Source: Escherichia coli (GTDB lineage Bacteria; Pseudomonadota; Gammaproteobacteria; Enterobacterales; Enterobacteriaceae). From it: a stretch of 64,000 nucleotides of DNA. Location of the stretch: NCBI RefSeq assembly GCF_041886205.1, contig NZ_CP169029.1. One strand, 5' to 3'. The translations under genes and the position numbers were made by a program. Numbering within the stretch: position 1 is the stretch's first letter; each line of letters begins with the position of its first letter. Below the pieces are notes generated by a model. That model saw only the letters and a program-made list of their open reading frames with translations. It was not told the DNA's origin and made no database searches. Shown one piece after another: positions 1 to 64,000 of this stretch.

Positions 1-4126
<4,126 letters not shown>

Positions 4127-4289
4127 TTAAACGGCTTAACAAAAATCCAGTAATATGGATTAAAAAGCAGACTAAACCCCAAATATTTCTTATGTTTTAC
4201 TTTAGACCTATTCACGGTGGTTATTGTGTGCAAATACGCCTCTTGTTACAACCTTAACCCCAATGACCGATTTTCGGGAGAGCGACACC

Positions 4290-4931
4290 ATGAGTTTATT
4301 TGATAAAAAGCATCTGGTTTCCCCCGCCGATGCCCTGCCTGGACGTAACACCCCGATGCCCGTAGCCACGCTGCATGCGGTCAACGGTCACTCAATGACC
4401 AATGTACCTGACGGAATGGAGATTGCCATTTTTGCGATGGGTTGTTTCTGGGGTGTGGAGCGTCTGTTCTGGCAGTTACCCGGCGTTTACAGCACCGCCG
4501 CAGGCTATACCGGCGGCTATACGCCAAAAAATCCGACTTATCGGGAAGTGTGCTCCGGTGATACGGGTCATGCCGAAGCGGTACGCATTGTTTACGATCC
4601 TTCCGTCATCAGCTATGAGCAGTTGCTACAGGTATTTTGGGAGAATCACGATCCCGCCCAGGGAATGCGTCAGGGCAATGACCACGGCACGCAGTATCGT
4701 TCAGCGATTTATCCGCTGACCCCAGAACAGGATGCCGCAGCTCGCGCCAGTCTGGAACGTTTTCAGGCGGCGATGCTTGCCGCCGATGACGATCGTCGCA
4801 TCACCACGGAAATCGCTAACGCCACACCGTTTTATTATGCCGAAGATGACCACCAGCAATATCTGCATAAAAACCCGTATGGTTACTGTGGAATTGGCGG
4901 AATTGGCGTCTGTCTGCCGCCGGAAGCATAG
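4290..4931 (+). CDS. msrA: peptide methionine sulfoxide reductase MsrA
   Basis: ORF 4224..4931, start taken at internal ATG ([24 protein letters not shown]); GCFWG motif present. Confidence 0.93.
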
Positions 4932-4978
4932 CGTTACGGGTACAAATGTAGATTGTCGATAAAGTGCTATTTGTCTAT

Positions 4979-5079
4979 GCCGGATGCGGCGTAAACGCCT
5001 TACCAGGCCTACAAAATCGTCCAAATTCAATATATTGCATGGACTGCGTAGGCGGCCTGATCGGCATAGCGCATCAGGC
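4979..5079. repeat. REP/BIME-type extragenic palindromes (two inverted REP units)
   Basis: tgccggatgcggcgtaaacgccttaccaggcctac followed by inverted gtaggcggcctgatcggcatagcgcatcaggca. Confidence 0.7.
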
Positions 5080-5256
5080 AGTTTTGCATTTATTAGCAGC
5101 CTGAATTTTAACCCTCTGGCGGCTTTACAGTACCTTACGCTATACTAGCCACTGAAAATGCCGGTTCACTTTCTTCGAATCGGCTTTCAATGTGTATTTC
5201 ACACAAATTAATCAACTTCCCCTTCCGAGGATCTGGCCTGAAAGGTCGGATAAGAT

Positions 5257-6603
5257 ATGTTAAACAGTATTTTAGTCATACTCTGCTTGATCGCTGTAAG
5301 TGCGTTCTTCTCGATGTCCGAGATCTCACTTGCCGCCTCACGCAAAATCAAACTTAAACTGCTGGCTGATGAAGGCAATATAAATGCCCAACGCGTTCTG
5401 AATATGCAGGAAAATCCCGGCATGTTCTTTACCGTGGTCCAAATCGGTCTGAACGCAGTGGCGATTCTCGGCGGTATCGTCGGTGATGCGGCATTTTCTC
5501 CAGCTTTTCACAGCCTGTTCTCCCGCTATATGTCGGCAGAGCTCTCTGAGCAACTGAGCTTTATTCTCTCTTTCTCGTGTTAGTGACTGGCATGTTTATC
5601 CTGTTTGCGGATTTAACCCCGAAACGCATCGGTATGATTGCGCCAGAAGCTGTGGCTTTGCGTATCATCAACCCGATGCGCTTCTGCCTGTACGTTTGCA
5701 CCCCGCTGGTGTGGTTCTTCAACGGCCTGGCGAACATGATCTTCCGTATTTTCAAACTGCCAATGGTACGTAAAGATGACATCACTTCTGATGACATCTA
5801 CGCGGTAGTGGAAGCCGGTGCGCTGGCGGGCGTGTTACGTAAACAGGAACACGAGCTGATTGAAAACGTCTTTGAGCTGGAATCCCGAACCGTTCCGTCT
5901 TCAATGACACCGCGTGAAAACGTGATTTGGTTTGATCTCCACGAAGATGAGCAAAGTCTGAAGAATAAGGTGGCGGAACATCCGCACTCTAAGTTCCTCG
6001 TCTGTAATGAAGATATTGACCACATCATCGGCTATGTCGATTCTAAAGACCTGCTGAACCGCGTGCTGGCTAACCAAAGCCTGGCACTGAACAGCGGCGT
6101 ACCAAATTCGCAACACGCTGATTGTGCCGGATACGTTAACCCTTTCAGAGGCGTTGGAAAGTTTTAAAACCGCAGGTGAAGACTTCGCGGTGATCATGAA
6201 CGAGTACGCGCTGGTGGTGGGGATCATCACCCTCAACGACGTGATGACCACGCTGATGGGCGATCTGGTCGGTCAGGGTCTGGAAGAGCAGATTGTCGCC
6301 CGTGATGAGAACTCATGGCTGATTGACGGCGGCACTCCGATTGACGACGTCATGCGCGTGCTGGATATTGACGAGTTCCCGCAGTCGGGCAACTACGAAA
6401 CCATCGGCGGCTTTATGATGTTTATGCTGCGTAAGATCCCGAAACGCACCGATTCGGTGAAATTCGCCGGCTACAAATTTGAAGTGGTGGATATCGATAA
6501 CTACCGCATCGACCAGCTGCTGGTGACCCGGATCGACAGCAAGGCCACCGCCCTTTCGCCAAAACTGCCTGACGCTAAAGATAAAGAAGAAAGCGTCGCG
6601 TAA
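5257..6603 (+). pseudogene. ytfL: ytfL (UPF0053/CNNM-type inner membrane protein, CBS + CorC domains); two frame breaks (near 5576-5580 and near 6100-6125)
   Basis: Three consecutive plus-strand ORFs 5257..5583, 5577..6167, 6124..6603 in frames 1,0,1; tandem GT duplication tcgtgtta at first junction. Confidence 0.8.
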
Positions 6604-6618
6604 CCCCCAGAAACATCA

Positions 6619-6641
6619 ACGGCTCCTGAATCAGGAGCCGT
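6619..6641. terminator. Bidirectional intrinsic terminator hairpin between convergent ytfL and ytfK
   Basis: Perfect 11-bp inverted repeat acggctcctga / tcaggagccgt. Confidence 0.6.
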
Positions 6642-6664
6642 CTTATTACTGCATAGCACTTTGG

Positions 6665-6871
6665 TTAAGCCATCTCTGTTTGCAGACGCATAACCTGACG
6701 GTTAACTTCGGACATCACTGACAAATGCAGCTTATCCTTCACTTTTGGGATAAGAATCTTACCCTTATCAAATTCAAAAGCGCCAACGTCCTTGATGTAT
6801 AACCGTCCACGGAACAGGATCTTTACGTACTTCGCCACCTGAAGTGGGTTGTACCGTTGGAAAATTTTCAT
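6665..6871 (-). CDS. ytfK: YtfK (DUF1107 small protein, 68 aa)
   Basis: ORF 6665..6937, start at internal Met [16 protein letters not shown]. Confidence 0.85.
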
Positions 6872-7198
6872 TGTTATCTCCTGCTGAGTATTACGCCTGT
6901 GCGGTGCCACAATCGGCCCAACTATTATGAGGCGCAAATTTTAATGCTTAGTGACTATAGACTATCCGGGCAATGTTTCCACCGCGTATAACTTTTTTTA
7001 CCTAAAGGTTACAATTATTCAGAATTATCTTTTTACCGAAGCGCGGTCTTCAGTATAAGCATTCATTTTTCATATGATTTGTGCGCTTGACCGCAAACTG
7101 GCATCACACTTGCGGGAAATTCGATAAATAGCACATATTATGATTAAAACTCAGACCCAAGTGGTCGGATCACCTGCATATCATAAGAAGGAAACACC

Positions 7199-7754
7199 AT
7201 GACCCTACGCAAGATTCTGGTACTCACCTGCCTGCTGTTGCCGATGATGGCTTCCGCACATCAGTTCGAAACCGGTCAGCGAGTGCCGCCGATTGGCATT
7301 ACCGATCGTGGCGAGTTGGTGCTTGATAAAGATCAGTTTAGCTACAAAACCTGGAACAGCGCGCAGTTAGTGGGAAAAGTGCGAGTACTGCAACATATTG
7401 CTGGTCGCACCTCTGCAAAAGAGAAAAACGCGACGCTGATTGAAGCGATTAAATCAGCGAAGTTACCGCACGATCGTTACCAGACCACCACCATTGTTAA
7501 CACCGACGACGCAATTCCGGGTTCCGGCATGTTTGTGCGCAGCAGTCTGGAGAGTAATAAAAAGCTTTATCCCTGGTCGCAGTTTATTGTCGATAGCAAT
7601 GGCGTCGCGCGCGGTGCCTGGCAGCTGGATGAAGAAAGTTCCGCTGTGTAGTGGTGCTGGATAAGGATGGTCGCGTGCAATGGGCCAAAGACGGGGCGCT
7701 CACTCAGGAAGAGGTGCAGCAAGTGATGGACCTGCTGCAAAAGTTGCTCAAATA
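7199..7754 (+). pseudogene. ytfJ: ytfJ (periplasmic YtfJ-family protein) with frameshift near 7645-7650
   Basis: ORF 7199..7651 ends ...EESSAV then continues VVLDKDGRVQWAKDG... in another frame to 7754; extra TG (ctgtgtag) at junction. Confidence 0.8.
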
Positions 7755-7817
7755 ATGGCAACAACATAGAGTCTGCAAAAATAATATTCCCCTGTCGATA
7801 CCTATGGGATAGGGGAA

Positions 7818-8757
7818 TTAAGTGTATGAGTTCTTACGCCGAACTAATACTGGTAACGCTAGTTGCTCTTTTTTAAACGCCTCAATGGTAGATTTATATT
7901 TCTCGCAAATCTCCTCTTCGGTAATATCACTATCTACCGCCAGATTCGCACTTACTATCGCATCCACTTGTTCGGCTAATTCCACTTGTTGGCAACCTGC
8001 ATTAACCAGAAAATTATAAATAAGAGAGTAATCTTCATCCTCCAAAACAACAAAGGAACCATTACGAAAACGTTCATCCCCTCCATAGATTGTAAGTACA
8101 GAGCCCAAAGATTCTATGACTATGGCAAAATTATCATCAATTATTTTTTCGTAAATAAATATACCATCCATCGCATTCTTTAATTCCACCTCCTGGTATT
8201 TGGAGTTCAAATTTACCCCGTTTTAATTTGCTTACTATATCCTCCAATAAGGCATAACCTAAAGACACGTCACCAAACGCCTGGCGAATATAACCTTTAA
8301 TCCTTTTCGGTATGTCAGACTGTTTTTTCGGTATGTCAGACTGTTTTTTCTGTAAAATATCCCAGGCATACAATCTTCTGTTTTGTTCTAACGGAAACTC
8401 GCGGTTTTTGAAATCCATGAATGAGTTATACTCATTTATTGTTATGGGAATTTCTTCGTATTCAAACCCACTGCCTCGCAATGTCATTGTATATTCGGCA
8501 CCGTTATCTTTAAGGCTGAAACTGATAAGAAACTTATCCATGGCGTTAACAGTTTCATTTTTTGATGAAAGTACCTGATAACTATTTTTATCAATCTGAG
8601 TTGCGCAACGAAAGAACTCCCTCAAAGTTAAGAGGCTATCATAATTCGAAACCCAATCTTTTTCCCTCCTAAATGCATGCTGAATATTATTAAAAAATTG
8701 TTTGAATGTGTTTTTGTATGCGATGATTTTACAAATAACTCCACCGCACCAATAAAA
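7818..8757 (-). pseudogene. ytfI: ytfI-like hypothetical protein, reading frame broken (overlap 8137-8210; no in-frame start found at 5' end)
   Basis: Minus-strand ORFs 7818..8210 and 8137..8625 overlap in different frames; low-GC, AT-rich; 5' limit approximate. Confidence 0.55.
8306..8347 (-). repeat. Perfect 21-bp tandem duplication inside ytfI-like ORF (encodes KKQSDIP x2)
   Basis: ttcggtatgtcagactgtttt repeated twice head-to-tail. Confidence 0.9.
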
Positions 8758-8994
8758 TTATTGTGTCTGATCCTGGGTAACATATGGCCACCTTATTTTA
8801 TTTGGTTATTTTATGTCGCCATTAAATATCTCATTATAGAAGTAAACTATCAAAAAACGCTCATTATTAAAATGTAACTTATTAGCAATTGAATTTTTGC
8901 ACTTTAAATACAATCTCTTTTTATTTATAACTTTTTAGGTTGGGAGAAATCAGGATGGCAGAATCAGGAAATACACTGTTTCTGCCATCTGAAT

Positions 8995-9742
8995 TTAGTA
9001 AATAGACACTCTGAACCCCGGATTCAGGAACGACTCGCGCGGAGTGTAATCCAGCGGTTTACCCTGCCAGTCGTGAACGTGCGCTCCGGCAGCTGCAGCC
9101 ACAGCATGTCCAGCGGCGGTGTCCCAAATATTCGTTGGTCCGAAGCGCGGGTACAGCTGCGCCTGTCCTTCCGCCACCACCAGGCAGAATTTCAGCGAAG
9201 AGCCGATGGACGTGGTCTGATGTTCGCCAAGCTGTTGCAGATACTCTTTCAGCTCCGCATCTGCATGGGAACGGCTGATAACCACCAGCGGCGGGCGCGC
9301 ATCGCGGACCTGAATCTGCTTGCGCACACCGCACTCTTCTTTCCAGGCTTTACCTTCTGCCGCGCTGTACATTACGTTCATTACCGGCGCATACACCACA
9401 CCTAAAATCGGTTTGCCGTGATCGATGAGCGCAATGTTAACGGTGAATTCGCCATTACGTTTAATAAACTCTTTAGTACCATCCAGCGGGTCTACCAGCC
9501 AGTAACGCTGCCAGTGCTGACGGACTTCCCAACCGGGAGGATCTTCTTCAGAAAGGACCGGAATATCCGGTGTCAGCGTACGTAAACCGTCCATGATAAC
9601 GGTGTGTGCGGCAATATCCGCTGCCGTTACCGGAGAATTGTCCGCTTTGCTGACGACGTCCATCGGTTTCGCCCCGTCGTAGACCTACCTGCATAATGGC
9701 ATCGCCTGCATTCCGTGCAAGCTGGCATACTTGATCTAACAT
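8995..9742 (-). pseudogene. cysQ: cysQ (3'(2'),5'-bisphosphate nucleotidase) with 4-bp tandem duplication frameshift after codon 19
   Basis: ORF 9548..9742 MLDQVCQLARNAGDAIMQV then frame change; main body 8995..9663; minus-strand AGGTAGGT (plus 9683-9690). Confidence 0.85.
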
Positions 9743-9931
9743 TTCTCCACCTCGTCTCTGTGAGCGGTGTTAACTTATTGTTTTACTTATACCCTATCGT
9801 TAATGAATGCGCCAACTGTGATAGTGTCATCATTTTCAAAGCGTAAAATTGTGGCATTCTTCACTGTTCTATAAGTAAGACGTTTATTCTCCCTTTTCTT
9901 TCGTATTCCCGATGATAAAAGGATGTCCCTG

Positions 9932-11882
9932 ATGATTAAGTTTAGCGCAACGCTCCTGGCCACGCTGATTGCCGCCAGTGTGAATGCAGCGACGGTCGAT
10001 CTGCGTATCATGGAAACCACTGATCTGCATAGCAACATGATGGATTTCGATTATTACAAAGACACCGCCACGGAAAAATTCGGACTGGTACGTACGGCAA
10101 GCCTGATTAACGATGCCCGCAATGAAGTGAAAAACAGCGTACTGGTCGATAACGGCGATTTGATTCAGGGGAGTCCACTGGCCGATTACATGTCGGCGGC
10201 GAAAGGATTAAAAGCAGGTGATGTTCATCCGGTTTATAAGGCGCTGAATACGCTGGATTACACGGTCGGTACACTCGGCAATCATGAATTTAACTACGGT
10301 CTGGATTACCTGAAAAATGCGCTGGCGGGAGCGAAATTCCCTTATGTAAATGCCAACGTCATTGACGCCAGAACCAAACAGCCAATGTTTACACCGTATT
10401 TAATTAAAGATACCGAAGTGGTCGATAAAGACGGAAAAAAACAGACGCTGAAGATTGGCTATATTGGCGTCGTGCCGCCGCAAATCATGGGCTGGGATAA
10501 AGCTAATTTATCCGGAAAAGTGACGGTGAATGATATTACCGAAACCGTGCGCAAATACGTGCCTGAAATGCGCGAGAAAGGTACCGATGTCGTTGTCGTT
10601 CTGGCGCATTCCGGGCTATCTGCCGATCCGTATAAAGTGATGGCGGAAAACTCAGTTTATTACCTCAGTGAAATTCCTGGCGTTAACGCCATTATGTTTG
10701 GCCATATGCTCACGCCGTTTTCCCAGGTAAAGATTTTGCTGATATCGAAGGGGCTGATATCGCGAAAGGCACGCTGAATGGTGTTCCGGCGGTAATGCCG
10801 GGCATGTGGGGCGATCATCTTGGGGTGGTCGACTTACAACTCAGTAATAACAGCGGTAAATGGCAGGTGACGCAGGCGAAAGCGGAAGCACGGCCGATTT
10901 ACGACATCGCCAATAAAAAATCCCTCGCGGCGGAAGACAGCAAGCTGGTAGAAACACTCAAAGCCGATCACGATGCCACACGCCAGTTCGTCAGCAAGCC
11001 AATCGGTAAATCCGCCGACAATATGTATAGCTATCTGGCGCTGGTGCAGGACGATCCGACCGTGCAGGTGGTGAACAACGCGCAAAAAGCGTATGTCGAG
11101 CATTACATTCAGGGCGATCCGGATCTGGCAAAACTGCCGGTGCTTTCAGCTGCTGCACCGTTTAAAGTTGGTGGTCGCAAAAATGATCCGGCAAGCTATG
11201 TGGAGGTGGAAAAAAGGCCAGTTGACCTTCCGTAATGCCGACGATCTTTATCTCTACCCCAATACGCTGATTGTGGTGAAAGCCAGCGGTAAAGAGGTGA
11301 AAGAGTAGCTGGAGTGCTCCGCCGGACAGTTTAACCAGATTGATCCTGACAACACGAAACCACAGTCACTCATCAACTGGGATGGTTTCCGCACCTATAA
11401 CTTTGATGTGATTGATGGTGTGAATTATCAGATTGATGTTACCCAGCCTGCCCGTTATGACGGCGAGTGCCAGATGGTTAATGCCAATGCGGAAAGGATT
11501 AAGAACCTGACCTTTAATGGCAAGCCGATTGATCCGAACGCCATGTTCCTGGTTGCCACCAATAACTATCGCGCTTACGGCGGCAAATTTGCCGGTACGG
11601 GCGACAGCCATATCGCTTTTGCTTCACCGGATGAGAACCGCTCGGTGCTGGCAGCGTGGATTGCTGATGAGTCGAAACGTGCGGGGGAAATTCACCCGGC
11701 GGCAGATAACAACTGGCGTTTTAGCACCGATAGCTGGCGATAAGAAACTGGATATCCGTTTCGAAACCTCTCCATCAGATAAAGCCGCGGCGTTTATTAA
11801 AGAGAAAGGGCAATATCCGATGAATAAAGTCGCGACCGATGATATCGGGTTTGCGATTTATCAGGTGGATTTGAGTAAGTAA
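9932..11882 (+). pseudogene. cpdB: cpdB (2',3'-cyclic-nucleotide 2'-phosphodiesterase/3'-nucleotidase) with about 3 frame breaks
   Basis: ORF fragments 9923..10777, 10795..11235, 11408..11743, 11517..11882 in frames 2,1,2,0; AT duplication catat at 10703-10707 at first junction. Confidence 0.85.
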
Positions 11883-11899
11883 TACACTTCTTTTTCGGC

Positions 11900-12003
11900 C
11901 TATAAATCATCAACCGCATCCGGCACTTTTGTCGGATGCGATGCTGGCGCATCTTATCCGCCCTACAAGTCATGAACCGTAGGCCGGATAAGCGCAGCCG
12001 GCA
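11900..12003. repeat. REP/BIME-type palindromic repeats between cpdB and ytfH
   Basis: cggatgcgatgctggcgcatcttatccgccctac ... gtaggccggataagcgcagccggc. Confidence 0.65.
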
Positions 12004-12004
12004 G

Positions 12005-12385
12005 TTATGCCGCACGTTCATCCCGCACCGCCAACACCTCGGGCAAATTCAACTCAATCCAGTCCGCCAGTGCAGCAACCTTTTCGCTCACCTGCTCGCC
12101 CAGCGGCGTGAGGCTATATTCCACATGCGGCGGCACCACCGGATACGCGATACGGTTAAGAAAACCATCCTGTTCTAACGCCTGTAACGACTGCGCAAGC
12201 ATCTTTTCACTCACCCCACCGATTTTGCGCCGCAGGTCGCTAAAGCGATGAGTACCTTCGCGTAGCGCCACCAGAATCAACACCCCCCAACGGCTGGTGA
12301 CGTGTTTCAACACCTCGCGCGACGGGCACTGTTCCGCAAAGAGATTACCCTCTTTCAGTTGTTGTGACAGGCTAACCTGACTCAT
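12005..12385 (-). CDS. ytfH: HxlR-family transcriptional regulator YtfH
   Basis: ORF 12005..12496, start at internal Met MSQVSLSQQLKEGNLFAEQCPSREVL (126 aa). Confidence 0.85.
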   Translation of the reverse strand: MSQVSLSQQLKEGNLFAEQCPSREVLKHVTSRWGVLILVALREGTHRFSDLRRKIGGVSEKMLAQSLQALEQDGFLNRIAYPVVPPHVEYSLTPLGEQVSEKVAALADWIELNLPEVLAVRDERAA

Positions 12386-12473
12386 TTCATACTTACCTTT
12401 TTGTACGTACTTACTAAAAGTAAGTTTAGGTGTTAGCGTATTTAAACACAAGACAAAACGATGGAGACTTCCC

Positions 12474-13334
12474 ATGATCGCTATTACTGGTGCCACTGGC
12501 CAACTTGGTCACTATGTTATTAAATCCTTGATGAAAACGGTTCCTGCCAGCCAAATAGTGGCTATCGTTCGTAATCCGGCAAAAGCCCAGGCACTGACAG
12601 CACAAGGCATTACCGTGCGTCAGGCTGACTACGGCGATGAAGCCGCACTGACATCTGCACTTCAGGGAGTGGAAAAACTACTGCTGATCTCTTCCAGCGA
12701 AGTGGGTCAACGTGCCCCGCAGCATCGTAATGTTATTAATGCCGCAAAGACGGCTGGCGTGAAATTTATCGCTTATACCAGTCTGCTTCACGCGGATAAA
12801 TCTCCGCTCGGCCTCGCCGATGAGCACATCGAGACGGAGAAAATGTTGGCTGATTCTGGCATCGTTTACACCCTGCTGCGCAACGGCTGGTACACCGAAA
12901 ACTATCTCGCCAGCGCCCCGGCAGCACTGGAGCACGGCGTATTTATCGGTGCCGCGGGCGATGGCAAAATTGCCTCGGCAACGCGGGCAGATTATGCGGC
13001 AGCTGCGGCACGCGTGATTAGCGAAGCCGGTCACGAAGGCAAGGTTTACGAGCTGGCGGGCGATAGTGCCTGGACGTTGACACAGTTAGCGGCAGAGCTG
13101 ACCAAACAGAGCGGCAAACAGGTTACCTATCAAAATCTGAGCGAAACCGATTTCGCTGCGGCGCTGAAAAGCGTTGGCCTGCCTGACGGACTGGCGGATA
13201 TACTGGCGGATTCTGACGTTGGCGCATCGAAAGGCGGTCTGTTTGATGACAGCAAAACGCTGAGCAAATTGATTGGCCGCCCAACGACAACGTTAGCCGA
13301 AAGCGTAAGCCATCTTTTTAATGTTAATAAATAG
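12474..13334 (+). CDS. qorB: NAD(P)H:quinone oxidoreductase QorB (YtfG), NmrA-like
   Basis: 286-aa ORF MIAITGATGQLGHYVIKSL, Rossmann GxxGxxG. Confidence 0.9.
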   Translation: MIAITGATGQLGHYVIKSLMKTVPASQIVAIVRNPAKAQALTAQGITVRQADYGDEAALTSALQGVEKLLLISSSEVGQRAPQHRNVINAAKTAGVKFIAYTSLLHADKSPLGLADEHIETEKMLADSGIVYTLLRNGWYTENYLASAPAALEHGVFIGAAGDGKIASATRADYAAAAARVISEAGHEGKVYELAGDSAWTLTQLAAELTKQSGKQVTYQNLSETDFAAALKSVGLPDGLADILADSDVGASKGGLFDDSKTLSKLIGRPTTTLAESVSHLFNVNK

Positions 13335-13442
13335 TTAATTAAAGTGGCATCCTCCCGCATCCTCTCTGATAATGACGGGATGCCGGGAGCAATCATGTCT
13401 GCTTCCTGAACGTTTCTTCTGACAGACCAATGGATGCCAGTA

Positions 13443-14408
13443 ATGATTAGCGGCGTGCTGTACGCCCTGTTAGCAGGGTTGATGTGGGGGCTTATTTTTG
13501 TCGGGCCGTTGATCGTGCCGGAATACCCGGCGATGTTGCAGTCGATGGGGCGTTATCTGGCGTTAGGGTTAATTGCGCTACCCATTGCCTGGCTGGGACG
13601 CGTGCGTCTGCGTCAGTTGGCGCGTCGCGACTGGCTTACCGCCTTGATGCTCACTATGATGGGCAACCTCATCTATTACTTCTGCCTTGCCAGTGCCATT
13701 CAACGTACTGGCGCGCCTGTTTCTACGATGATTATTGGCACCCTGCCGGTGGTCATTCCTGTCTTTGCCAATCTGCTTTATAGCCAGCGCGACGGCAAAC
13801 TCGCGTGGGGAAAACTCGCCCCGGCACTGATTTGTATTGGCATCGGCCTGGCGTGTGTGAATATTGCTGAGTTAAACCACGGACTCCCCGATTTTGACTG
13901 GGCACGTTATACCTCTGGCATCGTGCTAGCGTTAGTTTCCGTGGTCTGCTGGGCATGGTATGCCCTGCGCAACGCCCGCTGGCTGCGGGAAAATCCCGAC
14001 AAACATCCGATGATGTGGGCGACGGCGCAGGCGCTGGTCACGCTGCCGGTTTCTCTCATCGGCTATCTCGTCGCCTGTTACTGGCTGAATATACAAACGC
14101 CGGACTTCTCCTTACCTTTTGGCCCCCGTCCGCTGGTGTTTATTAGTCTGATGGTTGCGATAGCCGTGCTTTGCTCATGGGTTGGCGCACTCTGCTGGAA
14201 CGTCGCCAGCCAGCGATTACCGACAGTGATTCTCGGGCCGCTGATCGTTTTCGAAACACTGGCAGGTTTGCTGTACACCTTTTTGATACGCCAGCAAATG
14301 CCGCCGCTGATGACGCTGAGCGGTATCGCGCTGTTAGTGGTTGGCGTGGTCATTGCAGTCAGAGCAAAACCGGAAAAGCCTTTAACTGAATCTGTCTCAG
14401 AAAGTTGA
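13443..14408 (+). CDS. ytfF: EamA/DMT-family inner membrane transporter YtfF
   Basis: ORF 13434..14408, multi-TM hydrophobic protein; start choice uncertain by 3 codons. Confidence 0.8.
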   Translation: MISGVLYALLAGLMWGLIFVGPLIVPEYPAMLQSMGRYLALGLIALPIAWLGRVRLRQLARRDWLTALMLTMMGNLIYYFCLASAIQRTGAPVSTMIIGTLPVVIPVFANLLYSQRDGKLAWGKLAPALICIGIGLACVNIAELNHGLPDFDWARYTSGIVLALVSVVCWAWYALRNARWLRENPDKHPMMWATAQALVTLPVSLIGYLVACYWLNIQTPDFSLPFGPRPLVFISLMVAIAVLCSWVGALCWNVASQRLPTVILGPLIVFETLAGLLYTFLIRQQMPPLMTLSGIALLVVGVVIAVRAKPEKPLTESVSES

Positions 14409-14466
14409 CATACTGGCAGTGAGTTAAATAAGCCTCTGCTACGTAAGGGTTATAGCATTTGCCTTA

Positions 14467-14489
14467 AAGATGCATTTAAAATACATCTT
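14467..14489 (+). promoter_or_regulatory. NsrR operator (11-1-11 inverted repeat) in ytfE promoter
   Basis: AAGATGCATTTAAAATACATCTT, near-perfect palindrome about 27 bp upstream of ytfE start; matches known NsrR site. Confidence 0.8.
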
Positions 14490-14515
14490 ATCTTATTAAG
14501 AATGAGGTATCAGCT

Positions 14516-15178
14516 ATGGCTTATCGCGACCAACCTTTAGGTGAACTGGCGCTCTCTATCCCTCGCGCTTCGGCTCTGTTTCGTAAATATGATATGGATT
14601 ACTGCTGCGGCGGTAAGCAAACGCTGGCGCGTGCGGCGGCACGTAAAGAACTGGATGTTGAGGTCATTGAAGCTGAGCTGGCAAAGCTTGCTGAACAACC
14701 GATTGAGAAAGACTGGCGTAGCGCCCCGCTGGCAGAAATCATCGACCATATCATCGTGCGCTACCACGATCGTCACCGCGAGCAACTGCCGGAGCTGATC
14801 CTGCAAGCGACTAAAGTCGAGCGCGTTCACGCCGACAAACCGAGCGTGCCAAAAGGGCTGACAAAATACCTGACCATGCTGCATGAAGAGCTTTCCAGCC
14901 ACATGATGAAAGAAGAGCAGATCCTCTTCCCGATGATCAAACAAGGCATGGGCAGCCAGGCAATGGGGCCAATCAGCGTAATGGAAAGCGAGCACGATGA
15001 AGCGGGCGAACTGCTGGAAGTGATCAAACACACTACCAATAACGTCACACCGCCGCCAGAAGCCTGCACCACCTGGAAAGCGATGTATAACGGCATTAAT
15101 GAACTGATTGATGACCTGATGGATCACATCAGTCTGGAAAACAATGTACTGTTCCCACGCGCGCTGGCGGGTGAGTAA
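14516..15178 (+). CDS. ytfE: iron-sulfur cluster repair di-iron protein YtfE (RIC)
   Basis: 220-aa [36 protein letters not shown]. Confidence 0.93.
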
Positions 15179-15185
15179 TCTAAAA

Positions 15186-15210
15186 GCTGGATGGCATTGC
15201 GCCATCCAGC
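15186..15210. terminator. Bidirectional terminator hairpin between convergent ytfE and cycA
   Basis: gctggatggc attgc gccatccagc, 10-bp stem. Confidence 0.55.
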
Positions 15211-15222
15211 ATGATAATGCGG

Positions 15223-16635
15223 TTATTTCCGCAGTTCAGCAGCCCGCTTCTTACCAATAAACAACCAGCCCAGCCCCAGTGCGATAAACCACAGCGGGGT
15301 GACCAACAGCGCCTGGCGAGTGTCATCTTCCAGTGTCAGCAACACGACCACGAACACAAAGAACGCCATACATACCCAGCACATCAGCTTGCCGAGCGGC
15401 ATCTTGTAGATCGACTTCTCATGCAGATGAGGACGCTGTTTGCGGTAAACCAGGTACGAGCAAAGGATAATCGTCCAGACGAACATAAACAGAATCGCGG
15501 AAACGGTTGTAATCATCGTGAACGCGCCAATCACGCTAGGATTCACATACAGCATCACCACGCCACCGAGCAGGCAGATGCAGGAGAAGGTCAGCCCTTT
15601 CGCTGGTACTGCGCGCTTAGAAAGTTTAGCGAACGCTTTCGGTGCCACACCTTCCTGCGCCAGACCAAACAGCATACGGCTGGTAGAGAAGACGCCGCTG
15701 TTAGCGGAAGACGCCGCAGAGGTCAGCACCACAAAGTTGATCACGCTTGCGGCAGCAGGCAGCCCTACCAACACGAACAGTTCAACAAACGGGCTTTTCT
15801 CCGGGACTACCGAACTCCACGGCGTCACGGACATAATCACAATCAGCGCGAAGACGTAGAACATAATGATACGGATCGGAATGGAGTTAATCGCGCGTGG
15901 CAGTGATTTCTCCGGATCTTTGGTTTCCGCAGCTGTTGTACCTACCAGCTCAATCCCCACGAAAGCGAAAACCGCTATCTGGAATCCGGCAAAGAAGCCA
16001 CTTAAACCTTTCGGGAACCAGCCGCCGTCATTCCACAAATGCGCGAATGACGCTTCCACACCGGTCGGTGACTGAAAGTGCATCGCCACCATGACCAGGC
16101 CGACGACAATCAGCGACACGATGGCGACGATTTTGATCATCGCAAACCAGAACTCCATCTCACCGAACATTTTCACGGTGGCAAGGTTGAGCGTCAACAG
16201 CAGCACTATCACCGCCAGCGAGGCGACCCAGTCGGAGAGATCGGGGAACCAGAACTGAGCATAAGCAGTGATCGCCACCACGTCTGCCATACCGGTTACA
16301 ACCCAGCAGAACCAGTAAGTCCAGCCGGTGAAATATCCTGCCCACGGCCCGAGTAAATCGGAAGCGAAGTCACTAAAAGATTTGTATTCCAGATTCGAAA
16401 GCAGCAATTCCCCCATTGCCCGCATCACGAAAAAGAGCATAAAACCGATGATCATATAAACGAAAATGATCGACGGCCCGGCAAGGCTAATCGTTTTGCC
16501 AGACCCCATAAACAACCCCGTACCAATGGCACCGCCAATGGCAATAAGCTGAATATGTCGGTTTGTGAGATTGCGCCGTAGCGACTGTTCAGCCGGAGCC
16601 TGATCATCGGCAACGACTTTTACCTGATCTACCAT
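15223..16635 (-). CDS. cycA: D-serine/D-alanine/glycine:H+ symporter CycA
   Basis: 470-aa ORF, APC-family permease. Confidence 0.93.
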   Translation of the reverse strand: MVDQVKVVADDQAPAEQSLRRNLTNRHIQLIAIGGAIGTGLFMGSGKTISLAGPSIIFVYMIIGFMLFFVMRAMGELLLSNLEYKSFSDFASDLLGPWAGYFTGWTYWFCWVVTGMADVVAITAYAQFWFPDLSDWVASLAVIVLLLTLNLATVKMFGEMEFWFAMIKIVAIVSLIVVGLVMVAMHFQSPTGVEASFAHLWNDGGWFPKGLSGFFAGFQIAVFAFVGIELVGTTAAETKDPEKSLPRAINSIPIRIIMFYVFALIVIMSVTPWSSVVPEKSPFVELFVLVGLPAAASVINFVVLTSAASSANSGVFSTSRMLFGLAQEGVAPKAFAKLSKRAVPAKGLTFSCICLLGGVVMLYVNPSVIGAFTMITTVSAILFMFVWTIILCSYLVYRKQRPHLHEKSIYKMPLGKLMCWVCMAFFVFVVVLLTLEDDTRQALLVTPLWFIALGLGWLFIGKKRAAELRK

Positions 16636-16943
16636 GTTTTTTTCTTCCTGTACCTGTCTGTGTTGTTCAGGCTCTACGGCCTTTAGTCAGTCTATGATAC
16701 GACGAATCTGTATCGGGACTCATCGATATTAGGTAACAATACGCGGGATGAATACTAAGATTTAGATCTAATGTTAATTTTATGTTTAAAGTGAGTGTCA
16801 TATCACGGTGATAACGCGAAACAGCTCACAAAAATACACGCTTACGGGGTCTTTGCAACACAAAATAGCGCCGTTTGGCAAACTGAAGGGTTTATTGCTG
16901 AATGCCTGCTCCCCTCTGGTTCGAGGGGAACAGAATGCGCTGC

Positions 16944-17564
16944 TTAGAGGATTTCCAGCAGTTCGACTTCAAACACCAGGGTGCTGAACGGAGGGATGGA
17001 TGCGCCTGCGCCGCGCTCGCCATATGCCAGTTCCTGCGGGATAGTCAGTTCCCATTTAGAACCTACCGGCATCAGAGTCAGTGCTTCAATCCAGCCAGGG
17101 ATCACGCCATTAACCGGGAATTCAGCGGGTTCACCACGAGCAACGGAGCTGTCAAACACGGTGCCGTCGATCAGTTTACCGGTGTAATGAACACGAACGC
17201 GGTCAGTACGTGCCGGAATTGCGCCTTCACCCTGGTTGATCACGCGGAATTGCAGGCCAGATTCGGTGCTGTTCACACCTTCTTTTTTGGCATTTTCTTC
17301 AAGATATTTCACACCTTCGGCAGCCATCGCCTGGAAACGCTGACGACGAACGGCATCGGCGCGTTCGTGGATTTCACGCAGCGCGCGATGCACCACATCA
17401 ACCGGAACAGCCGGATGTTTGCTTTCCAGCGCATCTGCAATACCAGCCACCAGCGCCTCCGGCAGCAGCCCTTGCAGGCCAGATTCACTCAGTTGTTGGC
17501 CTACCTGTAAACCAATGCCGTAGCTTGCTTGCGCTTCGATGGTGTCAAAAGTTGGGGTGGTCAT
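16944..17564 (-). CDS. fklB: FKBP-type peptidyl-prolyl cis-trans isomerase FklB
   Basis: ORF 16944..17615, start at internal Met [18 protein letters not shown] (206 aa). Confidence 0.9.
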
Positions 17565-17782
17565 CGTATTTCCTTTCTTAGGGTATAAAAGTAGCGGGCA
17601 GCATATCAGCCACACTTCTTTGGGTAAAACTTTGTCGCAGGAATGATGACAAATCCCGGGGAAAAAGAAACAATAGCAATATCCCGTATGAATATAATAA
17701 AGGCGGGTTTACCACGGACATCATAGCGTTAGCTTATTCATAGGCTATGATTGAGGAACAAGACGCGGAGCAGGAGGAAACC

Positions 17783-18421
17783 ATGCCCGGGCGCTTTGAA
17801 CTAAAACCAACCCTGGAGAAAGTCTGGCACGCGCCGGACAATTTTCGCTTCATGGACCCGCTGCCGCCGATGCATCGTCGGGGGATCATTATTGCCGCCA
17901 TTATATTGGTGGTCGGATTTCTGCTTCCATCTGATGATACGCCCAACGCGCCGGTGGTGACGCGTGAAGCGCAGTTAGATATTCAGTCGCAATCACAACC
18001 GCCGACAGAAGAACAGCTGCGGGCGCAATTAGTCACACCACAAAATGATCCTGATCAGGTGGCTCCGGTCGCTCCAGAACCTATACAGGAAGGCCAGCCA
18101 GAAGAACAGCCGCAAACTACCCAAACACAACCATTCCAGCCAGATAGCGGAATTGATAATCAATGGCGCTCTTACCGTGTCGAACCCGGTAAAACGATGG
18201 CGCAGCTGTTCCGCGACCACGGACTGCCCGCTACCGATGTCTATGCAATGGCGCAGGTAGAAGGCGCGGGTAAGCCGCTGAGTAATTTGCAAAACGGGCA
18301 AATGGTGAAAATCCGCCAGAACGCCAGCGGCGTGGTGACGGGCTTAACCATTGATACGGGGAATAATCAACAGGTCCTGTTCACCCGCCAGCCGGATGGC
18401 AGTTTTATTCGTGCGCGGTAG
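17783..18421 (+). CDS. ytfB: OapA/LysM-domain protein YtfB
   Basis: ORF 17747..18421, start at [23 protein letters not shown]; proline/glutamine-rich linker. Confidence 0.88.
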
Positions 18422-18522
18422 ATGAAGGGTCAACCAAAAGCCAGCTAAGGATTGTCTCTTTGATGACCTTACGTCTGGCTTCCAGTGCCTGGGGGGAAAC
18501 CATACTGATATGTTGACATCCT

Positions 18523-18542
18523 CCACGCCCTGAAGGACGTGG
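18523..18542 (-). repeat. Right-end subterminal hairpin of IS200/IS605 element (13 nt downstream of tnpB stop); candidate omega-RNA / TnpA recognition structure
   Basis: Top strand CCACGTCC-TTCA-GGGCGTGG, 8-bp stem with one G-T wobble. Confidence 0.6.
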
Positions 18543-18555
18543 ATCCCTGCTACGT

Positions 18556-19764
18556 TCAGGCTGTCGCCTGAATCATTTCGGTGGGTTCCTGCTTCAACGA
18601 GCGGCCTGACTGCACCATCTCTCCACAGGCAAGAACGGCGTGCCCCGCCGCTAAAATGTTACGAGCGCCATTTACATCGGCGTTCGCTGTATATCCACAT
18701 GCCTGGCATCTGAATTTACTTTGTGACAGGCGATTTTCTTTCGCTGTATGACCACAGCACGCGCATCGCTGGCTTGTGTACGCTGGCGGAACAGCAAGCA
18801 CCTGACCGCCACGCCAGAGCTGCTTGTACTCAAGCTGGCGGCGCATTTCATACCAGCCCTGATCCAGTATCGTACGGTTTAAACCTGATTTTGCCCGGAC
18901 ATTGCGACCCGGCTGGCTGACCGTACCCGCTGCTGACTTTGACATGTTGCTGACCTTCAAATCCTCAATGACTATCATTGCGTGGTTTTTGCTGACGGTC
19001 GTTGTGACTTTGTGAAGGTAGTCCCTGCGGATATTTGCGATACGGGAATGCAGTCGCTGTATTTTGCGTTCCTGCTTCTGCCAGTTATTGCTGAATTTGA
19101 CCTTGCGGCTTAACTGTCGCTGAAGTCTCGCCAGCTTCTTCTGGTTTTTCTGAAAACTGTTTACAGGCTCAAAGACTGTGCCATCTGACAGCGTGGCGAG
19201 TTTAGCCACGCCAGCATCCAGCCCGACCATTGATGCTGAAGGGTGAACCGGAGTTGATACTTCACTTTCTGTCTGAATACTGATGTACCACTTACCGCAG
19301 GACTGGCTGACAGTGACATTTTTCACAACTCCCGTGACCTGACGGCTATTCCGGTAGCGCATCCAGCCCAGTTTCGGCAGAAAAATACGGCTGTTTTCCT
19401 GATCGAGCTTAACGCCCTGCGGGTAGCGGAATGCATCATTCTGTCCCCGCTTTTTGAATCGGGGAAAAGCAGCCCGCTTCTGGAAGAAGTTTTTGTAAGC
19501 CCGCTCAAGGTCTTTCAGTGACTGTTGCAATGGCTGTGACGGGGCATCTTTAAGCCATTGCGTTTCAGTGGCATTTTTCCACTCAACCAGCCAGGAAGCC
19601 ATTTTTCCGTAAGGGATGTATTTATTACCGGCCTCATGATTCTCATTCTGACGTGCCAGAGCACGATTGAAAACGAAACGACATGCGCCTGCGAAGCGCC
19701 TCATTTCACGCTCCTGTTGACCACCGGGTCTTAACTGGAATTTAAATGCCTGTAGTCGTTTCAC
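18556..19764 (-). CDS. tnpB: TnpB (IS605 OrfB) RuvC-like RNA-guided endonuclease, 402 aa, apparent GTG start
   Basis: RuvC-I D in [10 protein letters not shown], RuvC-II E in [11 protein letters not shown], zinc finger CACCGH...CQACGY, RuvC-III D in ADVNGARNI. Confidence 0.85.
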
Positions 19765-19771
19765 AGGCCAA

Positions 19772-20386
19772 ATGATACTTTGGTCTGTGAAAAAAGAAAC
19801 CGATATCCGGCGTGGAAGGCATTGTGTTTTCCTGATGCATGTTCACCTGGTCTTTGTCACCAAATACCGACGCCAGATTTTTGACCATGACGCGACAGAA
19901 AAACTACGCACTTACTTTTCAAAGGTATGTGCTGATTTTGAAGCTGAACTGGTTGAAATGGATGGCGAACCAGATCACGTCCATTTGTTAATTAACTATC
20001 CTCCCAAACTGGCGATATCCAGTCTGGTAAACAGCCTCAAAGGCGTATCGGGTAGGTTACTGCGACGAGATCGACCAGATATTGCAGTCAGGTATTACTA
20101 CAAAGGCGTTTTGTGGAGTCCTGGCTATTTTGCCAGTAGCTGCGGAGGTGCGCCAATATCCGCCATCCGTCAATACATTGAACAACAGCAAACACCTGGT
20201 CAGGTGGAAAACCGCGCCGTATATCCCCGCCCTGAAGGACGGGGTTTTACGGCGCACCGGATAAACCAGGCCAAGCGTATGCTGGTTGATCCAATAATAT
20301 CCCCCAAGCGCAGCAATATTAATATTCACCTGCAATGGGTCGATATCTGGCTTAAAAATATTGTGTTTCTTTCCTTCATCCAATAA
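19772..20386 (+). CDS. tnpA: TnpA, IS200-type HUH Y1 transposase; ORF lacks a stop inside the predicted element and reads through the left end
   Basis: KYRR motif, HUH motif DHVHLLI, C-terminal Tyr in AIRQYIEQQ; start ATG only 7 bp from divergent tnpB start; functional protein probably ends near 20230-20260. Confidence 0.75.
20225..20244 (-). repeat. Left-end subterminal hairpin of IS200/IS605 element
   Basis: Top strand CCCCGTCC-TTCA-GGGCGGGG; shares loop and 12-nt core with right-end hairpin. Confidence 0.6.
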
Positions 20387-20604
20387 GGATTCCATTAACT
20401 GCAAGTGCGCATGGTTAATTTCTAAGAGACGCTGTGATTTTGCATAATGCACACCTTTACTTTGATTTTCACTATGCACAATTTTTAAAAACCACGGGTT
20501 AGCAATATAATAATCCCATGTAAAATCAATAATTTTCTCAATGGCTTTTTGTGGCTGGTTAACCAGATGATTAACAAACGCACCGATACCGACAGCGTAG
20601 AATA
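20245..20604 (-). pseudogene. ytfA: ytfA remnant: C-terminal portion of a possible TetR-like regulator, no N-terminal HTH or start; 3' end runs into the IS element
   Basis: Open frame ...[77 protein letters not shown]... preceded by stop; continues antisense through tnpA 3' region. Confidence 0.5.
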
Positions 20605-21037
20605 ATTACATACCGCACAACAAGAATGTATGGTGTAAGGCGTGGAAGTCATTTTCTTCCCGGGTGCATCGTTATATCCGTGATGAGCGATTTTTGATAT
20701 TAATATCTTTCACCATCCGCTATTTTTACTACTTCAGAAAACAAACTTATTTTTATTAATATCGATTCTTTTTCTGTAAGCATTTAACTACGATATTTAT
20801 AAAAACATTAAACAGGTAACATTACAATGACATTACCAACGACTATTTATTCATTTCGTGCATATTTACCTCGTTTTTCGTCCACCGACAAACCAGTAAA
20901 ATTAAAATTTCATGAATATGCCCGTGCTACATTACTGCCAAATCGTGGAAGAGATCATAATTGCGATGGCAGACGTACTGTTGTGAACCGCCCCGGGAAT
21001 CCTGGAGACTAAACTTCCTGAGAAAGAGGTAAACAGG

Positions 21038-21364
21038 ATGACTAAAAATACTCGTTTTTCCCCCGAAGTCCGTCAACGGGCAGTCCGTATGGTTCTGGAA
21101 AGTCAGAGCGAATATGACTCACAATGGGCGACAATTTGTTCCATTGCTCCAAAGATTGGCTGTACGCCGGAGACTCTGCGTGTCTGGGTTCGCCAGCATG
21201 AGCGGGATACCGGGGGCGGTGATGGAGGGCTCACCACCGCTGAACGTCAGCGTCTGAAAGAGCTGGAACGTGAAAATCGTGAACTGCGCCGCAGTAACGA
21301 TATCCTTCGCCAGGCTTCCGCTTATTTTGCGAAGGCGGAGTTCGACCGCCTCTGGAAAAAATGA
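21038..21364 (+). CDS. IS629 OrfA (HTH transposase subunit, 108 aa)
   Basis: [31 protein letters not shown]...; leucine-zipper-like C-terminus. Confidence 0.9.
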
Positions 21365-22251
21365 TGCCACTGCTGGATAAGCTGCGTGAGCAGTACGGGG
21401 TCGGACCGCTATGCAGCGAACTGCATATTGCCCCGTCAACGTATTACCACTGTCAGCAACAGCGACATCATCCGGATAAACGCAGTGCCCGTGCGCAGCG
21501 CGATGACTGGCTGAAGAAAGAGATACAGCGCGTATACGATGAAAATCACAAGGTATACGGTGTGCGTAAAGTCTGGCGTCAGTTGTTACGGGAAGGTATC
21601 AGAGTGGCCAGATGCACTGTGGCACGTCTCATGGCGGTTATGGGACTTGCCGGTGTTCTCCGGGGTAAAAAGGTCCGTACGACCATCAGCCGGAAAGCCG
21701 TTGCCGCAGGCGACCGCGTAAACCGTCAGTTCGTGGCAGAACGACCTGACCAGCTGTGGGTGGCTGATTTTACTTACGTCAGCACATGGCGGGGCTTCGT
21801 CTATGTGGCGTTCATCATTGATGTGTTTGCCGGATACATCGTGGGGTGGCGGGTCTCATCGTCCATGGAAACGACATTCGTGCTGGATGCACTGGAGCAG
21901 GCGTTATGGGCCCGTCGACCGTCCGGCACGGTCCATCACAGTGATAAAGGTTCTCAGTATGTATCGCTGGCCTACACACAGCGGCTTAAGGAAGCCGGAT
22001 TACTGGCATCAACAGGAAGTACAGGCGACTCGTATGACAACGCGATGGCGGAGAGCATCAATGGTCTTTACAAAGCGGAGGTAATACACCGTAAGAGCTG
22101 GAAAAACCGTGCAGAAGTGGAACTGGCCACACTCACGTGGGTGGACTGGTATAACAATCGACGATTGCTGGAAAGGCTGGGCCATACTCCTCCGGCAGAA
22201 GCAGAAAAAGCTTATTATGCTTCCATCGGAAACGATGATCTGGCAGCCTGA
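21361..22251 (+). CDS. IS629 OrfB (DDE integrase/transposase catalytic subunit, 296 aa); overlaps orfA, typical -1 frameshift arrangement
   Basis: rve-type core ...[49 protein letters not shown]...[11 protein letters not shown]...[15 protein letters not shown]. Confidence 0.9.
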
Positions 22252-22954
22252 GTTCACAGATAAAACACTCTCCAGGAAACCCGGGGCGGTTCAGTTGAGA
22301 TCCACAAACTAGATCTCTCAGACTGGCAAGCATTCAATAAACTAGCGATGGCGTGTAATGCTTACGATGGAATAACAATGAATGGTGATAATTCTTTTGG
22401 ATGGAACCATGAAGCTACATTAGATAATATTCACGCCCAGAAATACAATAAAGCTTACGCGGGTGCGAGGTTAACCGCAGAACTGAAATATTTATTGCAA
22501 GATGTCGAATCCTTCGAACCCAACAGTAAATACACAATACATGAGGTTGTTTTGGGACCTGGTTATGGTACTCCAGATTATACCGGCCAAACGATAGGAT
22601 ACGTTGTAACCCTTCCTGCCCAAATGCCTAATTGCTGGTCATCTGAACTACCAACAATCGATCTTTATATCGACCAACTTCGCACTGTTACAGGCGTTTC
22701 TAATGCCCTCGGATTCATCATTGCTGCATTGCTAAACGCGTATTCTGATTTACCCCATGATTTGAAAATTGGTCTACGTTCCTTATCAAATTCAGCAGCA
22801 ATCTACTCGGGTTTGGGTTTCGAGCGAGTGCCGCAGGACCGAGACATAAGGAGTGATCGTATGCATCTAACGCCAGCAAACCATCCTGACTTATGGACAC
22901 AAGAGAATGGTGAATGGATCTACTTGCGAAACTAATACCTGACGAAAAATAGAA

Positions 22955-22986
22955 AGCAAAACGCCGACCAATGGTCGGCGTTTTTA
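22955..22986. terminator. Bidirectional intrinsic terminator between convergent yjfZ and rplI
   Basis: cgccgacc aat ggtcggcg hairpin flanked by A-run upstream and T-run downstream. Confidence 0.7.
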
Positions 22987-23005
22987 CGTCTCGTTGAATA
23001 ACGAA

Positions 23006-23467
<462 letters not shown>

Positions 23468-23496
23468 TCAAAGTCGTATTAATGGACCGTGACCGA

Positions 23497-24043
<547 letters not shown>

Positions 24044-24049
24044 CAGAAA

Positions 24050-24463
<414 letters not shown>

Positions 24464-24771
24464 TTATTCAGCCTCCTGTCTGGGTCAGCCGAATCCCGGG
24501 GAGGCAAGGAACGTGTTAAAGGTCGGCTGAAAAATGACGCGTTATAGTACTTGTATGCCCCGCTAAACTCAAGGGCAGCCGACAAATAAATCTCATCTTT
24601 CGCTCAAAAGAACTAACTCGCTGATTTGAAGTTCATCACATTCCGTCACAGTGTTTTTTCGAACAACTGCATCAGAAATGGTCACCATCAACTTCTTTAT
24701 CATTGATTAAAATTAAATCAGAAGATCATCACAGAGGAGAGCACACAAAGTCAGCCGTCGAGGAGGTATCT

Positions 24772-25047
24772 ATGTTCAGTCGAGTTTTAGCCCTTCTGGC
24801 TGTGCTTTTGCTAAGTGCAAATACATGGGCAGCCATTGAAATTAATAACCACCAGGCCAGAAACATGGATGATGTGCAAAGCTTAGGCGTGATTTATATC
24901 AATCATAATTTCGCCACTGAAAGCGAAGCACGTCAGGCATTAAATGAAGAGACAGATGCGCAGGGCGCAACGTACTACCACGTAATTCTGATGCGGGAAC
25001 CGGGGAGTAACGGCAATATGCACGCCAGCGCGGATATTTATCGCTAG
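24772..25047 (+). CDS. yjfY: YjfY (DUF1471/YdgH-BhsA-McbA family small periplasmic protein, 91 aa)
   Basis: ORF 24703..25047, start at MFSRVLALLAVLLLSANTWA signal peptide. Confidence 0.85.
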   Translation: MFSRVLALLAVLLLSANTWAAIEINNHQARNMDDVQSLGVIYINHNFATESEARQALNEETDAQGATYYHVILMREPGSNGNMHASADIYR

Positions 25048-25087
25048 CACCAGGTATAACCAACGAAACATTGCCATAGTTTGCTTT

Positions 25088-25111
25088 GCCCCCTTCGCAG
25101 GGGGCTTTTTT
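25088..25111 (+). terminator. Rho-independent terminator downstream of yjfY
   Basis: gccccc ttcgca gggggc hairpin followed by tttttt. Confidence 0.8.
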
Positions 25112-25121
25112 ATACGGTTAT

Positions 25122-25673
25122 TCACCGAATTGCGACTTCCGGATCTGGCTCATGAGTAATGCGATTACGTAAGTCGCGGCGCATAATCTCTATTATCCAG
25201 AACCAGAAAATATGCCCCAGGATTTCAGACGCATATTCGTCAAAAGGCAATTGAGTGAGCGGCGGCGTTAAATTCAGCGCCGGGCAAAATATACCGTGGA
25301 CTGCCACTGTCACAATAAGCCCTGCTAATATCCCCTGCCATAATTTCACTTTCGGGAAAATTTCCGCGACAACACAATACCCTATCGCAAAAACCAGTGA
25401 GAAGATGATATGCGTCACCATCACCGGGTTGATAATATGTTCCGAGAATGTGTACACAGTTTGGGTTGGGTTGATACCTAAATAATCTCGTAGAAAGATA
25501 TACGGCGGGTTAAATTCATCGCGACCACCGGAAAATGTGCGCGGTGGCAAGGGGACTTCCGCTCCCCATTTAACAAATGCTGAAATAATTCCTGAAAGTA
25601 CACCCACAAGTAACGCAACGCCATAGCGGCGACGCTGCGGATCCGTTCTGACAAACAATCCTTTGATAGCCAT
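25122..25673 (-). CDS. hypothetical inner membrane protein, YagU/DUF1440-like (183 aa, 3-4 predicted TM helices); not recalled at this position in K-12
   Basis: [47 protein letters not shown]...; hydrophobic segments; family assignment from memory only. Confidence 0.55.
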
Positions 25674-25767
25674 AAAGCACCTGATGTTGATGATTTTATT
25701 AACTGGAGAGGCCCCGGAATCAGACCAATTACATCCCGCAGGAGGTAATAATTCCGGGGCGCACTGC

Positions 25768-26454
25768 TTACTTCTGCCCGTAATAGGCGTTAGGACCGTG
25801 CTTACGCATGAAGTGTTTATTCATGAGGAAGCTGTCGATGTGATTCAGTTGTGGGTTAATACTGCGCGCAATCCACGCCATTTTCGCCACTTCTTCCATC
25901 ACTACCGCGTTATGCACCGCATCGTGAGCATCTTTCCCCCAGGCGAACGGCCCGTGCTGATACACCACAATCCCCGGCGTATGCAGCGGCTCGGCGTCAC
26001 CCAGCGTTTCGATAATCACTTTGCCGGTGTTCAGTTCATACTCGCCCTGCACCTCTTCTTCGCTTAATCCGCGCGTACACGGGATGTCGCCAAAGAAGTA
26101 GTCGGCGTGCGTAGTGCCTAACGCCGGGATCGCCAGCCCCGCCTGCGCCCATGCGGTAGCATGAGTGGAGTGGGTATGGACAATGCCGCCAAGCGACGAG
26201 TAACGACGGTAGAGTTCGAGATGCGTCGCGGTGTCGGAAGATGGGCGATACTCCCCTTCCACCACCCTGCCGCTCATATCAACCACCACCATATCGTCTG
26301 CTTTCATGGTTTCGTAGGCAACGCCGCTGGGCTTGATCACCACCAGCCCGCGTTCGCGGTCGATGGCGCTGACATTGCCCCAGGTAAAGGTCACCAGCCC
26401 GTAGCGCGGCAGATCCATGTTGGCTTCAAATACCTGCTGTTTCAGCTTTTGCAT
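25768..26454 (-). CDS. ulaF: L-ribulose-5-phosphate 4-epimerase UlaF
   Basis: ORF 25768..26502, start at [21 protein letters not shown] (228 aa). Confidence 0.92.
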
Positions 26455-27308
26455 TATGCCGCCTCCACCATGCCAGCTTTGGCCATGCGCGCTTTCACCC
26501 AATCACGCGCTTTCGCCACTTCCGCCGCCGGGTCTTCCGCCGTTTCGCTCCACATCTCAATCAGGTACGGCCCGCAATAGCCACTCTGCTTGAGCGTTTC
26601 GAAGCAACGTTCGAAATCCACCACACCTTCGCCAAACGGCACGTTTTTGAAGACGCCCGGTTTGGTGTCTTTCACATGCACCGCGACGATATGCCCGATT
26701 CCGGCCTGCAACTCCATCTGTACGTCGTTGTCCCACGCCGACAGGTTGCCGATATCCGGGTAGAGCTGGAACCACGGGTTGTTGAGATAGTGCGCGTAAC
26801 CCAGCGCCTTGCTGATGGAGTTCATCAACGGATAATCCATGATCTCCATCGCCAGCGTCACCTGCGCGCGGCTCGCCATCTCAACGCTCTCTTTCAGGCC
26901 GTCACGGAAACGACGACGCGTTTCGTTATTGGCTTCCTGATAGTAAACGTCATAACCCGCCAGCTGGATCACGCGAATGCCAACGTCCTGGGCGAACTGG
27001 ATGGCTTTACGCATAATCTCCAGCCCCTGCGCCCGCACCGCGTCATCTTCGCTGCCCAACGGAAAACGACGATGGGCAGAAAGGCACATGGACGGCACAC
27101 GCACGCCGGTTTCAACAATCGCATTCACCAGCGCCAGACGCTGCTCGCGGCTCCAGTCGAGGCGCGAAAGGCGCTCGTCCGTTTCATCTACCGACATCTC
27201 GACAAAATCAAAGCCCAACGTTTTTGCCAGTTGCAGGCGTTCCAGCCAGCACTCCCCGGCGGGGAGCGCTTTTTCATAGATGCCAAGCGGGATTTGTTTG
27301 GACAACAT
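26454..27308 (-). CDS. ulaE: L-ribulose-5-phosphate 3-epimerase UlaE
   Basis: 284-aa [28 protein letters not shown]. Confidence 0.92.
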
Positions 27309-27317
27309 ATCCGCTCC

Positions 27318-27968
27318 TTAGCCCCACAGTTCAGCGATGGAACGTTTGAACTGACGTGCGGCTTCCACCGGAGAAGCGGCATCACGGATACTACGGCCCG
27401 CGATAAAGACGTGAATCGGAATACCCTTGAACAGCGGCAGATCTTCCAGCGCCAGGCCTCCGGTGACGGTGACTTTGAAGCCCATATCGGAAAGACGTTT
27501 GATCGCGGTGATGTCCGCTTCGCCCCACGCCACGCCTGCGGCCTGCGCGTCACGGCTGCGGTGATAAACCACCTGCTGAATACCTGCGTCGCGCCACTGT
27601 TGCGCCTGTTCCCAGGTCCAGTAACCGGTCAGTTCGATCTGCACGTCGCCGTTAAACTCTTTTGCCACGTCCAGCGCACCTTTGGCGGTGTTGATATCCG
27701 CACAGCAAATTACGGTCACCCAGTCAGCATTGGCTTCGAAGCACATACGAGAAAGAATTTTGCCCGCATCGGCAATTTTGGCGTCTGCCAGCACGATTTT
27801 GTGCGGGTAAAGCGCTTTCAGATCGCGAACCGCACGCACGCCTTCGCCCACGCACAGAATGGTGCCCACTTCGATAATGTCAACTTCTTCGGCAATCAGG
27901 CGAGTGGTTTCGTAGGCGCTATCCATAGTCTGGTTGTCCAGCGCGACTTGCAACATCGGTAATGACAT
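27318..27968 (-). CDS. ulaD: 3-keto-L-gulonate-6-phosphate decarboxylase UlaD
   Basis: ORF 27318..28121, start at [30 protein letters not shown] (216 aa). Confidence 0.92.
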
Positions 27969-27981
27969 CTTCAATTCCTTC

Positions 27982-28446
27982 TTAAGCTGCCGCGTTGGTG
28001 CGGTCAATGAGATCCAGTACTTCCTGCTCGGTACGGCAGGCACGTAAACGGTCGAAATTTTCTTCATCTTCAAACAGGTTGACGATCTGCATGATGCCCA
28101 CTTCCTGGTGCGTGTTGGCATCGACCGCCGCCATGGTGATGAGGATATCCACCGGGTCGTTATCTTCGTGGTTGAACTCCAGCGGCTTTTTCAGCGTCAC
28201 CAGCGCAAAACCGGTTTTCTTAACGCCCTCTTCCGGGCGACCGTGCGGCATTGCCAGGCCTGGTGCGAGCACAAAGTACGGACCATGCTGTTCAACCGCA
28301 TCCAGAATCGCCTGGTAGTAACGCGGCTCGACAACATCCGCCGCCACCAGCAGGTCAACGCCGATTTTTACTGCGTCCTGCCATGTCTCAGCTTCAGCCT
28401 GCAGGCGGATGGATTTATTCTCCGCCAGCGAATCACGTAATTTCAT
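27982..28446 (-). CDS. ulaC: ascorbate PTS EIIA component UlaC
   Basis: 154-aa [29 protein letters not shown]. Confidence 0.92.
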
Positions 28447-28455
28447 GGCGCGTCC

Positions 28456-28761
28456 TTACTTCACATCCTGCGGGAAATGCGCTTTGATCACTTCCAGCAG
28501 TTTCGGGCCAAAATCGGCAGGAGAGAGCATATTGCGCACGCCAACCACGTATTTGTTGCCGGTCACGGTGATTTCGCCCGCAATGTGCGTAGAAGCGATG
28601 ATGATATCCGCGCCGCTCAACTCGCTTTTGTATTCGCCAACCGCGCAGCTATTTACCGTGTGGTCAATGTTTGATTGGGTTAAAAACTGGTCCACTTTCA
28701 TCTTCATGATCATGGAACTGCCTTGTCCGTTGCCACACACAGCCAGAATACGTACGGTCAT
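28456..28761 (-). CDS. ulaB: ascorbate PTS EIIB component UlaB
   Basis: ORF 28456..28767, start at [20 protein letters not shown] (101 aa). Confidence 0.92.
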
Positions 28762-28776
28762 AATCAAAACTCCTTA

Positions 28777-30528
<1,752 letters not shown>

Positions 30529-31593
30529 ATGAGTAAAGTGAAAAGTATCACCCGTGAATCCTGGATCCTGAGCACTTTCCCGGAGTGGGGTAGCTGGTTG
30601 AATGAAGAAATTGAACAAGAACAGGTCGCTTCTGGCACATTTGCGATGTGGTGGCTTGGCTGCACCGGGATCTGGTTAAAATCGGAAGGTGGCACCAACG
30701 TTTGCGTGGATTTCTGGTGCGGCACTGGCAAACAAAGTCACGGTAACCCGTTAATGAAACAGGGTCACCAGATGCAGCGCATGGCTGGCGTGAAAAAACT
30801 GCAGCCAAACCTGCGCACCACCCCGTTTGTTCTTGATCCGTTTGCGATTCGCCAGATCGACGCGGTACTGGCGACTCACGATCACAACGATCATATCGAC
30901 GTTAACGTTGCTGCTGCCGTGATGCAGAACTGTGCTGATGACGTACCGTTCATTGGACCGAAAACCTGTGTGGATTTGTGGATTGGCTGGGGCGTACCGA
31001 AAGAGCGTTGCATCGTGGTCAAACCGGGCGATGTAGTAAAAGTGAAAGACATTGAAATTCATGCGCTTGACGCTTTCGACCGTACTGCACTGATCACCCT
31101 GCCTGCCGATCAAAAAGCGGCTGGCGTACTGCCAGATGGCATGGACGATCGCGCGGTGAACTACCTGTTCAAAACGCCTGGCGGCTCCCTGTATCACAGC
31201 GGCGACTCCCACTACTCTAACTATTATGCGAAGCACGGTAACGAACATCAGATCGACGTGGCTTTAGGTTCATACGGCGAAAACCCGCGCGGTATCACCG
31301 ACAAAATGACCAGCGCCGATATGCTGCGTATGGGTGAAGCCCTGAATGCGAAAGTGGTTATCCCGTTCCACCACGATATCTGGTCAAACTTCCAGGCCGA
31401 TCCGCAAGAGATCCGCGTGCTGTGGGAGATGAAAAAAGATCGTCTGAAGTATGGCTTCAAGCCGTTTATCTGGCAGGTTGGCGGCAAATTTACCTGGCCG
31501 CTGGATAAAGACAACTTCGAGTACCACTATCCGCGCGGTTTCGATGATTGCTTCACTATTGAACCGGATCTGCCGTTCAAGTCATTCCTGTAA
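30529..31593 (+). CDS. ulaG: L-ascorbate-6-phosphate lactonase UlaG (metallo-beta-lactamase fold)
   Basis: ORF 30523..31593, [23 protein letters not shown]; HxHxDH motif [10 protein letters not shown]. Confidence 0.92.
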
Positions 31594-31700
31594 TCTATCG
31601 TTTATACCGGATAGCGTGGAGTAGTTCGCGCTATCCGGCGTAGTATTTCCTGGCTATTTCAAATATCATCTAAAAAAATCAAATTTTATCGGAATAGCTC

Positions 31701-32456
31701 ATGACTGAAGCACAAAGACATCAAATCCTCCTGGAAATGCTCGCACAATTGGGCTTTGTGACCGTTGAGAAAGTCGTTGAGCGTCTGGGAATTTCGCCTG
31801 CCACTGCGCGACGCGATATCAATAAACTTGACGAAAGCGGCAAACTGAAAAAGGTGCGCAATGGCGCAGAAGCTATTACCCAACAGCGCCCGCGCTGGAC
31901 GCCGATGAATCTGCATCAGGCGCAGAATCACGATGAAAAAGTACGTATTGCTAAAGCGGCCTCGCAGCTGGTTAATCCGGGCGAAAGCGTAGTCATCAAC
32001 TGCGGCTCCACCGCGTTTCTGCTTGGGCGGGAAATGTGTGGCAAGCCAGTGCAAATCATCACTAATTATCTACCGCTGGCAAATTACCTGATCGATCAAG
32101 AACATGACAGCGTGATCATTATGGGTGGACAGTACAACAAAAGTCAGTCCATCACTTTAAGCCCGCAGGGCAGCGAAAACAGTCTCTATGCCGGGCACTG
32201 GATGTTTACCAGCGGAAAAGGGCTGACCGCAGAAGGGTTGTATAAAACCGATATGCTGACAGCAATGGCAGAGCAGAAGATGCTGAGCGTGGTAGGGAAA
32301 CTGGTGGTACTGGTTGATAGCAGTAAGATTGGCGAACGCGCGGGAATGCTTTTTAGCCGTGCCGATCAAATCGATATGCTTATCACCGGCAAAAATGCTA
32401 ACCCGGAAATCCTGCAACAACTGGAAGCGCAAGGGGTCAGCATTCTGCGTGTTTAA
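31701..32456 (+). CDS. ulaR: DeoR-family repressor UlaR
   Basis: 251-aa [47 protein letters not shown]. Confidence 0.92.
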
Positions 32457-33202
32457 AGATGCTGGCGGAAAAATGTCACGGCAGCATCTAACGCCTCAGG
32501 CGTAATGCGGTGACGCACGCCTGGCTGCCATGAACAGGTTAGCAGTTTATCCCGTCCCGTCTCGCTTAAGGCCTGCTGCAAACGTAGTGATTCGTCGGCA
32601 GGCACAACGTCATCGTCGAGGCCATGCCACAGCAGTAGAGGTCTGTCACCAAGTTGTTCCAGGTGGTTTGTCGCTTCCCACTCTGCCAGCGGCGCGACAA
32701 TGTTATTGAATTCATTCTGCTGTGCTGCCGTTTCAGGTATCAGCGGTGGAAACAGTGAACGGGCGAGCGATGTAAAATAGCCCGATCCCATCATGCTGGC
32801 GGTACATTTCACCGTGGGGTGGCGAGCGGTAATTCCCAGTGCCGTCATCGCGCCCATCGACGCGCCACCGACTGCCAGACGGTCATCAAGCAGCCAGTTT
32901 TCTTCGGCTATTGCCGCACGTAAAGTACTGAATTCCTGCATACTTTGTAGCAAGATTTGCCAGAATTGATTTAACCGCCGCGCTGCGTCACCACTAAAAC
33001 GGCTACCGTGATCGGGCGCATCCGGCATGATCACCCGCAAACCAGCCTGCGCCAGCGCAACGGCAAAATAGCTATACACCAGACTGGATGAAGTAAAGCC
33101 GTGATAAAAAATTACGCACGGTAACGGGGTATCTTTTTGCCCGACAGGATAAGCATGAAGAACGGGAATATCTGCCAGCTCGCGTGATTCTATTTCAATC
33201 AT
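32453..33202 (-). CDS. yjfP: esterase YjfP (alpha/beta hydrolase)
   Basis: 249-aa ORF, GASMG nucleophile elbow. Confidence 0.88.
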
Positions 33203-33383
33203 CTGTCTCTCCTTTTTGTCTGGTATGACATGAAGAAATCCTTAGCACAAGTTTCTGCTGGCGGTATTAGTTCATAATGTTGAGATGTGGGTTACGCTTT
33301 CGTCACGTTTTCATTCAAAAATCGCGTACCAGGTAACAATTCGGGAACATTCCCCCAAAGTTAAATTAATAAGGCACTACACT

Positions 33384-33713
33384 ATGGTTAGCAGGAAACG
33401 TAATAGCGTTATTTACCGGTTTGCCAGTTTATTATTGGTGTTGATGTTAAGTGCCTGTAGCGCACTGCAAGGTACGCCACAGCCAGCACCGCCAGTAACG
33501 GACCATCCGCAAGAGATTCGCCGCGACCAGACGCAAGGGTTACAGCGAATAGGTAGCGTAAGCACGATGGTTCGGGGTTCTCCGGATGACGCATTAGCAG
33601 AAATCAGAGCGAAAGCTGTCGCTGCAAAAGCTGATTATTACGTTGTCGTCATGGTGGACGAAACCATCGTGACAGGACAGTGGTATTCACAAGCCATTTT
33701 GTACCGTAAATAA
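33384..33713 (+). CDS. bsmA: biofilm stress and motility lipoprotein BsmA (YjfO)
   Basis: ORF 33285..33713, start at MVSRKRNSVIYRFASLLLVLMLSACSA lipobox. Confidence 0.85.
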   Translation: MVSRKRNSVIYRFASLLLVLMLSACSALQGTPQPAPPVTDHPQEIRRDQTQGLQRIGSVSTMVRGSPDDALAEIRAKAVAAKADYYVVVMVDETIVTGQWYSQAILYRK

Positions 33714-33861
33714 ATCAGACAACTTACATAGTCAGCTTTACATTGCTTTGCGTCCCTATGCGTTTACCTGTGCACAATAAATTACCGGCTGGAAGCCTGG
33801 GCGTTTATTACCGCGATGGAATGCCCTGCAACATGTGGGGAAACGAAAAATGGAGCTGACG

Positions 33862-34137
33862 ATGAAACAATTACTTGCCTCACCCTCGCTGCAATTAGTG
33901 ACTTATCCTGCGAGCGCCACGGCACAGTCTGCAGAATTCGCCAGTGCTGACTGCGTGACGGGCCTGAATGAAATAGGTCAGATCTCAGTTAGCAATATTT
34001 CAGGGGATCCGCAGGACGTGGAACGTATCGTGGCGTTAAAGGCCGATGAACAAGGTGCGTCATGGTACCGCATTATTACCATGTACGAAGACCAGCAGCC
34101 TGATAACTGGCGCGTGCAGGCGATACTGTATGCGTGA
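33862..34137 (+). CDS. yjfN: YjfN (DUF1471 small periplasmic protein)
   Basis: ORF 33835..34137, start at MKQLLASPSLQLVTYPASATAQSA. Confidence 0.85.
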   Translation: MKQLLASPSLQLVTYPASATAQSAEFASADCVTGLNEIGQISVSNISGDPQDVERIVALKADEQGASWYRIITMYEDQQPDNWRVQAILYA

Positions 34138-34160
34138 GTGTCATCTACAGCAAATGAACA

Positions 34161-34195
34161 ATGCCGGATGCGGCGCGAGCGCCTTGTCCGGCCTA
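34161..34195. repeat. REP element
   Basis: tgccggatgcggcgcgagcgccttgtccggcctac. Confidence 0.7.
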
Positions 34196-34253
34196 CAATT
34201 TTCACATATTTCATTGAGTTAATCGAAACCAGCGTCGCATCAGTCGTATACGC

Positions 34254-35879
34254 TTACACACACACTCCCCCCGTCGCCCGCAGCAATAAATCATTCTGGA
34301 TCTGCTCTGACAACCGTACGCCGCCGCGCGTATCTAACATCACCTGACACCACGCCTGCGCCATTGGCGGAGAGGCATATTTCAACATTTGCGCACCGCA
34401 GCCCAGCAGGAATAGCTGATGAGTAATCTCTCGCCCCAGTTCTTCAGCTGGCTTACGCAGCTGCTGCTGTAAACGACGAACCGCGCGATCAAAATAGCGA
34501 TCCTGCCCTTTCACTTCCACAAATGCTTCCGACAATAAGTCGTATACGCCCGCTTGCTTATTGAGAACGCGCAGCACATCCAGGCACATAATGTTGCCGG
34601 AACCTTCCCAAATACTGTTTACCGGCATCTCCCGGTAAAGCCGCGGCAGCTCGCTCTCCTCGCAATAACCAATGCCGCCCAGCACCTCCATCGCTTCGGC
34701 CACAAACGGCATACCTCGTTTGCAGATCACAAATTTTGCCGCAGGTGTAAATAAACGCGCCCACAGAGCTTCTTTGGCATCGGCGCGCCGGTCCCACGCT
34801 CGCGCAAGACGAAACAGCAACGCCGTTTGCCCTTCAAGCTGAAGTGCCATGCGACTTAAGACATGACGCATAAGGGGCTGTTGGATCAATGGATTACCAA
34901 AAACATGGCGTTGATGTGCATGATAAATCGCCAGCGAAAATGCACGGCGCATCATGGCATGGCTACCCAGGGCGCAATCAAAACGCGTCATCCCCCCCAT
35001 TTTCAGGATCAGACGAATTCCTTCCCCTTCCTGCCCCAATAACCAGCCAATGGCATCCTGAAACTCCACTTCACAACTGGCGTTAGAGCGATTACCCAGC
35101 TTATCTTTCAGCCGTTCGAGGCGAATCGCGTTGCGTTGCCCGTCAGGCAAAAAGCGCGGCACAAAAAAGCAGGACAAACCGCCCGCGGTCTGCGCCAGCA
35201 CCAGATGCGCATCGCTTTGCGGAACCGAGAAAAACCATTTATGCCCCACCAGCCGATAAGAGCCATCCTCCAGACGCTCTGCGCGGGTGGTGTTGCTCAT
35301 GACATCGGAACCGCCCTGCTTTTCCGTCATTCCCATGCCAATCAACAAACCGCGTTTTTGCCCACCTGGCAATAAGTGAGAATCGTAGCGATCGCTCAAC
35401 AGCGGCGTGGTCCAGTCCTGAAACGGCGTGGGTAACATCTGTAACAACAATGGCGTGGCGGCAAAGGTCATCGTTATTGGACATAACGACCCCGCCTCAA
35501 CCTGTGCGTGCAACATAAAACGCGCCGCGCGCGCCACAAATGCGCCGGAGCGAGCGTCTTCTTCCCAGGCAAGATTGTGCACCCGATTGGTACATAGCGC
35601 CTGCATCAGCAGGTGCCAGGCGGGGTGAAAACGCACATCGTCCAGACGGCGTCCTTGCGCATCGTAGCGCAATAATTCGGGCGGATTCACATTCGCCAGC
35701 CGCCCCAGTTCAAGGGATTCAGCCGTTCCTAACTGCTGACCAATACTGGCTAGAAAATCGCTATCCCAGCCAGCTCCTTCACGCGTTACCGCTTCGCAAA
35801 GCGCGCCATCAGACAGGTATAAGTTGCTGTTATTTAATGGTATAGGTTGATTAAAAACGGTGTGAGTTTGCCAGTGCAC
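34254..35879 (-). CDS. aidB: adaptive-response acyl-CoA dehydrogenase-like protein AidB (apparent GTG start)
   Basis: ORF 34254..35897; VHWQTHTVFNQPIPLNNSNLYLSDGALCEAV... 541 aa from GTG. Confidence 0.9.
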   Translation of the reverse strand: MHWQTHTVFNQPIPLNNSNLYLSDGALCEAVTREGAGWDSDFLASIGQQLGTAESLELGRLANVNPPELLRYDAQGRRLDDVRFHPAWHLLMQALCTNRVHNLAWEEDARSGAFVARAARFMLHAQVEAGSLCPITMTFAATPLLLQMLPTPFQDWTTPLLSDRYDSHLLPGGQKRGLLIGMGMTEKQGGSDVMSNTTRAERLEDGSYRLVGHKWFFSVPQSDAHLVLAQTAGGLSCFFVPRFLPDGQRNAIRLERLKDKLGNRSNASCEVEFQDAIGWLLGQEGEGIRLILKMGGMTRFDCALGSHAMMRRAFSLAIYHAHQRHVFGNPLIQQPLMRHVLSRMALQLEGQTALLFRLARAWDRRADAKEALWARLFTPAAKFVICKRGMPFVAEAMEVLGGIGYCEESELPRLYREMPVNSIWEGSGNIMCLDVLRVLNKQAGVYDLLSEAFVEVKGQDRYFDRAVRRLQQQLRKPAEELGREITHQLFLLGCGAQMLKYASPPMAQAWCQVMLDTRGGVRLSEQIQNDLLLRATGGVCV

Positions 35880-35962
35880 TGTGTCTCCCTCCATCAATGG
35901 CAGTCACCATTAGTATGGTCACTGCCATGGATTCATGACAGAAAGAGATTGCTAAAACATTC

Positions 35963-37126
35963 TTATCCAGCAATGTAATGCGGAACGAAACGTGAGCTGT
36001 CTTTGGTGATCAGCGTGTTATCTTCACGGATCCCCATTCCGCACGCTTCATCATCGACAATCCAGCTACCGATGAGTGTGTAGCTATCGCCAAATCGCGG
36101 CAGAGGTTGAAACGCCTGGTAGATCATCGGTTCATCGGCGTAATCACCATCAGCGTGGTCAACGACGTTATTCTGACCGTCGAAAATGGTGACGTTGCCG
36201 CCTTCGCGCGAGTAGATCGGTTTACGCACATAGCTTTCGCCAGCGGCAATCTGCGATTTTTCACCCTCAAACCAGGATGCAAGAAGGTTAGGATGACCAG
36301 GAAAGAAGCGCCAAAGCAGCGGCATTAGCCCTTTATTACTCAAGATACTTTTCCATAACGGCTCCACCCATTGCTCGCGACGCTTGCGCAGCAGCGGACC
36401 GTTATCGTCACGCATCATCCACTCCAGCGGATACAGCTTAAATGCACGCTGGATGACATTATCATCAAGATCGGTCAGTACGCCGCCGACGCCCAAACCG
36501 AGATCTTCAATGTAGATAAACCGCGACTCCTGCCCTGCCTGCTGGGCGCAGTCCTGCAAGTACAGCACGGTGCTCCTGTCTTCATCGGTGTCCTGACAGC
36601 AGCAAAAATAAAACGGTTCCCGACTGTAAAGCTCACTAAAGCGCGAAATCAGGCGTTCCTGAATGGCATTGTACTGATCGGCATCACGCGGAATAATGCC
36701 GCTGCGCCGGGCATCCTCCAGCCACAACCACTGGAAATAAGCCGACTCATACAACGAGGTCGGCGTATCAGCGTTGTACTCCAGCAACTTAACCGGTGCA
36801 TTGCCACACCAGGCAAAATCCATACGGCCATACAGCGAAGGATCGCGTGCGCGCCAGCTTTCGGCGATCACATCCCAGTACAACGACGGGATCGCCAGTT
36901 GCGTCAGGATCTCTTCGTCTTTAACCGCGCGATCCACCACCTCAAGACACATCTGATGCAGTTCCGCAGTCGGTTTTTCGATCTGCTCTTCAATCTGGCG
37001 CAGAGTAAAACGGTAAGCCCGACTCTCGTCCCAATAGATTTCATTGTCGATGATATGAAAGTCGAAACCGTTGTCAGCGGCGATTTGGTCCAGATCCCGC
37101 CGCACAGGAACGTTGTGTCTCAGCAT
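35963..37126 (-). CDS. yjfC: YjfC, glutathionylspermidine synthase-like ATP-grasp protein
   Basis: ORF 35963..37141, MLRHNVPVRRDLDQIAADNGFDFHIID (387 aa). Confidence 0.88.
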   Translation of the reverse strand: MLRHNVPVRRDLDQIAADNGFDFHIIDNEIYWDESRAYRFTLRQIEEQIEKPTAELHQMCLEVVDRAVKDEEILTQLAIPSLYWDVIAESWRARDPSLYGRMDFAWCGNAPVKLLEYNADTPTSLYESAYFQWLWLEDARRSGIIPRDADQYNAIQERLISRFSELYSREPFYFCCCQDTDEDRSTVLYLQDCAQQAGQESRFIYIEDLGLGVGGVLTDLDDNVIQRAFKLYPLEWMMRDDNGPLLRKRREQWVEPLWKSILSNKGLMPLLWRFFPGHPNLLASWFEGEKSQIAAGESYVRKPIYSREGGNVTIFDGQNNVVDHADGDYADEPMIYQAFQPLPRFGDSYTLIGSWIVDDEACGMGIREDNTLITKDSSRFVPHYIAG

Positions 37127-37128
37127 GA

Positions 37129-37767
37129 TTAGCCTCCCCAATGCCCACGGGCGCTGGAAGAACGACCATAGCCGCCGCGCGAAACGGTCGACGCTTTTCT
37201 GGTGGTAAAGCCGCCTGAAGAGTAAGACTCTTTTTTGCCAGAACCGGAGCGCCAGGAGTAATCACCAGAAGTGTTGCGCCAGACGGGGCGCGAAGCAAAA
37301 GAGGAACCGCCGCTGTTATAAACAAACTGCTCATCGCGATCTTTACGAATAACCCGGCTTAACAAAAATCCAGAAACGACCGGGATCCAACTCTGTTCAA
37401 CGTTGTCGTAGTAACAATTTTCATACTTAGACTGACAATTCTGCTGAGTCATATTCTTCGGAACATCGGCATAAAATGCTGCTTTGGCGTTGTTCCAGCC
37501 ACGCGCGCAAATGTCGGCATTATTACCGTCATCAATACAATCCTGCACAGTCGAGTAAAACGTTCCGTCGCCGTCGTTATCGACATCGCTACTTTCACTC
37601 CATCCTTTGACTATTAAAAAAGCGGCACCGCCCATTAGCGCCAACGTTAAGTATTTTTGTGCGTAGCGATTGCGACGCGGTTCAAAAGGATTATTCGGTC
37701 TACCAATGCGACTGATCGCTCCGTGACCAATTTTACTGTTATTTCTTGATTTGCGTTTTCTGGCCAT
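37129..37767 (-). CDS. yjfM: YjfM (DUF1190 protein)
   Basis: 212-aa ORF MARKRKSRNNSKIGHGAISRIGRPNNPFEP. Confidence 0.85.
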   Translation of the reverse strand: MARKRKSRNNSKIGHGAISRIGRPNNPFEPRRNRYAQKYLTLALMGGAAFLIVKGWSESSDVDNDGDGTFYSTVQDCIDDGNNADICARGWNNAKAAFYADVPKNMTQQNCQSKYENCYYDNVEQSWIPVVSGFLLSRVIRKDRDEQFVYNSGGSSFASRPVWRNTSGDYSWRSGSGKKESYSSGGFTTRKASTVSRGGYGRSSSARGHWGG

Positions 37768-37776
37768 GATCGTCCA

Positions 37777-38175
37777 TTACCATGTCATACAAGCTGCGTT
37801 AAAAATACCGCCAGCCAGCGCGGCGGTTCCCATAAACATTCCTGCTGCGGTATTGTGATTAATAATTTTTTCGCTTAATGCGGGCATATAAAGTCTGACA
37901 CCAGCAAAAACGAGTAACTGAATCACCAGTGCAATCCCGCCCCAGGCGAAATAGTCTGGAATACTCACCGCATTGATTGCCGCACTGGATAAGGGGATCA
38001 CGTAACCCAACAATGTACCGCTGAATGCTAGTGACGCCGCGGTATTATTGTTTTTGATTAATTGCCATTCGTTGTGCGGTGTAATTTTGGAGTAGATAAA
38101 CAGAAAAATAATCACCATAGCCACGCCAATAAAAAAATAGGCGCTAAAGGCAAGAAGTGAATCCAGTATATGCAT
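37777..38175 (-). CDS. yjfL: YjfL (DUF350 inner membrane protein)
   Basis: ORF 37777..38256, start at MHILDSLLAFSAYFFIGVAMVIIFLFIYSK (132 aa). Confidence 0.85.
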   Translation of the reverse strand: MHILDSLLAFSAYFFIGVAMVIIFLFIYSKITPHNEWQLIKNNNTAASLAFSGTLLGYVIPLSSAAINAVSIPDYFAWGGIALVIQLLVFAGVRLYMPALSEKIINHNTAAGMFMGTAALAGGIFNAACMTW

Positions 38176-38192
38176 TGTAAACGTCCTTGTAA

Positions 38193-38852
38193 TTAACCAA
38201 TAATATGAAGTGATGTCAGCGGAATATCGACACCCAACGCGCGCGAAAATAACCACTCTGGCTCGCCGAGATCGTTAAAAGATTCCTCACCATTTAACAG
38301 CAAATATTCGTAAGTATCTTCGGTCACTTGCCGCTGGTAGCCCATGGTAAAATTATGGACCTCCCATTTGGCATGGTTTTGATTTTCTACTTTTTCCAGC
38401 ATGTAGACGGGTTCGATATTTCCCGGTTCTTCGCTGTTAAAAAATCGCTGCCAGCGTTTTCCCTGCCAGTTTAAGGTCATTGCCCCCATCGCTTTAGCGT
38501 TGATCGCCTCGCGCCAGTGACTCTCTTTACTGATACCGTAGCTCTCTTCATAGACAAAGAGCTTGATATCATCAATGTCATCAATATTTTCGCCGCCGGT
38601 GGTATTGATTTGCAGAAACTCATCGCCTGAAGTGTAGTAGCGGAAAATCTGGCTACCGCCGCCCAGATCGATGCGACTGACAGCGGCTACCGTAAATTCC
38701 TCACCCGGCAGCGCAATCAGCAATTCATCTTCCAGCAAACGAAACGCTAACGTGTCAAGCGTAAAGCCACTATTGAGATGAAGTCCCAGCGGACCGCGAG
38801 CGATAGCAGGCTTATTATCCTTGCCAAACAGACGCTGGAAAAAACCAGACAT
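38193..38852 (-). CDS. yjfK: YjfK (DUF2491 protein)
   Basis: 219-aa ORF MSGFFQRLFGKDNKPAIARGPLGLHLNSGFTLD. Confidence 0.85.
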   Translation of the reverse strand: MSGFFQRLFGKDNKPAIARGPLGLHLNSGFTLDTLAFRLLEDELLIALPGEEFTVAAVSRIDLGGGSQIFRYYTSGDEFLQINTTGGENIDDIDDIKLFVYEESYGISKESHWREAINAKAMGAMTLNWQGKRWQRFFNSEEPGNIEPVYMLEKVENQNHAKWEVHNFTMGYQRQVTEDTYEYLLLNGEESFNDLGEPEWLFSRALGVDIPLTSLHIIG

Positions 38853-38902
38853 ATTTTATCCTTAAAATAGTTGCCAGCCTTGCAGTGAGGCTGGCAAAAA
38901 AA

Positions 38903-39601
38903 TTACTCGCCCTGTTGGCGTTGCAGTCTTGCTAATACATCCTGGGCGCTACTTTTATTGCTACCGCCAATTCCGGCTTCCGCCAGCTTTTCGTCAAGGT
39001 CGCGACCGTCTGCGACTTTCTCCAACTGTGCGGCAGCATCCAGGCGAGCCTGACGTTCGGCCTGACGCGTTTGCAGGCGTTTTAAGGATTCTGCCGCTGT
39101 CGAAACGCTGGAAGATGCGCCAACGGTAGAGGTTGTTACAGCCTGTTGTGCACGCTGCATGGCTTCAGTGGCTTTAACGACTTCCATTTGCTGCTCAAAC
39201 TGAGCGATACGCTGCGCTGTCGCTGTAACTGCTTTTTCCACGCCATCACGGGAGACTTCCAGATTCGACAACACTTGCTCTTCAGCGGTAATGAGATTCT
39301 CAAGGCGCGCGATTTCTTCAGCAACTTCGTTAATCAACGACGGATTAACGTTCTTGCTTAACGCTTCCAGCGCACGGGCTTCCAGACTGGCTTTGCGCTC
39401 ACGTAAATCTTTCAGCTTATCGTGACTTAATTTCACCCGCGCCAGCAGATCAACGCGAGATTTTCCGGCTTTATCGAGTTCAGCTTTAGCGTCACGAATA
39501 TGCTGTTCCAGCATGCGCACGCCCTGGGTTTCTTCAATGGATTCTTCCGCCTGGGAGATAAACGATTTCCCCAGCGTAAATAAACTTTTTAAAATTCCCA
39601 T
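38903..39601 (-). CDS. yjfJ: YjfJ, PspA/IM30-family coiled-coil protein
   Basis: 232-aa ORF MGILKSLFTLGKSFISQAEESIEETQGVRMLEQHIRDAKAELDKAGKS. Confidence 0.88.
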   Translation of the reverse strand: MGILKSLFTLGKSFISQAEESIEETQGVRMLEQHIRDAKAELDKAGKSRVDLLARVKLSHDKLKDLRERKASLEARALEALSKNVNPSLINEVAEEIARLENLITAEEQVLSNLEVSRDGVEKAVTATAQRIAQFEQQMEVVKATEAMQRAQQAVTTSTVGASSSVSTAAESLKRLQTRQAERQARLDAAAQLEKVADGRDLDEKLAEAGIGGSNKSSAQDVLARLQRQQGE

Positions 39602-39619
39602 AAATACCCGTCCTTGTAA

Positions 39620-40021
39620 TTAGTGTGAATATTCTTCTGTAATTTCAGCCAGATCCAATGCGTTATCTACCAGCGAGGTTATCTCAAGCAGGATATCTTC
39701 AAGAGAAGATTTAAGCGATAACGCCCCGAAAACAATGTAATACTCTTCCTGTTGTACGCTGGAGATCCCTACCGATGACAACGGCATCATCTTCTGATTT
39801 CTTAATAAGAAGGTATTAAATTCATCTGGATTGCTGATACTACTCACCGGACAAATAAAGGTTTCGATAATCATTTGGCGGGAAGTAAAAAGAATATTGA
39901 TTTGCAAATCGCCATAATCATTCATTTTAATAATTAATGCGTTCTCGCTATTTGTTACATCAATATTTTGTTCAGGTACAGTTTGCAGCGCTGTCGCTAG
40001 CGCCAACGGATTCCATGTCAT
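39620..40021 (-). CDS. yjfI: YjfI (DUF2170 protein)
   Basis: 133-aa ORF MTWNPLALATALQTVPEQNIDVTNSENALIIKMNDYGDLQINILF. Confidence 0.85.
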   Translation of the reverse strand: MTWNPLALATALQTVPEQNIDVTNSENALIIKMNDYGDLQINILFTSRQMIIETFICPVSSISNPDEFNTFLLRNQKMMPLSSVGISSVQQEEYYIVFGALSLKSSLEDILLEITSLVDNALDLAEITEEYSH

Positions 40022-40100
40022 ATATTATTCCATATAGATTAAGTTTAAATATTAATAAAATGAATATTTGCAATACGTAATTATCTTACCAGCTATAGAC

Positions 40101-40127
40101 AAAAAAAAACCATCCAAATCTGGATGG
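40101..40127 (-). terminator. Rho-independent terminator downstream of rlmB
   Basis: ccatcca aatc tggatgg hairpin followed on minus strand by T9. Confidence 0.8.
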
Positions 40128-40147
40128 CTTTTCATAATTCTGAGAAA

Positions 40148-40879
40148 TTAGCTGCGCTGGCGCACCGCTTCAAATAAGCAAATTCCGGTCGCAACCGAAA
40201 CGTTCAGGGAAGAAACGCTTCCAGCCATCGGGATGCTGATCAACTCATCGCAATGTTCACGAGTCAGGCGACGCATACCTTCACCTTCCGCACCCATCAC
40301 CAGCGCCAGGCGTCCGGTCATTTTGCTCTGATAGAGTGTATGATCCGCCTCGCCTGCCGTACCGACGATCCAGATATTCTCTTCCTGCAACATACGCATG
40401 GTGCGCGCAAGGTTAGTCACCCGAATCAGCGGAACGCTTTCTGCCGCGCCGCAGGCTACTTTTTTCGCCGTAGCGTTGAGCTGTGCGGAGCGATCTTTCG
40501 GCACAATCACCGCATGAACGCCTGCGGCGTCCGCACTACGCAGGCACGCGCCGAGGTTGTGCGGATCGGTTACGCCGTCGAGGATCAGCAGGAACGGTTG
40601 ATCGAGCGAAGCGATCAGATCCGGCAGATCGTTTTCCTGATACTGACGTCCTGGCTTCACGCGGGCGATAATGCCCTGATGCACGGCACCGTCGCTTTTC
40701 TCGTCGAGATATTGGCGGTTTGCCAACTGGATAACCACGCCCTGAGACTCAAGGGCGTGAATCAGCGGTAACAGACGTTTATCTTCACGGCCTTTTAAAA
40801 TAAAGACTTCCTGAAAACGTTCAGGGGCGCGCTCCAGCAGGGCCTGCACTGCGTGGATGCCGTAAATCATTTCGCTCAT
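40148..40879 (-). CDS. rlmB: 23S rRNA (guanosine2251-2'-O)-methyltransferase RlmB
   Basis: 243-aa [33 protein letters not shown], SpoU methylase. Confidence 0.92.
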
Positions 40880-40903
40880 TAATGTACTCGTTGTTTACGT
40901 TTT

Positions 40904-41002
40904 GCCTGATGCACTACGTTTATCCGGCCTACATGATCTCTGCAATATATTGAATTTGCGTGATTATGTAGGCCGGATAAGGCGTTCACGCCGCATCCGG
41001 CA
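40904..41002. repeat. REP/BIME palindromic repeat pair between rlmB and rnr
   Basis: gcctgatgcactacgtttatccggcctac ... gtaggccggataaggcgttcacgccgcatccggca. Confidence 0.7.
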
Positions 41003-41058
41003 TGAACAAAGCGCATTTTGTCAGCAATCTAACCCTCTTCTTTTAAAGAGGGTATTGA

Positions 41059-43500
41059 TCACTCTGCCACTTTTTTCTTCGCCGCACGCTTCGCTTTGGT
41101 CGCTGCAGCTATTTTCTGCGTTTTCGCCGATGGCTTTTTCGCTTTTCTCGCGTCTTTCTTCGCCGCTTTCGGCTTCGTTTTTTTCTCACCGCGGAAGGCG
41201 CTGTCTGGCTCAAAGTTTACCTTTTTACCGACCTGACGACGCTTGCCGCCTTTTTTACCTGCATCGCCTTTTTTCGCTTTCTCGCGCGCCGTTTTACCGA
41301 CGTTGCGCGGTGCGCGTTCGCTGGAGATCAGGCTAAAGTCGATTTTGCGCTCGTCCATATTAACCGCTTCGACGCGAACTTCCACGCGATCGCCCAGGCG
41401 ATAAGTCTGGCCGCTGGATTCCCCCATCAGGCGTTGCCCCACCTGGTCAAAGCGATAGTAGTCATTGTCCAGCGAAGAGACATGGACCAGACCATCAATG
41501 AACAAGTCGTCCAGACGGACGAAGAAGCCAAAGCCAGTGACGCTGGAAATTACGCCTTTAAAGACGTTACCTACCTGGTCGAGCATGAAGTCACACTTCA
41601 GCCAGTCAGCCACATCGCGCGTTGCTTCGTCGGCACGACGTTCCGCCATCGAACAGTGCTGACCCAGTTGCAGCATCTCTTCCATCGAATAATGGTAGCC
41701 GCCGGTTTCAGTGGTGTTGCCCTGATGCCCCTGCTCTTTCGCCAGCAGATATTTAATGGCGCGGTGCAGCGTCAGGTCTGGATAACGACGAATCGGCGAA
41801 GTAAAGTGCGCATAGGACTGCAATGCCAGGCCAAAGTGACCACGGTTTTCTGGATCGTAAATCGCCTGTTTCATCGAGCGCAGCAGCATGGTTTGCAGCA
41901 TTTCTGCATCAGGACGATCGGCAACCGACTCCAGCAGCTCCGCGTAGTCACGCGGTTCCGGCTTGTTACCGCCCGGCAGTTCCAGCCCCAGCTCCGCCAG
42001 CACTGAACGGAAAGAGGTAATCGCTTCGGTGCTCGGCTTGTCGTGAATACGGAACAGTGCCGGTTCTTTCGCTTTCTCAACGAAACGCGCCGCCGAGATA
42101 TTCGCCAGAATCATGCACTCTTCAATTAATTTGTGCGCGTCGTTACGCTGAGTCTGTTCGATACGTTCAATACGGCGTTCAGCGTTGAAAATGAACTTCG
42201 CTTCTTCGCTCTCAAATGAGATCCCACCGCGTTCTTCACGGGCTTTATCCAGCACTTTATAGAGGTTATGCAACTCTTCGAGATGCTTAACCAGCGGGGC
42301 GTACTGCTCGCGCAGATCCTGATCGCCCTGCAGAATATGCCAGACTTTGGTGTAGGTCAGACGCGCGTGAGAGCTCATCACCGCTTCGTAGAATTTGTAG
42401 CCCGTCAGGCGGCCTTTCGACGAAACCGTCATCTCGCACACCATACACAGGCGGTCTACCTGCGGGTTGAGCGAACACAGGCCGTTAGAGAGCACTTCCG
42501 GCAGCATCGGGATAACCTGCGAAGGGAAGTACACCGACGTGCCACGGTTACGCGCTTCTCTGTCCAGCGGCGTTGACGGACGCACATAGTAGCTGACGTC
42601 GGCAATCGCGACCCATAAACGCCAGCCGCCGCCGCGTTTTTTCTCGCAGTAAACTGCATCGTCAAAGTCACGGGCGTCTTCGCCATCAATGGTGACCAGC
42701 GGTAAATAGCGCAGATCAACACGGCCCGCTTTTGCTTCTTCCGGCACTTCTTCTTTCAGCCCGGCAACCTGTTGCTCAACAGCCTGCGGCCAGATGTACG
42801 GAATTTCATGGGTACGCAGAGCGATATCAACCGCCATGCCGGTGCCCATATTGTCGCCCAGCACTTCGACGATTTTACCCACCGCTTTGGTGCGGCGAGT
42901 CGGACGCTGAGTCAGTTCGACTACGACCACAAAGCCCATCCGCGCGCCCATGATCTGATCGGGCGGGATTAAGATATCGAAGCTCAGACGGCTGTCGTCA
43001 GGAACCACAAAGCCGACGCCCGCTTCGGTAAAGTAGCGACCAACAATCTGGCTGGTTTTTGGCACCAGTACGCGGACAATACGCGCTTCACGACGACCTT
43101 TACGGTCAGCACCCAGCGGCTGAGCCAGCACCTGATCGCCATGAATGCAGGTTTTCATCTGCTCGCTGGAGAGATACAAATCATCTTTACGCCCTTCAAC
43201 CCGTAGAAAGCCGTAGCCATCACGGTGGCCAATAACGGTACCTTTCACCAGGTCGAGGCGTTCCGGCAGCGCATAGCACTGACGACGAGTGAAGACCAGT
43301 TGACCATCGCGCTCCATCGCGCGCAGGCGGCGACGCAGGCCTTCAAGCTGCTCTTCGCCTTCAATGTGCAGTTCTACCGCCAGCTCATCACGGCTGGCCG
43401 GTTTTTCACGTTTGGTTAAATGTTCGAGGATAAATTCCCGACTAGGGATGGGATTCGCGTATTTTTCAGCTTCGCGTTCCTGGAAAGGATCTTGTGACAT
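41059..43500 (-). CDS. rnr: ribonuclease R
   Basis: ORF 41059..43542, start at [28 protein letters not shown] (813 aa); lysine-rich C-terminal tail. Confidence 0.93.
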
Positions 43501-43538
43501 CTCGGTTCCTCCGTTGTCATCTCTGATGAAGATTTTCG

Positions 43539-43964
43539 TCACTCCACCAGCAATAATTTATAAAGCGGTTGATTCTCTTCAACCAAATCGGCAAGCGTGT
43601 AGTTATCCAGTTCCGTAAGAAAACTTTGCACGGCCTTAGAAAGTGCCTGTTTCAACCTACAGGCAGGTGTAATGTGGCAAAACTCACTGCTGCAATTCAC
43701 CAGCGATAAGGGCTCCAGCTCGCGCACCACATCACCAATACGTATCGCACTCGCCGGTTTACCCAGGCGAATGCCGCCATTTTTTCCACGAACAGCAGTC
43801 ACGTAGCCGGCACGACTAAGTTGATTGATTATTTTGACCATATGATTACGGGAGACGCCGTAGACGTCAGTCACTTCAGAAATACTGGTCATCCGCCCTT
43901 CTGGCAATGACGCCATGTAGATCAGCGCACGTAATCCGTAATCAGTGAAACTCGTTAACTGCAC
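43539..43964 (-). CDS. nsrR: nitric-oxide-sensing Rrf2-family repressor NsrR
   Basis: 141-aa [58 protein letters not shown]. Confidence 0.93.
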
Positions 43965-44168
43965 ATCAACCTCAAAAGGGAAATCGGGAAAAAATACATT
44001 TATATTGATGATAAACCAGCCACAAGCTGTGTCGCTAATTTATTTCAGTTCGGGGAAGGAAAAAAGCGAGGATTTAACACTGTGTCGGATAGCGTAATGG
44101 CTTACCCGACACAGCAATGTATCACACTGTTCGCCCGGCAGGCAAAATATCTGCCAGGCGTACCAGAA

Positions 44169-45470
<1,302 letters not shown>

Positions 45471-45570
45471 TCAAAATCACCGTTTGCTTAAAAATGGATT
45501 CTACCATCGCTTTTTCAGAGTTACAGCACTTTTTGCACTCAAAAATGACCTCGATCAGTCTGTTTTTTGT

Positions 45571-45768
45571 TCAGCCAATCGTTTTCCTCAACATGTAGTA
45601 GACCACAACGCCCGCAACCACAAGTCCACCGCCAAAACGACGTAAAATATTATCGGGCAAATTGGTCATCGCAGAGATCATCTTCTTCCATGCCTTCGGG
45701 TAAAGCATCGGCCCTAAACCTTCCAGTACCAAAACCAGGGCAAGCGCCAGCCAGATTGTCGAATTCAT
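45571..45768 (-). CDS. yjeT: YjeT (DUF2065 small membrane protein)
   Basis: 65-aa ORF MNSTIWLALALVLVLEGLGPMLYPKAWKKM. Confidence 0.8.
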   Translation of the reverse strand: MNSTIWLALALVLVLEGLGPMLYPKAWKKMISAMTNLPDNILRRFGGGLVVAGVVVYYMLRKTIG

Positions 45769-45782
45769 TCATTATCCTTATA

Positions 45783-45820
45783 GAAAAAGAAAACCACCGA
45801 CATCCCTGAGGATGCGGTGG
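45783..45820 (-). terminator. Rho-independent terminator downstream of hflC
   Basis: Minus strand gccaccgcatcc tcag ggatgtcggtggt followed by tttctttttct. Confidence 0.7.
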
Positions 45821-45849
45821 CTTTATTGACCTGTACCGCAGTCGTTATA

Positions 45850-46854
45850 TTAACGCGTTGCGGAAGTCGGCGTCTTCATGTAGCGGAAGAAATCGCTATC
45901 CGGGCTCATGACCATCACGTCCTGATTGCCAGAGAAGCTGTTCTCATAAGCACGCAGGCTACGGATGAATGCGTAGAAGTCCGGATCTTTACTGAATGCA
46001 TCAGCAAACAGTTTGGCTGCTTCGGCATCGCCTTCACCACGCATGATGCGGCCCTGACGCTCAGCTTCTGCCAGCGTTCTGGTCACTTCATAGTCGGCAG
46101 TCGCGCGCAGTTTTTCCGCTTCTTCCTGACCTTGTGAACGGTGACGACGCGCTACCGCTTCACGCTCGGCGCGCATACGGTTGTAGATCGCTTCAGACAC
46201 TTCGGTCGGCAGGTTGATCTGCTTGATACGCACATCGACAACTTCAATACCCAGCGCCGCCATACTGTTCGGGTTGATGACCGGAACTTTGCCCTTCGTC
46301 TCAGCCGTTACGCGCTCTGCCGCTTCGGCAATGGCGTTATCTGCCGCCGGGGTAGTAACTTCATCTTCTGTACCCGCAGAACCGGAGTTCAGCGCGTCAC
46401 GTACTTCGAGGGTCAGACGACCACGGGAATCGGTGACGATATCTTTCACGTCCAGACGACCAATTTCAGAACGCAGACGGTCAGAGAACTTACGTTTCAA
46501 CAGCACTTCCGCTTGCGAAATGTCGCCACCACCCGTTGCCAGGTAGTAACGGCTGAAATCGCTGATGCGCCATTTGATGTAAGAGTCGACGATCAGGTCT
46601 TTCTTCTCTTTGGTCACAAAGCGGTCGGCCTGGTTGTCCATGGTCTGAATACGTGCGTCGAGCATTTTCACCGTTTCAATGAACGGTATCTTGAAATGCA
46701 GACCCGGCTCATAAACCAGAGGTTTGTTGTCATCGTCACGCAGTACCTTACCAAAACGCAGCGTAATACCGCGCTCACCTTCTTTGACGACAAAGACAGA
46801 CATGTAAAGCACTACCAGCACGATGATGATAATCGCGATAACTGACTTACGCAT
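45850..46854 (-). CDS. hflC: HflC, FtsH protease modulator
   Basis: 334-aa ORF MRKSVIAIIIIVLVVLYMSVFVVKEGERGI. Confidence 0.95.
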   Translation of the reverse strand: MRKSVIAIIIIVLVVLYMSVFVVKEGERGITLRFGKVLRDDDNKPLVYEPGLHFKIPFIETVKMLDARIQTMDNQADRFVTKEKKDLIVDSYIKWRISDFSRYYLATGGGDISQAEVLLKRKFSDRLRSEIGRLDVKDIVTDSRGRLTLEVRDALNSGSAGTEDEVTTPAADNAIAEAAERVTAETKGKVPVINPNSMAALGIEVVDVRIKQINLPTEVSEAIYNRMRAEREAVARRHRSQGQEEAEKLRATADYEVTRTLAEAERQGRIMRGEGDAEAAKLFADAFSKDPDFYAFIRSLRAYENSFSGNQDVMVMSPDSDFFRYMKTPTSATR

Positions 46855-46856
46855 CG

Positions 46857-48116
46857 TTATTCCCCCTGACGCTGGTAGTCGTTACGCTGCGCGTTGGCGC
46901 GGCGTTGGTCCATAATATCGCCCTGACTGGTGGACGACGTGTTGCTTGCTCCACTGGTTGTGGAGGAAGAGGCTGGCGGCAGACGCAGCAGATTGCTGGC
47001 ACCGTTATCGCTCTTCGCCGCAGGGGCGTTACCACCTTTCAGCATCTGGTCTAACGGCAGAACCATCAGGTTGCCACCTTTATCGTTAACCAGCACTTTG
47101 CGGGTGTTACCCAACACTTTTTCCATCGTCTCGATATACAGACGCTCGCGAGTAATTTCCGGCGCGGCTTTATATTCCGGCAGAAGTTTAGCAAAGCGCG
47201 CCACTTCACCCTGAGCTTCCAGGATGGTCTGGGCCTTGTACGCACGCGCCTCTTCGAGGATACGTTGCGCCTGACCGTTCGCACGCGGCTGAACTTCGTT
47301 GGTATACGCTTCTGCTTCACGAATGTATTGCTGTTCGTTTTCACGCGCGGCAATCGCATCGTCAAACGCCGCTTTTACTTCTTCCGGCGGACGAGCAGCC
47401 TGGAAGTTGACGTCCAGCAGCGTGATACCCATGTCATACGGACGAATCGTCTCTTCCAGTTCGCGCTGAGTATCGCTACGAATCACGGTACGACCTTCCG
47501 TCAGAATGCGGTCCATGGTGTATTTACCGATAACTCCACGCAGGGCGCTGTCGGTAGCCTGACGCAGGCTGTCATCCGGGCTGGTCACGCTATACAGATA
47601 TTTTTCCGGATTGGTGACGCGGTACTGCACGTTCATCTCAACGCGCACTACGTTCTCGTCCGACGTCAGCATCACACCAGAAGCGGCCAGTTCACGCACG
47701 GCTTCCACGTTCACCGGTTTGACTTCGTCGATAAACGTCGGTTTCCAGTTCAGACCCGGCTCAACCAGATGGCTGAATTTACCAAAGCGTGTTACCACGC
47801 CGCGTTCGGCTTCTTTAATGGTATAGAAACCACTGGCCGCCCAGATAATGACAATCGCTGCCGCTGCGATGGTAACGACACGACCGCCAAGCTGCGGGCG
47901 CGGGCCTTGCGATGAACTGCCACCGCCAGATCCGGTGCCTTTACCGCCGCCCAGACCACCGAGCTTTTTACTCAGTTTGCGGAAGATATCATCTAAATCA
48001 GGTGGCCCTTGATCGCGACCGCCTTTGTTTCCATTTCCCTCAGAGTTGCCGCCAGGTTTGCTGCTTCCCCACGGGTCGCGGTCTTGTCCGTTATTACCGG
48101 GCTGATTCCACGCCAT
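46857..48116 (-). CDS. hflK: HflK, FtsH protease modulator
   Basis: 419-aa ORF MAWNQPGNNGQDRDPWGSSKPGGNSEGNGNKGGRDQGPPDLDDIFRKL. Confidence 0.95.
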   Translation of the reverse strand: MAWNQPGNNGQDRDPWGSSKPGGNSEGNGNKGGRDQGPPDLDDIFRKLSKKLGGLGGGKGTGSGGGSSSQGPRPQLGGRVVTIAAAAIVIIWAASGFYTIKEAERGVVTRFGKFSHLVEPGLNWKPTFIDEVKPVNVEAVRELAASGVMLTSDENVVRVEMNVQYRVTNPEKYLYSVTSPDDSLRQATDSALRGVIGKYTMDRILTEGRTVIRSDTQRELEETIRPYDMGITLLDVNFQAARPPEEVKAAFDDAIAARENEQQYIREAEAYTNEVQPRANGQAQRILEEARAYKAQTILEAQGEVARFAKLLPEYKAAPEITRERLYIETMEKVLGNTRKVLVNDKGGNLMVLPLDQMLKGGNAPAAKSDNGASNLLRLPPASSSTTSGASNTSSTSQGDIMDQRRANAQRNDYQRQGE

Positions 48117-48201
48117 GTTTGTGCTCCATATTTGTTATGCGGTGATCCCTGTTGTCTTTCGACGCCAGAGGATATGACTCCACGCTTCAGACGCTACGCC
48201 G

Positions 48202-49482
48202 TTAGATCAGGTAATCGATCAACGCCGGTTCTTGTTTACAGAGGCGACGCCAGTCAACGATCGGCATACGAACTTGCAGACTTACGCTGCCGTCCTCCTC
48301 CATCCACTCTTTTTCTATTGCCTGAAGCTGATAAAAACGACTTCTCAGACGCCCTTCCTGCGGTGGCAGACGCAATGTATGCTGCGCCACCTCGCCGGAA
48401 AGCCGCTCCGTCAAAGCCTGAAAAAGCTGTGGTATCCCCGCTCCGGTCTGTGCGGAAAGCCAGACACGGATCGGTTTGTTCTCTTCGTCCCGATCAATAC
48501 GCGGTTCGAAATCTTCCAGCATATCGATCTTGTTCATCACCAGCAGGGTTGGGATCTCGTGAGCGTCGATCTCTTCAAGAACCGTATTCACCGCTTCGAT
48601 GTTTTCTTGTACACGCACATCCGCCGCATCAATGACATGCAGCAGTAATGTGGCTTGCCGCGTCTCTTGTAACGTGGCTTTAAATGCTGCCACCAGATCG
48701 TGCGGCAGGTGGCGAATAAACCCTACGGTATCTGCAAGTACGGTTTCACCGACATCTGCAACGTCAATACGCCGCAACGTCGGGTCGAGAGTGGCAAACA
48801 ACTGGTCTGCCGCGTAGACCCGCGCTTCGGTGATGCGATTGAAAAGGGTAGATTTACCGGCGTTGGTATATCCCACCAGCGAAACAGTAGGAACGTCGGC
48901 TTTGATACGCGATTGCCGCCCCTGCTCACGCTGCTTTTCAACTCTTTCCAGGCGTGACTGTATCTGCACGATGCGATTACGCAACAAACGACGGTCGGTT
49001 TCGAGCTGGGTTTCACCCGGACCACGCAAACCTATCCCGCCTTTCTGTCTTTCAAGGTGGGTCCAGCCACGCACCAGGCGCGTAGCCAGATGGCGCAGCT
49101 GCGCCAGCTCAACCTGCAACTTACCCTCATGGGTACGCGCACGTTGGGCGAAAATATCTAAAATAAGGCCGGTGCGGTCGATAACACGACACTCGCACAA
49201 ACGCTCCAGGTTACGCTCCTGCGCCGGGCTCAGGGCATGGTCAAAAAGAACGACCGAAGCTCCCGTCGCTTTTACGGCTTCCGCAATTTCAACTGCTTTA
49301 CCTTCACCTACAAAATACTTCGGGTGCGGCGCTTTACGGCTACCGGTAATCACCTGCAATGCTTCGACACCGGCGGAAGAGACCAGAGATTCAAACTCCT
49401 GGAGGTCTTCCATATCTTTGTCTTGCGTAAAATAGATGTGTACCAGTACCGCCTGCTCACCAGCATCATAACGGTCAAACAA
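48202..49482 (-). CDS. hflX: GTPase HflX
   Basis: 426-aa [33 protein letters not shown]; G-domain GYTNAGKST. Confidence 0.95.
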
Positions 49483-49557
49483 GCGTATAACCCTCTAAAT
49501 AGATCAGCGGGGAACGCAGGATCGCTGGCTCCCCGTGTAAAAAAACAGCCCGAAACC

Positions 49558-49878
<321 letters not shown>

Positions 49879-49951
49879 TTATATGCTTATTTGTACTTTG
49901 AACCTTTCGATTCTGAAAAAATTGCGCACGATACGTCTCAATTGTACACAT

Positions 49952-50902
49952 TCAGCCTGCGATAGCACCAACAACCTGTAATACTTCGTCACGCGCCTGT
50001 TCTGGTTTTTCACTGTCAAGCCAGTGAACCCCTTCCCAACCACGCAGCCAGGTTATCTGCCGCTTCGCCAACTGTCTCGTGGCGCAAATACCTCGATAAA
50101 CCATTTCATCGTATGAGATTTCGCCTTCAAGGTAAGACCACATCTGGCGATAACCCACGCAACGAATGGAAGGCAAGTCCGTATGCAAATCTCCTCGGGC
50201 AAAAAGCGCCCGGACTTCTGCTTCAAAACCTGAAGCCAACATCTGATGAAAACGCTGCTCAATGCGTTGATGGAGCAGTTCACGGCTCGCCGGGGCGATG
50301 GCGAACTGATGCACCTGATACGGTAGAGCGTCTCCTGACGTTTGCGTCAGTTCCGTTAAAGTTTTACCCGAAATGAAAAAAACTTCCAGTGCCCGGGAAA
50401 GCCTTTGTGGATCATTTGGATGAATCCTTGCTGCCGCAACCGGATCGATCTCCTGAAGTTGACGATGCAATGACTCCCAACCTTGCTCTGCCGCCTGTTG
50501 CTCAATTCTGGCCCGTACTTCCGGGTCTGCCGACGGTAGCGGCGACAACCCTTCCAGCAATGCCTTGAAATACAACATCGTACCGCCCACTAACAGTGGG
50601 ATCCGCCCCGCCGCGGTGATATCGGCCATTTCCGCCAGCGCATCGCGGCGAAAATCAGCAGCCGAGTAAGCCTGCGACGGATCGCGAATATCCAGCAATC
50701 GGTGCGGCGCGGCGAGTAACTCTTCAGCGTTCGGCTTCGCCGTCCCGATATCCATCCCTTTGTAAATAAGGGCAGAATCAACGCTTATCAACTCTACTGG
50801 TAAAATTTTACGCAGCTCAATGGCTAACGCCGTTTTACCGGAGGCCGTCGGCCCCATCAAAAAAATCGCCTTAGGCAGGCTCGCCTTACTGATATCACTC
50901 AT
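49952..50902 (-). CDS. miaA: tRNA dimethylallyltransferase MiaA
   Basis: 316-aa [35 protein letters not shown]. Confidence 0.95.
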
Positions 50903-52742
50903 CTTTCAGGGCTTTTATCGCCGGATGTAAATCAACAGATTGTAACAGACCACCCGGCGGCGTTTTCACAAGTTGCGGACATAACCGTTCCACGTCCGCC
51001 AGCAGGGTTATGGCCTGTGCCATTGACCACTGCGCATGTTCGCTCATCAGATTTCGTGCAATCCACTGCGCAATATTGCCAGGTTCGAATACGGACTGCT
51101 TCGCCAGGTAGCCTATCAGTTCAGGAATCAAGATTTGTAAATTTTGTTGGCGTAAGGGTAAAGGCACGGCCCTGATGGTCACATGCTGCGCATCGGACTG
51201 AAATTCAATACCCAATTCCGCCAGGGCAGACTGCGCTTTTTCTAATGCCGATTTTTCTTCGCCAGAAACTTTTAGCCGCAACGGAATCAGCAACGGCTGG
51301 GCGCAAACGGGCGCTTCACCCGGCGTCAATTGTGCCTGACGCAGCCAACGTTCTGCCACTGGCAAGGCTAAAAGTGAAATGTTGCCGTCGCGCTCCAGCA
51401 ACGCACAGTCGGAATGGACGATAGTCAGTACCCGACCAAAACTCTGACTGTTCGCCGCAAGTGCAGGTTCCTGCGGTTCTGGCGCTTTTGGTTTTTGCAT
51501 CGGCGCGGGCGTTTGCAAAAGCTGGCGATACACTTCACCTTGCTGTTTCTGGTAACCTGGCTGCGCATTCGGCCAGGGGGCAGCCGGACGACTGCCTGAT
51601 GCTGGCGCAGGAGTGTAGCGCGGAGCTACTGGCTCACAAACTGCCGGTTCAGCAAAGTGATTGCGCCCCGCCGCCACGCGGTTTTCCGGAATGGTACGCG
51701 GTGCAGGTTGTGGTTCATCGTCCAGCGGTAGCGGCGTTTCCAGTTGCTGTTGTAGCACGCTCAGCACGCCCTGATAGATAAAGTCATGCACCAGACGCGA
51801 CTGATGGAAACGCACTTCGTGTTTGGCGGGGTGTACGTTGACGTCCACCTGATGCGGGTCGATCTCCAGATACAACACAAACGCCGGTTGTTGATCGGCC
51901 CCCAGTTTGTCTTCACAGGCCTGGCGGATCGCATGATTGATCAGGCGATCGCGCATCATGCGACCATTCACGTAGCAATACTGAATTTCTGCCAGGGCGG
52001 GCGTGGTGTGATTCGGATCGGCCACCCAGCCGCGCAGCGTGAGATCGCCGTGTTGCCATTCAATCGCCAGCGCTTGTTCGAGAAAAGCGGTGCCACAAAT
52101 CGCGCCTAAGCGCCGTTCTTTTTGCCCGCCTTCCGGCACCGCGCGGTACTGGCGTACGATTTTGCCGTTATGCGACAGGTTGATCGTGACGTCGAAACGC
52201 GCCAGTGCGATGCGGCGGATGATTTCATCGATATGGTTAAATTCGGTTTTCTCGGTGCGCAGGAATTTGCGCCGCGCCGGGGTGTTGTAGAACAGGTCCA
52301 GTACCTCCAGCGTCGTTCCCACCGGATGCGCCGCCGGTTTAACCGTCACGTCCATATCGCGCCCTTCGGCATAGGCCTGCCAGGCTTCCTGCTGTTCTGC
52401 GGTGCGTGAAGTGAGCGTCAGGCGGGAAACCGAACTGATACTCGCCAGCGCCTCACCGCGAAAGCCCAGGCTGATAATGGCTTCGAGATCGTCCAGAGAG
52501 GCGATTTTACTGGTGGCATGACGAGCCAGCGCCAGCGCCAGCTCATCTTTTTTGATACCGCAGCCGTTATCACGAATGCGGATAAGTTTCGCCCCACCGC
52601 GTTCGATATCAATATCGATACGCGTCGCACCTGCATCGAGGCTGTTTTCCACCAGTTCTTTGACTACCGACGCAGGTCGCTCGACCACCTCACCTGCGGC
52701 AATCTGGTTCGCCAGTTGTGGCGGTAAGACCTGAATTGGCAT
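50895..52742 (-). CDS. mutL: DNA mismatch repair protein MutL
   Basis: ORF 50895..52745, [50 protein letters not shown]. Confidence 0.95.
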
Positions 52743-52751
52743 CAATCGTCC

Positions 52752-54089
52752 TTAGTTTGGCAGCGTGCGATCTGGCGTCGTCACCGTACTGGCCGTTTGT
52801 GCCGTTGCCCCCTGCGGCGCAGATTGCATCGGATGCGCAAGGAAATAATTGCGCAGGCCTTTGTAAATGGCTTCTGCCAGCTGTTGTTGGTAATCGTCGC
52901 TCGCCAGCAAACGTTCTTCGCTGTTGTTGCTGATAAAACCGGTTTCGACCAGTACTGATGGGATATCCGGCGAACGCAGAACGCCAAGGCTGGCATGTTC
53001 TGGCCGACGTTTATGTATTTCGCCAATGCGTTGCAACTGACTGATCATACTGGTCGCTACATCATACCCTACCCGCTGGGAATGACCGAACTGTAAATCC
53101 AGCACCGCCTGGCTTAAATAGGGGTCAGACTGACTGTTCGCCAGCACATCACCCGCCCCGCCCAGCAGCTCCGACTGTTTCTCGTGCTGCTCCAGCCAGC
53201 TGGCCATTTCGCTGTTGGCGCGACGGTTAGAGAGCACCCATACAGAAGCGCCAGTCGCACTGCGGTTCGGTGCGGCATCAGCGTGAATCGACACGAGGAA
53301 ATTGGCGTTTTGCTTACGTGCCACATCGCTGCGCCCCATCACCGAGATAAAGTAATCACCGTCACGGGTTAAAACGCCCTTAAACATCGGATCGTCATTG
53401 AGCAAAGTACGCAATTTACGCGCGATGGCGATGGTGACATTTTTCTCCCGCGTACCGCCGGGGCCGATAGCGCCAGGGTCCTGACCGCCGTGTCCGGCAT
53501 CAATAGCGATGATAATTTTATCGCCAGTGTTAGCCGTCGCGCGCGCAGCCGGTCGCGTTACCGTATTACTGCTGATAACACCCGTAGTGCGGTTACTTTC
53601 CGTTTTAAACGGATTGCGCGCCGGTTCGCTGACGCGCGGTGCGACAACCGTAGGCGTTTCAACGCGTTTCGCAACCACAGGCGGCGGAGGAGGCGGTGGC
53701 GGCGCATCGGCGTTAATCGTAAAGACGACAGTGTAATTGCTGCCATTCTGCCGCTTCACCGCTTCGGTTTTACCATTTTCGGTAAGATCGACCACCAGCC
53801 GTAGCGTTTGTGCATCTTTAGGCGTTCCGGAGCGAATCGCCTTCACCAGATTATTACCGCTGAACAACAACGGCAGTCCCTGAATCACGCCCGTTTGTTT
53901 GATATCGAGCGCCACGGTGCGTTTGCTTTGATGGCTAAACGCATAATCAGGATCGCCAATAAAACTCAACGTTATCCGCGCCTGTTGATTACCGTTAGAA
54001 ACCTGAATATCAGAGAGCGTCGCGGCACCCACCTGCGCGCACAGCAGCAGCAACGTCGCTACCAACCAATTTCTGATGCGATACATCAT
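52752..54089 (-). CDS. amiB: N-acetylmuramoyl-L-alanine amidase AmiB
   Basis: ORF 52752..54104, start at [23 protein letters not shown] (445 aa); poly-Pro linker. Confidence 0.93.
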
Positions 54090-54107
54090 CCCGCCACCTT
54101 TCAAAGG

Positions 54108-56086
<1,979 letters not shown>

Positions 56087-56088
<2 letters not shown>

Positions 56089-57226
56089 GTCAGAGCCCCT
56101 CGATCTCAATCAGTTAGCGCAAAAAATTAAACAGTGGGGGCTGGAACTGGGCTTTCAGCAGGTAGGTATTACCGATACCGATCTCAGCGAGTCCGAGCCC
56201 AAACTGCAAGCATGGCTGGACAAACAATACCACGGCGAAATGGACTGGATGGCACGTCACGGTATGCTGCGCGCTCGCCCTCATGAGTTATTGCCCGGTA
56301 CGCTGCGCGTGATCAGCGTGCGGATGAATTACCTTCCTGCTAACGCCGCATTTGCCAGCACGCTGAAAAACCCCAAACTCGGCTATGTTAGCCGTTATGC
56401 GCTGGGCCGTGACTATCACAAACTTCTGCGCAACCGACTCAAAAAGCTGGGCGAGATGATTCAGCAACATTGTGTTTCGCTGAATTTTAGACCGTTTGTC
56501 GATTCTGCGCCTATTCTCGAGTGCCCGTTAGCTGAAAAAGCTGGGCTCGGCTGGACAGGTAAGCACTCACTTATCCTCAATCGCGAGGCCGGTTCGTTCT
56601 TCTTTTTAGGCGAATTGCTGGTCGATATTCCGCTGCCCGTGGATCAACCAGTCGAGGAAGGATGCGGTAAATGCGTGGCCTGTATGACTATTTGCCCGAC
56701 CGGTGCCATCGTCGAGCCATATACCGTCGATGCTCGCCGCTGTATCTCTTATCTCACCATCGAACTTGAAGGGGCGATCCCGGAAGAGTTGCGACCGTTA
56801 ATGGGAAACCGTATTTACGGTTGCGATGACTGCCAGCTTATCTGCCCGTGGAATCGCTATTCACAACTCACCACAGAAGAGGATTTCAGCCCGCGTAAGC
56901 CGCTACACGCACCGGAACTCATTGAGTTATTCGCCTGGAGCGAAGAGAAGTTTTTAAAAGTCACGGAAGGATCGGCGATTCGTCGTATTGGTCACCTGCG
57001 TTGGCTGCGTAATATCGCCGTAGCATTAGGCAATGCCCCTTGGGATGAAACGATTTTGACAGCGCTGGAAAGTCGTAAAGGTGAGCACCCACTTCTCGAT
57101 GAGCACATAGCGTGGGCGATTGCGCAGCAAATAGAGAGACGAAATGCGTGCATAGTCGAAGTGCAATTGCCGAAAAAACAGCGTCTGGTTCGGGTGATTG
57201 AAAAAGGGTTACCGCGTGACGCCTGA
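56087..57226 (+). CDS. queG: epoxyqueuosine reductase QueG
   Basis: ORF 55979..57226, start at MSEPLDLNQLAQKIKQWGLELGFQQVGITD (379 aa); 4Fe-4S Cys motifs CGKCVACMTICP and CDDCQLICP. Confidence 0.9.
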
Positions 57227-57495
57227 TTCATCCACAGCTTGTGAATAAAAATAAAAACGCATTGCAATTCAAGACGAATAAAATCGTCAAGTGATCGACT
57301 CGACAAAACGGAATCTTAATTTTTAACTTATCTATCAATAGGTTAAAAAAATACTATTCACCGTGCGAAGTTTCTTTGAAATTAAGATTACAGCCTGAGG
57401 CTGTGGATAACTCTGTTTACAAGAGTTTGTCAGAGACAACAAAAACCAGCAATAACGCATCGCGTCGCTGTGGATATTTTATTGAGAGAAGAATT

Positions 57496-57571
<76 letters not shown>

Positions 57572-57606
57572 TTGGGTGGTCTGTGCCTTACAGCACTTTC
57601 AAATTT

Positions 57607-57682
<76 letters not shown>

Positions 57683-57718
57683 TTGGGTGGTCTGTGCTTT
57701 GTAGCACTTTTCAAATTT

Positions 57719-57794
<76 letters not shown>

Positions 57795-57851
57795 GTACTA
57801 CTTAATTTTGCTTTCGTAATTTTCGCATTTCTGCGTCGTTACGGGAGGCGC

Positions 57852-57879
57852 ATTATACGAGAAATCTTTCCCTCTGCAA
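57852..57879 (-). promoter_or_regulatory. Candidate sigma70 promoter for the glyVXY tRNA operon
   Basis: Minus-strand TTGCAG -35 (plus 57874-57879), ~16-nt spacer, TATAAT -10 (plus 57852-57857), GC-rich discriminator GCGCCTCCC, upstream A/T tract. Confidence 0.45.
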
Positions 57880-58004
57880 CCCCCCTAAAAAATTTTTTTT
57901 GAGTTTTTATCTCAAGTGCTGAAATTATCAGCAAGACGTTCAATTTAGCGTCAAAATCACGCCGCCGCAAGTGGATTCCGGCGCTTACGTGACCAGCAAA
58001 AATT

Positions 58005-58550
58005 TTACAGCTTGATAAAATGCTCGCGGTAGTAAGCCAGCTCCGCCACCGATTCACGGATATCATCCATCGCCTGATGCGTCCCCTGCTTGGTAAAACC
58101 ATCCAGAATTTCCGGCTTCCAGCGGCGCGCCAGCTCTTTCAGGGTGCTGACATCGAGATAACGGTAGTGGAAGTAGGCTTCCAGCTCCGGCATGTATTTA
58201 AACAGGAAACGACGGTCCTGTCCGATGCTGTTACCGCAAATCGGCGATTTTCCCGCAGGCACCCACTGTTTTAAGAATTCGAGCGTTGCCAGTTCAGCTT
58301 CCCGATCGCCCATCGTGCTCGCTTTCACGCGCTCTACCAGCCCGCTGGCGGTATGGGTGCGCACGTTCCAGTCATCCATCAGCGCCAGCTGTTCATCGGA
58401 CTGGTGTACTGCAATGGTCGGCCCTTCTGCCAGAATATTCAGGTTGGCATCGGTCACCAGCGTGGCAATCTCAATAATGCGATCGCGCTCGGGATCCAGA
58501 CCGGTCATCTCAAGATCGATCCAAATCAGGTTGTTTTCATTGGCACTCAT
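58005..58550 (-). CDS. orn: oligoribonuclease Orn
   Basis: ORF 58005..58694, start at [29 protein letters not shown] (181 aa). Confidence 0.93.
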
Positions 58551-58644
58551 GCTATTTTCCACCCATTCACAGTGACTATATTGATCCACAATTGCGTGTA
58601 TCATAGATGTTTTGCCCATCAGGGGCGACCAGGAGTCTGTACGA

Positions 58645-59697
58645 TTGAGTAAAAATAAACTCTCCAAAGGCCAGCAGCGCCGCGTGAACGCCAATCACCA
58701 GCGTCGTCTTAAAACGTCTAAGGAGAAGCCCGACTACGACGACAATCTGTTTGGCGAGCCTGATGAAGGTATCGTCATCAGCCGCTTTGGTATGCACGCT
58801 GATGTGGAATCCGCCGATGGCGACGTTCACCGCTGCAATATTCGCCGTACCATCCGTTCGCTGGTGACCGGCGACCGCGTAGTCTGGCGTCCGGGTAAAC
58901 CGGCGGCGGAAGGCGTAAATGTCAAAGGGATCGTGGAAGCGGTGCATGAGCGCACCTCGGTGTTGACGCGTCCGGATTTCTACGACGGCGTGAAACCTAT
59001 TGCCGCCAACATCGACCAGATTGTCATTGTCTCCGCCATTTTGCCGGAGCTGTCGCTCAATATTATCGACCGTTACCTGGTGGCCTGCGAAACCTTGCAG
59101 ATTGAGCCGATTATTGTGCTCAACAAGATAGACCTGCTGGACGACGAAGGCATGGCGTTCGTCAACGAACAGATGGATATCTACCGCAATATCGGTTATC
59201 GCGTATTGATGGTTTCCAGCCATACTCAGGATGGGCTGAAACCGCTGGAAGAGGCGTTGACCGGGCGCATCAGCATTTTTGCCGGCCAGTCTGGCGTCGG
59301 CAAATCCAGCCTGCTGAACGCGTTGCTGGGGCTGCAAAAAGAGATCCTGACCAACGATGTCTCTGACAACTCGGGGCTTGGTCAGCACACCACGACCGCC
59401 GCTCGGCTGTATCACTTCCCGCACGGCGGTGATGTGATTGATTCCCCTGGTGTGCGTGAGTTCGGCCTCTGGCACCTGGAGCCGGAACAAATCACTCAGG
59501 GCTTTGTCGAATTCCATGACTATTTAGGTCTGTGTAAATATCGCGATTGCAAACACGATACCGATCCGGGCTGCGCTATCCGGGAAGCGGTTGAGGAAGG
59601 GAAAATCGCGGAAACCCGTTTCGAAAACTATCACCGTATTCTGGAAAGCATGGCGCAGGTAAAAACGCGTAAAAACTTTTCTGATACGGATGACTGA
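58645..59697 (+). CDS. rsgA: ribosome small-subunit biogenesis GTPase RsgA (apparent TTG start)
   Basis: ORF 58612..59697; [23 protein letters not shown]; G-motifs [10 protein letters not shown]; zinc-finger Cys [14 protein letters not shown]. Confidence 0.9.
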
Positions 59698-59793
59698 CAA
59701 TTAAGCTAACCGTCGTTAGAATCGTCCCCTTTTTTTCAGGATCCGGCATGTAGGCCGGATCAGGAACGACAAAACAATGGCCTGGAGGCTACC

Positions 59794-60762
59794 TTGTTAA
59801 ATTCATTTAAACTTTCGCTACAGTACATTCTGCCGAAACTATGGCTTACTCGCCTGGCGGGTTGGGGCGCAAGCAAGCGGGCAGGATGGCTGACAAAACT
59901 GGTTATCGATCTGTTCGTTAAATACTACAAGGTCGACATGAAAGAGGCGCAAAAGCCGGACACCGCCAGCTACCGCACCTTTAACGAATTCTTTGTCCGT
60001 CCGCTGCGTGACGAAGTACGCCCAATCGATACCGATCCAAATGTCCTGGTCATGCCTGCCGATGGCGTTATCAGCCAGTTGGGTAAAATCGAAGAAGATA
60101 AAATCCTGCAAGCCAAAGGCCACAACTACAGCCTCGAAGCCCTGCTGGCAGGCAACTATCTGATGGCGGACCTGTTCCGCAACGGTACGTTTGTGACCAC
60201 TTACCTCTCCCCGCGTGACTACCACCGCGTACACATGCCGTGCAACGGTATTCTGCGTGAAATGATCTACGTGCCGGGCGATCTCTTCTCCGTTAACCAT
60301 CTCACTGCTCAGAACGTGCCGAATCTGTTTGCCCGTAACGAACGCGTGATCTGCCTGTTCGATACCGAATTTGGCCCAATGGCGCAGATTCTGGTCGGTG
60401 CGACGATTGTAGGCAGCATTGAGACGGTCTGGGCGGGCACCATTACGCCGCCGCGCGAAGGCATCATCAAACGCTGGACCTGGCCTGCCGGGGAAAACGA
60501 CGGTTCTGTGGCGCTGCTGAAAGGCCAGGAAATGGGTCGCTTTAAACTCGGTTCCACCGTTATCAACCTGTTTGCACCGGGTAAAGTGAATCTGGTTGAG
60601 CAACTGGAAAGCCTGTCTGTCACGAAAATTGGCCAGCCGCTGGCAGTATCTACCGAAACCTTTGTTACGCCAGACGCTGAACCGGCCCCGCTTCCTGCTG
60701 AAGAGATCGAAGCAGAACACGACGCCAGCCCATTGGTTGACGACAAAAAAGACCAGGTCTAA
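59794..60762 (+). CDS. psd: phosphatidylserine decarboxylase proenzyme Psd
   Basis: 322-aa [36 protein letters not shown]; LGST self-cleavage motif ([11 protein letters not shown]). Confidence 0.95.
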
Positions 60763-60783
60763 TCCATCAAAGGAAACGCTGAC

Positions 60784-63700
60784 GTGCGCCTGATTATCAC
60801 TTTTCTGATGGCCTGGTGCCTCAGTTGGGGGGCGTACGCCGCGACGGCCCCCGATAGCAAACAAATCACTCAGGAACTGGAGCAGGCAAAAGCGGCGAAA
60901 CCCGCACAGCCGGAAGTCGTAGAGGCGCTCCAGTCTGCCTTAAATGCGCTTGAGGAACGAAAAGGTTCCCTTGAGCGCATCAAACAATATCAGCAAGTTA
61001 TCGATAATTATCCGAAACTCTCCGCTACTCTGCGCGCACAATTAAACAACATGCGTGACGAGCCGCGCAGCGTGTCGCCGGGAATGTCTACCGACGCGCT
61101 GAATCAGGAAATTCTCCAGGTCAGCAGCCAGTTGCTGGATAAAAGCCGTCAGGCCCAGCAAGAGCAGGAGCGCGCCCGCGAGATTGCCGATTCGCTGAAT
61201 CAACTGCCGCAACAGCAAACCGACGCCCGCCGTCAGTTAAATGAGATCGAGCGCCGCCTGGGAACGCTTACCGGCAATACTCCGCTCAATCAGGCACAAA
61301 ATTTCGCGTTGCAGTCTGACTCCGCACGCCTGAAAGCGCTCGTTGATGAACTGGAACTGGCGCAGCTGTCTGCCAATAACCGTCAGGAATTAGCGCGCTT
61401 ACGCTCAGAGCTGGCGGAAAAAGAGAGCCAGCAACTGGATGCGTATTTGCAGGCCTTACGTAATCAGTTGAACAGCCAACGTCAGCTTGAGGCGGAGCGG
61501 GCGCTGGAAAGTACCGAATTGCTGGCAGAAAACAGCGCCGATTTGCCGAAAGACATCGTCGCGCAATTCAAAATTAACCGCGAACTATCGGCGGCACTGA
61601 ATCAACAGGCGCAGCGGATGGATCTCGTTGCCTCGCAACAGCGCCAGGCCACCAGCCAGACGTTACAGGTTCGGCAGGCGCTGAATACGCTGCGTGAACA
61701 GTCGCAATGGCTGGGATCGTCCAACCTGCTCGGCGAAGCGTTGCGGGCGCAGGTGGCACGGCTGCCGGAAATGCCGAAACCACAACAGCTTGATACCGAA
61801 ATGGCGCAGTTGCGTGTGCAACGGTTACGTTATGAGGATCTGCTTAATAAACAGCCGCTGCTACGGCAAATTCATCAGGCCGACGGTCAGCCGCTGACCG
61901 CCGAGCAAAACCGTATTCTGGAAGCACAACTACGCACTCAGCGTGAGTTGCTGAACTCATTGTTGCAGGGTGGCGACACGCTACTATTGGAACTGACCAA
62001 GCTGAAAGTCTCCAACGGGCAACTGGAGGATGCGCTGAAAGAGGTGAACGAAGCAACGCACCGCTATCTGTTCTGGACCTCTGACGTGCGCCCGATGACC
62101 ATCGCCTGGCCGCTGGAAATCGCCCAGGATCTGCGTCGTCTCATTTCGCTGGACACCTTCAGTCAGTTGGGCAAAGCCAGTGTGATGATGCTGACCAGCA
62201 AAGAGACAATTTTGCCGCTGTTTGGCGCGTTGATTCTGGTCGGTTGCAGTATTTACTCGCGCCGCTATTTCACCCGTTTTCTTGAACGTTCGGCGGCGAA
62301 AGTCGGCAAAGTGACTCAGGATCACTTCTGGCTGACGTTGCGCACTCTTTTCTGGTCGATTCTCGTCGCGTCACCGCTGCCGGTGCTGTGGATGACGCTG
62401 GGTTACGGCTTGCGCGAGGCGTGGCCTTATCCGCTGGCGGTCGCGATTGGCGATGGCGTAACGGCCACCGTGCCGCTGCTGTGGGTAGTGATGATTTGCG
62501 CCACCTTTGCCCGCCCGAACGGCTTGTTTATCGCTCATTTTGGCTGGCCGCGCGAACGTGTTTCCCGTGGGATGCGCTACTACCTGATGAGCATCGGGCT
62601 TATTGTGCCGCTGATTATGGCGCTGATGATGTTCGATAACCTCGACGACCGTGAATTCTCCGGTTCGCTGGGACGGCTTTGCTTTATCCTCATTTGCGGT
62701 GCGCTGGCGGTGGTCACCCTCAGCCTGAAAAAGGCCGGGATCCCACTGTATCTCAACAAAGAGGGCAGCGGCGACAACATTACCAACCATATGCTGTGGA
62801 ACATGATGATTGGCGCGCCGTTGGTTGCCATTCTGGCGTCGGCTGTGGGTTATCTGGCAACGGCACAGGCGCTGTTAGCGAGGCTTGAAACCTCGGTTGC
62901 CATCTGGTTCCTGCTACTGGTGGTTTATCACGTTATCCGCCGCTGGATGCTGATCCAGCGCCGCAGGCTGGCGTTTGACCGGGCGAAGCATCGCCGGGCA
63001 GAGATGTTAGCGCAACGTGCGCGTGGCGAAGAGGAAGCGCATCATCACAGTAGCCCGGAAGGAGCAATTGAAGTCGATGAAAGCGAAGTCGATCTCGATG
63101 CCATCAGTGCGCAATCCTTGCGGCTGGTGCGCTCAATTTTGATGTTGATCGCCCTGCTTTCGGTCATTGTGCTGTGGTCAGAAATCCATTCCGCTTTCGG
63201 CTTCCTCGAAAATATTTCGTTGTGGGATGTCACTTCCACGGTACAGGGCGTGGAAAGTCTGGAGCCGATTACCCTCGGTGCGGTGCTGATTGCCATTCTG
63301 GTATTTATCATCACCACGCAGCTGGTGCGCAACCTGCCCGCGCTGCTGGAACTGGCGATTTTGCAGCACCTGGATTTAACGCCGGGTACGGGCTACGCCA
63401 TCACCACCATCACCAAATATCTGCTGATGCTGATTGGCGGGCTGGTCGGCTTCTCAATGATTGGTATTGAGTGGTCGAAATTGCAGTGGCTGGTTGCCGC
63501 GCTCGGTGTTGGTCTCGGTTTTGGTTTGCAGGAAATTTTCGCCAACTTTATCTCTGGCCTGATCATCCTGTTCGAAAAACCGATTCGCATTGGCGATACG
63601 GTAACGATCCGCGATCTTACTGGTAGCGTGACGAAAATTAATACCCGCGCAACCACCATCAGCGACTGGGACCGTAAAGAGATAATCGTGCCGAACAAGG

Positions 63701-64000
63701 CGTTTATTACCGAGCAGTTTATCAACTGGTCGCTCTCTGACTCGGTCACGCGCGTGGTGTTGACGATTCCGGCCCCTGCCGATGCCAACAGTGAAGAAGT
63801 GACGGAAATCCTGCTCACCGCAGCGCGTCGCTGCTCGCTGGTGATCGACAACCCGGCACCGGAAGTCTTCCTGGTGGATCTGCAACAGGGGATTCAGATT
63901 TTCGAGCTGCGTATTTACGCCGCTGAGATGGGTCACCGTATGCCGCTACGCCATGAGATCCACCAGCTAATTCTGGCAGGCTTCCATGCCCACGGTATCG
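60784..64000 (+). CDS. mscM: miniconductance mechanosensitive channel MscM (YjeP), 5' ~3.2 kb, continues beyond window end (GTG start)
   Basis: Frame 1 open from 60784 to window end with no terminated ORF in that frame in the track; VRLIITFLMAWCLSWGAYAATAPDSKQ signal, long coiled-coil Q/L-rich region, C-terminal MscS-like TM region. Confidence 0.85.
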   Translation, partial: MRLIITFLMAWCLSWGAYAATAPDSKQITQELEQAKAAKPAQPEVVEALQSALNALEERKGSLERIKQYQQVIDNYPKLSATLRAQLNNMRDEPRSVSPGMSTDALNQEILQVSSQLLDKSRQAQQEQERAREIADSLNQLPQQQTDARRQLNEIERRLGTLTGNTPLNQAQNFALQSDSARLKALVDELELAQLSANNRQELARLRSELAEKESQQLDAYLQALRNQLNSQRQLEAERALESTELLAENSADLPKDIVAQFKINRELSAALNQQAQRMDLVASQQRQATSQTLQVRQALNTLREQSQWLGSSNLLGEALRAQVARLPEMPKPQQLDTEMAQLRVQRLRYEDLLNKQPLLRQIHQADGQPLTAEQNRILEAQLRTQRELLNSLLQGGDTLLLELTKLKVSNGQLEDALKEVNEATHRYLFWTSDVRPMTIAWPLEIAQDLRRLISLDTFSQLGKASVMMLTSKETILPLFGALILVGCSIYSRRYFTRFLERSAAKVGKVTQDHFWLTLRTLFWSILVASPLPVLWMTLGYGLREAWPYPLAVAIGDGVTATVPLLWVVMICATFARPNGLFIAHFGWPRERVSRGMRYYLMSIGLIVPLIMALMMFDNLDDREFSGSLGRLCFILICGALAVVTLSLKKAGIPLYLNKEGSGDNITNHMLWNMMIGAPLVAILASAVGYLATAQALLARLETSVAIWFLLLVVYHVIRRWMLIQRRRLAFDRAKHRRAEMLAQRARGEEEAHHHSSPEGAIEVDESEVDLDAISAQSLRLVRSILMLIALLSVIVLWSEIHSAFGFLENISLWDVTSTVQGVESLEPITLGAVLIAILVFIITTQLVRNLPALLELAILQHLDLTPGTGYAITTITKYLLMLIGGLVGFSMIGIEWSKLQWLVAALGVGLGFGLQEIFANFISGLIILFEKPIRIGDTVTIRDLTGSVTKINTRATTISDWDRKEIIVPNKAFITEQFINWSLSDSVTRVVLTIPAPADANSEEVTEILLTAARRCSLVIDNPAPEVFLVDLQQGIQIFELRIYAAEMGHRMPLRHEIHQLILAGFHAHGI

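Follow-up and report, generated by a model that had tools for sequence, protein, structure and literature searches.

The yjfIJKLMC cluster of Escherichia coli as a conserved, plausibly composite envelope module with a candidate partner for its peptide-spermidine ligase

Our analysis leans, at slightly better than even confidence, towards reading the yjfIJKLMC cluster of Escherichia coli as a conserved composite envelope module and not one indivisible operon, in which stress would be coupled to a spermidine conjugate and the C-terminal tail of YjfM would be a partner of the ligase YjfC. The cluster was analysed in a 64,000-nucleotide window (the whole stretch of DNA studied, from contig NZ_CP169029.1), where the ORF listing and RefSeq annotation place six co-directional genes, yjfI, yjfJ, yjfK, yjfL, yjfM and yjfC, at 35963-40021 on the minus strand. 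Gene coordinates come from the ORF listing and from RefSeq, through a genome that matches at 100% identity, and RefSeq starts were adopted; the longest ORFs begin further upstream for yjfL (38256) and yjfC (37141).

39620-40021, minus strand: yjfI, 133-aa DUF2170 protein (Pfam DUF2170, E = 1.5e-44)
38903-39601, minus strand: yjfJ, 232-aa divergent PspA/IM30 (bacterial ESCRT-III) coiled-coil protein (Pfam PspA_IM30, E = 5.3e-58)
38193-38852, minus strand: yjfK, 219-aa DUF2491 protein (Pfam DUF2491, E = 3.1e-71)
37777-38175, minus strand: yjfL, 132-aa DUF350 inner-membrane protein (Pfam DUF350, E = 1.3e-33)
37129-37767, minus strand: yjfM, 212-aa DUF1190 membrane-anchored protein, YgiB paralogue (Pfam DUF1190, E = 1.1e-17)
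35963-37126, minus strand: yjfC, 387-aa ATP-grasp acid-amine ligase, glutathionylspermidine-synthetase family member lacking the amidase domain (Pfam GSP_synth, E = 9.9e-149)

Judged by E-value, the Pfam matches of all six proteins are far above chance level. The first-pass annotation, made from the sequence alone, had described six co-directional genes without giving their strand, and Pfam confirmed each domain that it proposed and assigned its small polytopic membrane protein to DUF350. It was also right that the sequence is not novel: this is the well-annotated E. coli yjfIJKLMC, already known from the literature and of an operon type published in 2024, and the 5-kb region was matched in 5425 of 5426 complete E. 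coli genomes, with at least 80% covered in 5327. The class defined by Ravi et al. 2024 (mSystems 9:e00847-23, PMC11237479) through comparative genomics combines a CesT/Tir-PspA dyad with an ATP-grasp ligase, DUF350, DUF1190 and DUF2491, the same six families as here, with E. coli YjfI and YjfL as named type members; it differs in including a ligand-gated potassium channel, none of which lies between rlmB and aidB here, and the DUF1190 tail is not discussed in that paper. The earlier idea of an envelope-stress or envelope-modification role is in general agreement with that work, while the view that function is largely unassigned holds for the operon, which has no defined function in the literature, and less so for its parts, given the YjfC and YgiC structures, in-vitro ligase activity, a BacA structure and a heat phenotype. 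The literature records neither a physiological substrate nor a clean-deletion phenotype. Membership of an anti-phage defence system was considered and rejected, since among PADLOC defence models the cluster proteins hit only JetC, to which YjfJ aligns weakly through its coiled coil (E = 5e-4, 16 bits).

Intergenic spacings from yjfI to yjfC are 18, 50, 17, 9 and 2 nt, so the tight spacing noted previously stands, with a minimum of 2 nt and not the 1 bp given. Three sites bear on transcription.

40101-40133, minus strand: rlmB intrinsic terminator hairpin with T9 tract (40101-40109), from terminator scan, sequence and fold
40022-40100, minus strand: AT-rich yjfI leader and promoter region, 79 nt, from sequence
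38871-38897, minus strand: stable GC-rich hairpin, then CTATTTTAAG, between yjfJ and yjfK (50-nt gap), flagged as terminator-like by the scan

The rlmB terminator hairpin, 80 nt upstream of yjfI, has an RNA fold of -18.1 kcal/mol (z = -4.7), and in heat-evolved strains a (T)9->8 deletion in its T9 tract, tabulated at position 4410053, intergenic +47/-80, turns on yjfIJKL (PMC12492005). An RpoD-holoenzyme site (TTAATA-17-TGGAAT) has been described in the rlmB-yjfI interval, and promoter scans around the yjfI leader found no strong consensus promoter. The hairpin in the yjfJ-yjfK gap (-17.1 kcal/mol, z = -3.0) may act as a partial terminator or stabilise a 3' end, and would set yjfIJ apart from yjfKLMC. 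The literature describes an nsrR-rnr-rlmB-yjfIJ transcription unit, names yjfIJ an operon in work on bacABCD, and reports yjfIJKL as a co-regulated expression module that does not include yjfMC (PMC12492005). Tight co-directional spacing fits the single operon first proposed, but given the published units, the hairpin and the opposite-strand arrangement of these genes in other bacteria, "one operon" is too simple.

The same observations could be taken further, with the six genes as accidental neighbours: yjfIJ would be the tail of the nsrR-rnr-rlmB unit, yjfKL would stand on its own, and yjfMC would simply be a copy of ygiBC inserted at this site. The published units, the gap hairpin, the position of yjfMC outside the expression module and the occurrence of MC and LMC loci without I, J or K are all compatible with that account, which we nonetheless consider improbable, since the six families recur together in at least four arrangements across distant Alpha- and Gammaproteobacteria, as would not be expected of chance neighbours, and since an independent survey found the same operon class (Ravi et al. 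2024, PMC11237479). We collected 80 ligase loci from GTDB species genomes using a YjfC-family profile and annotated them with iterative HMM searches. All six families co-occur in the window and in at least 20 further alpha- and gammaproteobacterial loci. The order IJKLMC is found in E. coli and Rudaea; Dyella has I-J-K-M-C, with L undetected; M'L'K' is divergent from IJC in 14 loci (Caulobacter, Brevundimonas, Sphingomonas, Pseudovibrio, Acidiferrobacteraceae); J'I' is divergent from KLMC in Rhizobium; and Novispirillum has IJCKLM. Linkage is thus kept through rearrangement, indicating functional coupling, and elsewhere the genes form separate units, I-J, K-L-M and C, that lie on opposite strands, so that the cluster behaves as three sub-modules. 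The yjfIJKL module without yjfMC, together with stand-alone M-C pairs, suggests that the ligase pair may act apart from the PspA pair.

Within the I-J sub-module, YjfI scored 151.6 bits against the DUF2170 profile (cut-off 27), and its residues 3-128 match PDB 8Q8O (E = 1.1e-16), the CesT-like crystal structure of the Pseudomonas aeruginosa DUF2170 protein BacA. Following the CesT-like fold described in the literature (Ravi et al., PMC11237479; the BacA paper), YjfI was assigned as a CesT/Tir-like small chaperone or regulator partnered with YjfJ. As a candidate BacA biofilm regulator equivalog (NF050185) it scored 93.7 bits, below the cut-off of 300, so YjfI is a BacA homologue and not its equivalent. 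P. aeruginosa bacABCD (PA3732-PA3729) resembles yjfI-yjfJ in that DUF2170 BacA is followed by PspA_IM30 BacB, but its other genes differ, and ligase, DUF350, DUF1190 and DUF2491 are not reported there. YjfJ matched the PspA_IM30 profile over residues 2-232 of 232 (196.7 bits, cut-off 33.9), had no match among PDB sequences at E<=0.01, and gave nothing significant in pairwise BLASTP against a PspA sequence. It begins with MGILKSLFTLGKSF, a stretch similar to PspA's N-terminal amphipathic helix. PspFABCDE and LiaIH share with YjfJ an effector of the PspA/IM30 family; YjfJ differs from classical Psp in that pairwise result, in its CesT-like partner and in being, according to a review, the one family member reported not to assemble into large membrane-binding rings or rods. 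Assignment to the classical PspF-PspABC system was rejected, the YjfJ gene having rlmB, yjfI and yjfK as neighbours and no pspF, pspB or pspC, and profile searches placing none of the six proteins in those families.

Gss/GspS (EC 6.3.1.8) and trypanothione synthetase, in which a C-terminal Gly carboxylate is amidated with spermidine, have the same pre-ATP-grasp and ATP-grasp synthetase fold as YjfC. YjfC scored 496 bits against GSP_synth (cut-off 29.3) and is identical to its own solved structures (PDB 7UK6/7UK7, E = 1e-271), and residues invariant across the family include R101, D103, E116, N118, K265, G309 and H383. The structure of the paralogue YgiC is also solved (7UK8/7UKA), and a representative that we take to be YgiC (P0235) is 54% identical to YjfC and matches 7UK8 at 2e-129. 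The MG1655 RefSeq product name of YjfC is peptide--spermidine ligase, and peptide-spermidine ligase activity of YjfC/YgiC in vitro is reported (Pederick et al. 2023, as cited elsewhere in the literature). A bifunctional Gss (NF007801) was rejected for YjfC, at 165.5 bits with a cut-off of 882 and a best stretch on profile positions 487-613 of 619; an N-terminal amidase domain is absent, PDB alignments beginning at Gss residue 253. According to papers citing Sui 2012, YgiC lacks glutathionylspermidine synthesis; YjfC was also examined in that study and reportedly does not produce glutathionylspermidine either.

A paralogous M-C pair lies in the tolC-ygiB-ygiC locus, where YgiC carries the same product name as YjfC and YgiB, also of the DUF1190 family, has a lipobox and ends in a tail, TVTRGGFG...SMGG, of the same type as that of YjfM; unlike yjfMC, ygiBC has no PspA, CesT-like, DUF2491 or DUF350 genes alongside. 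In YjfM the N-terminus is basic and carries a hydrophobic anchor, the Cys-rich region is acidic and the tail, rich in Gly, Ser and Arg, is again basic, a charge asymmetry.

37132-37191, minus strand: YjfM tail motif codons, S193-T-V-S-R-G-G-Y-G-R-S-S-S-A-R-G-H-W-G-G212, conserved and accompanying the ligase gene

All full-length enterobacterial YjfM proteins end in WGG, and GG makes up the last two residues in 39 of 51 DUF1190 homologues. The YjfM of this strain has Trp56 at the candidate lipobox Cys position of most E. coli, the window allele L51-I-V-K-G-W56 containing no Cys and departing from the lipobox L-[ASTVI]-[GAS]-C; K-12 and most strains carry V-L-K-G-C, in which the Lys at -2 is atypical, and YgiB and most non-enterobacterial DUF1190 proteins have a canonical lipobox. 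On a Hessa-type scale the second hydrophobic segment came out at +6.5 to +11.6 kcal/mol, and minimal homologues have one anchor only. From these lipoprotein signals, the segment score and the single-anchor homologues, the YjfM tail is most likely periplasmic, in which case a cytoplasmic ATP-dependent ligase would be unable to reach it unless modification came before export; the predicted topology thus argues against simple access of YjfC to YjfM.

We also searched ORFs for RGG[FYW]G within their last 45 residues. Only 72 of 7653 ORFs had the motif, and in 71 of 82 loci such an ORF lay at most 4.5 kb from the ligase, so that the ligase almost always occurs near a membrane-anchored protein with an SRGGFG tail, usually Gly-Gly-ended; the motif is retained even in minimal versions of 125-145 aa that keep little beyond the anchor and tail motif. 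In a single AF2 fusion construct, YjfC-(GGGGS)5-YjfM(141-212) with paired rows, judged by pLDDT, YjfM residues 189-198 were predicted at pLDDT 91 and 199-208 at 75, the linker and remaining tail residues at 27-46. The last five residues (GHWGG) were below 50, leaving the terminal carboxylate without confident placement. Taken together, the co-occurrence and the modelled placement make YjfM a candidate partner or substrate of YjfC, and we infer that the two interact. In Pup-PafA pupylation, a disordered polypeptide whose C-terminus contains Gly-Gly binds to a carboxylate-amine ligase, and ATP activates the terminal carboxylate; the putative YjfM-tail/YjfC pair may be likened to it by analogy only, PafA belonging to another enzyme superfamily and using protein lysine as acceptor.

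A tentative alternative, which we regard as a minority possibility, is that YjfC serves polyamine or redox homeostasis by producing a small, free peptidyl-spermidine, or by acting on a different soluble acid and amine, with YjfM a periplasmic metal- or ligand-binding lipoprotein, not a substrate, and the PspA pair merely sensing or buffering membrane consequences. The hypothesis of Ravi et al. 2024 (PMC11237479), of a PspA system monitoring polyamine levels or polyamine-type modification, is essentially the same, and these authors call DUF1190 a metal-chelating lipoprotein. Activity on peptides in vitro (Pederick et al. 2023, as cited in other papers) would fit this account, as would the use of the tripeptide glutathione by founding family members, with Gss and trypanothione synthetase the nearest other structures, and a lipobox and acidic Cys-rich region pointing DUF1190 to the periplasm. 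Left unexplained are the SRGGFG...GG tail beside the ligase, even in minimal proteins, and the confident AF2 prediction of the motif.

Returning to the favoured stress-coupled conjugate model, YjfI would act with YjfJ as a CesT-like chaperone or regulator, and YjfJ would bind and stabilise the inner membrane from its cytoplasmic side. YjfK is beta-rich, lacks a signal peptide and is predicted to be cytoplasmic; YjfL has four hydrophobic segments (hydrophobicity minima near residues 7, 49, 75 and 113), and DUF350 was detected in 61 ORFs over the ligase loci surveyed. With anchored YjfM, these two would form one sub-module, the membrane-spanning or periplasmic arm. In the cytoplasm, YjfC would use ATP to activate a peptide carboxylate for amidation with spermidine, the conserved YjfM tail being its cognate partner and possibly its substrate. 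Under membrane or heat stress, the PspA-type scaffold would be coupled to a polycationic spermidine conjugate acting at the envelope. We infer that YjfI restrains YjfJ, that K-L-M form a complex and that the conjugate has an envelope effect.

In published work, yjfIJKL was strongly up-regulated in all six strains evolved at 45 °C (PMC12492005), and raised expression gave better growth at 42-45 °C, with growth rate more than 1.21-fold higher at 42 °C upon plasmid-borne expression. The authors of that study draw on structure-prediction arguments and the heat phenotype for a pore model, in which each of three proteins would contribute a pore-like structure (a primitive outer-membrane beta-barrel porin for YjfK, a hexameric channel for YjfL, a large ring for YjfJ), with benefit through membrane protein crowding or protein efflux; the ring is an assumption of their homology model, and we consider the pore model highly unlikely. 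For the ligase pair, the growth defect of a tolC-null strain was worse after loss of ygiBC and yjfMC, and the paralogous ygiB of Citrobacter is under Cpx regulation.

The stretch 35500-40500 (5 kb) was 100% identical to E. coli strain wlxctx60 and had matches in 5425 of 5426 complete E. coli genomes. Pfam recovered every domain named in the first-pass annotation (E-values 1e-17 to 1e-148), which confirms its account of six genes, and the close spacing and shared direction described there also stand, to which we add the minus strand and exact intergenic gaps of 18, 50, 17, 9 and 2 nt from yjfI to yjfC.

Members of the yjfIJKLMC gene cluster
39620-40021, minus strand, yjfI (DUF2170, CesT/Tir-like)
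38903-39601, minus strand, yjfJ (PspA_IM30)
38193-38852, minus strand, yjfK (DUF2491)
37777-38175, minus strand, yjfL (DUF350)
37129-37767, minus strand, yjfM (DUF1190)
35963-37126, minus strand, yjfC (GSP_synth ATP-grasp ligase)

nsrR, rnr and rlmB lie upstream of yjfI on the same strand, the nearest of them, rlmB, 126 nt from yjfI, and aidB lies downstream of yjfC, 83 nt away. The yjfC-aidB gap holds an inverted repeat with a 13/14 match (35897-35928, ATGGCAGTGACCAT-acta-ATGGTGACTGCCAT), located 18-49 nt before the annotated GTG start codon of aidB at 35879; lacking a T tail, it resembles a protein-binding site more than a terminator. The sequence is not novel, as had been stated: the locus is known and annotated, and its operon class was published before.

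Conservation beyond E. coli was assessed using a YjfC-family profile built from 37 representatives and scanned against one genome per GTDB species, with the best 80 loci kept, in which ORFs were called and searched with iterative HMMs that started from the six proteins of E. coli. Word-indexed homologue searches with YjfM and YjfK reached Enterobacterales only, and the wider diversity comes from the locus scan. Among these best 80 loci, all six families (I, J, K, L, M and C, with primes for the divergent strand) were co-located in distant Alpha- and Gammaproteobacteria in varying layouts. The order IJKLMC was seen in E. coli and Rudaea, and Dyella had I-J-K-M-C, L going undetected there. Fourteen loci, among them those of Caulobacter, Brevundimonas and Sphingomonas, had M'L'K' running divergently from IJC; Rhizobium had J'I' running divergently from KLMC, and Novispirillum had IJCKLM. 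The reduced forms LMC and MC occurred as well. The unbroken units in this set were I-J and K-L-M, with the ligase gene C joined to either. Linkage kept through rearrangement speaks against the six genes being accidental neighbours and is good evidence that they work together. Within I-J-C loci, 13 of 21 alphaproteobacterial YjfI homologues ended in Ala-Ala (for example at 6780-7220 of L052, a ligase locus from the scan), and YjfK homologues carried a conserved C-terminal EFRA.

The function of the cluster had been described as largely unassigned, which holds for its physiological role and not for its biochemical parts, which are better known than was assumed: structures of YjfC and YgiC, their ligase activity, the structure of a YjfI homologue and the operon class are all published. 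Crystal structures exist for YjfC (7UK6, 7UK7) and its paralogue YgiC (7UK8, 7UKA), and both enzymes are reported (Sui 2012 and Pederick 2023, as cited in other papers) to be without glutathionylspermidine synthetase activity and to have ATP-dependent peptide-spermidine ligase activity. Peptide-spermidine ligase is the current product name in MG1655 RefSeq, and a 2025 review gives the physiological substrate of these ligases as still unknown. YjfI is homologous to P. aeruginosa BacA (8Q8O, E=1e-16), the structure of which has been likened to CesT and ExsC, chaperones of type-III secretion. At the Pfam profile level YjfJ clearly belongs to PspA_IM30; it had no sequence match in a PDB search and no pairwise similarity to an approximate PspA query. 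YjfL has four hydrophobic segments with conserved polar residues inside them. Searches of the cluster against Rfam gave no match, those for PADLOC defence systems nothing meaningful, and NCBIfam added no function for its proteins.

Ravi et al. 2024 (PMC11237479) defined the operon class as a CesT/Tir-PspA dyad with an ATP-grasp ligase, DUF350, DUF1190 and DUF2491, and proposed a PspA-based system monitoring polyamines or a polyamine-type modification. The best-supported overall reading is a composite envelope-stress module in which a peptide-spermidine ligase is coupled to a K-L-M membrane unit and to a CesT-like/PspA-like pair. Such a cluster belongs to the E. coli 'unknome', adjoins well-studied genes, and links two seldom-meeting fields, PspA/ESCRT-III membrane repair and polyamine conjugation.

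We found a shared anatomy in DUF1190 proteins across the wider set. The N-terminus is basic and carries a hydrophobic anchor, usually with a canonical lipobox. After it come a Cys-rich region of acidic character (mean net charge -6.2), a moderately hydrophobic segment that is conserved, and a basic tail rich in Gly, Ser and Arg (mean charge +8.2) that contains SRGGFG. The C-terminus was Gly-Gly in 39 of 51 homologues; full-length enterobacterial YjfM all end ...TVSRGGYGRSSSARG(H/S)WGG, the YjfM tail peptide with RGGYG and terminal GG is ASTVSRGGYGRSSSARGHWGG, and K-12 YgiB has the same tail. YjfI, YjfJ, YjfK and YjfL were also considered as substrates and set aside, none having a conserved Gly-Gly C-terminus. 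Loci first scored as L-C (L016-L072, from Bradyrhizobium and relatives) held a gene of 125-145 aa between L and C (for example L017 7215-7643), which the DUF1190 HMM missed and which encodes little beyond a membrane anchor, a Ser-rich spacer and an SRGGFG...GG tail (...SRGGFGSFAHAFGFGGG). The motif R-[GNQSV]-G-[FYW]-G occurred within the last 45 residues of just 72 of 7653 ORFs, and a motif-bearing ORF lay at most 4.5 kb from the ligase gene in 71 of 82 loci.

In the founding enzymes of the YjfC ligase family, spermidine is joined through an amide bond to glutathione at its C-terminal Gly carboxylate, which makes the DUF1190 tail an obvious candidate partner or substrate; it is likely the cognate partner of the ligase. 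Physical association was modeled with AlphaFold2 on a fusion of YjfC, a (GGGGS)5 linker and YjfM 141-212, using an alignment of 26 locus-paired rows and 20 unpaired ligases.

Model confidence (pLDDT) along the YjfC-YjfM fusion
YjfC: >90 almost throughout
Linker and most of the YjfM tail: 27-46
YjfM 189-198 (TRKASTVSRG): 91
YjfM 199-208 (GYGRSSSARG): 75
Last five YjfM residues (GHWGG): <50

A short strand (YjfM 194-197) and a short helix (202-205) were predicted. Because confidence is this high in a tail that is disordered elsewhere, the motif may well pack against the ligase; this reading of the pLDDT profile is supportive and stops short of proof.

Whether the tail could be a substrate depends on the side of the membrane it occupies. 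A membrane-crossing second hydrophobic segment in YjfM, which would leave the tail in the cytoplasm, fits the charge asymmetry about that segment (-6.2 before, +8.2 after), and we rejected it as unlikely given a cost of +6.5 to +11.6 kcal/mol on a Hessa-type scale and minimal homologues lacking the segment. The lipobox, the acidic region following it and the single-anchor minimal homologues instead place the tail most likely in the periplasm. Since YjfC needs ATP and has no signal peptide, modification of such a tail would have to precede export, as with RiPP precursors, which is possible but unproven.

Under tail ligation, SRGGFG of YjfM or YgiB, the DUF1190 protein encoded next door, would dock on YjfC or YgiC, and the ligase would attach spermidine by an amide bond to the carboxylate of the terminal Gly-Gly while the lipoprotein precursor is still in the cytoplasm, ahead of its export, to give a membrane-anchored periplasmic protein bearing a polycationic C-terminal spermidine. 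The logic would be similar to Pup-PafA and to RiPP leader recognition. We consider tail ligation improbable, mainly because of the required pre-export modification. If true, it would be a post-translational modification not described before and would give polyamines a physical tie to the envelope as well as to the response of the PspA-like YjfJ; otherwise yjfIJKLMC is an ordinary E. coli locus, already annotated and present in nearly all genomes. The tail motif nevertheless offers a concrete candidate for the in-cell target of YjfC and YgiC, a question said to date from the first comparison with glutathionylspermidine synthetase in 2012 and reportedly sharpened by the activity report of 2023.

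The suggestion of one operon proved too simple, given a published transcription unit nsrR-rnr-rlmB-yjfIJ, hairpins after rlmB and between yjfJ and yjfK, and a co-regulated set, yjfIJKL, that leaves out yjfMC. An RpoD-holoenzyme site has been reported between rlmB and yjfI. The hairpin 3' of rlmB (40101-40133, minus strand; -18.1 kcal/mol, z=-4.7) ends in a T9 tract (40101-40109). Much of the 50-nt yjfJ-yjfK gap is taken up by a 10-bp GC-rich hairpin (38871-38897, minus strand; -17.1 kcal/mol, z=-3.0) followed by CTATTTTAAG, which could be a transcription attenuator or a stabiliser of the yjfIJ 3' end.

The yjfIJKL set is the 'YjfJ iModulon', silent in all sampled conditions except heat-evolved strains, and plasmid-borne yjfIJKL raised growth rate more than 1.21-fold at 42 °C. 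In heat-evolved E. coli, the activation of yjfIJKL has been credited to a (T)9->8 deletion (MG1655 4410053, +47/-80; PMC12492005), which lies where the predicted intrinsic terminator of rlmB has its U-tract. In both the wild-type and the T8 sequence, a simple scan found no candidate sigma-70 promoter straddling or re-spaced by the T run, so the published 'promoter mutation' reading is not obviously right, and read-through from nsrR-rnr-rlmB or lost silencing of the AT-rich leader are alternatives. Loss of ygiBC and yjfMC together worsened the growth defect of a tolC-null strain.

Within E. coli, divergence was concentrated in yjfM at 37560-37660 (101 bp, codons ~37-69), where identity among 5406 genomes was at least 95% in ~1290, 90-95% in 3498 and 80-90% in 618; the whole cluster, by contrast, showed 95-99% identity in nearly all E. 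coli genomes. In the window allele, as in a representative 97% identical to it, Trp56 (codon 37600-37602) stands where K-12 and most strains have Cys, the only candidate lipobox Cys, so that, judged from the alleles, YjfM of about a quarter of strains would be incapable of lipidation. The conserved hydrophobic segment was strikingly Met-rich in many DUF1190 homologues (loci L010-L029 of the scan; MPLMMGYMMGSM) and in YgiB (2245-2916 of locus L083; FWMPLMAGYMMGRLMGG), reminiscent of Cu(I)-binding Met motifs, and a preprint describes a ygiB mutant as slightly copper-sensitive.
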